Shown here: piece after piece, positions 1 through 64,000 of the stretch
Position numbering within the stretch: the first letter of the stretch is position 1
Layout of the letters: every line of letters begins with the position of its first letter
Origin: Leptolyngbyaceae cyanobacterium
GTDB taxonomy: Bacteria; Cyanobacteriota; Cyanobacteriia; Phormidesmidales; Phormidesmidaceae
Direction of reading: 5' to 3'
Length of the DNA: 64,000 nucleotides
Assembly (NCBI GenBank): GCA_050331235.1
Contig: JBHJHA010000010.1
Coordinates: 1 to 64,000, forward strand
Made by a program: the position numbers and the translations under genes
Notes under the pieces: model-generated
Database searches by the model: none
The model's input: the letters and a program-made list of their open reading frames with translations, nothing else
Told to the model about the DNA's origin: nothing

Positions 1-962
1 GTTGGGTGCCACACGGGGGTATAGGGGGGATCCACAGGGGCTTCGATGTGGTTGGCCGCAATATAGCGATCGATGGTGCCTTTGATGCTTTCAGCAACAG
101 CGTCGGCTTGGTCTAAATTCTCCGCCAGGGTCCCGTCAAAGGTCAGGGTTGCCCCTTGAACATCCGTTATTCGACCATAGAGCTGCATGCCTTCCAGAGC
201 GAAGTGACGCAGATCAATCTCCCGACCGCCTCCCCGTCCGGTGACATAGTGGTTGGTCTTGTGGCGCACCTTTTCTTTTTGGGGATGCTTGTCGATGGGG
301 ATGTTGTAATAGCCCATCTGCTCTAGCCAGTCCACCACATCCTTCCCTCGATAGCGACGGGGTGATCGCGGCGCGCCACCGACACACAGATGCACCTGCC
401 GCCCCGCGAGATGCAGATCTTCGGCAATCTGGCAGCCCGACTGCCCCGTACCGACAATCAGCACGTCACCGGGGGTCAACGCCTCCGGATTTTTGTATGC
501 CGAGGAATGAAGCTGGGCGATGGATGGCGGTAAACAGCTAGCAAAGTCAGGGATTTTGGGCGTGTGGTAGCCGCCGGTGGCGATCACGACTTGGCTCGCG
601 GTAAACTCCCCCGCTGAGGTGCTGAGATAAAACCGGTTGCGACCGTCGGGACGGATGCGATCTACTGTTACTCCCTCTTCAACCGGTAAGTCATAGGTGC
701 GGGCGTAGCGTTTGACGTAGGCTACAATTTCGTCCCGCACCATAAACCCATTGGGGTCATCGCCCTGATAGGGAAAATCTGGGAGCTGACACTGCCAGTT
801 GGGCGTCACGAGACAAAAAGAATCCCATCTTTGATGCTGCCACGCGTGGGCAATCTGATGTTTTTCCAGCACTACGTGGTCAATGCCGCGCTGTTTGAGG
901 CAGTAGCTGATGGACAAGCCCGCTTGCCCGCCGCCCACAATGATGACCGTGTAGTGCTGCAT
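1..962 (-). CDS. MSMEG_0569-family flavin-dependent oxidoreductase (Nit1C flavoprotein); 3' end runs off the window
   Basis: Not in the ORF track because it has no stop in the window. Manual translation from ATG 962 gives MQHYTVIIVGGGQAGLSISY...RWDSFCLVTPNWQCQLP, i.e. an FAD GxGxxG motif, plus a second VGTGQSG dinucleotide motif. Adjacent to the Nit1C genes. Confidence 0.88.
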   Translation of the reverse strand, partial: MQHYTVIIVGGGQAGLSISYCLKQRGIDHVVLEKHQIAHAWQHQRWDSFCLVTPNWQCQLPDFPYQGDDPNGFMVRDEIVAYVKRYARTYDLPVEEGVTVDRIRPDGRNRFYLSTSAGEFTASQVVIATGGYHTPKIPDFASCLPPSIAQLHSSAYKNPEALTPGDVLIVGTGQSGCQIAEDLHLAGRQVHLCVGGAPRSPRRYRGKDVVDWLEQMGYYNIPIDKHPQKEKVRHKTNHYVTGRGGGREIDLRHFALEGMQLYGRITDVQGATLTFDGTLAENLDQADAVAESIKGTIDRYIAANHIEAPVDPPYTPVWHP

Positions 963-1262
963 GGGTTGAAAAAATAAATACTGTTTCAAACGCTAAACGG
1001 TCTCTCAGCAAAACCCTGTAGCCCCAGGCACACAATGACAAAAGCTGTGACTAAGGGGAGTTCACCCTGAATGTGAACCACTGGCCCTATCTCCTCCGTA
1101 GTGTTAACGGCAAGGACGGTTGACGGTTCATCAGTTTGCCCCGACAGGGGGCAAGGAAGCGATCTCCCTCCTATCACTTTCGATAGGATTGTCGGGGTAA
1201 TTGAGTTCTCAACCTGCCCATCTCAGCTAAACCCTGTCAGTAAGTACAGACCTCAAGGTTTT

Positions 1263-1304
1263 GTTGTGGCTGATACAAGTCGAGGTGAGACGGCCCCGTA
1301 AGGT
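1263..1304 (+). promoter_or_regulatory. NtcA-activated class II promoter of the Nit1C operon
   Basis: GTT-gtggctga-TAC (GTN10AC) at 1263-1276, then exactly 22 nt, then TAAGGT (TAN3T -10 box) at 1299-1304. Confidence 0.7.
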
Positions 1305-1389
1305 ACACATCAACCCGAGCACGGCTAGGTTAACGCATGGGTCTGAGATTCCAGGCCGAGCTGTGCTGCTACTATTGAGGATTTTTTCC

Positions 1390-1872
1390 ATGCCTGAGGT
1401 TACTGCACCCGCCCACAAGGCTGGGGACTATTTTGTTGATTACGAAGAAAAGGTGTTTCCAGATGTTCAGGCTGAACCCGGCGAGAAGGCCTTAGTCACG
1501 TTTCATACGGTGGCCTTCGAAGGCTCCATCGGTCTAGTGAATTTGCTCCAAGCGACCCGTCTCATTCGTAAGGGCTTTGAGACCTCAGTGTTGCTTTACG
1601 GACCTGGTGTCACCCTTGGGGTGCAGCGAGGGTTTCCGAAGCTTGGGGACGAAGCCTTTCCTGGTCATATGGCAATGAACAATCAGTTGGTCAAAGTGAT
1701 GGAAGAAGGCGGTAAGGTTTATGCCTGTCGTTTTGCCTTGCAGGCGCTGTATGGCCACGGCGAGCCTTCGCTGATTCCCGGCATTACTCCCATCAACCCA
1801 TTGGATGTGTTGGATATCGTTTTGGTTCACCGTAAAGAGGGAGCCTTTATTCTCGACACCTGGACGATGTAG
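1390..1872 (+). CDS. MSMEG_0572/Sll0783-family DsrE-like nitrogen-starvation protein
   Basis: [26 protein letters not shown]...[13 protein letters not shown]. Start moved to ATG 1390, preceded by GAGG. Confidence 0.88.
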
Positions 1873-1980
1873 CGCAGTGGGTCAAGTCCTTGGCTAGAGG
1901 GGCCTGACTCCCTGACTTTCGTTCGATTGGTGATATTCCCTAGAGTTGAGTCGCTGCCGCAGCGCGGCTAGTTTTAACCT

Positions 1981-2988
1981 ATGAATCATGTGAAAACCGT
2001 TCGCGCTGCGGCAGTCCAAATCAGTCCGGTGCTGGACAGCTGTGATGGCACTACGGAGAAGGTGCTAACGGCGATCGCCGCTGCGGCCGAGCAGGACGTG
2101 GAGCTGATCGTCTTCCCCGAAACCCTAATTCCCTACTATCCCTACTTCTCCTTTGTGCTACCACCGGTACTGATGGGCAAGGCCCACATGGCCCTGTATG
2201 AGCAGGCGGTAGCGGTGCCCGGTCCCGTGGTGGACGCCGTGAGTCGGGCCGCTCGCTCCTATGAGATGGTGATTGTGCTGGGGGTGAATGAGCGAGACAA
2301 CGGCTCGCTCTACAACACTCAGCTCATCTTTGATACGGACGGCTCGCTGCTGCTCAAGCGGCGCAAAATTACCCCGACTTACCACGAACGGATGGTCTGG
2401 GGGCAGGGCGACGGCTCCGGTCTCGTCGTCGCCGAGACGCGGGTGGGTCGGGTTGGCGCCCTGGCCTGTTGGGAACATTACAACCCCCTGGCCCGCTTTG
2501 CGCTTATGGCCCAGCATGAGCAGATCCACTGCGGGCAATTTCCCGGTTCGATGGTGGGTCAGATTTTCAGCGATCAGATGGAAGTGACCATGCGCCATCA
2601 CGCGCTGGAGTCGGGCTGTTTTGTGGTTAATGCCACAGGCTGGCTAACAACCGAGCAAAAGCAGCAGATTACCGCCGATGACAAGTTGCATGGGGTACTG
2701 AGTGGTGGCTGCTATACCGCCATCATTAGCCCCGAAGGGGTGCCGTTGACTGACCCCATGATCGAAGGGGAGGGCATGGCGATCGCCGATTTAGATTTTT
2801 CACTCATTACCAAACGCAAACGCATGATGGACTCGGTGGGGCATTATGCCCGTCCCGACCTGTTGAAGATGCGCGTCAACGGTGAGGTTTGGTCGGTGCT
2901 CGACCCGCCTACCTCAGCGTCTCCCGTCGCCAGCCCTCCCGAGCCGCTGACCTCAACTGAATCGTCTGACTCTGAACTCCCTGTTTAA
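1981..2988 (+). CDS. Nit6803-family nitrilase (Nit1C)
   Basis: Catalytic E-K-C motifs [15 protein letters not shown] and LACWEH; C-terminal GHYARPD. Confidence 0.95.
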
Positions 2989-3005
2989 CTTTCTTTTTTG
3001 CCGTC

Positions 3006-4094
3006 ATGAAAAAGCAGCAACTGATCACCGAGCTTCAAACCACAGGCCTACGACTGATGGAGCAGTCGGTGGGTGCTCAAGGTCGACAGGGCGGAGCGGG
3101 GCCCTCTGATCACAAAGCGGTAACGGTGAATGGTACGACCGTCATGGTCCCCATCTATACAAGTACGGCCAGCGCCTCACCCTATGCAGCGGCGGTGCAG
3201 CCGGGGCAGCAGCGGGCGACACTGACCCACGCTGAGTCGGCGATCGCCGAGATTGAGTTTCCTCACCAGCCTAAGTTTTATAGCCTTCAGACTACCGACG
3301 GCATTCCCTATTGGAAAATTGCCCTGCTGCACAGCAACGACGTATTAGCAACAACCGTGCAGCAAACCTGTATGCGCTATCGCGACGAGGCCACCGCCTG
3401 CCAATTTTGCGCCATTGAGCGATCGCTGGCGCAAGAGCGGACCATCGCTCGCAAATCCCCAGAGCAGCTCGCCGAAGTCGCCGAGGCCGCCGTGCGGTTA
3501 GACGGGGTCAAGCATTTGGTCATGACCACAGGCACCCCCCATACTTCGGATCGCGGAGCAGCCTATCTGGCGGAGTGTGCCCGTGCGGTTAAAGCGCGAG
3601 TCGATCTACCCATTCAGGCCCAGTGTGAACCGCCGGCTGATTTTGCTTGGTTTGATCGGCTCAAGCAAGCTGGCGTCGATAGCTTAGGCATGCACCTAGA
3701 GGCCGCCGACCCCACAGTCCGCGCTCGCATCATGCCCGGCAAAGCAGAGGTGCCGCTGTCTGTTTATTACGACGCCTTTGCGGCCGCGGTCGCTGTCTTT
3801 GGTTGGGGGCAGGTGAGCACCTATCTGCTAGCAGGCTTGGGGGATTCGTTAGAAACGCTAACGGCGGTTTCCGAGCGGTTGATTAATTTGGGCGTTTATC
3901 CGTTTGTGGTGCCCTTTGTACCGATCTCCGATACGCCCCTAGCGCACCATCCCGCCCCCAGCACCGACTTCATGATGGCGGTTTATCAGCGCGTTGGTCG
4001 CCTGCTCAAGCAGGGGGGCATGACCGCTGACACCATCAAGGCCGGCTGCGCCAAATGCGGGGCCTGCTCGGCCCTCTCTACCTTTGAAAAGTAG
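3006..4094 (+). CDS. MSMEG_0568-family radical SAM protein
   Basis: GGAGPSDHKA motif, non-canonical Cx9Cx2C (CMRYRDEATACQFC), C-terminal CAKCGAC; cluster context. Confidence 0.9.
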   Translation: MKKQQLITELQTTGLRLMEQSVGAQGRQGGAGPSDHKAVTVNGTTVMVPIYTSTASASPYAAAVQPGQQRATLTHAESAIAEIEFPHQPKFYSLQTTDGIPYWKIALLHSNDVLATTVQQTCMRYRDEATACQFCAIERSLAQERTIARKSPEQLAEVAEAAVRLDGVKHLVMTTGTPHTSDRGAAYLAECARAVKARVDLPIQAQCEPPADFAWFDRLKQAGVDSLGMHLEAADPTVRARIMPGKAEVPLSVYYDAFAAAVAVFGWGQVSTYLLAGLGDSLETLTAVSERLINLGVYPFVVPFVPISDTPLAHHPAPSTDFMMAVYQRVGRLLKQGGMTADTIKAGCAKCGACSALSTFEK

Positions 4095-4160
4095 TACTCA
4101 GCTGAGATTGAGGAGGCGCTAGCGATCACCCGTTAGCCGTGCTGTGTTTTAGGAGGAATT

Positions 4161-4679
4161 GTGATGTCTTTACCTCGATATACTTTTGAGCTTGCCCAAG
4201 CTCCCCACGATGTCAGGGCCTATTTTCGTCTGCGTCGAGAGATTTTCTGTGAAGAGCAGGGGCTGTTTGCGGAAGACGATATTGACGCCACGGATGACGT
4301 GGCCTATTCCATCATTGCAGTCGAGCATCATGTCTTGGCCGGTCGTCAGGTGGTGGGCATTGTGCGGATTTACGAAACTGAGGAGCGGCTTTGGTATGGC
4401 GGACGGCTCGGGGTCAAGCCAAACTATCGCCGGGTTGGCAGCATTGGCAAGGGTCTGATTCAAAAAGCCGTGACTACGGCCAACGCCTGGGGCTGCGATC
4501 GCTTTCTTGCTACGGTGCAGTTACAAAATGTGCGTTTTTTTCGGCGGCTGCACTGGGCATCTCTGCAAGAGTTAGAAATTTGCGATCGCCCCCACCATTT
4601 AATGGAGGCCGACCTCGCCTTTTATCCGCCGAGTCAAGAGCCTCGCCCAGCGCAAGTCGGGCTGCTCCAAGCTTGTTAG
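4161..4679 (+). CDS. MSMEG_0567/Sll0786-family GNAT N-acetyltransferase
   Basis: LRREIFCEEQGLF, WYGGRLGV...GSIGKGLI, FLATVQLQNVRFF; AGGAGG RBS. Confidence 0.9.
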   Translation: MMSLPRYTFELAQAPHDVRAYFRLRREIFCEEQGLFAEDDIDATDDVAYSIIAVEHHVLAGRQVVGIVRIYETEERLWYGGRLGVKPNYRRVGSIGKGLIQKAVTTANAWGCDRFLATVQLQNVRFFRRLHWASLQELEICDRPHHLMEADLAFYPPSQEPRPAQVGLLQAC

Positions 4680-4722
4680 CGTTTGTTCCCGTACCTGTTG
4701 TATCCCTCTAGCCTGTACCGCC

Positions 4723-5700
4723 GTGTTGACCGATCTTGCTGAGCAGCTGCGCCAAACCTTAGGCATCCGATACAAGCAGGACATTCAAACGGCTGCCCAC
4801 AAGCTAGGACAGTACGTATCGGCTGGAGAAAATCAGGCACCAATTTTGCTGGGGGACGACTGTGCCGCCATTCCCCGGGGCGATCGCTACCTGCTGCTAG
4901 CCGCCGAGGGGTTGTGGCCTCAACTCGTTCAGGCAGAGCCGTGGTTTGCCGGATGGAGTGCTCTGCTGGTGAACGTCAGCGATATTTACGCCATGGGGGG
5001 ACGGCCGATCGCCGTGGTAGATGCCCTGTGGAGCCCTACGGCGGCGGCGACTCACCCCCTGTGGGAAGGCATGTTGGCGGCTTCCCGCGCGTTTAACGTG
5101 CCCATCGTTGGCGGCCATACCAATTGCCAGAGCCCCTATGCGGCACTGTCAGTGGCGATTTTAGGTGAAGCCAATTGCCTATTAACTAGCTTTGATGCAC
5201 AGGTGGGCGATCGCTTGGTTCTAGTTGCGGACTTTGAGGGGCAGCCCTACCGCGACTATCCCTTTTGGGATGCCGCCACCGCTAAAGCGCCAGCCGACCT
5301 CCAAATTAATTTATCACTGCTGCCTCAAATCGCAGAGTCGGGTCTGTGCGATACTGCCAAAGACATCAGCATGGGGGGCTTGGTCGGCACCACCCTGATG
5401 CTAATGGAGACCTCCCGGTGCGGGGCGATTTTGCAGGTGGACCAGATTCCCTGTCCAGCGGGGCTATCGCTCCAGCGGTGGCTCACCAGTTTCCCCAGCT
5501 ATGGGTTTTTGCTCAGCGTGCGCCCCGAAAGGGTCTCCGCTATCCAGGCAATCTTTCAGGCGCGAGGGCTAGTATGTGCCGCGATCGGAGAGGTGGTGGC
5601 CCCCCTGACCTTGACCCTCAAAACGGCCGCCGAAACCGTGTATTTTTGGGATCTGCAACAGGCACCGTTAACCGGGTTTGCCCCTGTAGGCGCTAGCTAG
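4723..5700 (+). CDS. Sll0787-family AIR-synthase-like (PurM/ThiL/HypE/SelD fold) protein
   Basis: GDDCAA, VNVSDIYAMGG, IVGGHTN and KDISMGG motifs. Confidence 0.9.
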   Translation: MLTDLAEQLRQTLGIRYKQDIQTAAHKLGQYVSAGENQAPILLGDDCAAIPRGDRYLLLAAEGLWPQLVQAEPWFAGWSALLVNVSDIYAMGGRPIAVVDALWSPTAAATHPLWEGMLAASRAFNVPIVGGHTNCQSPYAALSVAILGEANCLLTSFDAQVGDRLVLVADFEGQPYRDYPFWDAATAKAPADLQINLSLLPQIAESGLCDTAKDISMGGLVGTTLMLMETSRCGAILQVDQIPCPAGLSLQRWLTSFPSYGFLLSVRPERVSAIQAIFQARGLVCAAIGEVVAPLTLTLKTAAETVYFWDLQQAPLTGFAPVGAS

Positions 5701-6903
5701 ATGGTGCATGCCGCGATGAAAATTGCTCTCCTCACCTATTCCATTAAGCCGCGAGGCAGCGTGATGCATACCCTTGCCCTGGCGGCGGCACTGACGGAGC
5801 GGGGACACACGGTTTGGGTATTTGCCCTAGATAAAGATGGTTCAGGATTTGAGCAAACGCTACCCTTTATGGTGCAGCTTGTCCCAGCCCAACCGGCACC
5901 TGGGGACATTGATCAGCTCATTCAGCAGCGCATCCGTGAGTTTGTTGACGGCTTTCAGGCGGGGGTGCCGGCGTTTGACATTTATCACGCGCAAGACTGT
6001 ATTGGTGCTAATGCCCTCTTGATGCTGCGAGAGGCTGGCGTCATTCCCCACTTTGTCCGCACGGTCCACCATGTCGAAGCGTTTCACAGTCCCTACCTGC
6101 GCGCCTGTCAAGACAGGTCAATCTATCAGCCTGATTTGTGCCTCTGCGTCAGCGATCGCTGGCAGCAGGTATTGGCCCGAGATTACGGCATCCAGGCAGC
6201 CCGCGTCATAAATGGTATTGACGTTCAGCGATTTTCGCCTGTGCCCAGTGGACAAGAGACCGCGCTTAAAGCGCGCTATGGGCTGACAGGAAACCCGATT
6301 TACCTGACTATTGGCGGCATCGAACCCCGTAAAAACTCCATCGGTCTGCTCCAGGCCTTTGCGCAAGTACTGGCAAAGGTGCCCCAGGCACAGCTGGTCA
6401 TTGCCGGGGGGGCTACGCTGTTTGACTATCAGCCTTACCGAGCCCAGTTTTTCGCTGCGGCAGCGGCCCGCCAAATTGATCTCCACCGCGCGGTGGTCTT
6501 GCCTGGGGTAGTTGCCGCCGCTGATTTGCCAGTGCTGTATCGGTGTGCCGACGTATTTTGTTTTCCCTCATTGCAAGAAGGCTGGGGCCTGGTGGTCATG
6601 GAGGCGATCGCCTCCGGTTTGCCCGTCGTGGTTTCCCAGCAGCCGCCGTTTACAGAATTTTTAGCCCCTAATCAAGCCCTTTGGGCTGACCCTCAGAGCG
6701 CGACGAGTATCGCTAAAGCCATGCTGGCAGGCTGTCACTCGGACATGACTCAGATGGTGCAGCGGAGCCAAGCAGTATTATCGGATTATCACTGGTCGCG
6801 TTCCGCCGCTCTCCATGAGGGGCATTATCAAGCGCTGGTGCAGCAGCTTGCTCCTACCGGTACGAAGGGCCACGCACTACACGGTTTGCGGGGCGATGCT
6901 TGA
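5701..6903 (+). CDS. MSMEG_0565-family GT4 glycosyltransferase
   Basis: KPRGSVMH, HAQDCI, GGIEPRKN and EGWGLVVMEA (Ex7E). True start may be ATG 5716. Confidence 0.9.
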   Translation: MVHAAMKIALLTYSIKPRGSVMHTLALAAALTERGHTVWVFALDKDGSGFEQTLPFMVQLVPAQPAPGDIDQLIQQRIREFVDGFQAGVPAFDIYHAQDCIGANALLMLREAGVIPHFVRTVHHVEAFHSPYLRACQDRSIYQPDLCLCVSDRWQQVLARDYGIQAARVINGIDVQRFSPVPSGQETALKARYGLTGNPIYLTIGGIEPRKNSIGLLQAFAQVLAKVPQAQLVIAGGATLFDYQPYRAQFFAAAAARQIDLHRAVVLPGVVAAADLPVLYRCADVFCFPSLQEGWGLVVMEAIASGLPVVVSQQPPFTEFLAPNQALWADPQSATSIAKAMLAGCHSDMTQMVQRSQAVLSDYHWSRSAALHEGHYQALVQQLAPTGTKGHALHGLRGDA

Positions 6904-6946
6904 TTCTTCCGTCTGCACTTTGTTCCCGTTCACTGCATAAACCACC

Positions 6947-7240
6947 ATGCCAGAAATCAAATTTCAAATTAGATGGCCCGACGGCTCGCAACAAACCTGC
7001 TACTCGCCTTCGCTGGTAGTCAAAAAATACTTAGACCCGGGTACTCACTATGCCCTCGACGACTTCTTGGCCCGCTCCCGGGAAGCGCTGAAAATTGCCA
7101 GCGATCGCGTTCAACAGAAATATGGTTTTCCCTGCGGTCGTGCCCTCGGTCAGCTCCAGGAACTTGAAACGCGCACGGCTCAATTCACAGATTTAGCAGC
7201 TCCCCAGGTCGAATTTATTCAGTTTATTGAGGACTGGTAA
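6947..7240 (+). CDS. MSMEG_0570-family small protein
   Basis: MPEIKFQIRWPDG...CYSPSLVV...ASDRVQQKYGFPC. Confidence 0.88.
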   Translation: MPEIKFQIRWPDGSQQTCYSPSLVVKKYLDPGTHYALDDFLARSREALKIASDRVQQKYGFPCGRALGQLQELETRTAQFTDLAAPQVEFIQFIEDW

Positions 7241-7372
7241 AAGGGCACTCTCGAAAAGTTCCAAAAGCTTGATGGCACCGAAAGTTCTATTAACAAGACC
7301 TGTGAGCCGCCCTGCCGTCAGATTCCATCGGCGTGGGATCAGCGTGTCTAGCCTTGCCTCTTGCGGCATTAT

Positions 7373-8419
7373 TTAGCCAATAGCGTCATCAAATTCAGTC
7401 AAATCTTTCTCTGGCACCCCTTCGCCGGCAAAGAGTTCTGCCGTCCGCTGATGCGCTTTTTCTCGAGCTTGGGGGGTGATATTCGTAGCGATGGTAGCGG
7501 CGACCGTCGTCAATGCGGTGAAATCATCCGTAAATCCGACCGCTGGCAAGATATCTGGCAGCATGTCAACCGGCAATATCCAGTAGGTCAGGGCACCAAC
7601 GATTTTGAGCTTAGCGGTTGTGGGGGTTTCGGCATCGTGGAGCGCATACCACAGCACAAAGGCTTGCTCCACCAAGCCCTGACCTGCTTGAATGCCAAAG
7701 GCTTTCATCTTGTCTAAAAATCGGCGATCGCTATATTTAATATCATCAGTCGCCGCTGAATCGTCAGCACGGGCCAGCGCTTGGATCGGAATGCCAACCC
7801 GCTGCATCCGTTCGCTGGCTGCTTTGACCTGACTAACAGCGGCTGGACTCTGCTCCTCCCGGGCGATCGCCAGCGCTTGAATATAGTTGTGAACCGTTTC
7901 CACCTGAACATCATTGATTTGGAGGACATCCTGGGCAGTTATGAGGGCCTGTTCTTCCTCCGGGGTCATGATCCCGTTAATCCGAATCAGGTTGAGAATG
8001 CAAAAAATCAGCCCAAATTTCAGTTCCTGATCGGCATCTGCCAGCTTCGCCAAGGACTCTACCAGGGGCGGCGGCTCGTAGGAATACGACTGCAATTCCG
8101 CTTTTTCTGACTCAGAGAGGTTTTCGGCCTCTGGGCTAGCAAATACAAACTTCAGTTCTGCCTCGTCGAGCTGGTTATCAATGGCCGCGATCGCAAAAAG
8201 GACTGCCAAAAAAGCCAGGGTGTCCTCGTTGGAGAAGGGCAACCAGTCTTGCACACTTTCGACTAGACCGGAGGTAGTTTGGCGCAGATTCTGACTGACA
8301 TTCGCCGCAGCGGTGCCAACGGATTGGCCGATGCTAGCAGTCGTTTTGGCGATATTTTGACCTAGGCTACTCGCCCGCTGAGTGGTGGTTTTGATCGCTG
8401 AGCTGAACCAATTTGCCAT
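7373..8419 (-). CDS. TerB-like + YkvA/DUF1232 domain fusion protein
   Basis: Central AIAAIDNQLDEAE...TPEEEQAL (TerB-like); C-terminal GALTYWILPVDMLPDILPAVGFTDD (DUF1232). Confidence 0.7.
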   Translation of the reverse strand: MANWFSSAIKTTTQRASSLGQNIAKTTASIGQSVGTAAANVSQNLRQTTSGLVESVQDWLPFSNEDTLAFLAVLFAIAAIDNQLDEAELKFVFASPEAENLSESEKAELQSYSYEPPPLVESLAKLADADQELKFGLIFCILNLIRINGIMTPEEEQALITAQDVLQINDVQVETVHNYIQALAIAREEQSPAAVSQVKAASERMQRVGIPIQALARADDSAATDDIKYSDRRFLDKMKAFGIQAGQGLVEQAFVLWYALHDAETPTTAKLKIVGALTYWILPVDMLPDILPAVGFTDDFTALTTVAATIATNITPQAREKAHQRTAELFAGEGVPEKDLTEFDDAIG

Positions 8420-8553
8420 GACCCTCAATCCCTAAACTGAAGCCTCATCGAGGCGGCCTTTTTAGGAATACCATTCTTGATACCCAGCGACATCTTTCTA
8501 TGTAGTGATGACGGTCAAGAATCGATCCAGTCAGATGATAGTTAGAACCGTCT

Positions 8554-8669
8554 TATACTATTTCTGCAAATCACGACGACATACAAATTCTTCAAAGCCC
8601 CTTTTTCAAGGGGACAGCGACAGCGGGGGATCTTCAAATCTGTAGCGCTATTACAGAGAATTTGGTGTA
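8554..8669. repeat. MITE-like dispersed repeat, copy A
   Basis: TATACTATTTCT...AGAATTTGGTGTA ends with a central CCCCTTTTTCAAGGGG hairpin. Aligns with 19231-19345 and, inverted, with 45981-46070. Confidence 0.75.
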
Positions 8670-8864
8670 CACCTCGAACCCTAGACTTTTGCCCCGCTGC
8701 TACGGGAGCCTAGCCGTAGGGCCGGGCGCGTTCCTTTGCAATCGACTAATCCCGCCGAGAGTTAGAATCCGGCTCGGGTATCGATGGGGCAAGTCTACGC
8801 TGGTTTAATGACCAGCTCGATTGCCCGAAGTCATTCAGTTTGGGCAGATGGCCTAAATTGCGAC

Positions 8865-9926
8865 CTAATCGGGACAGAGCGAGACCACGTTGCCGTAGTA
8901 GGCGAGCAAGCTGTAAGTCTGTAAATGGCAAAGATCTTGCTGAATTGCGGCTTGCTGCTGCTCGTAAGTCAAATCAAGAGGCGTTTGGCCCAAGAGAATC
9001 TCAATGAGGCTCGGCTCATCATAACCAATGCGCACAAGTTGGTAGTCATCTTCAAACTCTAGGGTAGTGGCCAGGGCGGCCACAGCCTCCGGGCGGCCAC
9101 TGGTGCCATCAATCAGGTTGTACTGCTCCGCTTGCTCAGTACCAAAGATATAAGCCCCCATTTCTTGACGGAGCGTTTGCTCAGAGATGTCCCGCGTCTC
9201 AGAAACATGCTCGACAAAGTTATCGTACTCATTGTTGATATTGGTGCGAAGGACTTGCAGCTCCTCCTCATTGGGTTGACGAAAAGGATTGCCGAGATCT
9301 TTACCTTTGCCCGCTGAGATCACAAACTGCTGGATGCCCCCCTGGGTCGTGACGCCGCCCCCGAGGAGACCGCCGTCGATCGCGACCGGACTGTCAAAAT
9401 AGACCAAGGTGGGGCCAACGACGCCAATGCTGCCGATCAAACTGCCAGGGGCGGCAAAAATCTGGTCGGCGGCCACCATTGACCAGACTCCCCCTGAGGC
9501 CGAAAGCCCCTCAATGTAGGCATAGATGGGTTTTTCAGTCGTCGCTTTATAGTCAGCCAGGGCTTCATAAATCACGTTAGAGCCGACTACGGTGCCGCCT
9601 GGGGTGGAGATGCGCAAAAAGACTCCCTGGACGCGTTCGTCCTCAGCGACTTTTTCCATGAGCTTTTGAAACTGATAAGCATAGGTGACGCTAGAGTCGA
9701 GGCTAAAAAATCCGGAATTAGAAGGGGTGTTCAGGATGGGGCCATTGATGCGAAGTTCTAACAAATAGTTATCGCTGTCTTCGTCACCATCCACGTATCG
9801 AAACTCTAAGGTGTCCTCTTCTTCCTCTGTTGAACTGCTAGAAAAGTTGGGAATGCAGCCGGTGACTCCTAAGCCAAGGGCAACTAAGCTTATGGACAAT
9901 CCTAAGCTTTGAAAAATGCGATTCAT
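8865..9926 (-). CDS. sppA: S49-family (SppA-type) signal peptide peptidase, probable lipoprotein
   Basis: ISTPGG, SASGG (catalytic Ser), GSIGV and GKGKD motifs; N-terminal lipobox-like VTGC. Confidence 0.85.
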   Translation of the reverse strand: MNRIFQSLGLSISLVALGLGVTGCIPNFSSSSTEEEEDTLEFRYVDGDEDSDNYLLELRINGPILNTPSNSGFFSLDSSVTYAYQFQKLMEKVAEDERVQGVFLRISTPGGTVVGSNVIYEALADYKATTEKPIYAYIEGLSASGGVWSMVAADQIFAAPGSLIGSIGVVGPTLVYFDSPVAIDGGLLGGGVTTQGGIQQFVISAGKGKDLGNPFRQPNEEELQVLRTNINNEYDNFVEHVSETRDISEQTLRQEMGAYIFGTEQAEQYNLIDGTSGRPEAVAALATTLEFEDDYQLVRIGYDEPSLIEILLGQTPLDLTYEQQQAAIQQDLCHLQTYSLLAYYGNVVSLCPD

Positions 9927-10164
9927 GAACCTCGTTTCCTACTGAAAATGTGACGCGATTTTTGGCCTATCGCTATGGTAAAAGCTAAATCAGGATTTCC
10001 CGTGTAATCTGCCTCAAGATGGTGACATTAGAAAGACTTGCTAACACTCCTAAGTAAAGCCTAGAAACCCAGAAGACTTGTCCCGGGTAATTTTGACAGG
10101 GAGGGGAAGGTGCGTTCCATGACGGCTGGAGTCCAGCGATCGCCCACCAGGGCCTCGTCGCTAC

Positions 10165-11505
10165 TCACTGGGGGGCCTGTGGGGCATACCAATGGGCGAT
10201 CGCCTGATTATGCACGTCTCGCCAGGGGAGGTTGTGCTGCTGGGCCAGCGCTGCACAGTCGGCGTACTCAGGATGAGCTTTGAGGGGGCGATCGCTGCCT
10301 GGTTCATAGGCTACCTTCATCCGGATATCGCCCAGGGGAGTGGTCAGCACGACGATGGCTCGCCGGAGCCGTAATCGGGATTGGTGCATGCGGCGGACGC
10401 CTAAAGTGGTCGTCTCTCGCCACAAAGCCGCTTCGCAGGCATCCGCCTGCTCGGGGTAGACGATCGCCTTAATTAGGTGACCGGGTCGCGACTTTTTCAT
10501 GGTGATGGCTTGCACAAAGACATCCAATGCTCCGGCGGCGAAGAGGCGATCGTACAGATAGCCGATCGCTTGTGGAGCTAGATCGTCAATCTGCGTTTCC
10601 AGTACGGTCACGGTTTCTCGTCCGGAGCGTGCTTCGACGTCAAGCGCGGTAGGTGCAGCCACCGGGAAATTTGCCTGTGTCGCCGGAGCCAGCGGGGGCT
10701 CATGGTGAGCATTGACGACCGGTGAAGCCACTCTCGACGATGAAGAGTGCTGGGGCTGGTCGGCAGCATATCCCATCCATAAGCGGAGGACATTGGGAAC
10801 GGGCAGTTCTTTGCTGCCGGCACCCAGCCCGACCTTCTGTAGCTGCATCGCGGGTGGATCGCCAAAGTGAGTCGCCAACTCAGTGGCGATCGCGGCCCCA
10901 GTTGGAGTCACGAGTTCCCCCATTAACCCGGCATTGTAGAGGGGCACTTGGGCCATTTCCATCAGCTTCAGCACCGCCGGGGCCGGCACCGGCAATCGAC
11001 CATGGGCCGCTTTGACAAAGCCCTGACCAGTAGGCAGCGGGGCACAATATAGAGCGTCAATGGCTAACCAATCGAGGCCGACACAGGTCCCAACGATATC
11101 GACAATGGCATCGGTGGCTCCAACCTCATGGAAATGAACCGCTTGCGGATCGACGCCATGGATCGCACCCTCGGCCTGGGCCAAACGCTGGAATATGGCC
11201 AGACTCCACTGAGTCGCCCGCGCTGGCAGGTCCGCGGCCTGAATAATATGTTCAATTTCCCGGAGATGGCGGGCGGGCGGCGGGTGAGTGTCCCCCGAGT
11301 CATGGGATAGGACAACATCAACCTTGGTTGCCGCAATGCCGTTTTTGCGAACTTGACGGCGGCGTAGTTCCACCGGTTCAGGCAAATTGAGACGGGCAAT
11401 CAGCCCCTGAAGATCGACTAAGGGCATCCCAGCGCTGACGATCGCGCCTAAACACATATCGCCCGAAATCCCCGTGGGACAGTCTAAAAAGGCTAAAGTC
11501 TTCAT
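10165..11505 (-). CDS. larC: Nickel pincer cofactor biosynthesis protein LarC
   Basis: DCPTGISGDM, VHFHEVGATDAIVDIVG, ELVTPTGAA, MKKSRPG, ETTTLGVR, PEYADC. Confidence 0.93.
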   Translation of the reverse strand: MKTLAFLDCPTGISGDMCLGAIVSAGMPLVDLQGLIARLNLPEPVELRRRQVRKNGIAATKVDVVLSHDSGDTHPPPARHLREIEHIIQAADLPARATQWSLAIFQRLAQAEGAIHGVDPQAVHFHEVGATDAIVDIVGTCVGLDWLAIDALYCAPLPTGQGFVKAAHGRLPVPAPAVLKLMEMAQVPLYNAGLMGELVTPTGAAIATELATHFGDPPAMQLQKVGLGAGSKELPVPNVLRLWMGYAADQPQHSSSSRVASPVVNAHHEPPLAPATQANFPVAAPTALDVEARSGRETVTVLETQIDDLAPQAIGYLYDRLFAAGALDVFVQAITMKKSRPGHLIKAIVYPEQADACEAALWRETTTLGVRRMHQSRLRLRRAIVVLTTPLGDIRMKVAYEPGSDRPLKAHPEYADCAALAQQHNLPWRDVHNQAIAHWYAPQAPQ

Positions 11506-11591
11506 ACAAAATCGTCATTGCGCCATCACTATCTTCCATAATGAAGGCGACTTGTGGTTGACAGCTTAACTTAACAGGGGGAAATGACACC

Positions 11592-12266
11592 ATGGCGATA
11601 ACCTACTCCGTTCATCCTGAAACCCCCCAGCCCCGCCAAATCGAGGCCATTCGTGATGCGCTGCGCAGCGGTGCCATCATGCTCTACCCCACTGATACGG
11701 TCTATGCGATCGGCTGTGACCTAACGGCGAAGCCCGCCATTGATCGAGTGCGACAGCTTAAGCAAACTAGCAATGACAAGCCCCTGACGTTTATGTGCTC
11801 GTCATTGTCAAATATTGCAGAATACGCCTACGTGAGCGATCCAGCCTACCGTCAGATTCGGCATTTAATCCCTGGGCCTTACACTTTTTTGCTGCCAGCA
11901 ACTAAGCAAGTCCCTAAACTTGTGATGAGTCCCAAGCGCAAAACAACCGGAATCAGAGTGCCTGACTGTCCCATCTGTTTATCGCTCATCGAAGCTTTAG
12001 ATAATCCAATTGTGTCTACGTCTGCCCTGTCCCTGCTGGACTTGGACGCCTTACCGGTACCGTCCAAAGCAGAGCTGTTTGACTGGGTCGGTCCCCAGGT
12101 CGATATCATCGTCGATGACGATCGCGACTTGTCCTACGGGTTATCTACCATTTTGAATCTGGTTGAGCCCGCGGACCACACCATCGAGCGGCGAGGCCTC
12201 GGCTGGGAGCAGGCCGCAGATTTGGGCATCGAGGTAGCAGAAGCCGCGATCTTATCAACCCACTGA
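11592..12266 (+). CDS. Sua5/YciO/YrdC-family (threonylcarbamoyl-AMP synthase-like) protein
   Basis: YPTDTVYAIGC, PGPYTF, GIRVPD, STSA. Confidence 0.9.
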   Translation: MAITYSVHPETPQPRQIEAIRDALRSGAIMLYPTDTVYAIGCDLTAKPAIDRVRQLKQTSNDKPLTFMCSSLSNIAEYAYVSDPAYRQIRHLIPGPYTFLLPATKQVPKLVMSPKRKTTGIRVPDCPICLSLIEALDNPIVSTSALSLLDLDALPVPSKAELFDWVGPQVDIIVDDDRDLSYGLSTILNLVEPADHTIERRGLGWEQAADLGIEVAEAAILSTH

Positions 12267-12294
12267 TGGTCTAACCCGCGATCGCCCGACCCGA

Positions 12295-12575
12295 TCAAGA
12301 AATCAGCAGGTCGAGCTCGCTATCGGTCAAGTCCGCAGCGCCAACGAGCTCAGTCCGCACCGCTAAGTAGCGTCCGGTGTAAATGCCTGACCGCTTAAAC
12401 CGGGGATTGGAGCGGCCAGCCTGGACATCCGCTTCGGTATAGGCGTCTCAATTCCGGGGCGATCGCACCCTTGTGGCGAGGCGAAAACATGTCTTGGGAA
12501 AGCCTCATATAATCCCTCAAATCTCTGGAGCAAAAGATACTGACATTCAGCCAATTTTGATTTGGATTTTGACAT
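12295..12575 (-). pseudogene. Possible frameshifted small hypothetical gene (~93 codons)
   Basis: MSKSKSKLAECQYLLL...ASPQ continues, after a 1-nt shift and one TGA, as VRSPRN*DAYTEADVQAGRSNPRFKRSGIYTGRYLAVRTELVGAADLTDSELDLLIS*. Confidence 0.3.
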
Positions 12576-12678
12576 CTTTTAGGAAGTGCGGTGGTTTGCG
12601 ACGTCTGATAGATGGAAGGGGGGCGCTGTCCTGCCAAAATTAAGACCGCTGTTTTGCTCGATGGGGCGATGGTAACGA

Positions 12679-13191
12679 ATGAAAAGATTAAAAGGATTTT
12701 TGACGCTGCTGTTGGCTATGGTGCTGTGTCTGACGATCGCCGGACTGAATAGCCCTGCCAGCGCTGATGACCACACGGCGATGGAGAGTCCTGTTGCTGA
12801 TGGCGGTCTTGTCCGGGTCAGGAGCGATTTTAGTGTCAGCGAAACAGGCGACCGCCTCGAAGCACTCATCGCTGATCGCAGCCTGACCCTGTTTACCCGC
12901 ATTGACCATGCCGCCAATGCCGCCTCCGTCGGGAAGGAACTCCGGCCCACCGAAGTGGTCGTATTTGGGAATCCCAATGTGGGCACGCCGCTGATGCAGT
13001 GCAGTCAGTCGGTGGCGATTGACCTACCGCAAAAAATGCTGATATGGCAAGATGCTGATGGACAAGTCTGGCTCGCCTACAACGACCCCAACTACCTGGC
13101 GGCGCGGCACCAAATTGAGGGCTGCGAGCGAGTGCTCGGCCGGATTAGCCAGGTTCTGGGTGACTTAACCCAAAATGTGGCGGTAAGGTAA
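12679..13191 (+). CDS. DUF302 domain secreted protein
   Basis: Signal peptide; IDHAANA...LRPTEVVVFGNPNVGTPLMQ...AIDLPQKMLIW. Confidence 0.88.
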   Translation: MKRLKGFLTLLLAMVLCLTIAGLNSPASADDHTAMESPVADGGLVRVRSDFSVSETGDRLEALIADRSLTLFTRIDHAANAASVGKELRPTEVVVFGNPNVGTPLMQCSQSVAIDLPQKMLIWQDADGQVWLAYNDPNYLAARHQIEGCERVLGRISQVLGDLTQNVAVR

Positions 13192-13305
13192 TTCAGCCTC
13201 GGGAGCTGAGCGACTCTGAACGGGTGGCAAGTTCGCTGCTGCAGCTTAAGGGAGTGCGTTCGCAGGCACATTTTCACGGTGTGCCCTATGCCTCGACCAA
13301 CCAGT

Positions 13306-13335
13306 AAAAAGCACACTTAGGGTCTCTAAGTGTGC
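13306..13335 (-). terminator. Stem-loop, terminator-like
   Basis: AAAAA-GCACACTTAG-ggtct-CTAAGTGTGC; 10-bp perfect stem with the U-tract on the minus strand. Confidence 0.5.
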
Positions 13336-13508
13336 CGACAGATTGAGCTCTTGCTGTCTGACTGACCCCTGAGAGCGATCTTTGTTCCCAAGGGGTATCG
13401 GGCAGTGACTGAGCTAGTCTCCGCTTTGCTACCGTCTATGAACGGCAGTGATCGCTAGTTTTTACCCTGCGTTAGGATAGCTGCAGCAATCTTTGGTTTG
13501 CGGCTACC

Positions 13509-14234
13509 TTGGCATCATTCAGCACTGTGGATTCTCTACCCTCATACCAGTCCCCGTCTCCTCGGTCTCAGCAGACACCGACGAAAGGGCGGCGCTCAGC
13601 GCTTGTCATCGCATTGGTTTTATTCGGAGGGGCTTGGCTGTTCTCCACTGTGAAACCTCTGATGTGGGGGCGATCGCTGCGTTTGCTCCCTCCCCTCGCT
13701 GAGATTGACTCAGCACCGCTCAAAATGGCCGGTGGGGATCCCCATATCCGGGCACTGATGCGGACTATTTCCGTCGCTGAGTCTCACACGGCTGAGCCTT
13801 ACCACACCCTCTATGGCGGACAGCGGATTAGCGATCTGACCGAGCATCCTGACCTGTGCGTTGATATTGTGGCTGGCCCCAACGTCGGCAATTGCACCAC
13901 CGCGGCTGGGCGGTATCAATTTTTGACCACAACCTGGTTAGAAAAAGCCCAACAATATCATCCTCAACCGCCACGGTGGTATTCCTGGTGGGCGGACTAT
14001 AGCTTTGAGCCGGCATATCAAGATGAAGTGGTGTATCGCTGGCTCAGCGATACCGTGGCTTGGAATGCTGATATCGCCGATTTGCTGCGGCAAGGCTACC
14101 TCAGCGAAGTGCTTTATCTGCTCTCTGGCACTTGGACGAGCCTCGGCTACGGTATCGAAGACAACGCGGTAACGCCCTACCTGCACCGAGTGTATGAGCA
14201 AATGCTGGCGGAAGAACTGGCAACAGTTCCATAG
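13509..14234 (+). CDS. Lambda-lysozyme-like muramidase (GH104/GH24-like) with N-terminal membrane segment
   Basis: RALMRTISVAES, YHTLYGG, TAAGRYQFLTTTW, FEPAYQD, LSGTWTSL. Start uncertain. Confidence 0.85.
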   Translation: MASFSTVDSLPSYQSPSPRSQQTPTKGRRSALVIALVLFGGAWLFSTVKPLMWGRSLRLLPPLAEIDSAPLKMAGGDPHIRALMRTISVAESHTAEPYHTLYGGQRISDLTEHPDLCVDIVAGPNVGNCTTAAGRYQFLTTTWLEKAQQYHPQPPRWYSWWADYSFEPAYQDEVVYRWLSDTVAWNADIADLLRQGYLSEVLYLLSGTWTSLGYGIEDNAVTPYLHRVYEQMLAEELATVP

Positions 14235-14411
14235 CTGCCTGCCCTGGTCAAAAGCACATTATCCAATGACCAGATGGCTAGTTCCGACCATGTTTCGGCA
14301 GTTTCTCCAGCCAACAAAGCCTAAAAGGTGATGCCGATGATGGCTGCCCCAAACCAGTGGTTGCACTTTTTGAGGATGGACAGACACCATCGGGCTTAGC
14401 GGCTGAAGGTT

Positions 14412-14771
14412 TTAGAACAGGCCAATCTGAGTCAAAACCCAAACCAAGATGCTGTTGATTACGGCAAGGGCAAACGCACCGATGATGGCGCTGATGATGC
14501 CCCAGCGCAGGCGAAACCCGGGAACGAGCCATGCGGCCAAGCCAAAGACAATGATGTTAATCAACAGAGGAATCAAGCCTAAGCTGATGATGGCACCAAA
14601 TGTGCGCAGCCCCTGGGGCAAGATGTGATACAAGCCGTTCAGGATGCCAATGATGGCTCCACCGACCAGGGCTTTAACGGGGCTATCTACTTCTACCCCG
14701 GTGGGTAATAGGGAAACTAGCCATAAACTGATGGCCAAGACAACAACGGTAATTAGAAATCCAATAATCAT
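14412..14771 (-). CDS. YvlD/DUF360 'phage holin family' 4-TM membrane protein
   Basis: GVEVDS...ALVGGAIIGILN...ISLGL...IN...AAWLVPGFRL...AIIGA. Confidence 0.8.
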   Translation of the reverse strand: MIIGFLITVVVLAISLWLVSLLPTGVEVDSPVKALVGGAIIGILNGLYHILPQGLRTFGAIISLGLIPLLINIIVFGLAAWLVPGFRLRWGIISAIIGAFALAVINSILVWVLTQIGLF

Positions 14772-15332
14772 TTTGGTAAATTCCTCGTCCTTACAGATGA
14801 TTTCGCTGGCTAAAACCGCAGAGCAGTAGACATACGAAACCCGACGACTACTTCAACTTGAGCGGAGAATGCTTCAAGCATTTACAGGGTCAGAATCTAG
14901 CAGGTATCTCTAAGCTTTAGGCCAGCCAGTATTAAAGGGGCTGTTCAACATTACTTTACTTTATTCAAGCACTGGAATTATTCCAAGCAAACGTTAAAGA
15001 CAGATGAAGGAAGCGATGACGACTGCTTTTTGGTCCGTTAACGGCCATTTAAGACGCTGACACATATCAAGCTAGGTTTAACTCTGGGGCAAAGTTGCTT
15101 GGGGGGGAAGCGGTTTCCAGGTTCAGGCCGAGTGATTTCTCAATGCTAAACTTTCAACTCGTCACCTCTGCACGGCTGCCTTTAAAGACTGTCAGTTGTG
15201 GGGCCGCCGTTGAACCAATTGATTCAACGGTAAAGCCCAAGGTGACTGTATCGGTTCACGGGGGATGAGTTGCGATCGCCCCACTCAGAACAGTAAGCTA
15301 AGCGACACCCCAAGGGAGGTAAAGCAGGCGTC

Positions 15333-16187
15333 GTGGCACCAACGGAAAACAAGATTCAGGTCGGGCAGCTGGAGTGGTTTTATCGAGAGTCAGAGCCATT
15401 GACGGCGATGGATGCCCCCCCGGTCGTATTGCTACACGGGCTTGTGTCGCAAAGCTATAGCTGGCGTGAGGTGATGCCCAAAATTGCCGAACAGGGACGC
15501 CGGGCGATCGCCCCCGATTGGATTGGCCATGGATTTTCCAGCTTTCCGGAGAAACGGGACTTTGCCTACACGGCCAACGCCTTTGTGACTGAGTTAGAAC
15601 GGTTTTTGGAAGCGCTAGAAATTGACCGTTTGCACCTTGTGGTCCAGGGATTTATGGGGGTGTATGGGGTGCTGTTTGCCCTGCAAAATCCAGCACGGGT
15701 GGAGCGACTTGCTATCGTTAATACCCCATTAGCCCCCTCTGTGAAGTTACCCGGTGCGATTCGCCGGATGACTTTGCCCTTGGCAGGGGAAATGATGACC
15801 CAAGATCCCCTTCTGGTCGATCGCACCTTAGAAGGCGGTGGGCCTTATCAGGTGGATGATCAGGACCTAGATGTCTATCGCAAGCCCTTTTTGAAAACTT
15901 CGGCAGCGGGGCGATCGCTCCTGTTTACCCTGCGCAACTTTAGGCTCGCAGATAGCACCCAAGTGATCGCCCAAGCCTGGCCAGAATGGTCCCAGCCGAC
16001 CCAGCTAATCTGGGGAGTTGCGGATCCTTGGGTCCCGGTGGCGCAGGCAGCCCAATGGGTAGAACAAGTGCCCAACGGCGAACTCAGCCGCTTGGAAGAA
16101 GTCGGTCACTATGCCCAAGAAGACTGGGCTGATAAGGTTTCTCAAGTTCTTGTGCCCTTTCTCCGGCGTCAATCGCTAGAAAGTTGA
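15333..16187 (+). CDS. Alpha/beta hydrolase (haloalkane-dehalogenase-like)
   Basis: LLHGL, APDWIGHGFS, IWGVADPW, GHYAQED; GGAGG RBS. Confidence 0.88.
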   Translation: MAPTENKIQVGQLEWFYRESEPLTAMDAPPVVLLHGLVSQSYSWREVMPKIAEQGRRAIAPDWIGHGFSSFPEKRDFAYTANAFVTELERFLEALEIDRLHLVVQGFMGVYGVLFALQNPARVERLAIVNTPLAPSVKLPGAIRRMTLPLAGEMMTQDPLLVDRTLEGGGPYQVDDQDLDVYRKPFLKTSAAGRSLLFTLRNFRLADSTQVIAQAWPEWSQPTQLIWGVADPWVPVAQAAQWVEQVPNGELSRLEEVGHYAQEDWADKVSQVLVPFLRRQSLES

Positions 16188-16310
16188 GACTGGCTTTACT
16201 TAAATGGCTTACGGATCTACCTCGTGGGCACATGAATTCTAACGATGGATTCTGATTGATCGAGGGGTCTGCCGCTTACCATGAAATACGTTGTGGCGTA
16301 GGGTATTGCT

Positions 16311-19118
16311 TTGAGTACACCCGGTTGGCTGACAGGTTCTCCCCAGCAAGGTTGGCATACCTTGCTCCCCCAAACCGCCTTGACCCAACTCCAGAGCGAT
16401 CGCGCCCAAGGCCTAACCGCCGCCGAGGTCATCCACCGTCGAGAGCAGGTGGGGGCAAATGTTTTAGAAGAAGTGAAAGGTCGTAGCAGTTGGCGCATCC
16501 TGCTGGATCAGTTCACCAACATTATGTTGCTGATGCTGATTGCGGTGGCGGTGATTTCTGGAATCATCGCCCTGCGCAAGGGGGAGTTGCCCAAGGACGC
16601 GATCGCGATTTTTGCGATCGTCATTCTCAACGGGTTGCTGGGCTACTTTCAAGAAAGCCGCGCCGAAAAGGCCCTGGCTGCCCTAAAGCAAATGGCCTCG
16701 CCACAAGTTCGAGTGGTGCGCGAGGGGCGGCCTGTTGAGGTGCCTGCCCAGGATTTAGTACCGGGCGATATTTTGCTTTTGGAAGCGGGGATGCAGGTGG
16801 CAGCGGATGGCCGACTACTCGAAGCGTCTAACTTGCAGGTCCGTGAGTCGGCGCTAACGGGAGAAGCCGAAGCGGTGACCAAACAAGCTAACAACGTTTT
16901 AGATGCAGATGTTAGCCTGGGCGATCGCACCAACCTGGTCTATCAGGGCACCGAAGTGGTGTACGGTCGGGGGCGCGTGCTCGTTACCCAAACGGGGATG
17001 CAGACCGAGCTCGGACGGATTGCGGCGATGTTGCAGTCCGTTGAGACTGAACCGACCCCCCTTCAGGTGCGGATGGATCAGTTGGGCAATACTTTGGTCA
17101 CGGGATCGCTAGTTTTGGTGGCCCTAGTGGTGGTGGGCGGGGTCATCCAAGCGGGCTGGGGTGCGTTTGAAGATTTGCTGGAAGTATCGCTAAGTATGGC
17201 CGTGGCTGTCGTGCCCGAGGGCCTGCCCGCCGTCATCACCGTAACTTTGGCAATCGGCACCCAGCGCATGGTGCGACGCATCGCCTTAATTCGTCGCTTG
17301 CCTGCGGTGGAAACCCTGGGCTCCGTTACTCACATTTGCCCAGACAAAACCGGCACTCTGACTCAAAACAAAATGGTGGGGCAGGTCGTACAAACGGCGT
17401 CGCAGCGGTATCAAGTGACTGGCGAGGGTTACTCACCCCAGGGGGAGTTCGACCTGCCAAAGGGCGGTGCGATCGCCCCTCTAGAACACCCTGAACTGGC
17501 GGCGCTGTTGGTTACTGGTCTCCTGTGTAACGATGCCGTCTTGCAAAAAGAGCAAGGGGAATGGGCGATTTTGGGTGATCCCACCGAAGGGGCCTTGGTG
17601 GTATTGGCCAGCAAAGCCGGGCTCAACCAGCAAACCTTGATGCACCAGCATGAGCGTGTCGCCGAGTTTGCCTTTTCCTCCGAGCGCAAGCGCATGAGTA
17701 TCGTGGTGCGATCGCTCGAGGAGACTCAGCTGGCCTCATTTCTACCCGACGTGCCCTATTGGTTGCTGGCCAAAGGTTCGCCAGAACTGTTACTGGAACG
17801 CTGTGAGCTGTGGCAGCAGCAGTCGACCCTGATCCCATTAAATGCTGCTGCCCGGTCTCAGATCGTGGCCCAAAACGAAGCCATGGCCGCCCAAGGCCTT
17901 CGTGTGTTGGGTATGGCCATGAAACCTCTAACCGCCCCCCCGGCGGCTGACGCCGATGTCAATGCCGTAGAAGCCGGATTGGCCTGGCTGGGCTTAGTTG
18001 GCATGATTGATGCGCCGCGCTCAGAAGCCAAGCAGGCGGTGATGCTGTGTCAGCAGGCCGGCATCTATCCGATGATGATTACCGGCGATCATCAGCTGAC
18101 GGCAAAAGCGATCGCTGTGGATATGGGCATCGCCAAACCTGACGCGGCGGTGCTGACCGGTAAGACATTAGAAAAGATGGATGCATCAGCCCTGCAGACG
18201 GCCGTCCAGACGACTCAGGTGTATGCTCGGGTCTCGCCAGAGCACAAACTTCGCATCGTTCAAGCACTCCAAGCGCAGCACCGCATTGTGGCCATGACTG
18301 GTGACGGGGTAAACGATGCCCCGGCCCTAAAACAGGCCGACATCGGCATCGCCATGGGCATCACGGGCACCGATGTCAGCAAGGAAGCCAGCGATATGGT
18401 GCTGCTTGATGACAACTTTGCCAGCATTGTGGCCGCTGGCGAAGAAGGGCGAGTCGTTTACGATAATATTCGCCGGTTTGTGAAATACATTCTGGGATCA
18501 AATATCGGTGAGGTCCTCACGATCGCCGCTTCCCCGATATTCTTGCCAATTCTGGATGTGCCGCTGACGCCCCTGCAAATTTTGTGGATGAATTTGGTAA
18601 CCGATGGCTTCCCTGCGTTGGCCTTGGCGGTGGAGCCGGCTGAGCCCGATGTTATGACCCGTCCGCCCCACGACCCAAAAGAAAGCATTTTCGCCCGCGG
18701 TCTCGGTAGCTACATGTTACGGATCGGTGTGGTGTTCAGCATCATTTCCATCTCGCTAATGTGTTGGGCCTATTACGAAGTGCAAAATCCCAATATTGCC
18801 GGTGATCCCGAGCGCTGGAAGACCATGGTCTTTACGACGCTGTGTCTGGCCCAGATGGGCCATGCGATCGCCGTCCGCTCAGATGTGCGCATGACCTACG
18901 AAATGTCCCTGTTTTCCAATCCTTTTGTGCTAGCAGCCGTAGTCATTACTACGACTTTGCAGCTTATGCTGATCTACGTACCCCCGTTACGCAATTTCTT
19001 TGGCACCCAGGTATTGCCACCGATGGAGTTGTTGATCTGTTTTGGTTTCAGCATGCTGATGTTTGGTTGGGTCGAAGGAGAAAAGCTCTATCGCCGCCTG
19101 GTGAAATCACACCTATAG
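16311..19118 (+). CDS. pacL: Cation-translocating P-type IIA ATPase (PacL/Ca2+-type)
   Basis: [39 protein letters not shown] and [11 protein letters not shown] motifs. Confidence 0.9.
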
Positions 19119-19124
19119 GGGCTC

Positions 19125-19230
19125 ATACCAATTTCTGTAGAATGGCACTACCGATCGAAGCTCCGCCACTCCCTTAAAAGGGGTTGGGGATGGGTTTAAT
19201 ATGTGTAACTTTGATTCAGAGAATGGGTAT
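19125..19230. repeat. MITE-like dispersed repeat, copy B (opposite orientation to A/C)
   Basis: ATACCAATTTCT...AGAATGGGTAT ends with a CCCTTAAAAGGG core. Right end nearly matches 46085-46139. Confidence 0.75.
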
Positions 19231-19345
19231 TGTCCGATTTCTACGAATCACGACTCCATACAGCTTCTTCAAAGCCACTTTTTCAGGGGGGCAGCGACAG
19301 CCGAGGCAACCTTAATTATTTAGCGCTTTTACAGAGAATTGGTAT
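19231..19345. repeat. MITE-like dispersed repeat, copy C, abutting copy B
   Basis: aatcacgac..catac....ttcttcaaagcc..tttttca.gggg.cagcgacagc...tagcgct.ttacagagaattggtat matches copy A. Confidence 0.75.
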
Positions 19346-19573
19346 TATCCGTCACGTCAGATTCCGATGGATGCGATCGCGAGCCTGGTTGGCATTGCTA
19401 CCGCAACTCGCGCCAATCAGGCTCATATCAAATATTCTCTATCGTTAAGCAAGCTGTTGCAAGCCCGTCTGTGAAACGATGGATGCCCCACTCAACAATC
19501 TCTGTAGCTTGGTAGATGCTACCTTTGACGCTTTGTCGTACCTTAATTTTAGATTGAAAATTGAGGTTCGCGT

Positions 19574-19771
19574 ATGGACGTCTTTCAAAATTATTTGCTG
19601 ATGCAAACTGGCGCTGAGAGCGCGCCCTACTTTTCTGCCATTACAATCGTTTTTGGTGTGGGCTTTATTGCGGCTGTCGTTATTGGCTCAATTGCGTGGT
19701 ACAACTCTAAGCGCCCCGTCGGTTGGGAAGACAAAGAGCGTCCTGACGTTGTTCCTGACATCAAAAAGTAA
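19574..19771 (+). CDS. psb35: Photosystem II assembly protein Psb35-like single-TM protein
   Basis: VGFIAAVVIGSIAWYNSKRPVGWEDKERPDVVP family signature; GAGG RBS. Confidence 0.75.
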   Translation: MDVFQNYLLMQTGAESAPYFSAITIVFGVGFIAAVVIGSIAWYNSKRPVGWEDKERPDVVPDIKK

Positions 19772-19833
19772 TTGCCACGCAGCTTACATAACCAATAGGT
19801 GTAGGCCGCTTTTTGATCGCGACAAATGTGCTT

Positions 19834-19868
19834 GAGCCGCTTTCCTTTCTTCACTGGGAAGCGGCTTC
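19834..19868. terminator. Stem-loop between convergent psb35 and ureB
   Basis: GAGCCGCTT-TCC...GGG-AAGCGGCTT inverted repeat. Confidence 0.45.
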
Positions 19869-19965
19869 AGTCTTCTCAGCTCGAAGAATCGCCGCCAATC
19901 TAGCAGTGATTTTCCTTCGCAGGCATCGGTGAAAAGCTGCTGACTCGACTCCCGATAGTAGAAGG

Positions 19966-20271
19966 CTACAAAGGGCCATTGATAAGGCCGTTTAGACCGT
20001 AGACTTGGCGGCTGCCCACAAAGGGCACGAGGGAAACTTCTCGTTCGTCGCCAGGCTCAAACCGCACCGCTGTCCCTGCCGGAATATCTAGCCGCATGCC
20101 CCGAGCTAAATCTCGCTCGAACTGTAGTGCCGTGTTGACCTCAAGGAAATGAAAGTGAGAGCCCACTTGAATGGGTCGATCGCCGGAGTTGGCAACCGTT
20201 AGTATCAGGGTTTCGCGTCCGGCATTGAGTTCAATTTCTCCTTCAGCGGGCAAAAGTTCTCCAGGGATCAT
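19966..20271 (-). CDS. ureB: Urease subunit beta
   Basis: MIPGE...[13 protein letters not shown]...[17 protein letters not shown]. Start set to ATG 20271. Confidence 0.96.
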
Positions 20272-20346
20272 TAATGGTCTCCAGTTTGGCAAATAACGAA
20301 TGGGTCGGGTGATCGCTCACGGTTTAGCAATTAGGCGTAATGAATT

Positions 20347-20649
20347 CTAGGAAATCGGATTATGTACCGTCACTAGCTTAGTGCCATCGGGAAATGTCGC
20401 TTCTACCTGTACCTCGTCGATCATGGCGGGAATGCCCTCCATCACATCATCTTGAGTCAGCAGTGTCGTGCCATAGTGCATCAAGTCAGCAACCGTGCGC
20501 CCTTCACGAGCCCCCTCTAAAATGGCTGCTGACAGATACGCTACCGCTTCTGGATAGTTAAGCTTGAGTCCTCGCTCTTTGCGACGTTCGGCGAGCAGTG
20601 CAGCCGTAAAAATCAGCAGTTTGTCCTTTTCCTGGGGTGAAAGTTGCAT
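20347..20649 (-). CDS. ureA: Urease subunit gamma
   Basis: [11 protein letters not shown]...LNYPEA...[17 protein letters not shown]. Confidence 0.97.
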
Positions 20650-20922
20650 AGGTGCCGATGGGTTGTAACGAGTCTGACAATACGCTGAAAAGCCCGTAAA
20701 TACTGTGCCAGATTAACTGATTTTTACACTTGTTCAGACGATCTAATTCCCAATAAATCAACCTGTTGGGATACTTAAGGGAGAGCCGTAGTGTATGATA
20801 ATTCGTTAAAATTACGGAAAGCGGCTTTGTAAAGCAGTTCCATTTCCTCGGCGCGCCACTTTTTTAAAGTCACCTTACCGTGATTCGCTCATGTTTTCTC
20901 AGTTACGCCGACTGAGCCCCCT

Positions 20923-21528
20923 TTGCCCATTGTTGTAGACGAGATGCAGGACTTTAAACCTCAGTTATCCACTCGGGATGGTGAAACCAGGCGGTTATCA
21001 CCAGATTCCGAAGAAGTACAAAAAGAGCTTCAGCTTATGCAAGATACCCACTTGCTGCTGAGGAACATGGCTGAGCGAGAAAAGGCGACCCTTAAAACAA
21101 TCTTGGACGGTTTGTATGAAGTCGGGTCGGCGCGACTCATCAACAAAGAGGTGAGCATCAGCGCTTTGCGGGGACCGCTGAAAAAGATTGCTCACTTCAG
21201 TAAGCCGGTGTTTCGTCTCTTTGCTTGGCGCTGGGTAAAGCGGAACTGTCCAGAGTTAGTGACCAATTGGCTCTATACCCAAGCTCGCTTTGGTGAACGC
21301 TCTCTTCTGTTAGAAGCCGTTGAAGACAATATTCAGCCGATTGATGTGCTGCCCTCTCGAGAACCGCTGCCCCTAATGGGAGACACCGAAGCGGAGGAAC
21401 CAGAGACGCTTTCTCCCATTGTGGAAAAACAGGCTGAAGAAATTTTGCTACTCCGGACCCGGATTACGCGGCTTTCTATTGCGCTTTTGGTGCTGTCTGG
21501 TGTCGTCTGCCTCAAGATTTTTGTTTGA
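20923..21528 (+). CDS. Conserved cyanobacterial hypothetical protein with C-terminal coiled coil and TM tail
   Basis: 201-aa ORF with EVGSARLIN...SKPVFRLFAWRWVKRNCPELVTNWL core. Likely start ATG 20944. Confidence 0.7.
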   Translation: MPIVVDEMQDFKPQLSTRDGETRRLSPDSEEVQKELQLMQDTHLLLRNMAEREKATLKTILDGLYEVGSARLINKEVSISALRGPLKKIAHFSKPVFRLFAWRWVKRNCPELVTNWLYTQARFGERSLLLEAVEDNIQPIDVLPSREPLPLMGDTEAEEPETLSPIVEKQAEEILLLRTRITRLSIALLVLSGVVCLKIFV

Positions 21529-21674
21529 CCGTTGCTGGGCTCAACGAGTACTCGTTGCCATCTGAGAGGTTTTTTCCCAAGGGCGATCGCTTTGCATTGA
21601 GAGCGATAAGTGACTCACTGAGGTCAAAATTTCCTATTCTGTAAACAAACCATTGCACGGCAAGCGGGGTATTT

Positions 21675-22934
21675 GTGAAACAGATATCGAGCCCTTTTAA
21701 GCGAATTTGGCAGCGCTTTACCGTTAATGAATCGCAAATTGCGGAGCATTTACAGGCCGTGCGGCAGCAATTGCCTACTACAGAAGTGATCTTACTGGGC
21801 AAACCCCAAACGGGTAAGAGTTCTATTGTGAGAGGTATGACGGGGCAGTCCGTCGATATCGTAGGGCAAGGATTTCGGCCTCATACCCGCAGTACGCAAC
21901 AATATCCTTACCCATCGGCGGAGCTGCCACTGCTCATTTTTACCGACACTGTTGGGTTGGGAGATATCGAACGCAACTCCGCCGAGATCATCGACGACTT
22001 GACCCAAACCCTGAAGGCCGACGTGACGAGATCGCGCATTTTCATTCTCACGGTCAAAGTCAATGACTTTGCCAATGACAGTTTGGCTCAGGTGATTACC
22101 CGGCTCAAGCAAGATTTTCCCCAGATTCCTTGCTTACTGGTGCTGACCTGCCTACACGAGCTGTATCCCTCCCCAACGGATGAGCATCCAGACTACCCGC
22201 CACAGTTTGACGCCATCGCCCGAGCCACTGCAGCAACGGAAGAGAGCTTTGGTCATTTGAGCGATCGCACCCTGCTGCTCGACTTTACCCTAGAGGAAGA
22301 CGGCTATGATCCCGTGTTTTACGGACTGCCGGCCCTGCAATCGGCCTTGGATCAGTTGCTGCCTCAGGCTCAAGCCCAAGCCATTCACCAACTGTTAGAA
22401 ACTGACGAGCGGGGCAGGGCCATTGGCGACTTATATCGCCGCGCTGCTCGGCACTACATTAGTGCGTTTGCCGTTATGGTGGGGATTGCCGCCGCCGTGC
22501 CCCTCCCCTTTGCCACGATGCCGGTGTTAACAAGTCTCCAAATATCAATGGTGATCGTGCTTGGCCGAGTCTATCAGCAGCCACTGACCTTTGGCCAAGC
22601 GCTGAGCGTCATCGGCACCCTGGCGGGAGGCTTCTTTGCCCAGGCGATCGGTCGAGAGTTAGTTAAGTTTATTCCCGGCATTGGCAGCGTAATTTCCACC
22701 TCGTGGGCCGTGGCCTACACTTGGGCGCTAGGCGAGGGGACTTGCCTGTATTTTGGCGATCTGTTAGCCGGCAAGAAACCCAATCCTGAGGCGATTCAAA
22801 CACTGATGGGCTCAACCTACAAACAGGTTAAGCAAAACTGGCAGCACGCCCAAAGCAACCACTCGCCTTTAGCGGCTGAATCTGCCCCGAGTGCCGCCTC
22901 GAGGCAGATTCGCGATGATGTCCCTAATCGCTGA
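21675..22934 (+). CDS. Era/YeeP-like GTPase with C-terminal DUF697/YcjF-like membrane domain
   Basis: G1 GKPQTGKSS, G2 PHT, G3 DTVG; AAAVPLPFA...LQISMV...KFIPGIGS...TWALG. Confidence 0.85.
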   Translation: MKQISSPFKRIWQRFTVNESQIAEHLQAVRQQLPTTEVILLGKPQTGKSSIVRGMTGQSVDIVGQGFRPHTRSTQQYPYPSAELPLLIFTDTVGLGDIERNSAEIIDDLTQTLKADVTRSRIFILTVKVNDFANDSLAQVITRLKQDFPQIPCLLVLTCLHELYPSPTDEHPDYPPQFDAIARATAATEESFGHLSDRTLLLDFTLEEDGYDPVFYGLPALQSALDQLLPQAQAQAIHQLLETDERGRAIGDLYRRAARHYISAFAVMVGIAAAVPLPFATMPVLTSLQISMVIVLGRVYQQPLTFGQALSVIGTLAGGFFAQAIGRELVKFIPGIGSVISTSWAVAYTWALGEGTCLYFGDLLAGKKPNPEAIQTLMGSTYKQVKQNWQHAQSNHSPLAAESAPSAASRQIRDDVPNR

Positions 22935-24883
22935 TGGAGGAGTTTGCCATGCTGAAGTTGCAACAGTGGCAGTGGGGACTGTTGATTGCGCCCCCTGTGC
23001 TATTGGTCGGTGGGTTGGCCGTTTTAGCCGGGATGCAGTTGCAGACCTGGGGGGTGAGTTGGGTTTGGGGCCTAGTTGCCATTGCTGTTGTGGGGTGGCG
23101 ATGGCTGTTGAGCCGCTGGACCAAGCCCGATGCAACGGCCTTGCAAACTCAGTTATCAACGGTGCGATCGCAGCTACAGGAAACCTTAGGCGAAACGGCT
23201 GAAACCGTCCCCGCCACAGAGGTTGAAGCGGTCCTACAGCGAGCCTTAGAAACCACCCAAGCTGATGCACCCCTATGGGAAGATTGGCCAACCTTTGCCC
23301 AGCGTTGTCAAACCCTTGTTCAAGACGTGGCCCACCTCTACCATCCCGAGGAAAAATATCCGCTCTTGAATATTTACGTCCCCCAGGCCTACGGGTTGAT
23401 TCGCGGAACGGTAGATGACTTGGATCGCTATATGTCGGTTGCAGCGCCCGCGCTCAATCAAGTAACCGTGGCCCAGGTATATCAGACCTATGAGACCTAT
23501 CAGGCGGTAGCGACTCCAATGCGCCGGCTGATGGCGATCGTCGATTTGAGCCGCTGGCTTTGGAATCCCATTGCGGCTGTGGCTCGTGAGATTGGTCGGC
23601 CCCTTAGTCAGCAAGCCAATCAACAGCTGTTGTTGAACTTTAGCCAAACCCTGAGGGAGACTGCGCTGACCCTGTTGTGCAAGCAGGCGATCGCCCTGTA
23701 TAGCGGTGATACGGCTCTGCAGGTGTCGCCTACCCTTCCCGCAACGGAGCAAAGTCAAACGTTGCGATCGCTCATGGAATCGGCAGAGTCAGATACCGAT
23801 ATCGCTACAGAACCCCTGAATCTGTTGCTTGTGGGTCGCACCGGCGCGGGCAAAAGCAGCTTGATCAACACCCTCTTTCAGCAAGATCGCGCTGCGGTGG
23901 ATGTGTTGCCCAGCACCGACCAAATTACCCAATACCGGTGGGAAACCGCCGCTGACGAGGTGCTTAACCTATGGGATTCTCCTGGTTACGAGCAAGTTGA
24001 TCGCCCTGACCTGCGTCAGCAGGTACTTGAGCAAGCGATTCAGGCAGACTTGATTTTACTCGTCAGCCCCGCATTAGATCCGGCCTTAGAGGTTGACGTC
24101 GCCTTCCTCCAAGCACTGGCTGAGACGGGCCAGCCGATCCCCAGCATTTTGGTGTTGACCCAGGTTGATCGGCTGCGACCCATTCGTGAGTGGGATCCGC
24201 CCTATGACTGGCAGCAGGGCGATCGCCCTAAAGAGCAAAACATCCGCGCGGCGGTGGCCTACCGCCAAAGTCAGCTTGATGCCTGGGTACAGGCCGTGTG
24301 GCCCCTGGTGACTCAGTCCCAGGCTGACGAGCGAACTTCCTGGGGCAGCAATGCCTTAGCACAGGAGTTGTTAGCGGCGATCGCTCCGGCCAAGTCACAG
24401 CGCCTCGCCCAATTTCTCCGCAGTCGTGAAGCCCGCATCACCGCTGCCATTCGCTTAGTCAATCGCTACGCCGTACAAATGGCAAGCGGTCAGGGCGTCA
24501 TCGCCTTGGTTAAAACTCCGCTATTTGCGTTTCTCTCGGCCCGCTTTGCTGGCACGCCGGAGCTCGGGACTCTGCTGGCCCAGTCCCTCCCCGCCGAACA
24601 AGTGCCCGTTGTCGCCAGCAAGATCATGCTTACTTATGAACTGGCGGGACTGCTCCATGAGCGCGATTCCCTGTTTCGCCCTGGGGAGATCCTTCAACTC
24701 TGGCCGATTTTACTTCAGGGCGGCGACCATCCTCCCGCCCAAACTGCCTGGGCCTGGGGGCAAGCTCTGGTGGAATACTGGACTAAACACCTCAGCCTGG
24801 AAGGGCTAAAAACCCGCTACGCAGACTACCTTAATCAGCCCCAGGTCCTGCCGCTAGAAATCAGCGGCTCTCCCGATGACTGA
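22934..24883 (+). CDS. Membrane-anchored Era/YeeP-like GTPase
   Basis: Two N-terminal TM helices; G1 GRTGAGKSS, G3 DSPG, G4 TQVD. Start overlaps the upstream stop (TGATG). Confidence 0.85.
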   Translation: MEEFAMLKLQQWQWGLLIAPPVLLVGGLAVLAGMQLQTWGVSWVWGLVAIAVVGWRWLLSRWTKPDATALQTQLSTVRSQLQETLGETAETVPATEVEAVLQRALETTQADAPLWEDWPTFAQRCQTLVQDVAHLYHPEEKYPLLNIYVPQAYGLIRGTVDDLDRYMSVAAPALNQVTVAQVYQTYETYQAVATPMRRLMAIVDLSRWLWNPIAAVAREIGRPLSQQANQQLLLNFSQTLRETALTLLCKQAIALYSGDTALQVSPTLPATEQSQTLRSLMESAESDTDIATEPLNLLLVGRTGAGKSSLINTLFQQDRAAVDVLPSTDQITQYRWETAADEVLNLWDSPGYEQVDRPDLRQQVLEQAIQADLILLVSPALDPALEVDVAFLQALAETGQPIPSILVLTQVDRLRPIREWDPPYDWQQGDRPKEQNIRAAVAYRQSQLDAWVQAVWPLVTQSQADERTSWGSNALAQELLAAIAPAKSQRLAQFLRSREARITAAIRLVNRYAVQMASGQGVIALVKTPLFAFLSARFAGTPELGTLLAQSLPAEQVPVVASKIMLTYELAGLLHERDSLFRPGEILQLWPILLQGGDHPPAQTAWAWGQALVEYWTKHLSLEGLKTRYADYLNQPQVLPLEISGSPDD

Positions 24884-24892
24884 GTTTCAAAG

Positions 24893-25636
24893 ATGGTGAC
24901 CCTTGAAAACCAGATTATGAATTGCAAGTTGTATTACTGGCCAGTGCCGTTTCGAGGCAACTTCATCCGTGTGTTGTTGGCAGAGGCCGGCGAAAAATAT
25001 GACGAAGCCACGGATGAGGAAATCGTGGATTTGATGTCGCTACCGCTCCAGGAACAACCTCTGCCATCTATGGCGCCTCCTTTTTTTTACGATGGGGATA
25101 GCAATATTTTTCTCAGTCAAATGCCGGCGATTGTGATGTATCTGGCCGACAAGCTCAACTTGCTACCCGATGACCCGTGGCGATCGCACCTTTGCCTCAA
25201 ATTACTATTAGACAGCAACGACGTGCTGATTGACATCACTAATTGGAACGGTACGGCCATGTGGGATCGTGCCTCTTGGCGGCAGTTTCGCACAGAGCGC
25301 TTAAAACGATGGCTGGAGCTATTTGAGCAGCTGGGCCAGCAGTTTGGGCTAGGGTCCACGAGCGTCTATCTGCTCGGCGGGACGCAAATCACGGTGGCTG
25401 ACTTGGCTACCTACGCCCTGTGGGGTACGATGACTCGCTGTTTGCCCCAGCTTAGGGCAGATTGCCAGCAACAGGCTCCCCATATATATGAGTTGTGCCA
25501 GCAAATCGAACAGCGCCCAAAAGTTCAGCAGTTTGTCAAAGCCCAGTTAGCGAAGTCCGACGATTTGTACTGTGGTGGCCAAATCGAAAGGTCCATTCGG
25601 CACATGCTTGAGCAAGACGCCACTAATGCTTCTTGA
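24893..25636 (+). CDS. Glutathione S-transferase family protein
   Basis: LYYWPVPFRG, SQMPAIVMYL, ITVADL. Confidence 0.88.
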   Translation: MVTLENQIMNCKLYYWPVPFRGNFIRVLLAEAGEKYDEATDEEIVDLMSLPLQEQPLPSMAPPFFYDGDSNIFLSQMPAIVMYLADKLNLLPDDPWRSHLCLKLLLDSNDVLIDITNWNGTAMWDRASWRQFRTERLKRWLELFEQLGQQFGLGSTSVYLLGGTQITVADLATYALWGTMTRCLPQLRADCQQQAPHIYELCQQIEQRPKVQQFVKAQLAKSDDLYCGGQIERSIRHMLEQDATNAS

Positions 25637-25953
25637 CCCCTAGGGATTGGCCCGGCAAGCCGAGCAGATCAAGCCACATAGAGCACCGCTTCAGCTTTAC
25701 GTCGCTGCGATAAACCTGATTTGTTTGATTCCCAGCTGCTGGCTGCCCTGGCTGTCGTGCTTGTGCCCAAAATGCAGCCGCTAGGCCCAATAGAGCAGTG
25801 GTGATCGGTAAATACTCAAATCGTTGACATAGTCGATCTAATCAAGCTGGCCCTTTCTTATTTACTCGCAACAACTCCTGCCGAACTTCGTAGTCGTCAA
25901 TCTGGAGCCACCCTATTTCGGATGTGATATCGCAGATTACTCCGATTCATCTT

Positions 25954-26694
25954 TCAATTGTGCACTGCCTCAATAAGCTGAGACAGATCCGTTTTTCCCG
26001 CTTCCAGCCAACCTAGAGTTTGCAGCCTCTCTAGCTCGTTAGGAGATGGAGTCGAGGTCTGTCGCAGGCGGCGCCCGCTTTGCCACAACAGCGGTAAAGC
26101 GCTGAGGGCGATCGCCACTGCGACAACCGTACCGATGAGAGTATCAGCCCACACCCAATGGCAAAACGTGACCGCGATCGCCGCTAAAATTGCCCCTACC
26201 GAACCGAGCAGGTCGGCCAATACATGTAAAAAGACACCTCGAATATTGAGGTCTTGGCGCAAGTCACCATGCAGCCAATATAAATTCATCCCGTTAATGA
26301 GCAGCCCTAAGCAAGAGGTCACCAGCATCGGCCAACTCAGAATTTCAGTGGGGGTCCCTTGCCAATGGGTCCACGCTTCGCGCCCAATCCACATCGCCAT
26401 CGCCAATAGTGCAAATCCATTGACTAAGGCCGCTAACAGCTCGACCCGGTGATTACCCCAGAGCACCGATCGCGATCGCTGGGCAAAGGAAGCCGCTGCT
26501 AGAGCAATGGCGATCGCGAATCCATCCGTCAGCATATGACCCGAGTCAGCCCGCAGGGTTAGGCTATGGCTCAGCCCACCTACCCAGAGCTCGACGCCGG
26601 CAAACAATATCACGCTGGCCATAACCACCAAGAGCCATCGCTGTTTGAGTTGGGGCTGGCAGCAACTAGATGGATGAATCGCTGAATGCTTCAC
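25954..26694 (-). CDS. Cation diffusion facilitator (CzcD/ZitB-like) lacking the usual C-terminal domain
   Basis: SLTLRADSGHMLTD (TM2 HxxxD), RVELLAALVNG, FLHVLADLLGSVG (TM5 HxxxD). Confidence 0.88.
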   Translation of the reverse strand: MKHSAIHPSSCCQPQLKQRWLLVVMASVILFAGVELWVGGLSHSLTLRADSGHMLTDGFAIAIALAAASFAQRSRSVLWGNHRVELLAALVNGFALLAMAMWIGREAWTHWQGTPTEILSWPMLVTSCLGLLINGMNLYWLHGDLRQDLNIRGVFLHVLADLLGSVGAILAAIAVTFCHWVWADTLIGTVVAVAIALSALPLLWQSGRRLRQTSTPSPNELERLQTLGWLEAGKTDLSQLIEAVHN

Positions 26695-27030
26695 AGAATG
26701 AACTGACCGATAACAGTAAATTAGCCTAAGAATACCCTAGAGAACTCTGTCGCTAAGGTCGAAATTTTGGCCACTTCGCAAATGCAAGCCTTGAATCCGT
26801 TGACTCGTTACAAACATTCCCCGCGGGCTGGCTCAATGACCCTTCTCTCCTGACTCGACTTAGTAAGCCAGCCACGGGTTCCCGCTTGAGCAGGCCGAGA
26901 CGCCAGTCTAAGCCGAACTTTGACGAGGCTCATGGTTCGCTGCGATCGCTTTGGCTTAAAAGATTTCATTAAACATGGCTTAAGCGGAATGTTAAACTGG
27001 CATCTGCGCTTTAAAGGACTGCAGGTCTCA

Positions 27031-28278
27031 ATGCCTCAGCGAGTCTTATTTATTAGTAACGGTCACGGGGAAGACAATCACTCTGCTTACGTCATCCGAA
27101 CATTGCGAGAGTTAGCCCCGGAAATCGACATTGCGGCCATTCCTATCGTGGGCGAAGGGAATGCTTATCGCCGCTTAGGGGTGCCGATCTTAGGCCCGAC
27201 TCAGGTGCTCCCCTCGGGCGGGTTTACCTACGTCAATCGGTGGCTGCTACTGAAGGATATTCGGGCCGGTTTGCTCAATCTCAGCTGGCGTCAGATTCGA
27301 GCTATTCGACGCCACGGCCCCCAGTTTGATTTGGTTCATGCCACTGGGGATTCGGTTGGTCAAACCTGTGCCTACCTGACCGGGCGTCCTTTTATCTCCT
27401 TTATTTCCTGTTTGTCGGCTTTGTATGAGGGCCATTTACAAACGGATTTTGTAATGCGCTTTGTGGTGCGATCGCCGCGCTGCCGCGCCGTGATTACCCG
27501 CGACCCCTACACCGCGGCTGATCTCAAAAAACAGGGTTTCAGCAAGGTGCATTATGGGGGCATTCCCTCCCTCGACTGGCTCATTCCCCAGGGCAAAGAC
27601 CTGCAGCTCAACCCAGAGCTCCCCATGGTGGCACTGTTGCCGGGCTCACGTATGCCTGAGGCCGTCCGCAACTTCAAGTTGCAGATGCAGTTCGTGGTAG
27701 AAGCCGTGCGGTTAATGGGCGCAACGGTGCAGTTTCGGGCCGCGTTGGTGCCGGCGCTGATGAGAGAGCTTAGCACCATGGCCGCGGACTTAGGCTGGCA
27801 GTGTGATGACGGCAAGCTGACCTATGAGCTAGAGAACGGCACAACGGCAGCAATTCTTTGCTATGACGATGCTTTCAACGACATTGTTTGCCACACCACA
27901 TTGGTGATCGGCATGGCCGGTCTGGCGGTCGATCAGGCGGTAGCTTTGGGCAAGCCGGTAATTCAGATTCCCGGGGAAGGGCCGCAGTTCAACTATGCCT
28001 TTGCCGAGGCTCAAGACCGCCTACTGGGAATTTCGGCCCAAACGATTGGCTCTGGCCCCGCCAGCCCAGAAACGCTCGTCAACGCTGCCCGCTGCCTGCA
28101 AAAAACCCTGCCTGATACCGACTATCTGGAGGCCTGTGTGGATAATGGCCGCGATCGCTTGGGCATTCCAGGCGCTTCTAAGCGCATCGCACACCTGATT
28201 CTAGACAATTTGCGATCGGGCAGCGCTACGGTATCGGCTGACCTTCGCGCCCAACCAAGAGGAACGATTACTCCGTGA
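27031..28278 (+). CDS. Lipid-A-disaccharide-synthase (LpxB)-related GT-B protein
   Basis: LFISNGHGED, PIVGEG, LLPGSRMPEA, GMAG, ALGKPVIQIPGEGPQF, GASKRIA. Confidence 0.85.
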   Translation: MPQRVLFISNGHGEDNHSAYVIRTLRELAPEIDIAAIPIVGEGNAYRRLGVPILGPTQVLPSGGFTYVNRWLLLKDIRAGLLNLSWRQIRAIRRHGPQFDLVHATGDSVGQTCAYLTGRPFISFISCLSALYEGHLQTDFVMRFVVRSPRCRAVITRDPYTAADLKKQGFSKVHYGGIPSLDWLIPQGKDLQLNPELPMVALLPGSRMPEAVRNFKLQMQFVVEAVRLMGATVQFRAALVPALMRELSTMAADLGWQCDDGKLTYELENGTTAAILCYDDAFNDIVCHTTLVIGMAGLAVDQAVALGKPVIQIPGEGPQFNYAFAEAQDRLLGISAQTIGSGPASPETLVNAARCLQKTLPDTDYLEACVDNGRDRLGIPGASKRIAHLILDNLRSGSATVSADLRAQPRGTITP

Positions 28279-30017
28279 CCGCTATCCCCCCTCATCAGCG
28301 CCATAGCTATCGACTGCTGATACCGTTTATCCGTCCTCACTTAGGGCGCTTTATTGTTGGCTTTGTCTGCATCTTGGGCTACGTACTATCCACCCTAGTG
28401 CTGCCATACTTGGCTGGGCAAGTAGCCCTGTACATCGGCCAGGGTGATATCCAGCGCATTGGTTACTGGTTAGGGTTGGGAGCACTTATCTTCCTGGTGC
28501 GCAGCATTTTTCAATATTGGGAAAACATCATCATGATCCGCGCCTCTCTAGACGTGGCGCTGGATCTCAGACAAGCAGTGTATGCGCATCTGCATCGTCT
28601 AGGACTGGACTACTATGAGCGCAACAAGACGGGCGACCTGAGCTACCGCCTCACTGAGGATATTGATCGCATCAGTGAGGTCATCCACAAAATGTCGCAG
28701 CAGTTCATTTCTTGCTTGCTGCAGCTCATTGCCATTCCCATTTACATGCTGTATCTCAACTGGCAGTTGACCCTGGCCGGACTGGTGATTGCTCCGTTGA
28801 TGGCCTGGTTGATTGGTGAGTTTGGCAACCGGCTGCTCAAACTCTCGCGTCAGAGCCAAAGCCAAATATCAAGCCTATCGGCTTTGTTGACTGAGGTATT
28901 TGGCAGCATGCGTTTGGTGCAGGCTTTTGCCGCCCAAGATTTTGAAAGGCAACGCTTCAACCAGGAAGCCTTGCACAATCGCAATGTGCGCTATCGGGCC
29001 GAACAATTGAAAGCGCTGCAATACCCTGTCGTGGGTTTTCTGGAAGCGATTGGGATTATGTTTTTGTTCTTTTTGGGAGGCTGGCAGATTGCTCAGGGAA
29101 ACCTCACCCCTCAGGCGTTTGTTAGCTTTTTGGCCGCGATCGCGCTCCTGCTCCATCCGATTGATTTGGTCACCCAGCATTACAACGAGTTTAAGCAAAC
29201 CGAAGCCTCGGTAGAACGGGTCTTTGAGCTGATGGCTATATCACCGACCTTAGTGGAAAAAGCCGGGGCTCAGCCACTGCCGCCAGTAACTGGCAAAGTC
29301 GAATACAGTGACATTTCCTTTGCCTACGATCTCGATAAGCCAGTTTTACAGCATTTTGACTTGCGCGTGCATCCGGGAGAAGTGGTGGCCTTAGTGGGTT
29401 CGTCTGGGGCAGGAAAAACGACGCTGATCAACTTGCTGATGCGGTTCTTTGACCCGGTGGATGGTCAGGTCCTCATCGATGGCATCGATATTCGCGATGT
29501 GACTATCGATAGCCTGCGGCGGCAGATCGGCATCGTGCCCCAAGAAATCACGTTATTTTCGGGCAACATCGCTCAAAACATTGCCTATGGAGAGATATCG
29601 TCCGATTTTGAGCGCATTCAAGCCTCAGCAAAGCTGGCTAATGCTCACAATTTCATTAGCCAGTTTTCCCAGGGCTACCACACCTGGGTAGGCGAACGGG
29701 GAGTGAATCTATCAGGGGGGCAGCGACAGCGCATTGCGATCGCCCGCGCTCTTTATTTCGACCCGCGCATTTTGATTTTAGATGAGGCCACCTCTGCCCT
29801 GGACTCTGAATCTGAGGCATTAGTGCAAGAGGCGCTCGACCGAGCCATGAAAAATCGCACCGTATTTGTCATTGCCCATCGACTCAGCACCGTGCGCGAA
29901 GCTGATCGCATCATCTTTTTAGAAAAAGGCACTGTTCTAGAGTCTGGCACCCATGACGAGCTGCTGAGCTATGGCCAGCGATATGCCCAGTTCTATACCC
30001 AACAGTTCAAGCCTTAG
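28275..30017 (+). CDS. MsbA-like ABC exporter (fused TMD + NBD)
   Basis: GSSGAGKTT, LSGGQRQR, ILILDEATSALD, IAHRLST; GTGA overlap with the upstream gene. Confidence 0.93.
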   Translation: MTAIPPHQRHSYRLLIPFIRPHLGRFIVGFVCILGYVLSTLVLPYLAGQVALYIGQGDIQRIGYWLGLGALIFLVRSIFQYWENIIMIRASLDVALDLRQAVYAHLHRLGLDYYERNKTGDLSYRLTEDIDRISEVIHKMSQQFISCLLQLIAIPIYMLYLNWQLTLAGLVIAPLMAWLIGEFGNRLLKLSRQSQSQISSLSALLTEVFGSMRLVQAFAAQDFERQRFNQEALHNRNVRYRAEQLKALQYPVVGFLEAIGIMFLFFLGGWQIAQGNLTPQAFVSFLAAIALLLHPIDLVTQHYNEFKQTEASVERVFELMAISPTLVEKAGAQPLPPVTGKVEYSDISFAYDLDKPVLQHFDLRVHPGEVVALVGSSGAGKTTLINLLMRFFDPVDGQVLIDGIDIRDVTIDSLRRQIGIVPQEITLFSGNIAQNIAYGEISSDFERIQASAKLANAHNFISQFSQGYHTWVGERGVNLSGGQRQRIAIARALYFDPRILILDEATSALDSESEALVQEALDRAMKNRTVFVIAHRLSTVREADRIIFLEKGTVLESGTHDELLSYGQRYAQFYTQQFKP

Positions 30018-30049
30018 CGGCACTCCCCTATGGGCTAGGTGAACCAGTG

Positions 30050-30083
30050 AAAATGGGCATTCACAAATTCTGTGAATGCCCAT
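30050..30083 (-). terminator. Rho-independent terminator between convergent ABC gene and ndk
   Basis: 13-bp perfect stem ATGGGCATTCACA/TGTGAATGCCCAT preceded by an A-run. Confidence 0.7.
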
Positions 30084-30141
30084 CCGAGCTTGACTAAGCT
30101 CTGCGTCTTCGAGTTAGCTTTGAGTTGGCAGCGACGTCATC

Positions 30142-30591
30142 CTATTCGTAGAGCCACGCCTTGGCAGTAGATTCCCAGCTTGCCAGTTCGCCGTCTTGGA
30201 ACCACAGGGCGATTTCTTGATTGGCTGTCTCAACTGCATCAGAGCCGTGAATGAGGTTGCGTCCTACAGTGATGCCAAAATCCCCACGAATGGTTCCCGG
30301 AGCTGATTCAATGGGCTTGGTAGCACCGATCATCTTACGGGCGGCAGCGACGACACTTTCGCCTTCCCAAACCATTGCCACCACGGGACCAGAAGTAATA
30401 AAGTCAACCAGCCCAGCAAAAAAAGGCTTGCCCTCGTGCTCACCATAGTGCTGCTTGGCGAGTTCTTTCGATACCTGCATGAGTTTCATCCCCACCAAAG
30501 TAAAGCCCTTGCTCTCAAAGCGGCCGATGACCTCACCGATCAGGCCCCGCTGAACTCCATCGGGCTTGATCATAATAAACGTGCGTTCCAC
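30142..30591 (-). CDS. ndk: Nucleoside-diphosphate kinase
   Basis: [12 protein letters not shown]...GTIRGDF...RNLIHGSD. Confidence 0.98.
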
Positions 30592-30760
30592 AGATCCGAA
30601 CTCCTAACATGCGGACAACCCTTTCTATGCTGTGTAACAAAGGGACGTTTGTAAAGGTTTGGGGGCGACAAATCCGCTAATCGCCTGCTGTAGAGCGCAG
30701 ATTTCAGACTAGCATTGACATATACCAACATCTTTCGTGGCGGGGACGAACTAATTAGGC

Positions 30761-31450
30761 ATGACGTTTACCTCGGTGCTGAGTCAAATTCAGGGGGGGC
30801 TAATCGTGTCTTGTCAGGCCCCGGCCCAATCTCCCCTCCATGATCCGGCAGTGATTGCCGCCATGGCAGCGGCGGCGGTTAATCAAGGGGCGATCGCCGT
30901 TCGCATTGATAGTCCTGAACACATTGCTGCCGTCCGAGCGCGGGTATCTGTGCCCATTGTTGGGTTATGGAAGCAAGTTATTGCCGGTTCTGACGTATAC
31001 ATCACCCCGCAATTTCACCACGCGCAAGCGGTAGCTGCAGCTGGGGCCGACATCATTGCCATCGACGCCACTCTGCGATCACGCCCCGCCGGGGAGCAAC
31101 TGCCCGACCTTGTGCACCAAGTCCACGCCGATCTACAAAAGCCGGTGATGGCAGATATCGACACCTTGGTCTCTGCTCAAGCTGCCGTGGCCGCTGGGGT
31201 TGATCTGCTGGGTACCACGCTCTACGGCTACACTCAGGAAACCCAGACAGAGACGCCTCCAGGGTTTGATTTGCTCTCGCAATTAGTTGAGCAGCATTCC
31301 TTACCGACGATTTGCGAAGGCGGTATTGCCTCCCCTGAAGCAGCGCGCCTGGCCCTCGACCTGGGGGCCTCTGCCGTAGTAGTAGGTACGGCCATTACCG
31401 GCATTGACATTTTGGTGCAGCGATACTGCCAAGCTTTGGCCGCAACCTAA
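30761..31450 (+). CDS. nanE: N-acetylmannosamine-6-phosphate 2-epimerase
   Basis: GLIVSCQA, VYITP, MADI, GTTLYGYT, EGGI, VVVGTAIT. Confidence 0.93.
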   Translation: MTFTSVLSQIQGGLIVSCQAPAQSPLHDPAVIAAMAAAAVNQGAIAVRIDSPEHIAAVRARVSVPIVGLWKQVIAGSDVYITPQFHHAQAVAAAGADIIAIDATLRSRPAGEQLPDLVHQVHADLQKPVMADIDTLVSAQAAVAAGVDLLGTTLYGYTQETQTETPPGFDLLSQLVEQHSLPTICEGGIASPEAARLALDLGASAVVVGTAITGIDILVQRYCQALAAT

Positions 31451-31470
31451 CGTGCTACATCATGCATGGA

Positions 31471-32208
31471 TTAAGAGTTCTTTGGCGGAGCGTCGTCATA
31501 GGTGACATTGATTTGCACCTTTTTCTCATAGAGGCGGTTCAGCCATTGCGGATCAAGCCGGAGGTGATACATCACTTTGAGCATTTGATTCAGCAATGCC
31601 TGTTGATAAACCCCGCGATCGCGATAGCGACGGGCTGATGTTTTGACCGTTCCTGGCAAAATCACTGGAGCTCCGTACTGCCGCAGCTTTTGACTTAGAA
31701 CGGTATCTTCAAAAATATCCATATCGGGTACGCCGCCGATGGCCATAAGGCGCGATCGACGCACGGCGACGCAATGATCCAAATACAATATCTTGCCCCA
31801 CCGGGGCCGAATCGTTGAGGAATACCAGGAGGTATACTGCAGCAGCCAATGCTCCAGATCAAACTGGTGGCGAAAGCCAGCCCAGGCCACATCAGAATCC
31901 TGAAAGGCTTTATCAATTTGATCAATCGCCGTCACCGCCGGTAGTAACGTGGCGGGGTGATGTAACAGGACAATATCCCCCTGACTTGCCTGCAGACCAA
32001 TATTTAATCGCTGGGCCCGATTTTGGGCAGTCGTTTCGATCACACGAAAGCCCTCGGCAGCTTGCAACTGTTCCAGGGTGTCATCCTGGCTCGGGCTTAC
32101 TACTGCGAGCAGTTCAGGATTGCCCTGCTGCGATTGTAGATTATGGATAATGTGGGGCAGATAACCGTGACGTAACTCATTCACACAGGGCAAAACAACT
32201 GAAATCAC
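31471..32208 (-). CDS. GT2-family glycosyltransferase (TIGR04283-like, divergent DxD)
   Basis: ISVVLP, NRAQRLNIG, IGGVPDMDIFED, TSARR. Confidence 0.8.
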   Translation of the reverse strand: MISVVLPCVNELRHGYLPHIIHNLQSQQGNPELLAVVSPSQDDTLEQLQAAEGFRVIETTAQNRAQRLNIGLQASQGDIVLLHHPATLLPAVTAIDQIDKAFQDSDVAWAGFRHQFDLEHWLLQYTSWYSSTIRPRWGKILYLDHCVAVRRSRLMAIGGVPDMDIFEDTVLSQKLRQYGAPVILPGTVKTSARRYRDRGVYQQALLNQMLKVMYHLRLDPQWLNRLYEKKVQINVTYDDAPPKNS

Positions 32209-32323
32209 GGGCCAACCTTGAACTAACGATACAGGCTCTAAAAGTAAAGCTTAAGCAATCTCATCCTGGAGAAAAAATCGTTTACGCTGCAACCGCATGC
32301 CTCATTTTTCGAGTTTTATCGCC

Positions 32324-33058
32324 ATGACGACTGTGCAGATTGAAATCCACCCTGACCGGGCCGCTTTAGTCGATCGCTCTTTAGAGTTAGTCAAACAGCA
32401 TATCAATGCAGCCGTTGCCGCTCGAGATACCTGCGCGATCGCCCTAGCGGGGGGAAGCACCCCCAAGCCGCTCTATGAAGCGCTAGCAAATGCGAATCTT
32501 CCTTGGTCAAAACTCCAGATTTTTTGGGGAGATGAACGATACGTCCCCATTGAGCATCCCGACAGCAATGCGGGCATGGCTAAGACCGTCTGGCTCGATC
32601 AGGTGCCCATTCCAGTGACGCAGATTCACGTCATGCCAACGCACTTAGAGCAGCCGATGGAGGCCGCGATCGCCTACGAAAAATTGCTCAAGGATGCATT
32701 GGGGTATCAGCCAACCTTTGATATCGTGCTGCTGGGTATGGGCGATGACGGACACACATTGTCCCTGTTTCCCCATACGTCAGCGGTCAATGAGCGCGAT
32801 CGCCTAGTGACCGTCGGCGAAAAAGGCGGAGAGCCCCGCCTTACATTAACAGCATCATTGGTCAATCAGAGCCGCTGCGTCATGTTTTTGGTGGCTGGCG
32901 GTAATAAGCAGGCTGCGTTAGCTCAGGTTTTTGCCCCCGAGGGCGATGACATCGCCTATCCTTCTCGTAAAATTCAACCCCAAGGTGAACTTTGGTGGCT
33001 GCTTGACTCAGCAGCCGGAGAACCACTCAAGTCTCGCCCTGATGTGAACTTTTTCTAA
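32324..33058 (+). CDS. pgl: 6-phosphogluconolactonase
   Basis: ALAGGSTP, FWGDERYVP, LLGMGDDGHTLSLFP, RLTLT. Confidence 0.95.
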   Translation: MTTVQIEIHPDRAALVDRSLELVKQHINAAVAARDTCAIALAGGSTPKPLYEALANANLPWSKLQIFWGDERYVPIEHPDSNAGMAKTVWLDQVPIPVTQIHVMPTHLEQPMEAAIAYEKLLKDALGYQPTFDIVLLGMGDDGHTLSLFPHTSAVNERDRLVTVGEKGGEPRLTLTASLVNQSRCVMFLVAGGNKQAALAQVFAPEGDDIAYPSRKIQPQGELWWLLDSAAGEPLKSRPDVNFF

Positions 33059-33286
33059 CTCGCTCCAACCCCCTCTAAAGCGGCCAGTCTCAGATGAAAT
33101 ATCCCTAACCAAGAGATGGAGATGATCCCAGAAGCGGGCCTCAGGCGACAACGATGGGAGCACAAATATATTTCTTAAACTAATCTCCCAAACCTCGACC
33201 GTAATACCGGGGTTTATGGCAAGATATCAAACATGGCTATTTGGCCACTCAACTTATTGACCTTTCAGATTCACAGAGAGTTGCTT

Positions 33287-33922
33287 ATGACGCTGCAATT
33301 AGGCGATACCGTACCTAATTTCACCCAACAATCATCCGCAGGTGAAATTAACTTTTACGATTGGGCTGGCGATAGCTGGGTTGTGTTCTTTTCTCATCCC
33401 GCCGATTACACTCCTGTTTGCACCACTGAGTTAGGTGAAGTCGCCAAGCTCAAGGGCGAGTTTGAAAAGCGTAATGCCAAGGTGATAGCGCTCAGCGTAG
33501 ATGGTGCTGAGTCCCATAAGGGATGGATTGGCGATATTGATGAAACCCAGGGGACTGCCGTCAACTATCCCATCATTGCTGATGAAGACAAAAAGGTTTC
33601 TGACCTGTACGGCATGATTCATCCTAATGCTGACGATAAGGTCACTGTGCGCACCGTATTTGTGATCGACCCTAACCATAAGCTGCGTCTCACTATCACT
33701 TATCCCCCTAGCACCGGGCGTAACTTCCAAGAAATTTTGCGAGTTATCGATTCACTGCAGCTGACTGATAACTACAGTGTGGCGACTCCGGTGAATTGGA
33801 AAGACGGTGAAGACGTTGTGGTCTCTCCCAAAATTTCCACCGAGGATGCGAAAGAGCGTTTCCCTAAAGGGGTTACCGAAATTAAGCCCTACTTGCGGAT
33901 GACTCCCCAGCCCAACAAGTAA
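33287..33922 (+). CDS. 1-Cys peroxiredoxin (Prx6)
   Basis: FSHPADYTPVCTTELG, GRNFQEILRVIDSLQLT, ATPVNW. Confidence 0.95.
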   Translation: MTLQLGDTVPNFTQQSSAGEINFYDWAGDSWVVFFSHPADYTPVCTTELGEVAKLKGEFEKRNAKVIALSVDGAESHKGWIGDIDETQGTAVNYPIIADEDKKVSDLYGMIHPNADDKVTVRTVFVIDPNHKLRLTITYPPSTGRNFQEILRVIDSLQLTDNYSVATPVNWKDGEDVVVSPKISTEDAKERFPKGVTEIKPYLRMTPQPNK

Positions 33923-33950
33923 GCTGACAAGTTACAACTAATCGTTGTGG

Positions 33951-33982
33951 AAGATGCTCTCTGTTTGGGGAGCATCTTTTTT
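33951..33982 (+). terminator. Rho-independent terminator after peroxiredoxin
   Basis: AAGATGCTC-tctgtttggg-GAGCATCTT followed by a T-run. Confidence 0.85.
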
Positions 33983-34067
33983 ATGGGCATAACAACAAAG
34001 GATAGACAGGTGCAAGGGCCAAGATACCGGCAAGGACTTTGTCCCAAACAATCCGGCGATTGCTCAC

Positions 34068-34397
34068 TCAGTCTGTCCAGATTTGCTTGACAGCTTCAGC
34101 AATGCGGGTCAAATCTTCATCGAGCAGAGGCGGCCACTCGACTTGTTTGAGTCGCCCAAGATTGTAAAGCTGACGGCTCTCATAAGACAAGATGAAAAGT
34201 GCATGTCCTAGCGATCGCTCAACCGTTGGTTCATTAGTTAGCGATTGTGACAGCGTTTTGAGGGCCAGCAGTAGTGACGTTGCCTGCCCTGGCACCGGGG
34301 CCTGCCCCTGACGTAAACACTCAATGAATGATGTTTGCCCAGGTACGGAGGAAAATGCTTGCGCCATTACAAATTGCCGTGCCGTATCAAAGTCCAT
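34068..34397 (-). CDS. Conserved cyanobacterial hypothetical protein
   Basis: PVPGQATSLLLALK...WPPLLDEDLTRIA; plausible ~109-aa ORF. Confidence 0.7.
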   Translation of the reverse strand: MDFDTARQFVMAQAFSSVPGQTSFIECLRQGQAPVPGQATSLLLALKTLSQSLTNEPTVERSLGHALFILSYESRQLYNLGRLKQVEWPPLLDEDLTRIAEAVKQIWTD

Positions 34398-34738
34398 AGC
34401 CGCCAACCCCTCAGCAAAAACACAGTTTAGCTTGTTGCGAATATATGAGCTACGGGCACCCTAAGGCCGACGGATTAAGCCCAAACGGTTGCCCTGAAAT
34501 TCATGGAGACTTTATCAAGAAAACTCTGAAGTCTGTGATGAAACTGCGAAATGTGATAGCAAATGCCCTTGATTTTAGCGGTGATCTTTAGCATCAAAGA
34601 AGAATTGGCGACCCTTTCACCTCCCACGAGAGCTGTAGAGTGCACATTTCGTTCATACGGCGGCTAGACCTCTCCCTTGCCTGAGACATCACAGCATCTA
34701 CCTACCGCTTTATTTTGCTCCTTAAACTTGACAGACCT

Positions 34739-35911
34739 ATGGCAGAAACGACGCATCCGATTCCTTTTGTCGATCTCTCTTGGCAGCATGCGCAGGTCCA
34801 AGATCAGATTCACGCTGCATTGACGGCGGTTCTCGGCCGGGGTGATTTTGTCTTAGGTCAGGCGGTCAAAGATTTTGAACAAGCGTTTGCCACTGCTTCT
34901 GGCGCTGGACATGGGGTCGGTGTGGGCTGTGGAACTGATGCCATTGCGCTGGGTCTCTCCGCCTGTGGCATTGGCCAAGGGGACGAGGTGCTCTTGCCGG
35001 CAAACACGTTTGTAGCGACGCTGATCGGCATTTTGCGCGCCGGGGCGACCCCAGTCTTTGTAGATTGCGATCGCGAAACTGCGCTGATTGACCTAACGGC
35101 GGCAGCAGCGGCCATAACCTCCAAAACCCGCGCGATCGTGCCAGTTCACTTGTATGGGCAGATGGTGTCTCCGGGTAAGCTCAACGCGTTGGCCCAGCGC
35201 CACGATCTGATTATTTTCGAAGACGCCGCTCAGGCCCACCTCGCGGAGCGGGAAGGGATCCGGGCAGGCAGTGTTGGTACAGCCGCAGCTTTTAGCTTTT
35301 ATCCTAGTAAAAATCTGGGCGGCATTGGCGATGGAGGCATGCTCCTTACCCAAGAAGCTCTCGTGGCCCAGACCGTGCGGTCGTTGCGCAATTATGGTGC
35401 CGTTCGCAAATACTTTCATACTGAGCCAAAGGGGACTAATAGCCGTCTAGATACTTTACAAGCTGCCGTTTTAGGGCTCAAACTGCCGCTGCTTCCCAGT
35501 TGGAATCAAGCACGTAATCAAATTGCCCAGTATTACGACGAGCGTTTGGCCGCGTTCCGGGAACTTGACCTTATGCCTATGCGCAATGACAGCGGTACTG
35601 GCCATGTTTATCACCTATATGTCGTGAGAGTCACTGCTGATTGCCCGATTGATCGCACGGCGCTGCAGCTCATGTTGCAAGAGAGCGGCATTCAAAGCGG
35701 TATTCATTACCCGGTCCCTTGCCATTTACAGCCAGCATTCCAATTTTTGGGTTATCAGCCAGGGGCGTTTCCCCAGGCTGAGGCCCTTTGCCAAGAAATC
35801 CTTTCCTTGCCAATGTATCCCGGTATGCGGCTCGATCAGGCTGACCGAGTCGTCGAGGCGATCGCCCAAGGAATTCACCAAAAGTTGCCCATAGCTACTT
35901 TGACCGCTTGA
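34739..35911 (+). CDS. DegT/DnrJ/EryC1/StrS sugar aminotransferase
   Basis: IPFVDL, GTDAI, VHLYGQ, EDAAQAH, SFYPSKNLG, NSRLDTLQAA. Confidence 0.95.
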   Translation: MAETTHPIPFVDLSWQHAQVQDQIHAALTAVLGRGDFVLGQAVKDFEQAFATASGAGHGVGVGCGTDAIALGLSACGIGQGDEVLLPANTFVATLIGILRAGATPVFVDCDRETALIDLTAAAAAITSKTRAIVPVHLYGQMVSPGKLNALAQRHDLIIFEDAAQAHLAEREGIRAGSVGTAAAFSFYPSKNLGGIGDGGMLLTQEALVAQTVRSLRNYGAVRKYFHTEPKGTNSRLDTLQAAVLGLKLPLLPSWNQARNQIAQYYDERLAAFRELDLMPMRNDSGTGHVYHLYVVRVTADCPIDRTALQLMLQESGIQSGIHYPVPCHLQPAFQFLGYQPGAFPQAEALCQEILSLPMYPGMRLDQADRVVEAIAQGIHQKLPIATLTA

Positions 35912-35926
35912 TTGAGACCCAAAGCC

Positions 35927-36826
35927 ATGACATTAAGCAACTCATTTGATAAAAAACGGCTGCCGGCGCCCTTGTCTATTGCTCTCATGGGGCTATTAGT
36001 GCTTATGTACGGTCCCTTGCTATGGCATTGGGTCGATGGCTGGCTCAATAAATCCATCAGCATTCAACATGAATACTTTAGCCATGGATTGATTGGTATT
36101 CCGTTTGCAGTCTATATTGCCTGGGGTTTACGGCCACGGTGGCAGGCCCTACCGGAGCAGATGCACCCTGCCGGGATTGGCCTCCTGGCCATGGCCAGTG
36201 CACTCTATCTGAGCCAGCTCACAGACTGGATGAATATTTCCTTACCGCTGATGCTGGCAGGAATTTGTCTAACTCTCAAGGGGTGGCCGGGGTTAAAACT
36301 AATGGGATTTCCGCTGGCTTTAGTCGCGCTCGCTACCCCCAGTCAGCTGCCCTATTTGATCGAGCCTTACATTTTGCCTTTGCAGCACTTTATTGCGAGT
36401 GTTGCGGGCTTTTTACTCATTCAGGGCGGTGTTGATGTCACCGTTGATCAGATTTATCTCAGAGTCAATGACCAAATGGTCGAGGTCGCACCTCACTGTG
36501 CAGGACTAAAGATGCTGTTCACCAGTTTGTATGTCGCGCTGATGCTGACTTACTGGAATGAACTTTGGCCTTCTCGACTACGAACCGGGGTTTTCTTAGC
36601 AGCGACGATTGGCATCAGTGTCACTGGCAACATCATCCGCAATGCGATGCTGAGCTATTTCCACGGTACGGGGAATGCCGATGCTTTCTACTGGCTCCAC
36701 GATAGCTGGGGCGGCGATCTCTATTCGGCTTTGATGTTGCTCTCGTTAGTGTTTGTGTTGCGCCTCGTCCAGAGTTTTGTCCCAGCTACTCTCTCACTGG
36801 ATATTGAGTCAGAGGCTGCGGTCTAA
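35927..36826 (+). CDS. Cyanoexosortase B
   Basis: HEYFSHG; catalytic C-R-H in VAPHCAGLKML, GNIIRN and WLHDSWGG; multi-TM. Confidence 0.9.
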   Translation: MTLSNSFDKKRLPAPLSIALMGLLVLMYGPLLWHWVDGWLNKSISIQHEYFSHGLIGIPFAVYIAWGLRPRWQALPEQMHPAGIGLLAMASALYLSQLTDWMNISLPLMLAGICLTLKGWPGLKLMGFPLALVALATPSQLPYLIEPYILPLQHFIASVAGFLLIQGGVDVTVDQIYLRVNDQMVEVAPHCAGLKMLFTSLYVALMLTYWNELWPSRLRTGVFLAATIGISVTGNIIRNAMLSYFHGTGNADAFYWLHDSWGGDLYSALMLLSLVFVLRLVQSFVPATLSLDIESEAAV

Positions 36827-36860
36827 ATATTTCTTGTAGTTGGAAAAGAGGCTGATTGTC

Positions 36861-37583
36861 ATGTCACAAGCGACTAAACCAATGCCCAAACAGTGGTCGA
36901 TAATCCAAGGAGGTCTGGTAGTTATGCTGGCCGCTGTGATAGCGATCGCCATGCTGCCTAGTTATTTCAGTGGCCAATGGCCCTGGAGTGCTGACCTGCC
37001 GCTCCCCCATCTCAGCCAAATGAGGGACCTGATAGAGACGCCATTAGAATTATCCGGTTGGGAGTCGACTTACCATCAGGAAGTCACCATTGGCCGCAAG
37101 TCTTGGACAGTAACGGAATATCGTCGCTTGGAGAGCGGTGCTGACCAGCCAGAAACGTTTGCTTTACTGCTGCGACCACAACTCGCGGTCGACCAACAGC
37201 CGGAGGTGGAATGGGTTGATCTTAGGGGGGCTCAAGGGTGGCAAGTAAGCGATCGCCACACCGTTCAGTTTGAGGCAATAACCGACGGTGCATCTGCTCC
37301 GCTGGAAGTTAAAACTCGCTATCAGAGGGGCATCGACGAACGTAACACACTGGCCGTTATGCAATGGTACGCCTGGCCTCAGGGTGGACACTTCGCTCCA
37401 GGACGGTGGTTTTGGGCGGATCAGGCACAGCAGTGGCAACAGCGGGAGCATATGCCTTGGGTGGGGGTAAGTGTACTATTGCAGATCGAACCCGTGGGCA
37501 ATATTCGACCGCACACTGATACGGTTGTTGAGATTGCCAAAGCGGTTCAGCAGAGTCTACTGGCGTCAACTTTTCGGTCTTAA
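36861..37583 (+). CDS. Cyanoexosortase B system-associated protein
   Basis: PSYFSGQWPW, LLLRPQ...QPEVEWVD, QWYAWPQGG..P.RWFWADQ; directly follows the exosortase. Confidence 0.85.
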   Translation: MSQATKPMPKQWSIIQGGLVVMLAAVIAIAMLPSYFSGQWPWSADLPLPHLSQMRDLIETPLELSGWESTYHQEVTIGRKSWTVTEYRRLESGADQPETFALLLRPQLAVDQQPEVEWVDLRGAQGWQVSDRHTVQFEAITDGASAPLEVKTRYQRGIDERNTLAVMQWYAWPQGGHFAPGRWFWADQAQQWQQREHMPWVGVSVLLQIEPVGNIRPHTDTVVEIAKAVQQSLLASTFRS

Positions 37584-37850
37584 GCTATCCCTGACAAGGG
37601 AGCCTACCTGAACAAGTGAGACTTTAGAGAAGATGCCCCCTTCAAAGTGGGCAAGTGGTGCTAAGGGTTGGGTTATGTGCAGCCCTAAGAGAATTACCCG
37701 GATGTTTAAACCCCTGCTAATCGACAAAGGACTATCCCGAGTAGCGAAGATGACGCTGAAGTATATGAACGGGATCAGTGTGATTTAATGAGCGTTAGCC
37801 CGCACTCGTTCCCACGGATGCAATCATTTATCAGCTTGATGTGACTGGAT

Positions 37851-39275
37851 ATGGCCATCACAAATTTTGGCTTAAAGCCCCGTTGGCATTGCTATTATCT
37901 TTGGACCCGCATGAGTACGTTGGCGATCGCGTCAGTGGTGCTGGGAACGGCGAGTGCCTATGCTGCTACAGCTGATTCCTATGCAACGCAACTGGTAACG
38001 GATGCAGGCTGGCGCGTAGCTAAAGTCGATCACCTCAAGCAGCATCAAGCGACCTCAGACTCGAACCTATTAGCCCCCAAACCGGTAGAATCCGTCACGC
38101 CAACAATGACGGGACAAACACTGCCACCAGAAGGGTTTACTCCGGACTCAGATTACACAGCGCCTTTACCGTTGCCGACTCAGCCACTTCCACCGGCAGC
38201 CGATGATGCGCCTCTGCCCCCGCCCAATGGTCTACCTCCGACGGATAATCCCCTGCCGCCACCCGGCACAAATGACTTGATTGATAGCGTATTGGGTCGC
38301 CCACAGCCCCCAGAGTTCGATAGTTATCGATTAGGCCCTGGAGACTCGTTTTTTGTCAACGTCCGCCAGTTTCCAGATCTCAGCTTTCAAGCCACGCTGG
38401 ATATTCAAGGTAATGTCATTGTGCCGTTGCAAGGCGTGGTGTCTTTTCGGGGTTTGACAATCGAAGCGGCGGAAAATGTTGTAGATCGAATTTATGACCA
38501 ATATGTCATCAATCCTGATGTGAGTGTGACCTTAGTGGCCCAGCGTGGTGTTGAGGTCACCATTCTCGGTGAGGTTGTGCGTCCGGGCTACTATCCGCTG
38601 GCGGTGCCACAAATTTCCACTGCAATTCTCTCAGCGGGGGGAACCACTGGCACCGCCGATCTGCGATCTGTTTTGGTTCAGCGACGCTTGCCCGATGGAC
38701 AGCTTTTAGAGCGTACGATTGACCTATTTACACCGTTAAAGGAAGGTCAAGAAATTCCAGATGTAGCCCTACAAGACGGTGATGTGATTTTGATTGATCG
38801 ACTAGACCCGGCGGCCTTAGACGAATACGATCGCGAATTGGTTGCTCGTTCTACCTTGGCAACGCCGACTATCACCGTGCGGTTCTTGAACTATGGCTCT
38901 GGCAGCTTGGGAGGCTCCACGTCAGGCTCCCTCACGGCGATCGACTTACCCAACGGCAGCCGCTTCGCTGATGCACTCATCAGAGCGAATCTGAATCCGG
39001 ATACGTCTAATCTGGGCGAAGTGGCCCTTATTCGCTTTGATGAAGAGGCCGGCCGCGCCGTCACAACCACCCTCGACGGGAATGATGCATTTCGGGGCAT
39101 TCCCGCCGAAAATCCTCCGCTCATGGCCAATGATGTAATCATTGTCAATCGGACAATCCTAGCGAAGTTGACCTATGCTTTAAACACCTTCACGCAGCCA
39201 TTCAGAGATGTACTGGGGTTCTTGCTGTTTTTCGATCAGTTAGCTGATTCGACTGAAAGTCTGTTTGGTCCTTAA
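37851..39275 (+). CDS. wza: Wza-type polysaccharide export protein
   Basis: YRLGPGD (PES domain), GEVVRPGYY, SLBB repeats; Pro-rich N-terminal linker. Confidence 0.88.
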   Translation: MAITNFGLKPRWHCYYLWTRMSTLAIASVVLGTASAYAATADSYATQLVTDAGWRVAKVDHLKQHQATSDSNLLAPKPVESVTPTMTGQTLPPEGFTPDSDYTAPLPLPTQPLPPAADDAPLPPPNGLPPTDNPLPPPGTNDLIDSVLGRPQPPEFDSYRLGPGDSFFVNVRQFPDLSFQATLDIQGNVIVPLQGVVSFRGLTIEAAENVVDRIYDQYVINPDVSVTLVAQRGVEVTILGEVVRPGYYPLAVPQISTAILSAGGTTGTADLRSVLVQRRLPDGQLLERTIDLFTPLKEGQEIPDVALQDGDVILIDRLDPAALDEYDRELVARSTLATPTITVRFLNYGSGSLGGSTSGSLTAIDLPNGSRFADALIRANLNPDTSNLGEVALIRFDEEAGRAVTTTLDGNDAFRGIPAENPPLMANDVIIVNRTILAKLTYALNTFTQPFRDVLGFLLFFDQLADSTESLFGP

Positions 39276-39366
39276 GGGCTTTCTCTTCCTTGCAACAGCG
39301 TTTTTAGCCTCGTTACATTCTCATCACATTTAGATATCTGTCCCCCCTCATCGCTTTTTTCCTGCC

Positions 39367-41601
39367 ATGGTAATGCCCCTATTAAAACGGTATGGTCTCG
39401 CCCTCCAGCGTTATAAATGGGTGGCAGTTGCGGCATTTTTAGGGACACTGGGGGTGTCAAGTCTGCTGGCCATACAGCCGCCCCCAGCAGAAAGATACAA
39501 ATCTAATGGCGTGTTAGTGCAAAACTCGCCTGTGGTGTCGTTTACCATCACCGGGGTTGAACTGCAGCAGCAGGGGCAAGGAATTATCACCCAGGAGTTT
39601 TTATTAGCAGACATCTTGCTGGACCGGGTCGCACAACAGCTGGCAGCCCAGGGCATAGAGACGACGCCTGAACAAATTCGCAACAATGTCGAGATTTTTA
39701 TTAATACTGGCGGCGGTGAAGAGGGAGGCGAAGGCAATGTCTTGCAAAGTGTCAACGTCGGGTACACAGCTAATTGTCCTGAAAAGGCGGAAGCCGTCTT
39801 GTCTGTGCTATTTCAAGGCATGGTAGAGCTGAGCCGTGTGACCAACCGGGCCCGCCTAGGGACTATTGTCTCAGCTTTAGATGAACGTCTGCCCTCCATT
39901 GAAGCAGAATTGCGAGAGGCCGAGCAGGCCTTAGAGGCCTACGATCGCCTCGAGGGACCTGCTATTCAAGCGGCTTTAGATGGCAGTCTCCTAGGAGCAA
40001 TTTCGAGTAGCCAGGAGCAAAGACGACAAAATCTGATTACGTTGGCGGGCATCAACGCCCAAATGCAAAGTTTGCAAAATCAATTGGGCCTATCGCCAGA
40101 TGCTGCATATGCGTCGTCCGCTCTGAGTGCCGATCCGATACTGGCACAGCTCCGAGCCAATATCTACGAGGCCGAGTCACAGCTCAAGGTGCTCTCGCAA
40201 ACGTTGCGTCCGGCTCATCCGACGATGGTCGAGCTTCAAAAAAACCTGGATGCCTACGACCAACTCTTGCAAGAGCGAGCGGCAGAGGTGATCGGTGGCG
40301 GGGGGCGACTCGCAGCGTTGCCCAGTGCGGAGGTCGTTCGACAAAACAGTAATTTAGATCCGGCGCGAGCACAGTTGGCCAATCAGCTGGTGGGGCTCAA
40401 GACCCAGCGGGATGCACTCATTACCCAGCAACAAGTTTTGGCCCAATCAGAGCGACAGCTCAGAGAAGCCTATGCCAGTCTGCCCAATAAACAACTTGAA
40501 CGCGATCGCTTAGCTCAGCAAGTAGCGCTCAAGCGAGCTCTTTATGACCAAGTGCAGGCAAAACGCATCGATGCCCAAGCCGCGGAAGCAGAAACGGTCA
40601 GCAGTCTGTCGGTGGCGAGCCCCCCGGCTACGCTGCCAGTGCCGGCGGAGGCAACCCCTCCCATTGTGATTCTGATTGCCGGTGCCATTGTAGGACTAGG
40701 CTTAGGCGGAGGGATTGTCTTCCTCCTCGATATGTTAGATCCCACCATTCGCATCTTCGAGGATCTCGACAAGCTTTTCGAAGATCAGGATATTCCCTTA
40801 CTGGGTCTAGTACCGGAGGTCAATCCGCGGCGCGGTGAGCCGGTATTGATTACTGATGTTAGTCATCCCTGCAATGAGATTTACGAACGGCTTCGCAGTA
40901 ATCTACAGATTGCTGGGGCTGAGCGTAATGCCGGCAAAGTGCCCAAAGCGGTGTTGGTAACCAGTGCGATCGCCAATGAAGGTAAAACCACCACTGCCTA
41001 CAATTTGGGAATTGCTTCTGCCCGGGCAGGCCGACGAACTCTAGTCGTTGAAATGGATCTACGGAATCCTTCCCAGGCCAGGCGGTTGGGCGTTCAGCTT
41101 GATGAAAACGCCGTAGCGGAGCCCCTGCGCTACTATGCCGGTCGTCTCTCTGATCCAGTCAAAATGGTGCCTGCTGTCGCTAACCTATATGTCTCGCCAA
41201 GCGTTGGCCCACAGCGCAATCCAGCATCGGTGATTGATGCCAGCGAGATGAGTCGCTTTCTCAAGGATGCCTACGCTCGGTTTGATTTCATCATCTTTGA
41301 CGCGCCCCATTTTACTGGCAGCAACGATGCCGTGCTGCTGGAGCCCAGAACCAATGGCATGATTGTAGTATCACGACCGGGCACCTCACAAAAACCCGTG
41401 CTCACAGCCATGCTAGAACAGCTTGAAGAAAAAGAGGATATTCGCCTATTGGGCGCTGTGATCAACGGTGCCGATATTCCGATCGCGGCAGCTCAGATGC
41501 GAGACGACTCACTCGTCGTCGCAGATGACGAGTTAGAACCGGAGGGTACTGTACCGCCACGCTCTCGTCAGGTCCCAGTGGGCGTACCAGTTGATTTTTA
41601 A
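39367..41601 (+). CDS. wzc: Wzc/GumC polysaccharide co-polymerase with BY-kinase-like domain
   Basis: Two TM segments with a coiled-coil periplasmic region; Walker A NEGKTT, A' EMDLR, B IIFDAP. Confidence 0.88.
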   Translation: MVMPLLKRYGLALQRYKWVAVAAFLGTLGVSSLLAIQPPPAERYKSNGVLVQNSPVVSFTITGVELQQQGQGIITQEFLLADILLDRVAQQLAAQGIETTPEQIRNNVEIFINTGGGEEGGEGNVLQSVNVGYTANCPEKAEAVLSVLFQGMVELSRVTNRARLGTIVSALDERLPSIEAELREAEQALEAYDRLEGPAIQAALDGSLLGAISSSQEQRRQNLITLAGINAQMQSLQNQLGLSPDAAYASSALSADPILAQLRANIYEAESQLKVLSQTLRPAHPTMVELQKNLDAYDQLLQERAAEVIGGGGRLAALPSAEVVRQNSNLDPARAQLANQLVGLKTQRDALITQQQVLAQSERQLREAYASLPNKQLERDRLAQQVALKRALYDQVQAKRIDAQAAEAETVSSLSVASPPATLPVPAEATPPIVILIAGAIVGLGLGGGIVFLLDMLDPTIRIFEDLDKLFEDQDIPLLGLVPEVNPRRGEPVLITDVSHPCNEIYERLRSNLQIAGAERNAGKVPKAVLVTSAIANEGKTTTAYNLGIASARAGRRTLVVEMDLRNPSQARRLGVQLDENAVAEPLRYYAGRLSDPVKMVPAVANLYVSPSVGPQRNPASVIDASEMSRFLKDAYARFDFIIFDAPHFTGSNDAVLLEPRTNGMIVVSRPGTSQKPVLTAMLEQLEEKEDIRLLGAVINGADIPIAAAQMRDDSLVVADDELEPEGTVPPRSRQVPVGVPVDF

Positions 41602-42008
41602 GCCGGCTTAGAATTCCTCAAATCTGTTCTACTTCTCGGCCAAACGTCAGTGCCGACAGCAGCAAATAAAGAAAGTCTGTCATCATGGCAGGATGCAAGC
41701 GGATTTGATGTCAAGTTGGTCTTGGGTATGGGGTTCTGGGGATAGGGGCACAAACCGGATTTATTCTATCCATCTGTACACTGCTATCCGTGAGCTCCGA
41801 ATCTCAATCTCCGATCTTGGAAAGCCGGAAACTTCCTCGAAGCGACTCCTTAAGCCCTGCTCGGCCTTGGGGATGGGAAAAAGGATAGGCAGAAAGCCCA
41901 AATGTACAAAGGGCAAGGGTTTGGTGCCTACGACTTGAAGCAGAAATAACCCTTCAAGCTGAGCGGCCAAACTGCCTCGCCCAATGAAAAACTTGCGATC
42001 GCGCTGGA

Positions 42009-42620
42009 TTAAATAAGCGTCAGTAAATAGATCAGCGCAAAGAGTACAATCCAAACGACGTCGACGAAGTGCCAGTAGATTTCTGCCATCTCAACGCCAG
42101 TATGATGCTCGACACCATAGTGACCTTCACGGCGCGATCGCCACAGTACGCCCAAAATCAGCAACAGCCCAATAAAGACGTGGAGACCATGGAAGCCAGT
42201 CATCAGGTAAAAGCAGTTGCTAAACAAGTTCGTCTGGAGACCATAGCCAAGGGTCATGTACTCATAGACCTGCCCGACTAGGAAGATGGCCCCCATGGCG
42301 GCAGTGATGGAATACCACTTGCGGAGCCCTTTGACGTCTCCCTGTTTGATTGCCGTATCGCCGTAGTGAATGACAAAACTGCTGGACACCAGAATGACAG
42401 TGTTGATGGCAGGCAATAACAACTCAACTTCCGTTTCTTCTGGGGGCCAGGCCGCAGCTTCAGCCCGATAGACCAAGAAGAGCACAAAAAAGCCCGCAAA
42501 CATCAAAAATTCAGAAGACAGGAAAGTCAAAAGTCCTAGAACTCGGAAATCGTGATGTTCAACCTGTTGGACTTCAGCCGGGATGGTATTTTCGGGGGTG
42601 GATTCTACTGCGCCTTGCAT
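42009..42620 (-). CDS. ctaE: Cytochrome c oxidase subunit III
   Basis: FLSSEFLMF, TGFHGLHV, YWHFVDVVW. Confidence 0.96.
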   Translation of the reverse strand: MQGAVESTPENTIPAEVQQVEHHDFRVLGLLTFLSSEFLMFAGFFVLFLVYRAEAAAWPPEETEVELLLPAINTVILVSSSFVIHYGDTAIKQGDVKGLRKWYSITAAMGAIFLVGQVYEYMTLGYGLQTNLFSNCFYLMTGFHGLHVFIGLLLILGVLWRSRREGHYGVEHHTGVEMAEIYWHFVDVVWIVLFALIYLLTLI

Positions 42621-42655
42621 AAGCTCTCAGAGATAAATGAATAACAAGATGAGGC

Positions 42656-42688
42656 AATAGAGACGAACTTTATTGGTTCGTCTCTATT
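42656..42688. other. Intercistronic stem-loop between ctaD and ctaE
   Basis: 13-bp perfect stem AATAGAGACGAAC/GTTCGTCTCTATT. Confidence 0.6.
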
Positions 42689-42700
42689 CACAGAATTTCG

Positions 42701-44341
42701 TTACGAAGAAGACACCTTAGCTGGTTCCTCGCCATAGTCGTAGGGCCCTTCAGTCAGCACGGGCAAAACTTCCCAGTTTTCGATGATGGGTGGTGACTCC
42801 GTTGTCCATTCCAAAGTTTTGGCATCCCAGGGATTACCAGAGGCCTTTTCGCCCTGGCTCCAGCTCCAGATCGCGTTGATCAAAAAGGGTAGAACAGAGA
42901 TGCCAAGGACAAAGGCCCCGACTGTGCACAGGATGTTGATGGCTTGAAACTGCGGGTCGTACATGGCGACTCGACGCGGCATACCTTTGAGACCAAGTTC
43001 GTGCATGGGCAAAAAGGTCAAGTTGGTGCCGATAAACGTGAGCACAAAGTGCAGCTTGCCCAAAGGCTCGTTCAACATGCGCCCAGTAATCTTGGGGAAC
43101 CAGTGGTAGAGACCCGCATAGAGGCCAAACACTGAACCGCCAAAGAGCACGTAGTGGAAGTGGGCCACAACGTAGTAAGTGTCATGGACGTGAATATCTA
43201 CCGGAGCGGTTCCCAAGGTGACGCCGCTCAAGCCGCCAAACACAAACATGGCGAGCAGGCCGATCGCAAACAACATGGCGCTGTTGTAGCGGATCTTGCC
43301 GCCCCAAAGAGTAGCCACCCAGCTAAAGATCTTGACCCCTGTGGGTACCGCCACAATCAGCGTTGATACGGTGAAGAACATCCGCATCCAAGGGGGGGTG
43401 CCGCTGGTGAACATGTGGTGCACCCAGACAAACAACCCGACTAGGCAAATGGTGAGCGAAGAATAAGCGATCGCCTTATAGCCAAAAATCGGCTTGCGGG
43501 CGTGTACGGGCAGAACCTCTGACATGATGCCGAAGATCGGCAGAATCATTAGGTACACCGCCGGATGGGAGTAAAACCAGAATAAGTGCTGATACATCAC
43601 CACATCGCCCCCAGCTTCAGGCCGGAAGAACGACGTGCCAAAGTTGATATCAAACAGGAGCAAAATCAAACCGGCGGCCAGTACGGGGGTCGAAAATAGC
43701 GCCAGAATGGAGGTTGCCAAAATTGCCCAGCAAAACAGGGGCATGTCGTTCCACCCCATGCTGGGAACGCGCATTTTCCAGATGGTGACGATAAAGTTGA
43801 CAGCACCCAAAATTGAGGAAGTACCGGCAAACACGATCGCCAAAATCCACATGGATTGAGCGGTATTAGCGGTGATGAGGCTCAGGGGAGGATACGAAGT
43901 CCAGCCCGATTGCGCCCCACCAAACAGAAAACTGCCGGCAATCAGACCGCCTGCCGGTACCGTTAGCCAAAAGGCCAGGGCATTGAGCTTGGGGAAGGCC
44001 ATGTCGCGGGCCCCGATCATGAGCGGCACGAGAAAGTTGCCGAACCCACCGATCGCACCAGGCACGATCCACAAAAAGATCATGATAGTGCCGTGATTGG
44101 TCAACATGGCGTTGTACAAATCAGGGCTCATAAAGTCGGACTGAGGTGTTGCTAACTCTGTCCGCATCGCGAGGGCCATCGCCCCCCCGGCTAAGTAAAA
44201 GATAAAGGCGGTCACCAAGTACTGAATACCAATGACTTTGTGATCGATGTTAAAGGTGAAGTAGTGGTACCACTTCCATTTTTCAGGATGGGGAAACGAC
44301 TGAAAGCCAGTCATTTCTCCTGTGAGATTTGCTTGTGCCAT
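42701..44341 (-). CDS. ctaD: Cytochrome c oxidase subunit I
   Basis: DHKVIG, HGTIM, WFYSHPAVY, VWVHHMF, AHFHYV, GMPRR. Confidence 0.98.
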   Translation of the reverse strand: MAQANLTGEMTGFQSFPHPEKWKWYHYFTFNIDHKVIGIQYLVTAFIFYLAGGAMALAMRTELATPQSDFMSPDLYNAMLTNHGTIMIFLWIVPGAIGGFGNFLVPLMIGARDMAFPKLNALAFWLTVPAGGLIAGSFLFGGAQSGWTSYPPLSLITANTAQSMWILAIVFAGTSSILGAVNFIVTIWKMRVPSMGWNDMPLFCWAILATSILALFSTPVLAAGLILLLFDINFGTSFFRPEAGGDVVMYQHLFWFYSHPAVYLMILPIFGIMSEVLPVHARKPIFGYKAIAYSSLTICLVGLFVWVHHMFTSGTPPWMRMFFTVSTLIVAVPTGVKIFSWVATLWGGKIRYNSAMLFAIGLLAMFVFGGLSGVTLGTAPVDIHVHDTYYVVAHFHYVLFGGSVFGLYAGLYHWFPKITGRMLNEPLGKLHFVLTFIGTNLTFLPMHELGLKGMPRRVAMYDPQFQAINILCTVGAFVLGISVLPFLINAIWSWSQGEKASGNPWDAKTLEWTTESPPIIENWEVLPVLTEGPYDYGEEPAKVSSS

Positions 44342-44389
44342 ATTATGGATCTAAGAGAGCAATTATGATGCGGTCAAAGCGAAGGAAAG

Positions 44390-45379
44390 TTAATCGTTGA
44401 GATGGGCTAATAGGTGAGCGTTGACACCGGCCGCTGCGCCGTAGGGCGCGAGGTACTCAGCATTGGTCATCTCAGCGGGGTTAGCGGCGATCGCCGTCTC
44501 GGCAGTACCGGGAATCGCCTGAGCGACCCGAGACTCGACCCAGTGGCGATAGTCAGACGGTGAATGTACGATGACCTGAGTTCGCATGGAGCCATGGTAG
44601 CCACCGCAGAGCTCAGCGCAAACGACGGGATAGGCACCCACCTTATTTGCTAAAAACCGGAGTTCAGTATCTTTGCCAGGGATGGCATCCTGTTTTAGCC
44701 GGAACTGAGGTACCCAAAAAGAATGAATGACATCCTTCGCCGAAATATTGAGCTTGATGTCTGCGTTCACAGGAATATGCAGTTCGCCATCGACGATGCC
44801 GGTATCTGGATAGGTAAAGATCCAGGCATATTGCATCCCAGAAACGTTGACCTCCAAATCGGCGGACTGTCCCTCTTTATCAATGGGCGCGCCAATGCCG
44901 TAGACCGATTTTGCCAGTAGGGTTTCACCCTCGCCATCGGTTGCCGTCATGGCCTGGTTGAGGGGGGCCTCAGCCGCTTGCGCAATCATCATGCCGTGGT
45001 CGTGGGCCACGTCACCGGGGGCAAAACCGCCCATCTCTTGGAAGACCTGGACGCTGTAAATCCCTAGGCCAATGACGATAACGGCAGGAATAGCGGTCCA
45101 AAAAGCTTCCAGAGGGAGGTTGCCTTCAATGGGCAAGCCGTCAGTGTCATCCCCCTTACGGCGACGAAACGCCACCATGCAATAAACAATGGTGCCTTCT
45201 ACCACCAAGAATAAGGCGGTACCAATCACCATCATGACGTTGAAAAAGTTGTCGACCAAGACGGCTTGGGCGGATGCCTGCTCAGGTAGTAAGCCATGGT
45301 TGAAGCCCACCCAAAAACTGATCAGGGTGACCAACACGCCCACTGTCAGTGTCCATAATGGAGCGGGAATTTGTTTCAT
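44390..45379 (-). CDS. ctaC: Cytochrome c oxidase subunit II
   Basis: DVIHSFWVP and CuA motif CAELCGGYHGSM. Start set to ATG 45379. Confidence 0.96.
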   Translation of the reverse strand: MKQIPAPLWTLTVGVLVTLISFWVGFNHGLLPEQASAQAVLVDNFFNVMMVIGTALFLVVEGTIVYCMVAFRRRKGDDTDGLPIEGNLPLEAFWTAIPAVIVIGLGIYSVQVFQEMGGFAPGDVAHDHGMMIAQAAEAPLNQAMTATDGEGETLLAKSVYGIGAPIDKEGQSADLEVNVSGMQYAWIFTYPDTGIVDGELHIPVNADIKLNISAKDVIHSFWVPQFRLKQDAIPGKDTELRFLANKVGAYPVVCAELCGGYHGSMRTQVIVHSPSDYRHWVESRVAQAIPGTAETAIAANPAEMTNAEYLAPYGAAAGVNAHLLAHLND

Positions 45380-45603
45380 AGCGATCGCTCCCAACGGGAG
45401 TCGTGTTGATAAGTGCAGGTCACTGCCATCACACAATGACCACTGGCAAACATCCTAAGCAGGGGAATCGGATCCCGGGGGCAAACTTTGGATTTGCTTT
45501 ACCTAAAGGGAAAAAAGCGTTACACACTGAAACAAGTGGCTGCGTCAATTGGGCGATCGCTGGCATCTACTAAGCTTGTTATGCAGTAGTCAGTTGCCGT
45601 CAA

Positions 45604-45882
45604 ATGGATCTAAAAAGCAAGCTGACAAATTATCTGGATGTGCAGGGGCGGCTGAAGGCATGGCCCTCGCGGCGCAATCGGCGGCAGTTTCAGCGGTGGG
45701 CGCTGGAATATCTCATCGAGAAGTTTAAGCAGGATCTCCTCTACAGCGAAAAGCAGGTGAACGAAATCCTCAATCAGCACCACACCTTTGGTGATCCGGC
45801 GCTGTTACGGCGAGAAATGTTTGAACGCAAGCTGATGAATCGAACCAGGGACGGTGCAGCCTACTGGAGACAAACGCAATGA
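45604..45882 (+). CDS. DUF2087 domain protein
   Basis: GRLKAWPS...YSEKQVNEIL...DPALLRREM...RTRDGAAYW. Confidence 0.85.
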   Translation: MDLKSKLTNYLDVQGRLKAWPSRRNRRQFQRWALEYLIEKFKQDLLYSEKQVNEILNQHHTFGDPALLRREMFERKLMNRTRDGAAYWRQTQ

Positions 45883-45980
45883 AACCAGTAGGGCCGTCTT
45901 GGCCTCATAACGTAAGTAGCCCCGATCTAGGACGTCAAACCATCATTCATTGCGAGAATAGCTGCCTGGGACTTGAAATA

Positions 45981-46139
45981 ATGCCAATTCTGCAAAATAG
46001 CACTGCAGATCGAAAATCCCCCGCTGTCGCCGCCCTCCGGGAAAGGGGACTAAGCCCAAACTGTATGTAACTGCCAACTTTTCAAGAGGGTTGGGAGATG
46101 AGTTTTATTAGGTGTAACTTTGATTCAGAGAACTGGTAT
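45981..46139. repeat. MITE-like dispersed repeat, copy D (chimeric, longer)
   Basis: ATGCCAATTCT...AGAACTGGTAT ends. Left part is inverted copy A (tcccccgctgtcgc); right part is the copy B end (gtgtaactttgattcagagaa). Confidence 0.75.
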
Positions 46140-46203
46140 AGCCTCTATCCCATCGGCTCAATCATTTCGGTCGCAAGGGCTGGAAGATTTCAACAGGACT
46201 CCT

Positions 46204-46483
46204 ATGTCCCCCTCTAATTTGGAACAACTGCGTCGAGATTACCTAAACAGCAAGGAAACATATATCGCGGCGCTGCAAGAGCATTATTCAGTACTGCAAG
46301 GTTGAACATGCTCGCCTAGTAAAACAGTTTGGCGACCCAATGACCATGGCCTACTTCAGCGATCGCTTTGGCAGTGGTAGTCAGTGGGCCCAAGCGGCGG
46401 ACTGTGGCAGCGCGATGGGGCACAAAGTACGAGAACTGGCAGCGGAACTAACCGCCCTCGGGGTCATCGTCTCAGAGCCGTAG
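46204..46483 (+). pseudogene. Small hypothetical gene with a single +1 frameshift (~92 aa)
   Basis: AGGA RBS, MSPSNLEQLRRDYLNSKETYIAALQEHY / QYCKVEHARLVKQFGDPMTMAYFSDRFGSGSQWAQAADCGSAMGHKVRELAAELTALGVIVSEP*; span is 280 nt (3n+1). Confidence 0.5.
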
Positions 46484-46524
46484 GATCTCGAGTCTGACAG
46501 CGAGCGACTTTATTTGTAGCTGTG

Positions 46525-48435
46525 CTATTTGTAGCTGCGCTGGGTTAGCTCAACATTTTCAAACTGCAGGTCTTCGCGATGGAGAGTCGGGGTGCGATCG
46601 CGCCCCTGGTATTGCCAAGCGGCTACGTAGGCGAAGTGTTCATCATCCCGCTTGGCTTCGCCATCAGCCGTCTGATACTCCTCACGAAAGTGACCGCCAC
46701 AGGACTCTTCGCGGTGGAGGGCGTCCCGCGCCATCAGTTCCGCCAATTCTATAAAGTCGGCAACGCGCCCGGCAAACTCCAAATTTTTGTTCATGCGGTT
46801 GGCCTCACCCGGCACCCTGAGATTCTGCCAAAATTCTTCCCGCAGATCTTGAATGCGGGCGATCGCGCTCTCCAAACCAACCTGATCACGGGCCATGCCG
46901 ATGAAATCCCAAACCAACTGCCCCAGTTCGCGATGGAAAGCCATCACTGTCTTATTGCCGTGAATCTGTAAAAGCTGCTCGATCTGCTGCTGAACGCTGG
47001 CTTCGGCGGCGGCAAACGCATCATGCTCAGTCGTAACAGGCTCCAACGGTTGACTGGCCAGATAAACACCCAACGTTTGGGGAACTACGAAGTAGCCATC
47101 GGCTAGTCCCTGCATCAGAGCGCTGGCCCCTAGGCGATTGGCTCCATGGTCAGAAAAGTTGGCCTCGCCCAAAACAAACAGGCCAGGAATTGTGCTCATC
47201 AAGTGATAATCCACCCATAGCCCGCCCATGGTATAGTGCACCGCTGGGTAAATGCGCATAGGCATCTGGTAGGGATTTTCCCCGGTAATGCGCTGGTACA
47301 TGGCAAACAAGTTACCGTATTTGGCCGCGATCGCCGCTGTCCCCTGCGTAGCGATCGCGTCGCGGAAGTCCAGATAAACCGAAAGGCCGGTCTCGCCCAC
47401 CCCCCGTCCAGTATCGGTCATTGCCTTTGCATTACGCGAAGCGACATCGCGGGGCACTAAATTACCGAAGGCGGGGTAGCGTCGTTCTAAGTAATAATCG
47501 CGATCGCCGTCGGGGATGGCGTGGGGCGGCCGGCGATCGCCGGGTTGCTTGGGCACCCACACGCGCCCGTCATTACGTAGCCCTTCACTCATCAGGGTCA
47601 GCTTTGATTGATAATCGCCTGAAACAGGAATGCAGGTGGGGTGGATTTGGGTATAGCAGGGATTGGCAAAATAAGCCCCCCGCTTGTGACAGCGCCAAGC
47701 CGCTGAGACGTTGGAATTTTTGGCGTTGGTCGACAGATAATACACATTGCCGTAGCCGCCGGTGCACAGCAGCACCGCATCGCCGTGGTGGCGCTCCAAC
47801 GCTCCGGTCACCAGGTTACGGGTGATGATGCCCCGCGCCTGATTGTGAACAACGACTAAATCTAGCATTTCCCGACGGGCAAAGAGCTTAATTTGCCCTA
47901 TTTGCACCTGTCGCATCATGGCGCTGTAGGCCCCGAGCAACAGTTGTTGCCCCGTCTGGCCCTGAGCGTAAAAGGTACGCGAGACGAGCGCCCCGCCAAA
48001 AGAGCGATTCGCCAGTAGTCCCCCATATTCTCGGGCGAAAGGAACGCCCTGGGCTACACACTGATCGATGATGTGGTTGCTGATTTCCGCTAGGCGAAAA
48101 ACATTGGCCTCGCGGGAACGGTAGTCGCCGCCCTTGATGGTGTCGTAAAACAGTCGCCACACGCTGTCACCGTCATGGGGATAGTTCTTAGTAGCGTTGA
48201 TGCCGCCTTGGGCGGCAATGCTGTGGGCGCGCCTTGGTGAATCTTGAATACAAAAACTTTTAACCCGATAGCCAAGTTCGGCCAGGGTTGCCGCTGCCGC
48301 TGCCCCCGCCAGCCCTGTACCCACAACTAAGATGGTGTGCTTGCGTTTGTTGTTTGGACTAACCAGGGGGCTATGCTCTTGAAAATGAGTCCACTTGTCG
48401 CGCAGGGAACCAGCAGGAATGCGGGGATCAAGCAT
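46525..48435 (-). CDS. sdhA: Succinate dehydrogenase/fumarate reductase flavoprotein subunit
   Basis: [16 protein letters not shown] (FAD-His), [26 protein letters not shown]. Confidence 0.95.
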
Positions 48436-48759
48436 GGAGTCAGCTAAAAATAGGAAATCGCGATCGCCCTGACAGATCGGTGCATACGCTCGGCGATATT
48501 TCGATCCTGACTCAAATTTCAGGGTTTGTCAGAGGGCAGCAACAAAAAGATCGACAACTACCCGACATGGTCCATAGGTAGCAATTCTCAATCAGCCGCG
48601 GCAAACTCATCAAGAAAGGTCAGGGTAAACGAACGAGTTGACGATGAAGCTAAACAGCGATAGGTAACCGCTAACCGCTAAACGACCAGCTGATGGCCAT
48701 CCGTTGCCGCGAGGTATTAGTCTACTCTAGACTTAGATCACAAACGATATGTCCAGATT

Positions 48760-48990
48760 GTGAGCTATCGCGACATCATTACGATTGAGTCCGATAAGCG
48801 TGGTGGTAAGCCCTATATTCAGCGGATGCGGATTTTGGTCTATGATGCCCCGGGTTGGTTAGCACTGGGTATGTCTACCGCTGAGATCATTGACGATTTC
48901 CCAGAATTAACAGAAACCGACATTAAGGCATGCTCAGAGTTCGCGGCTGATTGTGAGCATCGTTTAGTTGCGTCAGTGAGTGCTGATTGA
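48760..48990 (+). CDS. DUF433 antitoxin (VapB45-like), possibly degenerate
   Basis: ITIESDKRGGKPYIQRMRILVYD...GMSTAEIIDDFPELTETDIKAC. Confidence 0.85.
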   Translation: MSYRDIITIESDKRGGKPYIQRMRILVYDAPGWLALGMSTAEIIDDFPELTETDIKACSEFAADCEHRLVASVSAD

Positions 48991-49317
48991 AACCCCTGTT
49001 CGACTAAAACCTCAGCCACAAGCTGGTCAATCGGTTAGCTGATATTTTCCCTGAATCCTGCCACGCTCGATTTCACAATCTAGCTAAGAAAACAGATACT
49101 GAGATTTGAGGATTTGCTAAGCTCAGTGACTTCTGCATAGCGACACAGGCTGCAGATTTCCTTGAAAGAAGTCGACTTACGGCTCTCCAACTGACGTTGT
49201 TTGGTTTCGATGTGGTAATGACCAACTAGAGATGTTGAAAATCTAATACGGGCTGGAGCCGAAGCAATTTAAGGGCTGCTGACAAATATTGACCTGCACT
49301 GTCTAGAATTGCATTGA
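48987..49317 (+). pseudogene. DUF5615/PIN-like toxin pseudogene
   Basis: MKPLFD*NLSHKLVNRLADIFPESCH...TDTEI*GFAK...ATQAADF...VVWFRCGN; in-frame stops at 49005 and 49107 plus later frameshifts; overlaps the antitoxin stop. Confidence 0.85.
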
Positions 49318-50084
49318 CCCAAGAATGAACGATTTTGGTCAATGCAATTCAATTAATTCCTTCGCCAACTCAATTGATTCATTACCAAGTTTAGAATTCT
49401 CCTTGCTGAGGATATACTTTAACGCTTTAAGATTGAGATTTTCTCGAAAGATGCGCCTCATCGTGCTGATCCTTGTTTGAATTGAGCTATAGGTGTAAAC
49501 ACAAACCGGAATTACATTCATCAAGTCTTCGCCATTTGCATATGGTTCATAGTAATCAACAAAGAAGCTTTTACCCATCCTACTTAAAAGATTTTCAAGC
49601 AAGACTTGTTCATCTTCAGAGACATGAATTTCTTTTCTTTGTGGTTCGACTCCCTCTTCCGTCAAAAATGAAATATTGTACTTGGGTTCGTTATCGTGAC
49701 TTTTCTCTGCAAAAAACAGAAGCTTGAATTCTTCGATTTCTGGAATCTCGGGAGAAAGTTGATCATAAAAGTTATAGATGTAAACACATTTTCGCTGGAT
49801 TTCTTCTTTAACTATTTTGACGACAGGATGCGATTCCGGATCTTTATCCATCAAATAATTGAAATGAGCTGGAATCAAGACAATATTCCACAGGGCAGAG
49901 AAGAATAGTGGGTGAGAGGCCAGCCCCCATACATGAGAAATAATGTAATTCTTTACTGTACTATTTTTTCCATGCTGATAGCATGACCAAGATATTTTTT
50001 GATTGATCGCCTGTTTTCATGGTTGCCATCATTGTCAATTTTAATATTGAATGCTGGATAGGCAGGTAGACGTGCTTCATTGTC

Positions 50085-51400
50085 CTGATTGACTGACAAA
50101 AGATGTGTTCTGTATCGCTGAGATGCTTGTCAGTAGGGCAACAGAGCTAGAGAAGAGGGAGTCAGCATTCTAGAATTAGATACCACTCAAACCCTAAGAA
50201 TGCTGTGAAAAAAACTCCCGCCTCTACCATGCCTTGATGAGTTGGTTGGGTCAAGGTGATAACTGGGCACACCTGAGTCACCTGACAACGTGTCTAGCGA
50301 TGGTATCGGCCCTGATTCAGAACGGCGAAGTTAACCTGACACGATGGATTGCCTACATTCCGTGCCGAGGGCACTACGCTCAGAGCAAGCAAAGACGAGG
50401 CAGACGATGGCTGAGTAATAGTCGCATCAACGTCCACCGCCTCTACAAACCCATCATCCAAGCCGTGCTGGCAGATTGGCAGGAAGCTGAGCTCTACCTC
50501 AGTTTGGATACCTCGCTGTTTTGGGACGAGTACTGCCTGATGCGCTTAGCGGTGGTGCATCGGGGCCGAGCCTTGCCGCTCGCTTGGCGAGTTTTGAAGC
50601 ATCCGAGTGCTTCGGTCGCCTTTGGGGATTATCAGCAGATGCTGAGTGATGCCGCTCACTATCTGCCCGCTGGCGTCAAAGTGGTGTTGCTGGCCGATAG
50701 AGGCTTTATCCACACAGAGTTGATGAGCCTCGTTGTGCAGCAACGGGGTTGGCACTATCGCATTCGGCTCAAGAGCACTGCCTGGATTTGGCGCACCCAG
50801 AAGGGGTGGCATCAGCTCAAAGACTTTCACTTTGCCCCCGGCGAAGCACTCTGCTTCCAACACGTCAAGCTACACAAGAGCCAGGGGTATGGTCCGGTGC
50901 ATCTGGTCTTTGGCCGCAACAACGTCAACGGCGAGTTCTGGGCCATTGTCAGTGACGAGAAGACGAGTCTGCAAACCTTTCGAGAATACGGTTTACGCTT
51001 CGACATTGAAGAAGCCTTTCTCGATAACCAGTCCAACGGCTGGAATCTACAGAAGTCAGACATCCGCTCCGTCTGTGACCTTTCCAGGCTGTTCTTCATC
51101 TTGGCGCTAGCCACGCTCTATGTCACCGCTCAAGGTATCGCTGTCGTTGAGGCGGGCAGGCGGCGCTGGGTCGATACCCACTGGTTTAGAGGCAACAGCT
51201 AGTTTCGCATTGGCTGCGAGTGGGTGAAGGCTGCTTTGCCGCAGGGGTGGCGCTTAACTCAGCAGGTGCGCTTCTGCTCTAATCGTGATCCTGAACCGGC
51301 GATGGCCTCGAGAAGGCAGCATCAACACCATACTCAGCGACTGGAGTTTACTGTGCGCTCTTTTAGCTACAAACCTGACTAACTTTTGTCAGTCAACCAG
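50085..51400 (+). mobile_element. IS4-family (IS10-like) insertion sequence, 1316 bp
   Basis: 18-bp TIRs CTGATTGACTGACAAAAG / CTTTTGTCAGTCAACCAG (1 mismatch); 9-bp TSD TTCATTGTC at 50076-50084 and 51401-51409. Confidence 0.93.
50205..51382 (+). pseudogene. DDE transposase, inactivated
   Basis: LSLDTS, LADRGF and YGLRFDIE motifs. GTG 50205 is out of frame by one base in an A7 run; premature TAG at 51200, after which the frame continues FRIG...DPEPA...YKPD*. Confidence 0.85.
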
Positions 51401-52416
51401 TTCATTGTCTCTTGTCAAAGCAATCGCTTCTGCCTTATTACTAATACCCAAAGCTTTATGATGGGATGGAGAATATCGGATGGGAAACTTGCCACCTATT
51501 TTATAAAGCTCGATCATCTCTTGGTTTCTTAGCCAGACAATTCCCGGAGGAATAAACAAAGTGCTCGCCAGAAATGCTTCCACAAAATCATCTTGATTTC
51601 TGTATAGTGAAACGAGTTGGTCTATTCCGTCGATCATACCTGCCTCTCCAAGCTATTTCTGAAGGTTTCAAGGTTTCCTCGTCCCACAGCATTTCTCCGA
51701 AGGTGTCGTCCTTCAACCGCTTGTTGTCGTATTTTGGGCAAGGATACTCGCTTGAGCAAAGATATAGCCGAATTCTTTCGCTTTTCCGTTATCCCGCAAG
51801 GGTACTCTTGCAAGCTTTCACTAAATAATAAATAAGTAGTTCCCTGGCGTAGAGTTCCATCTATTCCCAGAGGTTTGTATAGGTGTATTTTGCCGACGTC
51901 AATGCTTTAGGGACTCAGTAATCATGGCGATCGCCCCTAAGCACATGATGAGTACAAATATCCGACTAAAAAACTGTTCTAGAAATGTGACCATTAGATC
52001 AGAGATCAGCGTTAGCTCTAGCACTATGGAAATAATGTAAGCATGGTGCAGCCGGTCAGTGCCAGCAAAAAGTATTTCAAGGCAAGGGTGGCTAGAGGCA
52101 GCAGAGAGACTTGAGAAGAGCGCTGTCGCATAGTGAGGGCCTTAATAGAGAACCGTGTGTGAAGCACCGATGAAGGTATGGTGATCTCAGTATGGAAATC
52201 TCCACCGGTTTCTCCCGTTCAGAGCAGTCAATTTCTGTAATGGCCCGCAAATCGTCCACTCAACTGTCCAAGAAGAGCGGTTTTGTGGGCCTTTGCTCGA
52301 TTGCATGGTGTGACGGTTGGCAGTGAGGCCAGAAAGTATGACCAATTGGTTACAAAGCTAGCCTTGGAACCCGAAGTTTTTCGGTATAACCAGCAAGAAA
52401 GCTTTATAAGAAACCG

Positions 52417-53133
52417 ATGGTACATATTGCTGCCGAACCCTATGACTATCCACTACCCACGGGCGATCGCCTGGCGCTAATGATTATTGACATGCAGCGC
52501 GACTTTTTGGAACCGGGTGGCTTTGGGGCCGCTCTTGGCAATGACGTTACCCCCCTACAGGCAGTGGTACCCACGATTCAAAAACTACAACAGCTATTTC
52601 GCGATCGCGGTTGGTTAATCATTCAAACCGCTGAGGGGCATCAGGCCGATCTGTCTGACTGCCCCCCAGCAAAACGCGATCGCGGCCAAAGCGATCTCAA
52701 GATTGGTGATCGCGGTCCCATGGGTCGCATCCTGGTATTAGAGGAACCAGGCAATGCGATCGTCCCTGAGTTAGCTCCTCATCCTGGTGAGATTGTTATT
52801 GGCAAACCTGGAAAAGGCGCCTTCTACGCTACACAGCTTGGCTCCATTTTGCAGCAGCACGGCATCACCCACCTGATTTTCACTGGGGTCACGACAGAAG
52901 TGTGTGTGCAAACCACAATGCGCGAGGCCAACGATCGCGGTTACGAATGTTTACTGGTCGAAGAAGGGACCGCCAGCTATTTTCCAGAGTTCAAACAAGC
53001 CACCCTAGCGATGATCAGTGCTCAGGGCGGCATCGTTGGTTGGACAGCGACTTTAGAAGACGTATTGCAGGGGCTGGCAGCCATTCTGACCTCGCCTGCC
53101 GTTACGCCTCACTCACAAGCGAAAGCAACTTAA
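52417..53133 (+). CDS. Isochorismatase-family cysteine hydrolase, biuret hydrolase (BiuH)-like
   Basis: [39 protein letters not shown] and AQGGIVGW motifs. Confidence 0.85.
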
Positions 53134-53140
53134 CCCAAAT
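52968..53140 (+). repeat. Direct repeat copy 1 (3' end of hydrolase + degenerate pmbA 3' end)
   Basis: 52968-53060 matches 54917-55009 at 92 of 93 positions; the next ~80 bp align with substitutions and a 3-nt indel. Confidence 0.95.
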
Positions 53141-53171
53141 CCATCGAAAGGCCAATCAGCAGTCAAATTGA

Positions 53172-54149
53172 CTATTTTGATCCTTCAAAAATCACGGATT
53201 GAACTTGGTCTAATCCGGAAACCTGACCAAATAGCTTTTCCGAATAAGCTATCAGTTCTTCATTTCTCAGTAAGCTTTGATAAAGATCATTACCAAGAAA
53301 ATGACGCCAACGTCCGGTCACATCCATCTTAGATGGGTCTCCATCATGAACAATACCGTCGAAAGAACTACCGCCAGCTCGCCGGGCAACTTGATTGAAA
53401 CCAGCATCGGTGAAAGTTAAGCCTATCTGCTGAGCAATCTTCTTTCGATAGCTATAATCTTCAACCCAATGATTATAGTTGACACAGACCTTTTCTTCGG
53501 GCAAAAAATTCGTCTCCCCCAGGAATTCCTTAGCGTAAGATATCCAAATATCCGTAAAACTCGCGTATGTAGATTTAACGCTCACAAAGCCTTTTTTGAG
53601 ACGACTAGCGAGCAGGTTAAAAGGATCGCGCATAATCAAAAGATCAACTCGCCGGGCACTTTTACCTACGTACCAGTCATGCTTTCGTTCGAAACCTGAC
53701 TTAACAATCTTATCTAAAGAGTAATCTTCATAATTAAAAATCAAATAGTCTTTTTTCTGAAACTTTCCGATAGACTCAAGCCGAACTTGCTCAATCTCTT
53801 TAGGATACTCTGGATAGTGATCGCTAAAATATTCATACTCATGGCGAAAGGGATTTTCACTCAGTGGGACGTCGTTTATATGTTTGAAACGACCAGTATT
53901 TTGGTCGGCATGCTGTTTCTCAATCCAGTCAATCAAGGCGTGATTTCCACTGCGTCGTAAACCAACCATGCGAATTTCAGTTTGGTTGATGACACCCCAC
54001 AATTCCGGATTCTGAGTTCTTAGCCGGACAGCGTCCTGAAAGATATGTTTAAATTTACGATTTAGTTTTCTACTAGCGTAACCAGGTTTACGCAATGACT
54101 TTTTCCAAAGAGGATCGTCGTAAATTTTTTTCTTTATTTGCTTATCCAT
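53172..54149 (-). CDS. Sulfotransferase-fold (P-loop-like) hypothetical protein, AT-rich
   Basis: GLRRSGNHALIDWI (5'-PSB-like), LIMRDPFNLLASR (3'-PB-like), VNYNHW. Confidence 0.6.
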   Translation of the reverse strand: MDKQIKKKIYDDPLWKKSLRKPGYASRKLNRKFKHIFQDAVRLRTQNPELWGVINQTEIRMVGLRRSGNHALIDWIEKQHADQNTGRFKHINDVPLSENPFRHEYEYFSDHYPEYPKEIEQVRLESIGKFQKKDYLIFNYEDYSLDKIVKSGFERKHDWYVGKSARRVDLLIMRDPFNLLASRLKKGFVSVKSTYASFTDIWISYAKEFLGETNFLPEEKVCVNYNHWVEDYSYRKKIAQQIGLTFTDAGFNQVARRAGGSSFDGIVHDGDPSKMDVTGRWRHFLGNDLYQSLLRNEELIAYSEKLFGQVSGLDQVQSVIFEGSK

Positions 54150-54180
54150 TAGCGCTCTCCATTAAAGTTCTTTAAACTTT

Positions 54181-54837
54181 CTATACCAGTTCCTCACGGA
54201 CCTTAATACCATTTCTTTTTACAATGTATGCAGGTATACCAACAACTACACATCTGTCAGGAACGTCTTTAACCACAACGGCGTTTGCACCGACAGTTAC
54301 ATAGTCACCAATCGAAACTCCTCCGATTAGCTTAGCGCCCGCAGTTATGCGAACATGATTGCCGATACAGGGACGGCTATTACGGTCACGGTAGCCAATG
54401 GTCACTTGTTGGTTAACCCAGCAATTTTCTCCCAAATCAGCCATAATGATGGTGCTGAAGGCATGCTGAAGAAATAATCCAGGACCAATACTGCAAGAAT
54501 GCTCGATAAAAAGTGTAGTGCAGCCTTGATAGATTCTCTTAAGTATCCAAACAGGGATGCGGCCGAGGAGGTTGCCTTTGCCCAAACGAAAATAATAAAG
54601 ACTACGAAACTCTGGTAGTTTGCTGATCAATCGACGTCGATTTGCGCGAGGAGAATTGGTAGGGAACTCAAGAATTTCACTCCATCTGTTAACGTCCGCA
54701 ATGATGATGTCCTTTTCAGTGGTCAGCAGAAAAGGTAACTCTAAGGGTATGTAAAGTAACTCTACCCAAGCCTCCCACCAGCTCCTGAGCAAGGTTTTCA
54801 CAGTTGCAACCTCTAAACCTAAACCCAGGTTACCCAT
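54181..54837 (-). CDS. CysE/WcaB-like hexapeptide O-acetyltransferase
   Basis: IGPGLFLQH, NQQVTIG, IGNHVRITAGAKLIG, VGANAVVVKDVP...VVGIPA; GGAGG RBS. Confidence 0.88.
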   Translation of the reverse strand: MGNLGLGLEVATVKTLLRSWWEAWVELLYIPLELPFLLTTEKDIIIADVNRWSEILEFPTNSPRANRRRLISKLPEFRSLYYFRLGKGNLLGRIPVWILKRIYQGCTTLFIEHSCSIGPGLFLQHAFSTIIMADLGENCWVNQQVTIGYRDRNSRPCIGNHVRITAGAKLIGGVSIGDYVTVGANAVVVKDVPDRCVVVGIPAYIVKRNGIKVREELV

Positions 54838-54916
54838 TCAAGGCTCCTCCGTCACAGCTGTGAAGACTTTTCCGCTCCACAAGCCAAATCTCAAAAAGCC
54901 CAAGAGCACAGGAGTA

Positions 54917-55085
54917 GACCGCCAGCTATTTTCTAGAGTTCAAACAAGCCACCCTAGCGATGATCAGTGCTCAGGGCGGCATCGTTGGTTGGACAGCGAC
55001 TTTAGAAGAAGTGTTGCGGGGCCTAACGGCAATGCCTACCTCGGCTGTTACGCCTCACCCGTAATCGAAAGTAAATCAACCCAAA
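54917..55085 (+). repeat. Direct repeat copy 2 (orphaned hydrolase 3' end overlapping the pmbA stop)
   Basis: Translates [48 protein letters not shown] with no upstream gene body. Confidence 0.93.
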
Positions 55086-56391
55086 CACGGGGGCAGATAC
55101 CACCCGGTGTTACTTCGGCTTCAGGCTCAAGGTGAATGATCGAGTTGAGCACTTCTCTGAAATCGCCCGCCACCGTTGCCGACTCAATACTGACCCTTTC
55201 ACCCTGGTTGACCAGCCAACCGTCAAAGGGCAAAGAAAACGACCCTTGCAAAGCATTGACCCCGGCATGAAGCGCTTGCACTTCGTCGATGAAGACGACA
55301 TTTTCAGCGGTGTCTAGGCTTAAAGCCGCCGATGATGGCTCGCCTGGCATAACGTGGTAAAAGTTAGCATCTACACTGACCTTGGCCCCGATGCTCGCAT
55401 GACCTGTAGGTTCGGCTCCCATGCGCTTTGCCGTACCTGCACTATGCAAGAAATTAGCTAAGACACCCTTGTCGATAATCGGTAGTCGGCGGGTGGGCGT
55501 TCCTTCACCGTCAAAGGTTTCAATGCTGACGTTGTCAGGATGGAGGGCGTCGTCGTAGACGGTTAGCAGTGGGCTAGCAACCTGGTTACCCAACGAATCT
55601 GCCGTTGATAAACTCCGATTATCCAAGATGCTCTGGGCATTGAACAGGTTGGAAAACGCATCTAGCAAGCTCAAAAAGGCCTCGGCTGAAAAAACGACTC
55701 GGTATTTACCTGAATCAATTTTTTGATAGTCCAAATGACTCAGGGTTTTTTCCGTCGTTTCTTGAATGCAGGCGTCGATGTCCAGTAGCTCAAGCCCGCG
55801 ATCGACCTGCATGGCGCCGGCGGAGCGGGGCTTTTTACCGGCTTGTTCCGTTTTGCTGTAGAGATAAAGGGACGCATAGCTACGCTCTTCGCGCCGCTGG
55901 GCCCCCTTACTATTGAGATAAAACCGATCCACCTGGCGTTGGGCCATGCCGTTGTAGGGGACTGACGCGATCGCAGGATGCGCGTTTAAAACGGCTTTTT
56001 CTGCTTGCACCAGGGTTTTGATCAGCAATTGCACATCGCTGGAGGGTACTGTGTCATAGTCCACCGCTGCTACTGGCTCAGTAGCAGCAGGACTGAAATC
56101 TGGAACATGCTCCTTAGCCCCAAAGGCCGCTGCCGCCGCTGCCGTCTGTAAAGCCAGATTCATCCCATTGGGATCAACGTCCGTAGTGGTGGTAACACCG
56201 ACCAATCCTTCATCGTTCCAGACTCGTACAATCACGCTTGATCGCTGAGACGCCTTGACCTGCTTAGGCTCACCCTGGTCAACCTGGACGCTGGTTTCAT
56301 CTACGGTAGAACCATAGACGTCGTATTTTTGGATACCGTGCTTTTTCGCACTTTCCTGAGCGTAGGTGGCAATCTCTTGAAGCGATGGCAT
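55048..56391 (-). CDS. pmbA: PmbA/TldE-family protein
   Basis: LTVYDD, FDGEGTPT, GVLANFLH, TGHA, GSFSLP, ATVAGDF; no HExxH motif. Confidence 0.85.
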   Translation of the reverse strand: MPSLQEIATYAQESAKKHGIQKYDVYGSTVDETSVQVDQGEPKQVKASQRSSVIVRVWNDEGLVGVTTTTDVDPNGMNLALQTAAAAAAFGAKEHVPDFSPAATEPVAAVDYDTVPSSDVQLLIKTLVQAEKAVLNAHPAIASVPYNGMAQRQVDRFYLNSKGAQRREERSYASLYLYSKTEQAGKKPRSAGAMQVDRGLELLDIDACIQETTEKTLSHLDYQKIDSGKYRVVFSAEAFLSLLDAFSNLFNAQSILDNRSLSTADSLGNQVASPLLTVYDDALHPDNVSIETFDGEGTPTRRLPIIDKGVLANFLHSAGTAKRMGAEPTGHASIGAKVSVDANFYHVMPGEPSSAALSLDTAENVVFIDEVQALHAGVNALQGSFSLPFDGWLVNQGERVSIESATVAGDFREVLNSIIHLEPEAEVTPGGICPRVWVDLLSITGEA

Positions 56392-56575
56392 AGCAGATTT
56401 GAGCTCTCAGATATCATTCACCCTCTCATTCTAAGGGGCGGCGCTGCTGGGTGAGTCAATGTTGTCGAAGGGATTGACTAGGTCACCAGCCGCTGACCAT
56501 CTTAATCAACAATAATAGTTTGCCACAATCCCTCTAGATCGCAGCAGACCAGAACGCAATGGCAAGCTTGTTCAG

Positions 56576-57001
56576 TCAAGGATTGAAGGTGGGGCCGGGG
56601 CCTGATCGTTGCAGCGGTGAGGGAGAAGGCGAGTCAATGTGGGTGCGATCGCGGCAAATCTCCACAGCGACGTTGCCGACAAATTGAGGTACTGGGGGAG
56701 ATAGCTTAGTCAGCTTGACTACGATTTCGTTAAGACGTTCATCACTGCTGAGAACAGTCTTAGCAATCTCGCTTGCCAAGGTTTCAATTAGGTTGAATGG
56801 GCGATATTGAATGATGTCTTGAACTGCCTGCACCGCTGTGGAGTAGTCGTAAGTATCAGCCAAGGCATCAGACGTTCCGGCCGCCGTTAAATCCATCGCC
56901 AGAGCGACATCGACTCGAAACCATTGTCCTAATACGTTTTCTTCGGCTAGGGCGCCTGAGTAGCCAAACGCACGAATATCGCTGATGTAAATCTTGTCCA
57001 T
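56576..57001 (-). CDS. folB: Dihydroneopterin aldolase
   Basis: GYSGALAEENVLGQWFRVD, DTYDY, NLIETLA, LTKLSPP. Confidence 0.93.
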   Translation of the reverse strand: MDKIYISDIRAFGYSGALAEENVLGQWFRVDVALAMDLTAAGTSDALADTYDYSTAVQAVQDIIQYRPFNLIETLASEIAKTVLSSDERLNEIVVKLTKLSPPVPQFVGNVAVEICRDRTHIDSPSPSPLQRSGPGPTFNP

Positions 57002-57239
57002 TACTTGGTTCTAGCCTCTCCCTAAGCTAGCTCTCGCTGCCTACAAGGCAATCGTCAATTTTGCACGCAAATCTTAACAAGCATCGGCGCACGCTCATGT
57101 TCAAAGGCCGGTATTCGCCAAATCTTCACGATTTTATGTGATTTTACTGACTATTCAAATGGGCAAAACAGGATCCAGGCACCACCAGAGGCCAGGCTCA
57201 CAGTAAAACTCTTGCTATCGACTGACGCGAAAACGTGCT

Positions 57240-58571
57240 TTAGCCCAGAGTTTTATGAGTGAACGGTCGAGCTTCGGCCCCGGCGTAGGTGGCCACAATA
57301 TGGCCATCGCCAATTAGGTGATATTTATAAGTTACCAGCCCTTCTAAGCCGACGGGTCCCCGGGGCGGCATGGTCTGAGTGCTGATGCCAACCTCAGCAC
57401 CAAAGCCGTAGCGAAATCCATCGGCAAAGCGCGTTGAACAGTTGTGATAGACCCCAGCGGCGTTGACTTGATTGCGAAAGGCGGTGGCGGCAGCAGTGGA
57501 CTCTGTCACAATCGCATCGGTGTGACGGGAGCCATAGGTGTTGATATGAGCGATCGCCGCCGCCGCCGACTCCACCACCTTGATTGACAAGACCAGGTCG
57601 CTGTACTCCGTTTGCCAGTCTGCGTCAGAGGCGGCAATGATGTGAGGCAAGGTGGCTCGGGTTGGCTCATCGCCTCGTAGCTCTACGCCCTTGGCTTCCA
57701 GGGCTTGGGCAACCTGGGGTAAAAACGTTGGGGCGATCGCTGCATGCACCAGCAACGTCTCAATCGCATTGCAGGCTGAGGGATACCCCACTTTGGCATC
57801 CACCGCGATGGCGATCGCTTTGTCGAAATTTGCCGCTTCGTCAACATAGAGGTGACAAATGCCGTCCGCATGGCCCAACACCGGAATGCGGGTGTGATCT
57901 TGGACAAAGCGCACGAACGCATTGGAACCCCGGGGAATGATCAGGTCAATGTGGCCTTCCAAAGCCAGCATGGCCCGAGTTTCTTCTCGGGTAGTGAGTA
58001 ACTGCACCGAGTCAGGATTGACACCGGCGGTCTCCAGCCCCGCATGAATGGCTCTCACCAAAGCCTGACAGGAGCGCACGGCTTCTTTTCCCCCCTTGAG
58101 GATGACGCCATTACCCGATTTCACGGCGAGGCTGGCAATCTGCATCACCGCATCGGGGCGCGACTCAAAGATAATGCCCAAGACCCCGAGCGGCGCGCTG
58201 ATCCGCCTCAATTCCAAGCCTGTATCTAACTCCGTATGGAGCTGCACATCCCCAACCGGATCAGGCAGCCGTGCCACGTCACGCACACCGGCGATCGCCC
58301 CCTGAAGTTTGACCGCATCCAGCTTCAAGCGATTGTAAAGGGGCTGAGCCAAATCATCAGCGATCGCCGCCTGACAATCGGCCACATTTGCCGCCAAGAT
58401 CGTTTCGGTTTGGATCGTGAGCGCTTCAGCAATGGCATGGATCGCCTGATTTTTTTCCGCTGTAGTCAACAGGGCTAATTGCCGGGCCGCAGCTCGAGTG
58501 AGTTCGGCAATAGGGACGAGGTTGACCGAGTCATCAATATGGTCGTTGACTTTCACTGGTGGTACCGTCAT
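57240..58571 (-). CDS. proA: Gamma-glutamyl phosphate reductase (glutamate-5-semialdehyde dehydrogenase)
   Basis: [51 protein letters not shown]. Confidence 0.96.
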
Positions 58572-58611
58572 ATCCACTTTCCTGAACCACTGTGTAAGGA
58601 GCAATTTTAAC

Positions 58612-58641
58612 AAACAAGCCTGGCTCGCTAACGAGCCAGGC
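58612..58641 (-). terminator. Stem-loop after the DUF1517 gene
   Basis: GCCTGGCTCG-ctaa-CGAGCCAGGC followed by TTGTTTG on the minus strand. Confidence 0.6.
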
Positions 58642-58674
58642 CAAGAATGAGCAAAACTGGTTTTTGCTTGATGT

Positions 58675-59655
58675 TTAGATGAGCGTTAGCTCCGGGTATT
58701 CCGCAATCATTTCGTCGGACGTCAGGGTTTCACCGGAGGCTTGGGGCGTCCACAAGATCTCGACGGCCAAAAGGCGATCGCTCGACACTGCCCCTAGCGT
58801 GCTCAAAGCTTGACGCACATCTTGGGGCGAAGACACCTTAGGCAGACCCAACTTACCCTGGGTCGCGACAATGACCGATGCCACAATATATTCACCGGGC
58901 TTAGTCTGGGCGAGTTCACCAGACTCATTCGCTGCCGCATCAGCCTGCTGCAGGCGGTTGTTGACGTTACTCATCGTCTCACCCGTGAATTTGCTGCGCT
59001 CTGCCAGCACCAACTGATTGAACTTTTGCTCCGCCGATAACAGTCGAGTGGCATCGGTCGATGCTGTGGCGTACTGCCAGTACTCTGGATGACGCAGCAA
59101 AGCCAGAGTTGCTTCCTGAAGCACCTGGGTCAAGCCCTCAGTAGAAGAGGTGTCAGCAGACTGGGCCATCCGGTTTAAATCGTCTTGCAAGGAGCGCGCC
59201 TCAGCGAACAGACCAATTTGCAGCTTAGCGACAGAAACCGAAGGATTGTCAGCCCCAACGCTGCTATCACCGCTGCCAGTTTCACGGACTGCCCGCATGA
59301 TGAAATTGGCTAAGCCGATGAACAAGACAATGGCAAACAGCCCACCAAAGCCGCCGCCAAAGCCAAACAGCGGAAACAGGAAGGGAAAGCCAAAGCCGCC
59401 GCCAGGATAATAGCCGCCACCGCTGGGTCCTCGATAGCCCCGAGATGGCGAGACGGTGCGGCTAGGCGCTCGAAAGCTACCGCCGCCGATGCGCCCCCCA
59501 GAGCGAGCCGCTAAGGCTCCATCCACTTGGCCAAAAAATAAAACGCCCACCAAAGCGATCGCCATTAACGGCTTAACCAGTGGCTTGAAACGACTAAAAA
59601 AGATTTGAAGCTTGTGACCCATAACGCTATCCAGACAGCTTTGTAATAACTCCAT
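58675..59655 (-). CDS. DUF1517 protein (FLAP1-like)
   Basis: [12 protein letters not shown], Gly-rich segment, [22 protein letters not shown]...YPEL. Confidence 0.9.
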
Positions 59656-60046
59656 AAGTCAACACCCTAACACCAGCAAGACTGCACGGACTCTAACCAC
59701 TGGCACAACATTGACTCTTATACTGTAACGCTTCTCGCATTGGCCTTTGCGTAGATTTCCTGAAAGTTTTTGTCGTTCCACTCTGCCTAGCTGCCCTCAC
59801 GGCAGGTGGGCAGTTCGGTCCCATCGCTGGTGTCCTCTTCCATGGCGACGGAACAACCAAAATAGATGCTTCGCTGATGGCTTTATCAGCACTGCTGCAG
59901 GTGTCCGCTTGCAGCTCAAGGTCGGTTTATCGGGGGGCAAGGCGATTACGGCCGTGCAACAACGATGGCTGAGCTACGTAGATGGCGGCGAGTAAATCAA
60001 GTATCTTATTTAGACCAGGGATAGATATTTACTATTATCAATAGCA

Positions 60047-60901
60047 ATGCTCAACATTCCACGCAAAGCTTCTATCGTGCTGCTGACTCTGGTTTCCTGT
60101 CTACTGGTCCTCATCACCCCTGTGTTGGCCCAGCGCTCAATTGATTTGGCCAGAGAGCGCTGGTTAAGGGTTCGAGATTTGTCGGGAGAGGTTTATTTCT
60201 TTACGGAAGATACACGCCAGCTAGCGGCTGCAGGAGATATTTTGGCGATCGCAGGTGATGGCGTCAAGACCGGTAGTGACTCCTCCTGCACCTTGGAATT
60301 TGATATAAATATAGGAACTATAGAGCTACGGGAAAATACTGAACTGATCATCCGTTCATTAGACTATGCCTCCGATGATGGGCGCGTGACCTATTTGTCT
60401 GTGCCCTACGGAAACGTAATCCTCAACCTACGAAAGTTTACAAATCCGGGGTCAGTCTTAGAAATTGAGACTCCCTCGGGGGTCAGCGGTGTCCGCGGAA
60501 CTGAATTTGGCATGATTGTTCATCCAGACAGTCAGTCAACATCAGTGGCGACTCAGTCAGGGGCGGTGTTTGCGGCGGCACAAGGCACCGAAGTGGATGT
60601 CCCGGGCGGATTTCAAACCCTGATTCCCCTGGGCGAGCCACCACTAGAGCCGATTCCCATTCCTGATGTGCCACAGTTTGACTTTCGCATTGAGCAGCAG
60701 CTTCGTGATTATGTCAGGTACACAGTCTTATTCGGCCAAATTGACCCGATCAATCAGGTTTATGTCGAAGATGAGCTACAGGAAGTGACTGACGCGGGGA
60801 CGTTTCAATATGAATCGGCAGCTTATCTCGGGGCATCTGTGCAGATCAAAATAGTTACCCCGCTAGGGCAAACAGCCACCTATGACATCCCATTGCTCTA
60901 G
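60047..60901 (+). CDS. Secreted FecR-domain protein
   Basis: Signal peptide; GDGVKTG.DS, LRENTEL, IETPSGVSGVRGTEF. Confidence 0.85.
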   Translation: MLNIPRKASIVLLTLVSCLLVLITPVLAQRSIDLARERWLRVRDLSGEVYFFTEDTRQLAAAGDILAIAGDGVKTGSDSSCTLEFDINIGTIELRENTELIIRSLDYASDDGRVTYLSVPYGNVILNLRKFTNPGSVLEIETPSGVSGVRGTEFGMIVHPDSQSTSVATQSGAVFAAAQGTEVDVPGGFQTLIPLGEPPLEPIPIPDVPQFDFRIEQQLRDYVRYTVLFGQIDPINQVYVEDELQEVTDAGTFQYESAAYLGASVQIKIVTPLGQTATYDIPLL

Positions 60902-63872
60902 CAGATATTGGCGACTGTTGCCGGGGGCGGTATCGGCCCTGGCAACTTTCTTTCTCAGTTACGTGGGAGTGCTGTCGCCTTTGGAAAATTCGGTCTATCA
61001 GGGATTGTTTCGCCTGCGCGGCGAACACCCTTGGGACGATCGCATCGTGCTCATCACCGTTAACGACAAAACCTTAGCTGAGCTTAAGCAATATCCCCTT
61101 TCCCGAGAGCATTACGCAGAGCTCTTGCAGCAGCTTGCTCCATCACAGCCCGCAGCGATCGGCTTCAATATTCTCTTTGTCGAACCTAGCCCTGCAGACA
61201 GTCGGTTTGCGGCGGCGATCGCGGCTGCCGATAATGTAGTGCTGGCAACCGCGGTGGATGCCGAGGGAACTGTATTGCTGCCGGTGAAACCCTTACGGCA
61301 GGCAGCAAACTCTGGTGGGCACATTCTGCGGAATATCGAGAGCGACGGTTTGGTGCATCAGGTTATGCCGCAACGGGCTCAACATCAGGCCCTGAGCTTG
61401 GCCCTAGCAGAACTGTACGCCGCTAACAGCGGTGACAAAATCGTCATGCCGCTGTCAGCTCAACCGATCCGGCTGAATTGGCCCGGCCAGCAAGCGGATG
61501 TGGAGCAGTATTCCTTGATCGACGTTCTGCAGAACCGGATTCAGCCTTCTGCGTTTGCGGGCAAGATTGTGCTGGTGGGCATGAGCGCAACTGGCACTGA
61601 TAGCTTGCCTACCCCCTTTGATCGCAATCCTCCGGCCAGCGGCTTAGCGCTCCATGCGGCTTTGCTGGACAATGTGTTGCAGCAGCGATCGCTACGGTCA
61701 GCCCCTGAGCAATGGTGGCTGCCGGTATTACTGCTGCTGCCGGGCATTAGTTACTGGCTGTTTGGCCAGCCTTTCTGGCGACAGTGTTTGCTCATCATCA
61801 GTGGGGGGGTGGGGGGGCTTGTCGCGAGTCTGCTTCTATTTCAAGGATTGTACTGGGTCCCGATTGTTCCTTGGTTGGTGCTCTGGGGGCTGGTTGGGGT
61901 TAGCACTATCCTCAGTCAGCAATTTAGAGCCAAATTAGTGCTCCAGCATTTGCTCGAAGATGTTTGGCAACAGTACCGGCAAGATGCAAATCTGACACTC
62001 TGGCCGACGCTGCCCCAAAATGTCATTTCCCAAGAATTAGGGCCAATGGTCTACAAGCTGGCGTTTTTGGCCAACTCCTGGGGGTGGGCACAAGAAACAC
62101 AAAGTACGATCGCGCAAACCGTCCCCATCGGCTTAGTCGCGGCTGATGATCAAATGCAGATTTGGTTTTGCAACACCCTGGCGATGCAGTGGCTGCAGCT
62201 TGATCTCAAGCAATCCTTGGTGACGGCTTTGACCTCTAATTGGCTTGCCCCCTCTACGTTGCAAGCCCTGTTAAAGCAACTATGGCAAGGAGAAGTGATT
62301 GCTCCCATCGAGTGTCAACAGGGCAATCAGTGGTTTGAGCTTCGGTTTGAGCAATTAGCCGGTGCGGTTCAGTCTCACCAGCTGTGGCAGGATGAGCGGC
62401 AAGGAGTGCTGATGCTGATCGAGGATGTCACCCATCGCAAAGCCGTGGAGCTGGAGCTGAGATTACTCAACCAGCGGCTAGAAGATGAAGTACGCCAGCG
62501 GACAGCCGAGTTGGAGACGACTAACCTCAGCCTGCGGCAGGAAATCTCAGAGCGACGCCAGGCGCAGCAAACCTTGGCATATCGGGCACAGCATGACCAG
62601 CTGACCGCATTGCCCAATCGATTTCAGCTAGAGACGAGCTTAAAACAGTTGATTGATGAGTTTACGGGTGCCCCCAATACTGGATTTGCGGTCCTGTTCA
62701 TTGATTGCGATCGCTTCAAGTTGGTCAATGACTCATTCGGTCATTTAATTGGCGATCAACTGCTCCAGGCGATCGCCCATCGACTCAGTCAGTCGGTGGC
62801 TCACACTGATTTAGTTGCTCGCTTTGGGGGAGATGAATTTGTCATTTTGCTCAAGCAGCTTGCCAACGCCCAAGCAGCGATCGGAGTGGCGCAGCGTATT
62901 CGCAACCAATTACAAAGCCCTTTTTTGATTCAAGGAAAAGTCATTTACACGGGCTGCAGTATCGGGGTAGTCGTTAGCAGCCGGAGCTATCAGCAGGCAG
63001 ACGAAATGCTCCGCGATGCTGATATTGCGATGTATCGAGCCAAGCAAAAGGGGAACGACGTTGCCCTGTTTCGGCCAGAAATGCATCTCGCCGTGCGCTC
63101 CTCGCTACAGCTAGAGACAGAATTACGCAGTGCTGTGCTGCAGCAGGACTTGGTGTTGCACTATCAGCCCATATTCAAAATTAGCACCTACCAAATTGTG
63201 GGATTTGAGGCTCTACTACGCTGGCATCATCCTCAACGTGGCATTGTGAGTCCCGATAAATTTATTCCTCTAGCTGAAGACACGGGCATGATTATTCCCA
63301 TTGGCCGATGGGTGATGCAGGAGGCGTGTCAGCAGCTCAAAACTTGGCAGACCCACGGCTGGCTACCCGACGATGCTTTTATGAGCATCAACTTGTCCGT
63401 TCGGCAATTCAACGGACCTAGCATCCTCGAGCAGGTAGATGAGATTCTGAATGAAACCGGGTTGAAGGGCCAGCATTTGAAACTGGAAATCACGGAAAGC
63501 GTCATAATGGCGGACCTAGAGATGGCGATGAAGACCTTCAAAGCCCTCAAAGACCGGGGAATCTCGCTGGGCATTGATGATTTTGGGACGGGCTATTCTT
63601 CGCTGAGCTACCTGCACAGCTTTCCCGTTGATACCCTGAAGGTTGATCGCGCCTTCATTCAGCGAATGACCGATAGCCACAAGCATCTCAGCTTGGTACA
63701 GGCGATCAAAACGCTTTCTCAGCAGCTTGAAATGACGATGGTAGCAGAGGGAATCGAAAACGTTTCCCAGTTAGAGCATTTAAAGAATATGCGCTGTAGC
63801 CTGGGACAAGGCTATCTTTTTTGCGCCCCCATGGATAAGCAAGCCCTGGAAGCGCGCTTTGCCTGTGTCTGA
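60882..63872 (+). CDS. CHASE2-TM-PAS-like-GGDEF-EAL c-di-GMP signalling protein
   Basis: CHASE2 (RIVLITVND, FAGKIVLVG, LHAALLDN), ARFGGDEF, EALLRW, DDFGTGYSSL, EGIE; overlaps the FecR gene by 20 nt. Confidence 0.93.
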   Translation: MTSHCSSRYWRLLPGAVSALATFFLSYVGVLSPLENSVYQGLFRLRGEHPWDDRIVLITVNDKTLAELKQYPLSREHYAELLQQLAPSQPAAIGFNILFVEPSPADSRFAAAIAAADNVVLATAVDAEGTVLLPVKPLRQAANSGGHILRNIESDGLVHQVMPQRAQHQALSLALAELYAANSGDKIVMPLSAQPIRLNWPGQQADVEQYSLIDVLQNRIQPSAFAGKIVLVGMSATGTDSLPTPFDRNPPASGLALHAALLDNVLQQRSLRSAPEQWWLPVLLLLPGISYWLFGQPFWRQCLLIISGGVGGLVASLLLFQGLYWVPIVPWLVLWGLVGVSTILSQQFRAKLVLQHLLEDVWQQYRQDANLTLWPTLPQNVISQELGPMVYKLAFLANSWGWAQETQSTIAQTVPIGLVAADDQMQIWFCNTLAMQWLQLDLKQSLVTALTSNWLAPSTLQALLKQLWQGEVIAPIECQQGNQWFELRFEQLAGAVQSHQLWQDERQGVLMLIEDVTHRKAVELELRLLNQRLEDEVRQRTAELETTNLSLRQEISERRQAQQTLAYRAQHDQLTALPNRFQLETSLKQLIDEFTGAPNTGFAVLFIDCDRFKLVNDSFGHLIGDQLLQAIAHRLSQSVAHTDLVARFGGDEFVILLKQLANAQAAIGVAQRIRNQLQSPFLIQGKVIYTGCSIGVVVSSRSYQQADEMLRDADIAMYRAKQKGNDVALFRPEMHLAVRSSLQLETELRSAVLQQDLVLHYQPIFKISTYQIVGFEALLRWHHPQRGIVSPDKFIPLAEDTGMIIPIGRWVMQEACQQLKTWQTHGWLPDDAFMSINLSVRQFNGPSILEQVDEILNETGLKGQHLKLEITESVIMADLEMAMKTFKALKDRGISLGIDDFGTGYSSLSYLHSFPVDTLKVDRAFIQRMTDSHKHLSLVQAIKTLSQQLEMTMVAEGIENVSQLEHLKNMRCSLGQGYLFCAPMDKQALEARFACV

Positions 63873-64000
63873 TGCCCGGTGAGGCTTGATGTCGACCATC
63901 CTCTGATTGCCCCTAGCTATTGGGCAAAGTCTAAAAGTGCCAACTTACCCAGGGACGGCGACGGCTAAGTGCAGCCTCCAGCAAAAAGGGCTAATCATGC

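Follow-up and report, generated by a model that had tools for sequence, protein, structure and literature searches.

The Nit1C system and its cyanobacterial copy

The Nit1C cluster was first described by Podar et al. in 2005 (PMC1199592), and it has remained a puzzle for 20 years, with links to redox balance, to nitrogen starvation and to the ability to grow on cyanide. Its range extends from cyanobacteria to mycobacteria, and it is also found on hundreds of deposited Klebsiella plasmids. The window examined here, the whole analysed stretch of 64,000 nucleotides (C10:1-64000), carries at 1..7240 a cluster that its gene content identifies as the Nit1C / MSMEG_0565-0572 system, long known, in an ordinary cyanobacterial form. 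Genes were assigned by comparing NCBIfam profile bits with the curated cut-off (Table 1). The cut-offs of all eight Nit1C/MSMEG_0565-0572 families are exceeded, by one gene each, and the seven signature families are present, which upholds the identity given in the original prediction. The open reading frames also confirm the layout it had described, a divergent flavoprotein gene (nitH, minus strand) and seven co-directional genes on the plus strand.

Set beside the Nit1C clusters of PMC1199592, of Synechocystis (sll0783-sll0787) and of Pseudomonas (nitBCDEFGH), the present copy has all seven genes in the same order, and it has an NtcA-type promoter. The order B-C-D-E-F-GT-G, with the divergent flavoprotein gene at one end, fits the published Nit1C order (PMC1199592), and the placement of the flavoprotein gene at the start is the cyanobacterial arrangement. 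The copy differs from a typical Nit1C cluster in an optional glycosyltransferase (GT) gene that separates nitF from nitG, as has been described before in Burkholderia and Rubrivivax. The M. smegmatis gpr operon MSMEG_0565-0572 is reported to share the same families, including the GT, and the control by nitrogen starvation, but it has another gene order, depends on GlnR instead of NtcA, and contains an extra amidase, MSMEG_0566, which is absent here (PMC6039565, available text). By itself, the present copy adds nothing new to a system known since 2005.

Table 1. Features of the cluster, with NCBIfam scores as bits/cut-off
Feature	Position	Strand	Assignment	Family, bits/cut-off
nitH	3..962	-	MSMEG_0569-family flavoprotein; runs from 962 down to the window edge	TIGR04046, 529/498
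NtcA-type box GT-N9-TAC and -10 element TA-N3-T	1263..1304	+	predicted nitrogen-starvation promoter of nitB	
nitB (Sll0783/MSMEG_0572)	1390..1872	+	DsrE/TusD-fold protein (predicted model)	TIGR04044, 289/110
nitC	1981..2988	+	Nit6803-family nitrilase	TIGR04048, 573/503
nitD	3006..4094	+	radical SAM enzyme	TIGR04043, 599/304
nitE	4164..4679	+	GNAT acyltransferase	TIGR04045, 240/68
nitF (Sll0787)	4723..5700	+	PurM-fold protein	TIGR04049, 461/321
GT	5716..6903	+	MSMEG_0565-family GT4 glycosyltransferase	TIGR04047, 502/260
nitG (MSMEG_0570)	6947..7240	+	97-residue protein	TIGR04042, 127/80

Upstream of nitB, the box occupies 1263-1276 and the -10 element 1299-1304, 22 bases downstream of the box. 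The combination recurs in 61 of 64 nitB upstream regions, which come from related and not independent loci, against a mean of 3.5 and a maximum of 8 in 200 shuffles. A conserved NtcA-type promoter is predicted from this pattern; in addition, the sll0783 promoter is reported to be bound by NtcA in ChIP-seq (PMC5714215).

Since the window begins at the contig's first base, nitH is truncated. It covers TIGR04046 profile positions 1-317 of 400, and about 100 C-terminal residues are cut off by the contig end. A second contig, C29, was considered as the source of the missing end and rejected; it holds a separate nitH copy with 71% protein identity over 147 shared residues, many DNA differences and one in-frame stop, and the true 3' end was therefore not recovered. 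The nearest solved relatives of NitH are class B/type II flavin monooxygenases (PDB profile matches 4usr, 4usq, 4c5o and 4a9w).

NitD, NitE and NitF form a separable core

Comparison across genomes splits the cluster into modules, with D-E-F as a separable core. The trio is found again, in many cases fused, at 69 distant loci from metagenomes (528 kb), the hosts of which are probably anaerobic microbes. NitE is fused to NitD in many of these distant homologs, and the D-E fusion is present in 28 of the 69 loci. Where the flank is sufficient (n = 21), an F-type gene lies in 16 loci and a GNAT gene in 18, while five have no F nearby; among genomes whose locus missed F, the gene was found elsewhere in 5/5. 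In one locus (L133), F is fused to an unrelated GNAT. NitB, NitG, NitH and the GT occur in none of the 69 loci, and a nitrilase in only one. Furthermore, D and F pick out the same six of 121 sampled genomes, and one genome (G004, completeness not given) carries C, D, E and F with no B, G or H. The neighbours of the distant loci, which count in favour of a sulfur-related role, include CCG/heterodisulfide-reductase-like proteins (13/69), MtaA/CmuA-family methyltransferases (5/69) and one DsrE protein; OsmC-like and acyl-CoA-dehydrogenase-like genes are present at variant loci of cyanobacteria. A phage search with a fused homolog as the query returned weak partial matches only.

The GT is dedicated to the cluster but dispensable. 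It is present in 5 of the 6 NitD-positive genomes and in 0 of the 115 others, and it is missing from the remaining NitD-positive genome, from all three proteobacterial clusters examined, from all the distant D-E-F loci, and, by a count made by eye, from 5 of the 28 cyanobacterial loci in which nitF and nitG are both present. The problem is thereby narrowed from eight genes to three, and an idea centred on the glycosyltransferase is dropped. The view that the cluster does more than simple catabolism gains from the recurrence of D-E-F without a nitrilase. The authors who purified NitC raise a possible biosynthetic role in the available text (PMC7815647), so the idea of biosynthesis is not new.

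The D-E-F core also links the question to methanogenesis marker 2 (TIGR03267), the nearest outside, or sister, family of NitF (260 bits, below the 365-bit cut-off). The distant NitD partners score about equally on both families. Marker 2 is present in two control methanogens, M. jannaschii and M. acetivorans, in which nothing like NitD matches at E<=1e-20. An F-type enzyme can thus occur apart from D, and D-E-F as a universal methanogen route to coenzyme B is ruled out on the same grounds. A search aimed at marker 2 of named methanogens gave bacterial partners instead. A link to coenzyme M in the host was likewise rejected, with no ComA match in a genome 95.5% complete, and in the literature covered, mostly open papers, no study was found that connects coenzyme M or marker 2 with genes of Nit1C.

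A possible thiol cofactor

NitD contains both cysteine sets that had been noted, C122-x9-C132-x2-C135 and the C-terminal C348-x2-C351-x2-C354. Five of these cysteines are found in 60/60 full-length homologs and C354 in 59/60, down to 29% identity, and the enzyme is predicted from this conservation to bind two Fe-S clusters. Among biochemically characterised radical SAM families, LipS2 is the best match for NitD (39 bits) and for 26 of the 32 homologs scanned, although the match is weak, at 28-60 bits across NitD and its homologs against a cut-off of 270. By sequence, the sole PDB match of NitD is HydG, at E 0.029. HydG does not insert sulfur. LipS2 is reported to thiolate a terminal carbon and to have a Cys-ligated second cluster (PMC9585515), and NitD shares with LipS1/LipS2 a second C-terminal Cys set. 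Because the match ends before LipS2 C276/C279, homology of the second-cluster ligands is not established. NitD further differs in having Cx9Cx2C instead of Cx3Cx2C, three clustered C-terminal Cys, an N-terminal extension, and no lipoyl-domain or ligase gene nearby.

The two small Cys proteins were both proposed earlier as sulfur or substrate carriers. The single cysteine of NitB, C113, is invariant (68/68 homologs). The predicted model (pLDDT 75) matches DsrE/DsrF, DsrEFH, YchN and TusBCD chains (Foldseek E 3e-6 to 1e-3, probability 1.0), and in an alignment with a Pfam DsrE protein, of only 43% probability, C113 falls on the Cys of that protein; a Pfam sequence search gave no DsrE hit. The modelled DsrE/TusD fold, with a conserved Cys in the matching position, is consistent with a sulfur carrier in the case of NitB, and NitG may be a further candidate; neither protein lies beside the distant core. 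NitG carries the expected motifs, C18YSPS and C63GRA, and its invariant features are Pro2, YSPS and Cys63 (33/33), with C18 in 30/33. Its model (pLDDT 92) has no Foldseek match to solved folds at E<=0.001 and a best Z of 5.2, a missing match that does not show a new fold, and in the Atlas it matches its own family only. Four longer proteins are the only NitG fusions; three are GT-NitG, possibly read-through.

We tentatively favour, as a possible reading, that D-E-F make a small thiol cofactor, that B, G and H cycle it, and that the cyanide adduct of this cofactor is the source from which NitC liberates ammonia. Gene identities, conservation, modularity and folds form its basis, from which we infer substrates, products and interactions. 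Three modules are envisaged: D-E-F would build the sulfur cofactor, the loading and oxidation of which would fall to NitB, NitG and NitH; the oxidised cofactor would capture cyanide or a nitrile, and NitC would set ammonia free from the resulting adduct. Within the core, NitE may acylate an amine, NitD may, like LipS2, take sulfur from its own second Fe-S cluster and place it on an unactivated carbon, and NitF may phosphorylate or activate the product using ATP. The product would be a mercaptoacyl-amino-acid phosphate with a build like that of coenzyme B, itself a compound of this type. Persulfide sulfur would come from NitB in aerobes. Oxidation of the thiol would be the task of NitH, using NAD(P)H and O2; the disulfide would then be split by cyanide to give R-S-CN, which NitC would hydrolyse to the thiol, CO2 and ammonia. 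The GT might decorate the product in some lineages. The 'cyanide oxygenase' of P. fluorescens NCIMB 11764, which was not used as evidence, is said to yield CO2 and ammonia with a small cofactor.

In favour of this reading, redox phenotypes are reported both for the M. smegmatis cluster (peroxide resistance and NADPH/NADP; PMC6039565) and for the sll0783 mutant (NADPH/NADP; PMC3901256), and NitC is reported to handle cyanide itself poorly and to show no turnover of acetone cyanohydrin (PMC7815647). That the cluster raises NADPH is not accounted for by a monooxygenase that consumes NAD(P)H, taken alone, which counts against the thiol-cofactor model. If the model is true, the thiol would belong to a new low-molecular-weight class, which would account for the non-nitrilase genes and explain why many partners stand beside a single ammonia-releasing enzyme. 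In a wider version, improbable as a whole, D-E-F would be an old three-enzyme pathway of aerobic bacteria, anaerobes and some archaea for an undescribed coenzyme B-like thiol, and Nit1C would be the form of it adapted to aerobic life; here a DsrE-type carrier, a flavin monooxygenase, a nitrilase and a small protein without a fold match would make the thiol into a catalytic trap for cyanide that yields CO2 and ammonia. Knowing the reaction of NitF would then also tell which type of reaction methanogenesis marker 2 carries out.

Competing explanations

The D-E-F enzymes might instead degrade an imported small nitrogen compound directly (at the cyanate, thiocyanate or carbamoyl level), with the remaining genes finishing the process in aerobes. 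This is unlikely, although several features favour it. An NMT1/SsuA-family binding protein accompanies 14 of the 69 distant loci, and 12 of the 14 contain W-x-x-H-P-C-C, where CmpA has HPEE and TauA lacks the motif. A profile of these proteins has one match in the host, a cyanase-operon binding protein on contig C11, and it finds seven proteins in cyanobacterial loci, all with the motif and four directly upstream of nitE. The motif shared by the distant importer's binding protein and cyanase-linked proteins fits this catabolic explanation, with which induction by nitrogen starvation is also consistent, as scavenging. However, the distant binding proteins and the cyanase-linked ones share only 24-31% of their residues overall, the best PDB match of the former is TauA, and one of them (L093) exceeds the SsuA cut-off. 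Cyanate disposal needs cyanase alone, and a radical SAM enzyme is expensive for bulk catabolism. The cynS gene occurs in 5/6 NitD genomes but also in 28/115 others, a co-occurrence that is uninformative, and the available text of PMC11049912 gives no cynS association in Pseudomonas.

In the published model, cyanide and oxaloacetate react chemically to a 2-hydroxynitrile that NitC then hydrolyses, while supporting or regulatory roles are left to the other genes. The NitC catalytic triad is intact (E47-K129-C163, motif positions), and for nitA, nitB and nitC mutants a failure to grow is reported, both on aliphatic nitriles and on cyanide (PMC5939895, a citing paper). We consider the model decidedly unlikely as the full account; it leaves D, E and F without a role, though they persist without a nitrilase, and the redox phenotypes appear without added cyanide. 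In the available text of PMC7815647, NitC has poor catalytic efficiency, and its authors doubt that nitrilase activity alone accounts for essentiality.

It is quite improbable that D-E-F modify a protein, placing a lipoate-like thiol arm on NitB, NitG or another enzyme by acylation, sulfur insertion and ATP activation. GNATs acylate lysines, NitB is highly conserved (76-98% identity across cyanobacterial loci) with conserved lysines, and LipS2 is reported to act on protein-bound octanoyl-lysine (PMC9585515). Against this, NitG has no invariant lysine, and a protein target would have to sit elsewhere, since NitB and NitG are absent from the distant loci.

The remaining alternatives concern NitF, whose acidic ATP/Mg-site residues are intact and which has no invariant Cys. 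Its family scores are 461 bits for its own family, 260 for TIGR03267, 74 for ThiL and 45 for SelD, and its PDB profile scores are 73.5 for ThiL, 72 for PurL, 65 for SelD and 56 for HypE. NitF is about equally far from these four, and the relatives do not settle its reaction type. With SelD/SenC and HypE it shares the PurM fold and the acidic metal/ATP-site residues, but it lacks their conserved Cys, and both score below ThiL and PurL. In HypE, a C-terminal cysteine carries the carbamoyl/cyano group. That NitF dehydrates an amide or S-carbamoyl to a nitrile metabolite, with NitC in recycling or self-protection, is very improbable. In favour of this HypE-like branch of the original prediction, the PurM-fold ATP site is intact, and LnmK-like (Pnap_2097) and acyl-CoA-ligase-like accessory genes follow some clusters, but no C-terminal Cys is conserved in the NitF family, so HypE-type chemistry would be possible only on another molecule. 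No HypE family appears among the 15 family matches, 68 of the 69 distant loci have no nitrilase, and making a nitrile to hydrolyse it would be futile during nitrogen starvation.

SelD has an N-terminal Cys/Sec motif as its catalytic site; NitF has no GCGCK, as had been noted, and no Cys before residue 47, none being conserved. It is extremely improbable that NitF feeds thio- or selenophosphate to the GT for a thio- or selenosugar, as in selenoneine synthesis; despite an invariant N-terminal lysine (K18), a GGH motif, SelD among the PDB neighbours and the naming of MSMEG_0567 as a selenophosphate synthetase homolog (PMC6039565), the regions aligned with SelD begin past K18 and so do not reach a pairing with its catalytic lysine, NitF scores 45 bits against a SelD cut-off of 125 (TIGR00476), the GT scores 21 against 300 on the SenB family, and the dispensable GT means that this scheme, put forward earlier, cannot be the core chemistry. 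NitF may supply thiophosphate to an acceptor other than the GT.

Identity and setting of the window cluster

The original prediction of a Nit1C cluster was right: all eight ORFs were confirmed at their predicted positions, and each scores above the curated cut-off of its own family (TIGR04042 to TIGR04049). The window cluster is a textbook copy of an already known system, and its closest relatives are Halomicronema, Nodosilinea and Leptolyngbya-like loci. Contig C10 starts where the window does, which leaves nitH short by about 100 residues. Ahead of nitB, a predicted NtcA-type box is followed by a -10 element 22 bases further downstream, and this arrangement occurs in 61 of 64 nitB upstream regions from related genomes, compared with 3.5 in shuffles. 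The genes beyond the cluster appear unconnected with Nit1C. With 6,482 HIP1 sites counted in its DNA, the host appears to be a cyanobacterium.

An extra nitH opens host contig C29, convergent with an adjoining GAF-LuxR regulator gene; it is a separate copy, possibly decaying. Of 80 related Nit1C loci, 18 contain a close GAF-LuxR homolog, and the protein may act on the cluster as a second regulator that senses a ligand. NitD matches were also found in 517 plasmid records, of which Klebsiella accounts for 373; the seven-gene cluster is present in the one opened (L084).

The seven-gene cluster was defined by Podar 2005, in whose text the optional glycosyltransferase and a nitrilase copy on pLVPK are noted (PMC1199592). 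Mutants in nitA, nitB and nitC are described as failing to grow on cyanide (PMC5939895), and cyanide is reported as a poor substrate of purified NitC, whose authors doubt that nitrilase activity accounts for the phenotype and raise the possibility of a biosynthetic metabolon (PMC7815647). The mycobacterial gpr cluster is reported to raise NADPH/NADP and peroxide resistance (PMC6039565), and the NADPH/NADP rise to be missing in the sll0783 mutant (PMC3901256). No substrate or product of Nit1C was found in the literature searched.

Coordinates of features in the window, the host genome (G000) and loci opened for comparison (L numbers)
Feature	Location	Details
NitB start	window:1390-1395	Met-Pro
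NitG start	window:6947-6952	Met-Pro
Flanking genes	window:7373-13191	DUF1232 protein, SppA-like peptidase, LarC, Sua5/TsaC-family protein, DUF302 protein
Extra nitH	G000:C29:2-1905 (L002)	in-frame stop near 5' end
cynABDS-type operon of the host	G000:C11:158016-162743 (L161:4017-8744)	followed by a DUF1348-like gene
Plasmid seven-gene cluster	L084:7523-14687 (NZ_CP088984.1)	flanked by MocR-like regulator and acyl-CoA-ligase-like gene
LnmK-like Pnap_2097 family gene	L085:13135-13959	directly after nitH, Agrobacterium plasmid cluster
Methanobacteriaceae-type NitD homolog	L157:9887-11062	26% identity to distant query; after Cys/Met PLP-enzyme gene

Gene modules around NitD

NitD homologs, with identities down to 29%, were collected from 50%-identity representatives, and a metagenome scan with eight distant NitD proteins as queries gave at least 69 loci, some redundant and from a biased sample. 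A NitE domain lies above the cut-off in 9 of the 17 long homologs scanned, and among the matches listed 28 of the 69 distant loci carry a D-E fusion. In the 21 well-flanked loci among these matches (flanks of 1.6 kb or more upstream and 1.3 kb or more downstream), a NitF-like gene is present in 16 and a GNAT in 18; the GNAT is sometimes of an unrelated type and is fused to NitF in one locus (L133). NitB, NitG and NitH profiles and the glycosyltransferase query matched none of the 69 loci, 20 of which reach at least 10 kb, and a distant nitrilase occurs in one, again among the matches listed. In a 21-row, midpoint-rooted tree, the four NitDs that go with a nitrilase group in a single supported clade amid nitrilase-free ones.

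From neighbouring heterodisulfide-reductase-like, aldehyde:ferredoxin oxidoreductase and corrinoid proteins, we infer that the hosts of the distant loci are anaerobes. Methanohalarchaeum and Methanobacteriaceae are among the organisms named as sources of the NitD homologs, and Deltaproteobacteria and Thermodesulfobacteriota among those of the NitF-like proteins; one paper reports Nit1C genes as missing from Archaea.

Among 121 sampled cyanobacterial genomes, NitD and NitF are found in the same six; the glycosyltransferase accompanies them in five and is found in none of the other genomes. One genome (G004) combines NitC, NitD, NitE and NitF with OsmC-like and acyl-CoA-dehydrogenase-like genes and gave no NitB, NitG or NitH match, and in another (G003) these three are grouped on a separate contig. 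Therefore, NitD-NitE-NitF form the core, NitB-NitG-NitH a separable aerobic module and NitC an add-on. The glycosyltransferase is optional, and the originally proposed SelD/SenC-like pairing of NitF with it cannot be core.

Upstream of the Methanobacteriaceae-type NitD homolog (L157) there is no GNAT or NitF-like gene, and that locus stops 0.5 kb downstream. A recurring block of a BPL_N-domain protein, multiheme cytochromes, cytochrome b and a CCG-domain protein lies upstream of the distant trio in L104, L110, L115 and L144.

Predicted properties of the proteins

Since its six cysteines are all kept in 59-60 of 60 homologs, NitD is predicted to bind two Fe-S clusters. The best characterised family for NitD and for 26 of 32 homologs is LipS2, at 28-60 bits, and the match ends short of the LipS2 C-terminal ligands, as these are described in PMC9585515; the sole PDB match is HydG (E 0.029). 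In NitF, K18, D46, D87, G131-H132, D214, S216, G219 and E229 are kept in 29 of 29 distant partners. The family closest to NitF is methanogenesis marker 2, at 260 bits, and the distant partners match the NitF and marker 2 families with roughly equal scores. The alignment gave no cysteine common to the aerobic and distant NitF groups, and the solved structures of ThiL, PurL, SelD and HypE are all remote from NitF.

The closest solved relatives of NitH are type II flavin monooxygenases; hence, NitH probably needs O2. In keeping with such a need, the distant loci gave no NitH match, and they often carry CCG-type oxidoreductases (13 of 69, among the matches listed). NitB has a DsrE/TusD-like fold with one invariant Cys, and the confidently predicted NitG model gave no structural match. 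Every aligned homolog of both small proteins starts with Met-Pro; once free at the N-terminus, the proline could act in catalysis.

A proposed thiol cofactor and the rival of cyanate-level chemistry

Tentatively, the product may be a small thiol cofactor. Once oxidised by NitH, it would capture cyanide as R-S-CN, from which NitC would release it. This reading is suggested by the enzyme set, by thiol-handling genes that recur as neighbours in every locus variant, and by published phenotypes that are redox-related (PMC6039565, PMC3901256). A mercaptoacyl-amino-acid phosphate, the structural type of coenzyme B, would suit these enzymes: an acyltransferase, a radical SAM enzyme that possibly inserts sulfur, and a PurM-fold enzyme that depends on ATP. 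Against it count the weak link of NitD to LipS2, the presence of marker 2 without NitD in two methanogens, the failure to find ComA in the host, and the NADPH that a monooxygenase would use up; in its full form it is improbable.

The strongest rival holds that the importer points to cyanate-level chemistry in both the distant and the cyanobacterial groups. A W-x-x-H-P-C-C motif, missing from CmpA and TauA, is shared by 12 of 14 distant-locus binding proteins (among the matches listed) and those of cyanase operons, and in four variant cyanobacterial loci a binding-protein paralog lies immediately upstream of nitE. However, overall similarity between the two sets is low, TauA is the best solved match, and ligand assignment from sequence is described as unreliable in this family (bioRxiv 10.64898/2026.10.08.757548). 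The original likening of NitF to HypE or SelD/SenC was not borne out by tests of family membership, but the general biosynthetic instinct behind it was fair.

The variant cyanobacterial loci L006, L007, L010, L012, L015 and L042 contain OsmC-like, acyl-CoA-dehydrogenase-like and TetR genes, four of them together with the cyanase-type paralog upstream of nitE. In L010, cynS stands beside this paralog, and a DUF1348 gene lies near Nit1C there and on the Agrobacterium plasmid.

What the first reader, a model, noticed from the sequence alone, without database searches (positions are those of the whole stretch)
52968..55085. Integrase-free gene cassette inserted with a duplicated, half-diverged gene junction that repairs the target gene
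Seen: two AT-rich genes are flanked by ~170-bp direct repeats. The first 93 bp are identical except one base; the rest is diverged but still reads as protein in both copies. Copy 2 is an orphan hydrolase 3' end (EEVLRGLTAMPTSAVTPHP*) overlapping the real pmbA stop. Copy 1 supplies the working hydrolase end ([25 protein letters not shown]) and hides a degenerate pmbA end on the minus strand ([12 protein letters not shown] versus VWVDLLSITGEA*). Inference: the ancestral locus was hydrolase-><-pmbA with overlapping ends. A ~1.95-kb unit carrying a homologous junction from another lineage then integrated by single crossover in the 93-bp core, like attL/attR but with no recombinase nearby. Recombination between the cores would excise a circle, so this may be a switchable surface-modification cassette. 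It could be transcribed by read-through from pmbA.
Basis: partly seen in the sequence, partly recalled or inferred. Interest (0 to 1): 0.72.

Follow-up and report, generated by a model that had tools for sequence, protein, structure and literature searches.

The report
Gene pair inserted via duplicated tail
In a cyanobacterium, two genes predicted to modify cell-surface sugars sit between two copies of the end of a hydrolase gene, likely the scar of ordinary recombination that left both neighbouring genes intact, which is a known integrase-free kind of insertion.

Summary
The repeat is real: 172 columns, with a 93-bp core (1 mismatch) and a diverged tail (57 of 79). It flanks 1,777 AT-rich bases encoding an acetyltransferase and a predicted sulfotransferase-fold protein. 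In 10 of 13 congeners the hydrolase meets pmbA with no cassette; four share copy 2's 17-bp overlap, so copy 2 is the native junction.

The junctions look different in age. Copy 1's pmbA stub has decayed, both tails diverged as coding DNA, and the core is far too alike for that tail distance. One crossover cannot make that pattern; an old cassette-linked allele likely entered through a near-identical core.

No integrase was found on the contig. Another genus has an orphan core at the same gene with a different boundary and cargo. This genome has similar scars at clpB and ureC. In one run the cassette contigs have half the flank depth, a hint of mixed empty and filled cells; switching is not shown.

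This is a new member of a known kind: insertion with long target duplication, working like rhs C-terminal displacement. The scan reported this architecture before on other DNA.

The parts
52417..53133 (+). Isochorismatase-family cysteine hydrolase (BiuH-like, 238 aa); the target gene, intact, using tail 1
   Evidence: PF00857 E 8.5e-39; NF050097 BiuH 249.6 bits, below its cut-off of 370
52968..53060 (+). Core, copy 1 (93 bp), inside the hydrolase's conserved 3' part
   Evidence: 92 of 93 identical to copy 2
53061..53141 (+). Tail 1: incoming working hydrolase end with a 6-codon extension, carrying a decayed 13-codon pmbA stub on the minus strand; its right edge is the older junction (J1)
   Evidence: Stub has 4 private amino-acid changes at positions invariant in 11 relative loci; stub stop at 53102-53104
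53172..54149 (-). 325-aa protein, predicted sulfotransferase fold; no Pfam or NCBIfam family
   Evidence: AlphaFold pLDDT 92.6; all listed Foldseek hits are sulfotransferase-fold proteins, best E 1.8e-5, TM 0.29-0.42; no family
54181..54837 (-). Hexapeptide-repeat O-acetyltransferase (CysE/EpsC/WcaB-like, 218 aa)
   Evidence: PF00132; EpsC E 2.3e-28, below cut-off; 76% identical to the gene heading a GT2/GT4 cluster in L131
54917..55009 (+). Core, copy 2 (orphan hydrolase fragment); its left edge is the sharp, likely younger junction (J2)
   Evidence: One mismatch (Pro to Leu) at 54934; chance-level identity left of 54917
55010..55085 (+). Tail 2: displaced native hydrolase end, still an open frame, overlapping the real pmbA end by 17 bp
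   Evidence: Same -17 geometry as L002, L005, L008, L012
55048..56391 (-). pmbA (TldD/PmbA family, 447 aa), intact
   Evidence: PF19289, PF19290, PF01523; 80-84% identical to congeners

Best explanation
[quoted passage not shown] Step 1 (old, inferred): in a closely related allele or sister population the gene pair became joined right behind the hydrolase/pmbA overlap (J1). Tail 1 then kept coding for the hydrolase end but lost its pmbA role. Step 2 (recent, inferred): that piece entered an empty locus through a near-identical core; its far end was joined by a non-homologous joint (J2), either by circularising before one crossover or by homology-facilitated illegitimate recombination. Because the two host genes overlap, only an insertion that duplicates the overlap keeps both whole, so selection would favour this shape (inference). 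The pair is likely transcribed by read-through from pmbA (untested). RecA crossover between the cores would delete it one way and restore a 232-aa hydrolase.
For: Empty ancestral junction in 10 of 13 congeners and in metagenome locus L021. Tail 2 has the ancestral overlap. In the hydrolase-only tail codons, differences fall at third positions 8 of 14 versus first/second positions 4 of 28 (Fisher p 0.009), as expected if both tails diverged as working hydrolase ends. The pmbA stub in tail 1 has decayed. Core versus tail divergence: 1/93 vs 19/76, p 8e-7. No integrase or resolvase hit on contig C10. G185, another genus, has an orphan core behind different cargo (DUF6883, DUF4926) with another left border. 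The same genome has duplicated gene ends around toxin-antitoxin-like genes at clpB and ureC. The gene pair heads a glycosyltransferase cluster in G179/L131 with no flanking repeat and is patchy: acetyltransferase in 5 of 172 family genomes at E<=1e-45. Single-crossover duplications of 109-950 bp were shown experimentally in E. coli (PMC3240628, passages).
Against: No donor allele was found: the tail 1/cassette joint matched in none of 172 family genomes, so step 1 is inferred. The order of J1 and J2 rests on 13-14 codons, and 1 change in the first 18 core bases is only weak evidence that J2 is young (p about 0.04). Recurrence at this gene is rare: 2 of 127 genomes with a core match. G185 is 85% complete, 6% contaminated and breaks at the repeat. 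Contigs cannot show the path through the core. The 75% identity to other genera is about what core genes show between genera (pmbA 69-75%), and the pair is also AT-rich in L131 (45% vs 51% flanks), so a distant donor is not proven.
Confidence: 0.66

Rival explanations
1. Remnant of an integrase-driven island (e14/icd type, or a cis-mobilizable element): site-specific crossover at the left edge of the core, the element supplying a replacement 3' end, and the integrase later deleted or supplied in trans.
For: Sharp left border with host-identical sequence from the first base. Same layout as icd/e14/icdC (PMC13626634, passages). The genome holds recombinases on other contigs.
Against: No integrase or resolvase hit on C10. 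The G185 orphan begins about 55-60 bp further upstream, so there is no fixed att site. No viral contig carried a real relative of the hydrolase (1 weak 50-residue hit). No island at this junction in the 10 congeners.
Confidence: 0.12
2. One old local event duplicated all 172 bp around the inserted genes. The copies then drifted apart, and gene conversion or recombination with empty alleles later re-homogenised the core.
For: Tail 1 shares derived residues with the host. A third pmbA-linked tail allele with 5 differences in 135 bp exists in X1 (record 6), hinting at exchange in this stretch.
Against: Conversion would have had to reach the very first base at J2 yet stop 79 bp short of J1. Tail 2 shows coding-type divergence, so it must have come from an empty allele anyway, which brings this rival close to the best explanation.
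Confidence: 0.12
3. The integrated form is an assembly product: the cassette lies on a free 1.95-kb circle or a tandem array in some cells, and the assembler walked the loop once.
For: In X1 the cassette contigs have depth 5.09 and 4.78 against 10.2, 9.9 and 10.2 for the upstream flank, tail 2 and pmbA; all contigs break at the core.
Against: A circle of these two genes has no replication gene. Tail 1 makes sense only as a chromosomal hydrolase end. The core SNP lies 76 bp from the first tail difference, within reach of ordinary short reads (inference; read length not known). A mix of filled and empty chromosomes gives the same depths.
Confidence: 0.07

Closest known systems
Insertion with long target duplication (Furuta, Abe and Kobayashi 2010, PMC2853133, passages read; Nobusato et al. 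2000 seen only as its reference)
   Same: Insert under 20 kb flanked by a unique direct repeat over 30 bp, no mobile-element gene inside, empty site in related genomes, lower G+C; the paper lists a cyanobacterial (Microcystis) case.
   Different: Their cases carry restriction-modification genes, and the listed repeats are mostly 84-100% identical overall. Here the cargo is an acetyltransferase plus a sulfotransferase-fold gene, and the repeat splits into a 99% core and a 72% tail spanning two overlapping genes.
rhs C-terminal displacement (Jackson et al. 2009, PMC2935791, passages read)
   Same: Identical core fragment of variable length plus displaced old tip downstream; GC-poor cargo between; proposed route through a non-replicating circle and homologous recombination that needs near-identical cores.
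   Different: The target is a metabolic hydrolase, not an Rhs toxin. The tips are homologous 14-20-codon ends with no known separate function, there is no immunity gene, and there is one module only in this genome.
Homology-facilitated illegitimate recombination and single-crossover duplication (PMC3240628; PMC5361080; passages read)
   Same: One homologous anchor and one non-homologous joint; duplications of 109-950 bp arise from circles bearing part of the target gene.
   Different: Classic HFIR deletes recipient DNA, whereas here 93-172 bp are duplicated. The event was not observed, only its scar.
e14 prophage in E. coli icd with the icdC pseudogene (PMC13626634, passages read); cis-mobilizable elements (definition recalled; search listing only)
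   Same: The element supplies a replacement 3' end, the old end becomes an orphan fragment, and excision makes a chimeric gene.
   Different: No integrase or phage gene here, and no fixed crossover site across the two cases found.

Membership tests
Insertion with long target duplication | Direct repeat over 30 bp, unique in the genome | tested here: met
   172 bp, two copies only
Insertion with long target duplication | Empty site with one copy in related genomes | tested here: met
   10 of 13 congeners, other species at about 76% DNA identity; no same-species genome was held
Insertion with long target duplication | Insert under 20 kb with no integrase or transposase inside | tested here: met
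   1,777 bp, two ORFs
Insertion with long target duplication | Restriction-modification cargo (selection rule of the Furuta survey, not of the geometry) | tested here: not met
   Cargo is an acetyltransferase and a sulfotransferase-fold protein; so it is filed under the insertion geometry, not under the RM-mobility subset
rhs-type C-terminal displacement | Near-identical core fragment plus displaced tip downstream of the intact gene | tested here: met
rhs-type C-terminal displacement | Rhs/YD-repeat host gene with non-homologous toxin tips | tested here: not met
   Host gene is PF00857 and the tips are homologous: it works like the rhs case but is not a member
Integrase island / cis-mobilizable element | Cognate site-specific recombinase in cis or trans | tested here: inconclusive
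   None on C10; 3 weak PF00589 and 3 PF00239 hits on other contigs, target sites unknown
Integrase island / cis-mobilizable element | Fixed att crossover site across independent insertions | tested here: not met
   The G185 orphan starts about 55-60 bp upstream of the window's border; only two cases
Integrase island / cis-mobilizable element | Excision or mobilisation by a related intact element | not testable with these tools
   Needs a culture and excision assays
PAPS-dependent sulfotransferases (325-aa ORF) | Sulfotransferase fold | tested here: met
   Foldseek probability 1.0 to SULT7A1, OLS and CurM sulfotransferase domains, with modest TM scores of 0.29-0.42
PAPS-dependent sulfotransferases (325-aa ORF) | Sulfotransferase profile match and activity | tested here: inconclusive
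   No sulfotransferase Pfam hit in 64 family members and no real PDB sequence hit. Invariant R66-x-G68-N69-H70 and R174-D175 resemble the PAPS-binding motifs (recalled). Activity untested.

The most novel reading that the evidence does not exclude
The unit is a long-lived, recombinase-free cassette that cycles in and out of the hydrolase end by RecA alone, so that a mat population stays split into cells with and without an acetyl/sulfate surface modification. The half depth in X1, the third tail allele, the refreshed core and the orphan cores at the same gene in G185 would all be traces of this ongoing turnover.
Probability: 0.12. Interest if true: 0.62.

Novelty: new member of a known kind. 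Interest (0 to 1): 0.3.

Why it matters
It is a clean example of how accessory genes get in without an integrase, and of why such scars sit at gene ends: two overlapping genes can only be pushed apart by duplicating the overlap. The literature on insertion with long target duplication is thin (1 paper held with these terms plus cyanobacteria) and its mechanism is still a hypothesis. This locus has a marker base in the core 76 bp from distinguishable tails, so ordinary reads can count filled, empty and circular forms directly. If the population really is split, it would tie a two-gene surface modification to strain-level diversity in a microbial mat. As it stands it is a scar of a known kind.

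Tried and rejected
Exact 41-bp core pattern in metagenome contigs: 0 matches. The hydrolase in metagenome contigs gave 80 loci; only L021 had pmbA next to it, and the second hydrolase hits in them were 33-57% paralogs, not orphan tails. Run search: no RNA holder listed, which is no evidence on expression. X2 and X3 cover parts of the cassette and flanks at depth 2-7, too sparse to compare. A finer read lay-out of the junctions was not obtained, so the letters of the third tail allele are unseen. Viral contigs: no real hydrolase relative. The neighbouring IS4-family element (50078-51407) ends 1.0 kb upstream of the hydrolase and does not flank the cassette; rejected as the vehicle. HIP1-mediated insertion: no GCGATCGC or CGATCG inside the insert (chance 0.09 and 0.03) and none at the joints; weak support for foreign origin only. 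Decayed older homology left of J2: none (19 of 60). Promoter/terminator scan: counts at shuffle level (1 vs 2.9; 3 vs 2.3), uninformative. Flanking repeats at the gene pair's other homes L131 and L194: none of 28 bp or more. Of 30 low-copy direct-repeat pairs in the genome I read three besides this one: C36 and C63 fit the pattern, C15 is DUF202 paralogy. C59, from the looser scan, is a pair of full-length paralogs. C27 was fetched but not examined, and the rest were judged from ORF context only. Eight further genomes with two core matches were not opened: their second matches are on other contigs or cover only the first 50-92 query bases. PMC122325 is not held. A keyword search for the pattern in cyanobacteria returned 19 papers, none on point from the listing. 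Supplements were not consulted; Furuta's Supplementary Figure 7 may hold closer cyanobacterial cases.

Full report
Setting. The window is G000:C10:1-64000 of a 4.80-Mb, 118-contig assembly, 52.6% G+C with 6,482 copies of GCGATCGC (the name HIP1 is recalled). Named relatives of its proteins are Leptolyngbya-type cyanobacteria.

Observation. Confirmed in full. The repeat 52968-53139 / 54917-55085 has 172 columns at 86.6% identity and no third copy; it scores 251 against at most 43 in 300 shuffles. The first 93 bp differ at one base (Pro to Leu in the orphan copy). The remaining 79 columns have 19 mismatches and a 3-bp gap (Fisher p 8e-7 for the contrast). Outside both ends identity is 19 of 60, so the borders are sharp. 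Between the copies lie 1,777 bp at 42.5% G+C, in the lowest 0.5% of the genome. Both cassette junctions also stand in contigs of run X1 (records 3 and 4), which may be the source sample.

Genes. Left: an isochorismatase-family hydrolase, BiuH-like but below the family cut-off. Right: pmbA. Cargo, both on the minus strand: a 218-aa hexapeptide acetyltransferase of the CysE/EpsC/WcaB type and a 325-aa protein with no family hit, in itself or in 64 aligned relatives. Its model (pLDDT 92.6) matches sulfotransferases in every listed Foldseek row, best E 1.8e-5, with modest TM scores of 0.29-0.42. The same pair, at 75-76% identity and in the same order, heads a GT2/GT4 glycosyltransferase cluster in L131/G179, with no flanking repeat there. 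A role in acetylating and sulfating surface polysaccharide is therefore a prediction from fold and context. The pair is accessory: the acetyltransferase has close relatives in 5 of 172 family genomes, and the congeners' full-length relatives of the 325-aa protein are only 44-46% identical. A distant donor is not proven: 75% is about the pmbA identity between genera, and the pair is AT-rich in L131 too.

Ancestral state. Of 13 congeners, 10 have the hydrolase tail-to-tail with pmbA and no cassette: four overlap by 17 bp, one by 88 bp, and five have 94-268 bp spacers. One has no hydrolase match and two are broken by contig ends. Metagenome locus L021 has the 17-bp form. Copy 2 has exactly this overlap, so tail 2 is the native junction and tail 1 came with the cassette.

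Two ages. (1) In the pmbA frame, tail 1 has four private changes (E to K, I to L, T to V, G to S) at positions invariant in 11 relative loci. It keeps an ancestral Ile that the host's pmbA has changed, and it shares a derived Leu with the host. So tail 1 comes from close kin and has long been free of pmbA's constraint; J1 is old. (2) In the hydrolase-only tail codons, differences fall at third positions 8 of 14 and at first or second positions 4 of 28 (p 0.009), as expected if both tails diverged as working hydrolase ends, tail 2 in an empty allele. (3) The core is too alike. Among 55 pairs of relative loci, the 4 with core identity of 85/92 or more have 22-23/24 in the first tail codons, and pairs with 15-18/24 there have cores of 66-83/92. 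The window pair has 91/92 with 16/24. A single crossover only swaps parts and leaves the copies as different as donor and host were (reasoning), so the donor's core was already near-identical to the host's. The orphan core has one change, so it is young or refreshed; that J2 itself is young is only weakly supported (p about 0.04).

No recombinase. PF00589 gives three weak hits and PF00239 three hits, none on C10. The IS4-family element at 50078-51407 does not flank the cassette. No viral contig carried a real hydrolase relative.

Recurrence. In G185, another genus, the full hydrolase is followed by DUF6883, DUF4926, a third ORF and an orphan hydrolase core (93% to its own gene). A further core copy (97%) starts another contig and diverges just after the same conserved motif. 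Its left border is about 55-60 bp upstream of ours, which argues against a fixed att site. This is 2 of 127 family genomes with a core match (four candidates scored per genome, short orphans could be missed), and G185 is 85% complete, 6% contaminated and breaks at the repeat. In G000 itself, among 30 low-copy direct-repeat pairs, two of the three others I read have the same build: the clpB 3' end (124 bp, 87%) around DUF433, nucleotidyltransferase and HEPN genes, and the ureC start (173 bp, 92%) around a ParE-like gene and its partner.

Population hint. In X1 the upstream flank, tail 2 and pmbA contigs have depth 10.2, 9.9 and 10.2; the two cassette contigs have 5.09 and 4.78. A uniformly filled population would give equal depths. 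The tool warns that contig depth is no share of cells, and the cassette contigs are lower in G+C (41-46% vs 51-54%), so this is a hint only. It fits a mix of filled and empty chromosomes, and also a free circle, because contigs break at the core. A third pmbA-linked tail allele (record 6, 5 differences in 135 bp, depth 2.6) is present; its letters were not seen. Two SNPs in the upstream contig point to more than one strain or to a different sample.

Mechanism. Shown: the geometry, the ancestral empty site, which tail is native, the unequal divergence, no recombinase on the contig, recurrence. Inferred: an old allele with the gene pair joined behind the overlap; its later entry through a near-identical core by RecA-type recombination with one non-homologous joint; selection for the duplication because the host genes overlap; read-through from pmbA (no promoter-like or terminator-like site in between, weak); one-way loss by crossover between the cores, restoring a 232-aa hydrolase. 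Confidence 0.66. Rivals: integrase-island remnant 0.12, old duplication with conversion 0.12, assembly loop or free circle 0.07.

Known kinds. Furuta et al. 2010 (PMC2853133, passages) define insertion with long target duplication; the geometric criteria are met and the restriction-modification cargo is not. Jackson et al. 2009 (PMC2935791, passages) propose the circle-and-core model for rhs; this locus works like it but is not rhs. PMC3240628 (passages) shows 109-950 bp duplications from single crossovers; PMC5361080 (passages) invokes homology-facilitated illegitimate recombination for displacement arrays; PMC13626634 (passages) describes icd/e14/icdC. The definition of cis-mobilizable elements is recalled (listing only). 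Searches showed no paper on this locus or gene pair, judged from listings. Earlier notes of this scan describe the same architecture in other genomes; they led me to the Furuta, Jackson and e14 comparisons and are not counted as evidence.

Verdict. A real insertion scar, a new member of a known kind. Interest 0.30. The bold reading, a RecA-only cassette still cycling in the population, has probability 0.12 and interest 0.62 if true.

Noticed in passing
window 50078-51407: IS4-family element with 25-bp imperfect terminal inverted repeats. Its transposase frame has an in-frame stop at 51200-51202 and reads on for about 60 codons, so it is likely inactivated; no identical copy elsewhere in the assembly.
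   Followed up: partly
L197 (G000:C63:31853-31976 / 33597-33720): clpB 3' end duplicated (124 bp, 87%) around DUF433, nucleotidyltransferase and HEPN genes; same architecture as the finding.
   Followed up: partly
L196 (G000:C36:989-1160 / 1820-1992): ureC start plus about 100 upstream bases duplicated (173 bp, 92%) around a ParE-like gene and its partner; here the 5' end is the displaced part.
   Followed up: partly
L172 (G185:C402) and L193 (G185:C20:1-200): Three copies of the hydrolase 3' core; the orphan is fused to a duplicated DUF4926 start (89 bp, 94%), suggesting stacked insertions or an assembly problem.
   Followed up: partly
L201-L213 (viral contigs of 69-527 kb): Distant relatives (19-31% identity) of the 325-aa sulfotransferase-fold protein occur in 13 loci on large viral contigs.
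   Followed up: no
window 53172-54149: The 325-aa protein belongs to a large family (541 hits; named ones cyanobacterial) with no Pfam model and a predicted sulfotransferase fold.
   Followed up: partly
L003, L006, L007, L009, L010 (hydrolase-pmbA junction): Five congeners have 94-268 bp spacers at this junction in place of the overlap, so the site gains short inserts repeatedly.
   Followed up: no
window 54983-55117: Third tail allele in run X1 (record 6), 5 differences in 135 bp, against 2 in 1,010 bp for the upstream contig.
   Followed up: no
L199 (G000:C27:4184-4341 / 4939-5097): 164-bp repeat (70%, with a 27-bp perfect run) around 597 AT-rich bases; fetched, not examined.
   Followed up: no
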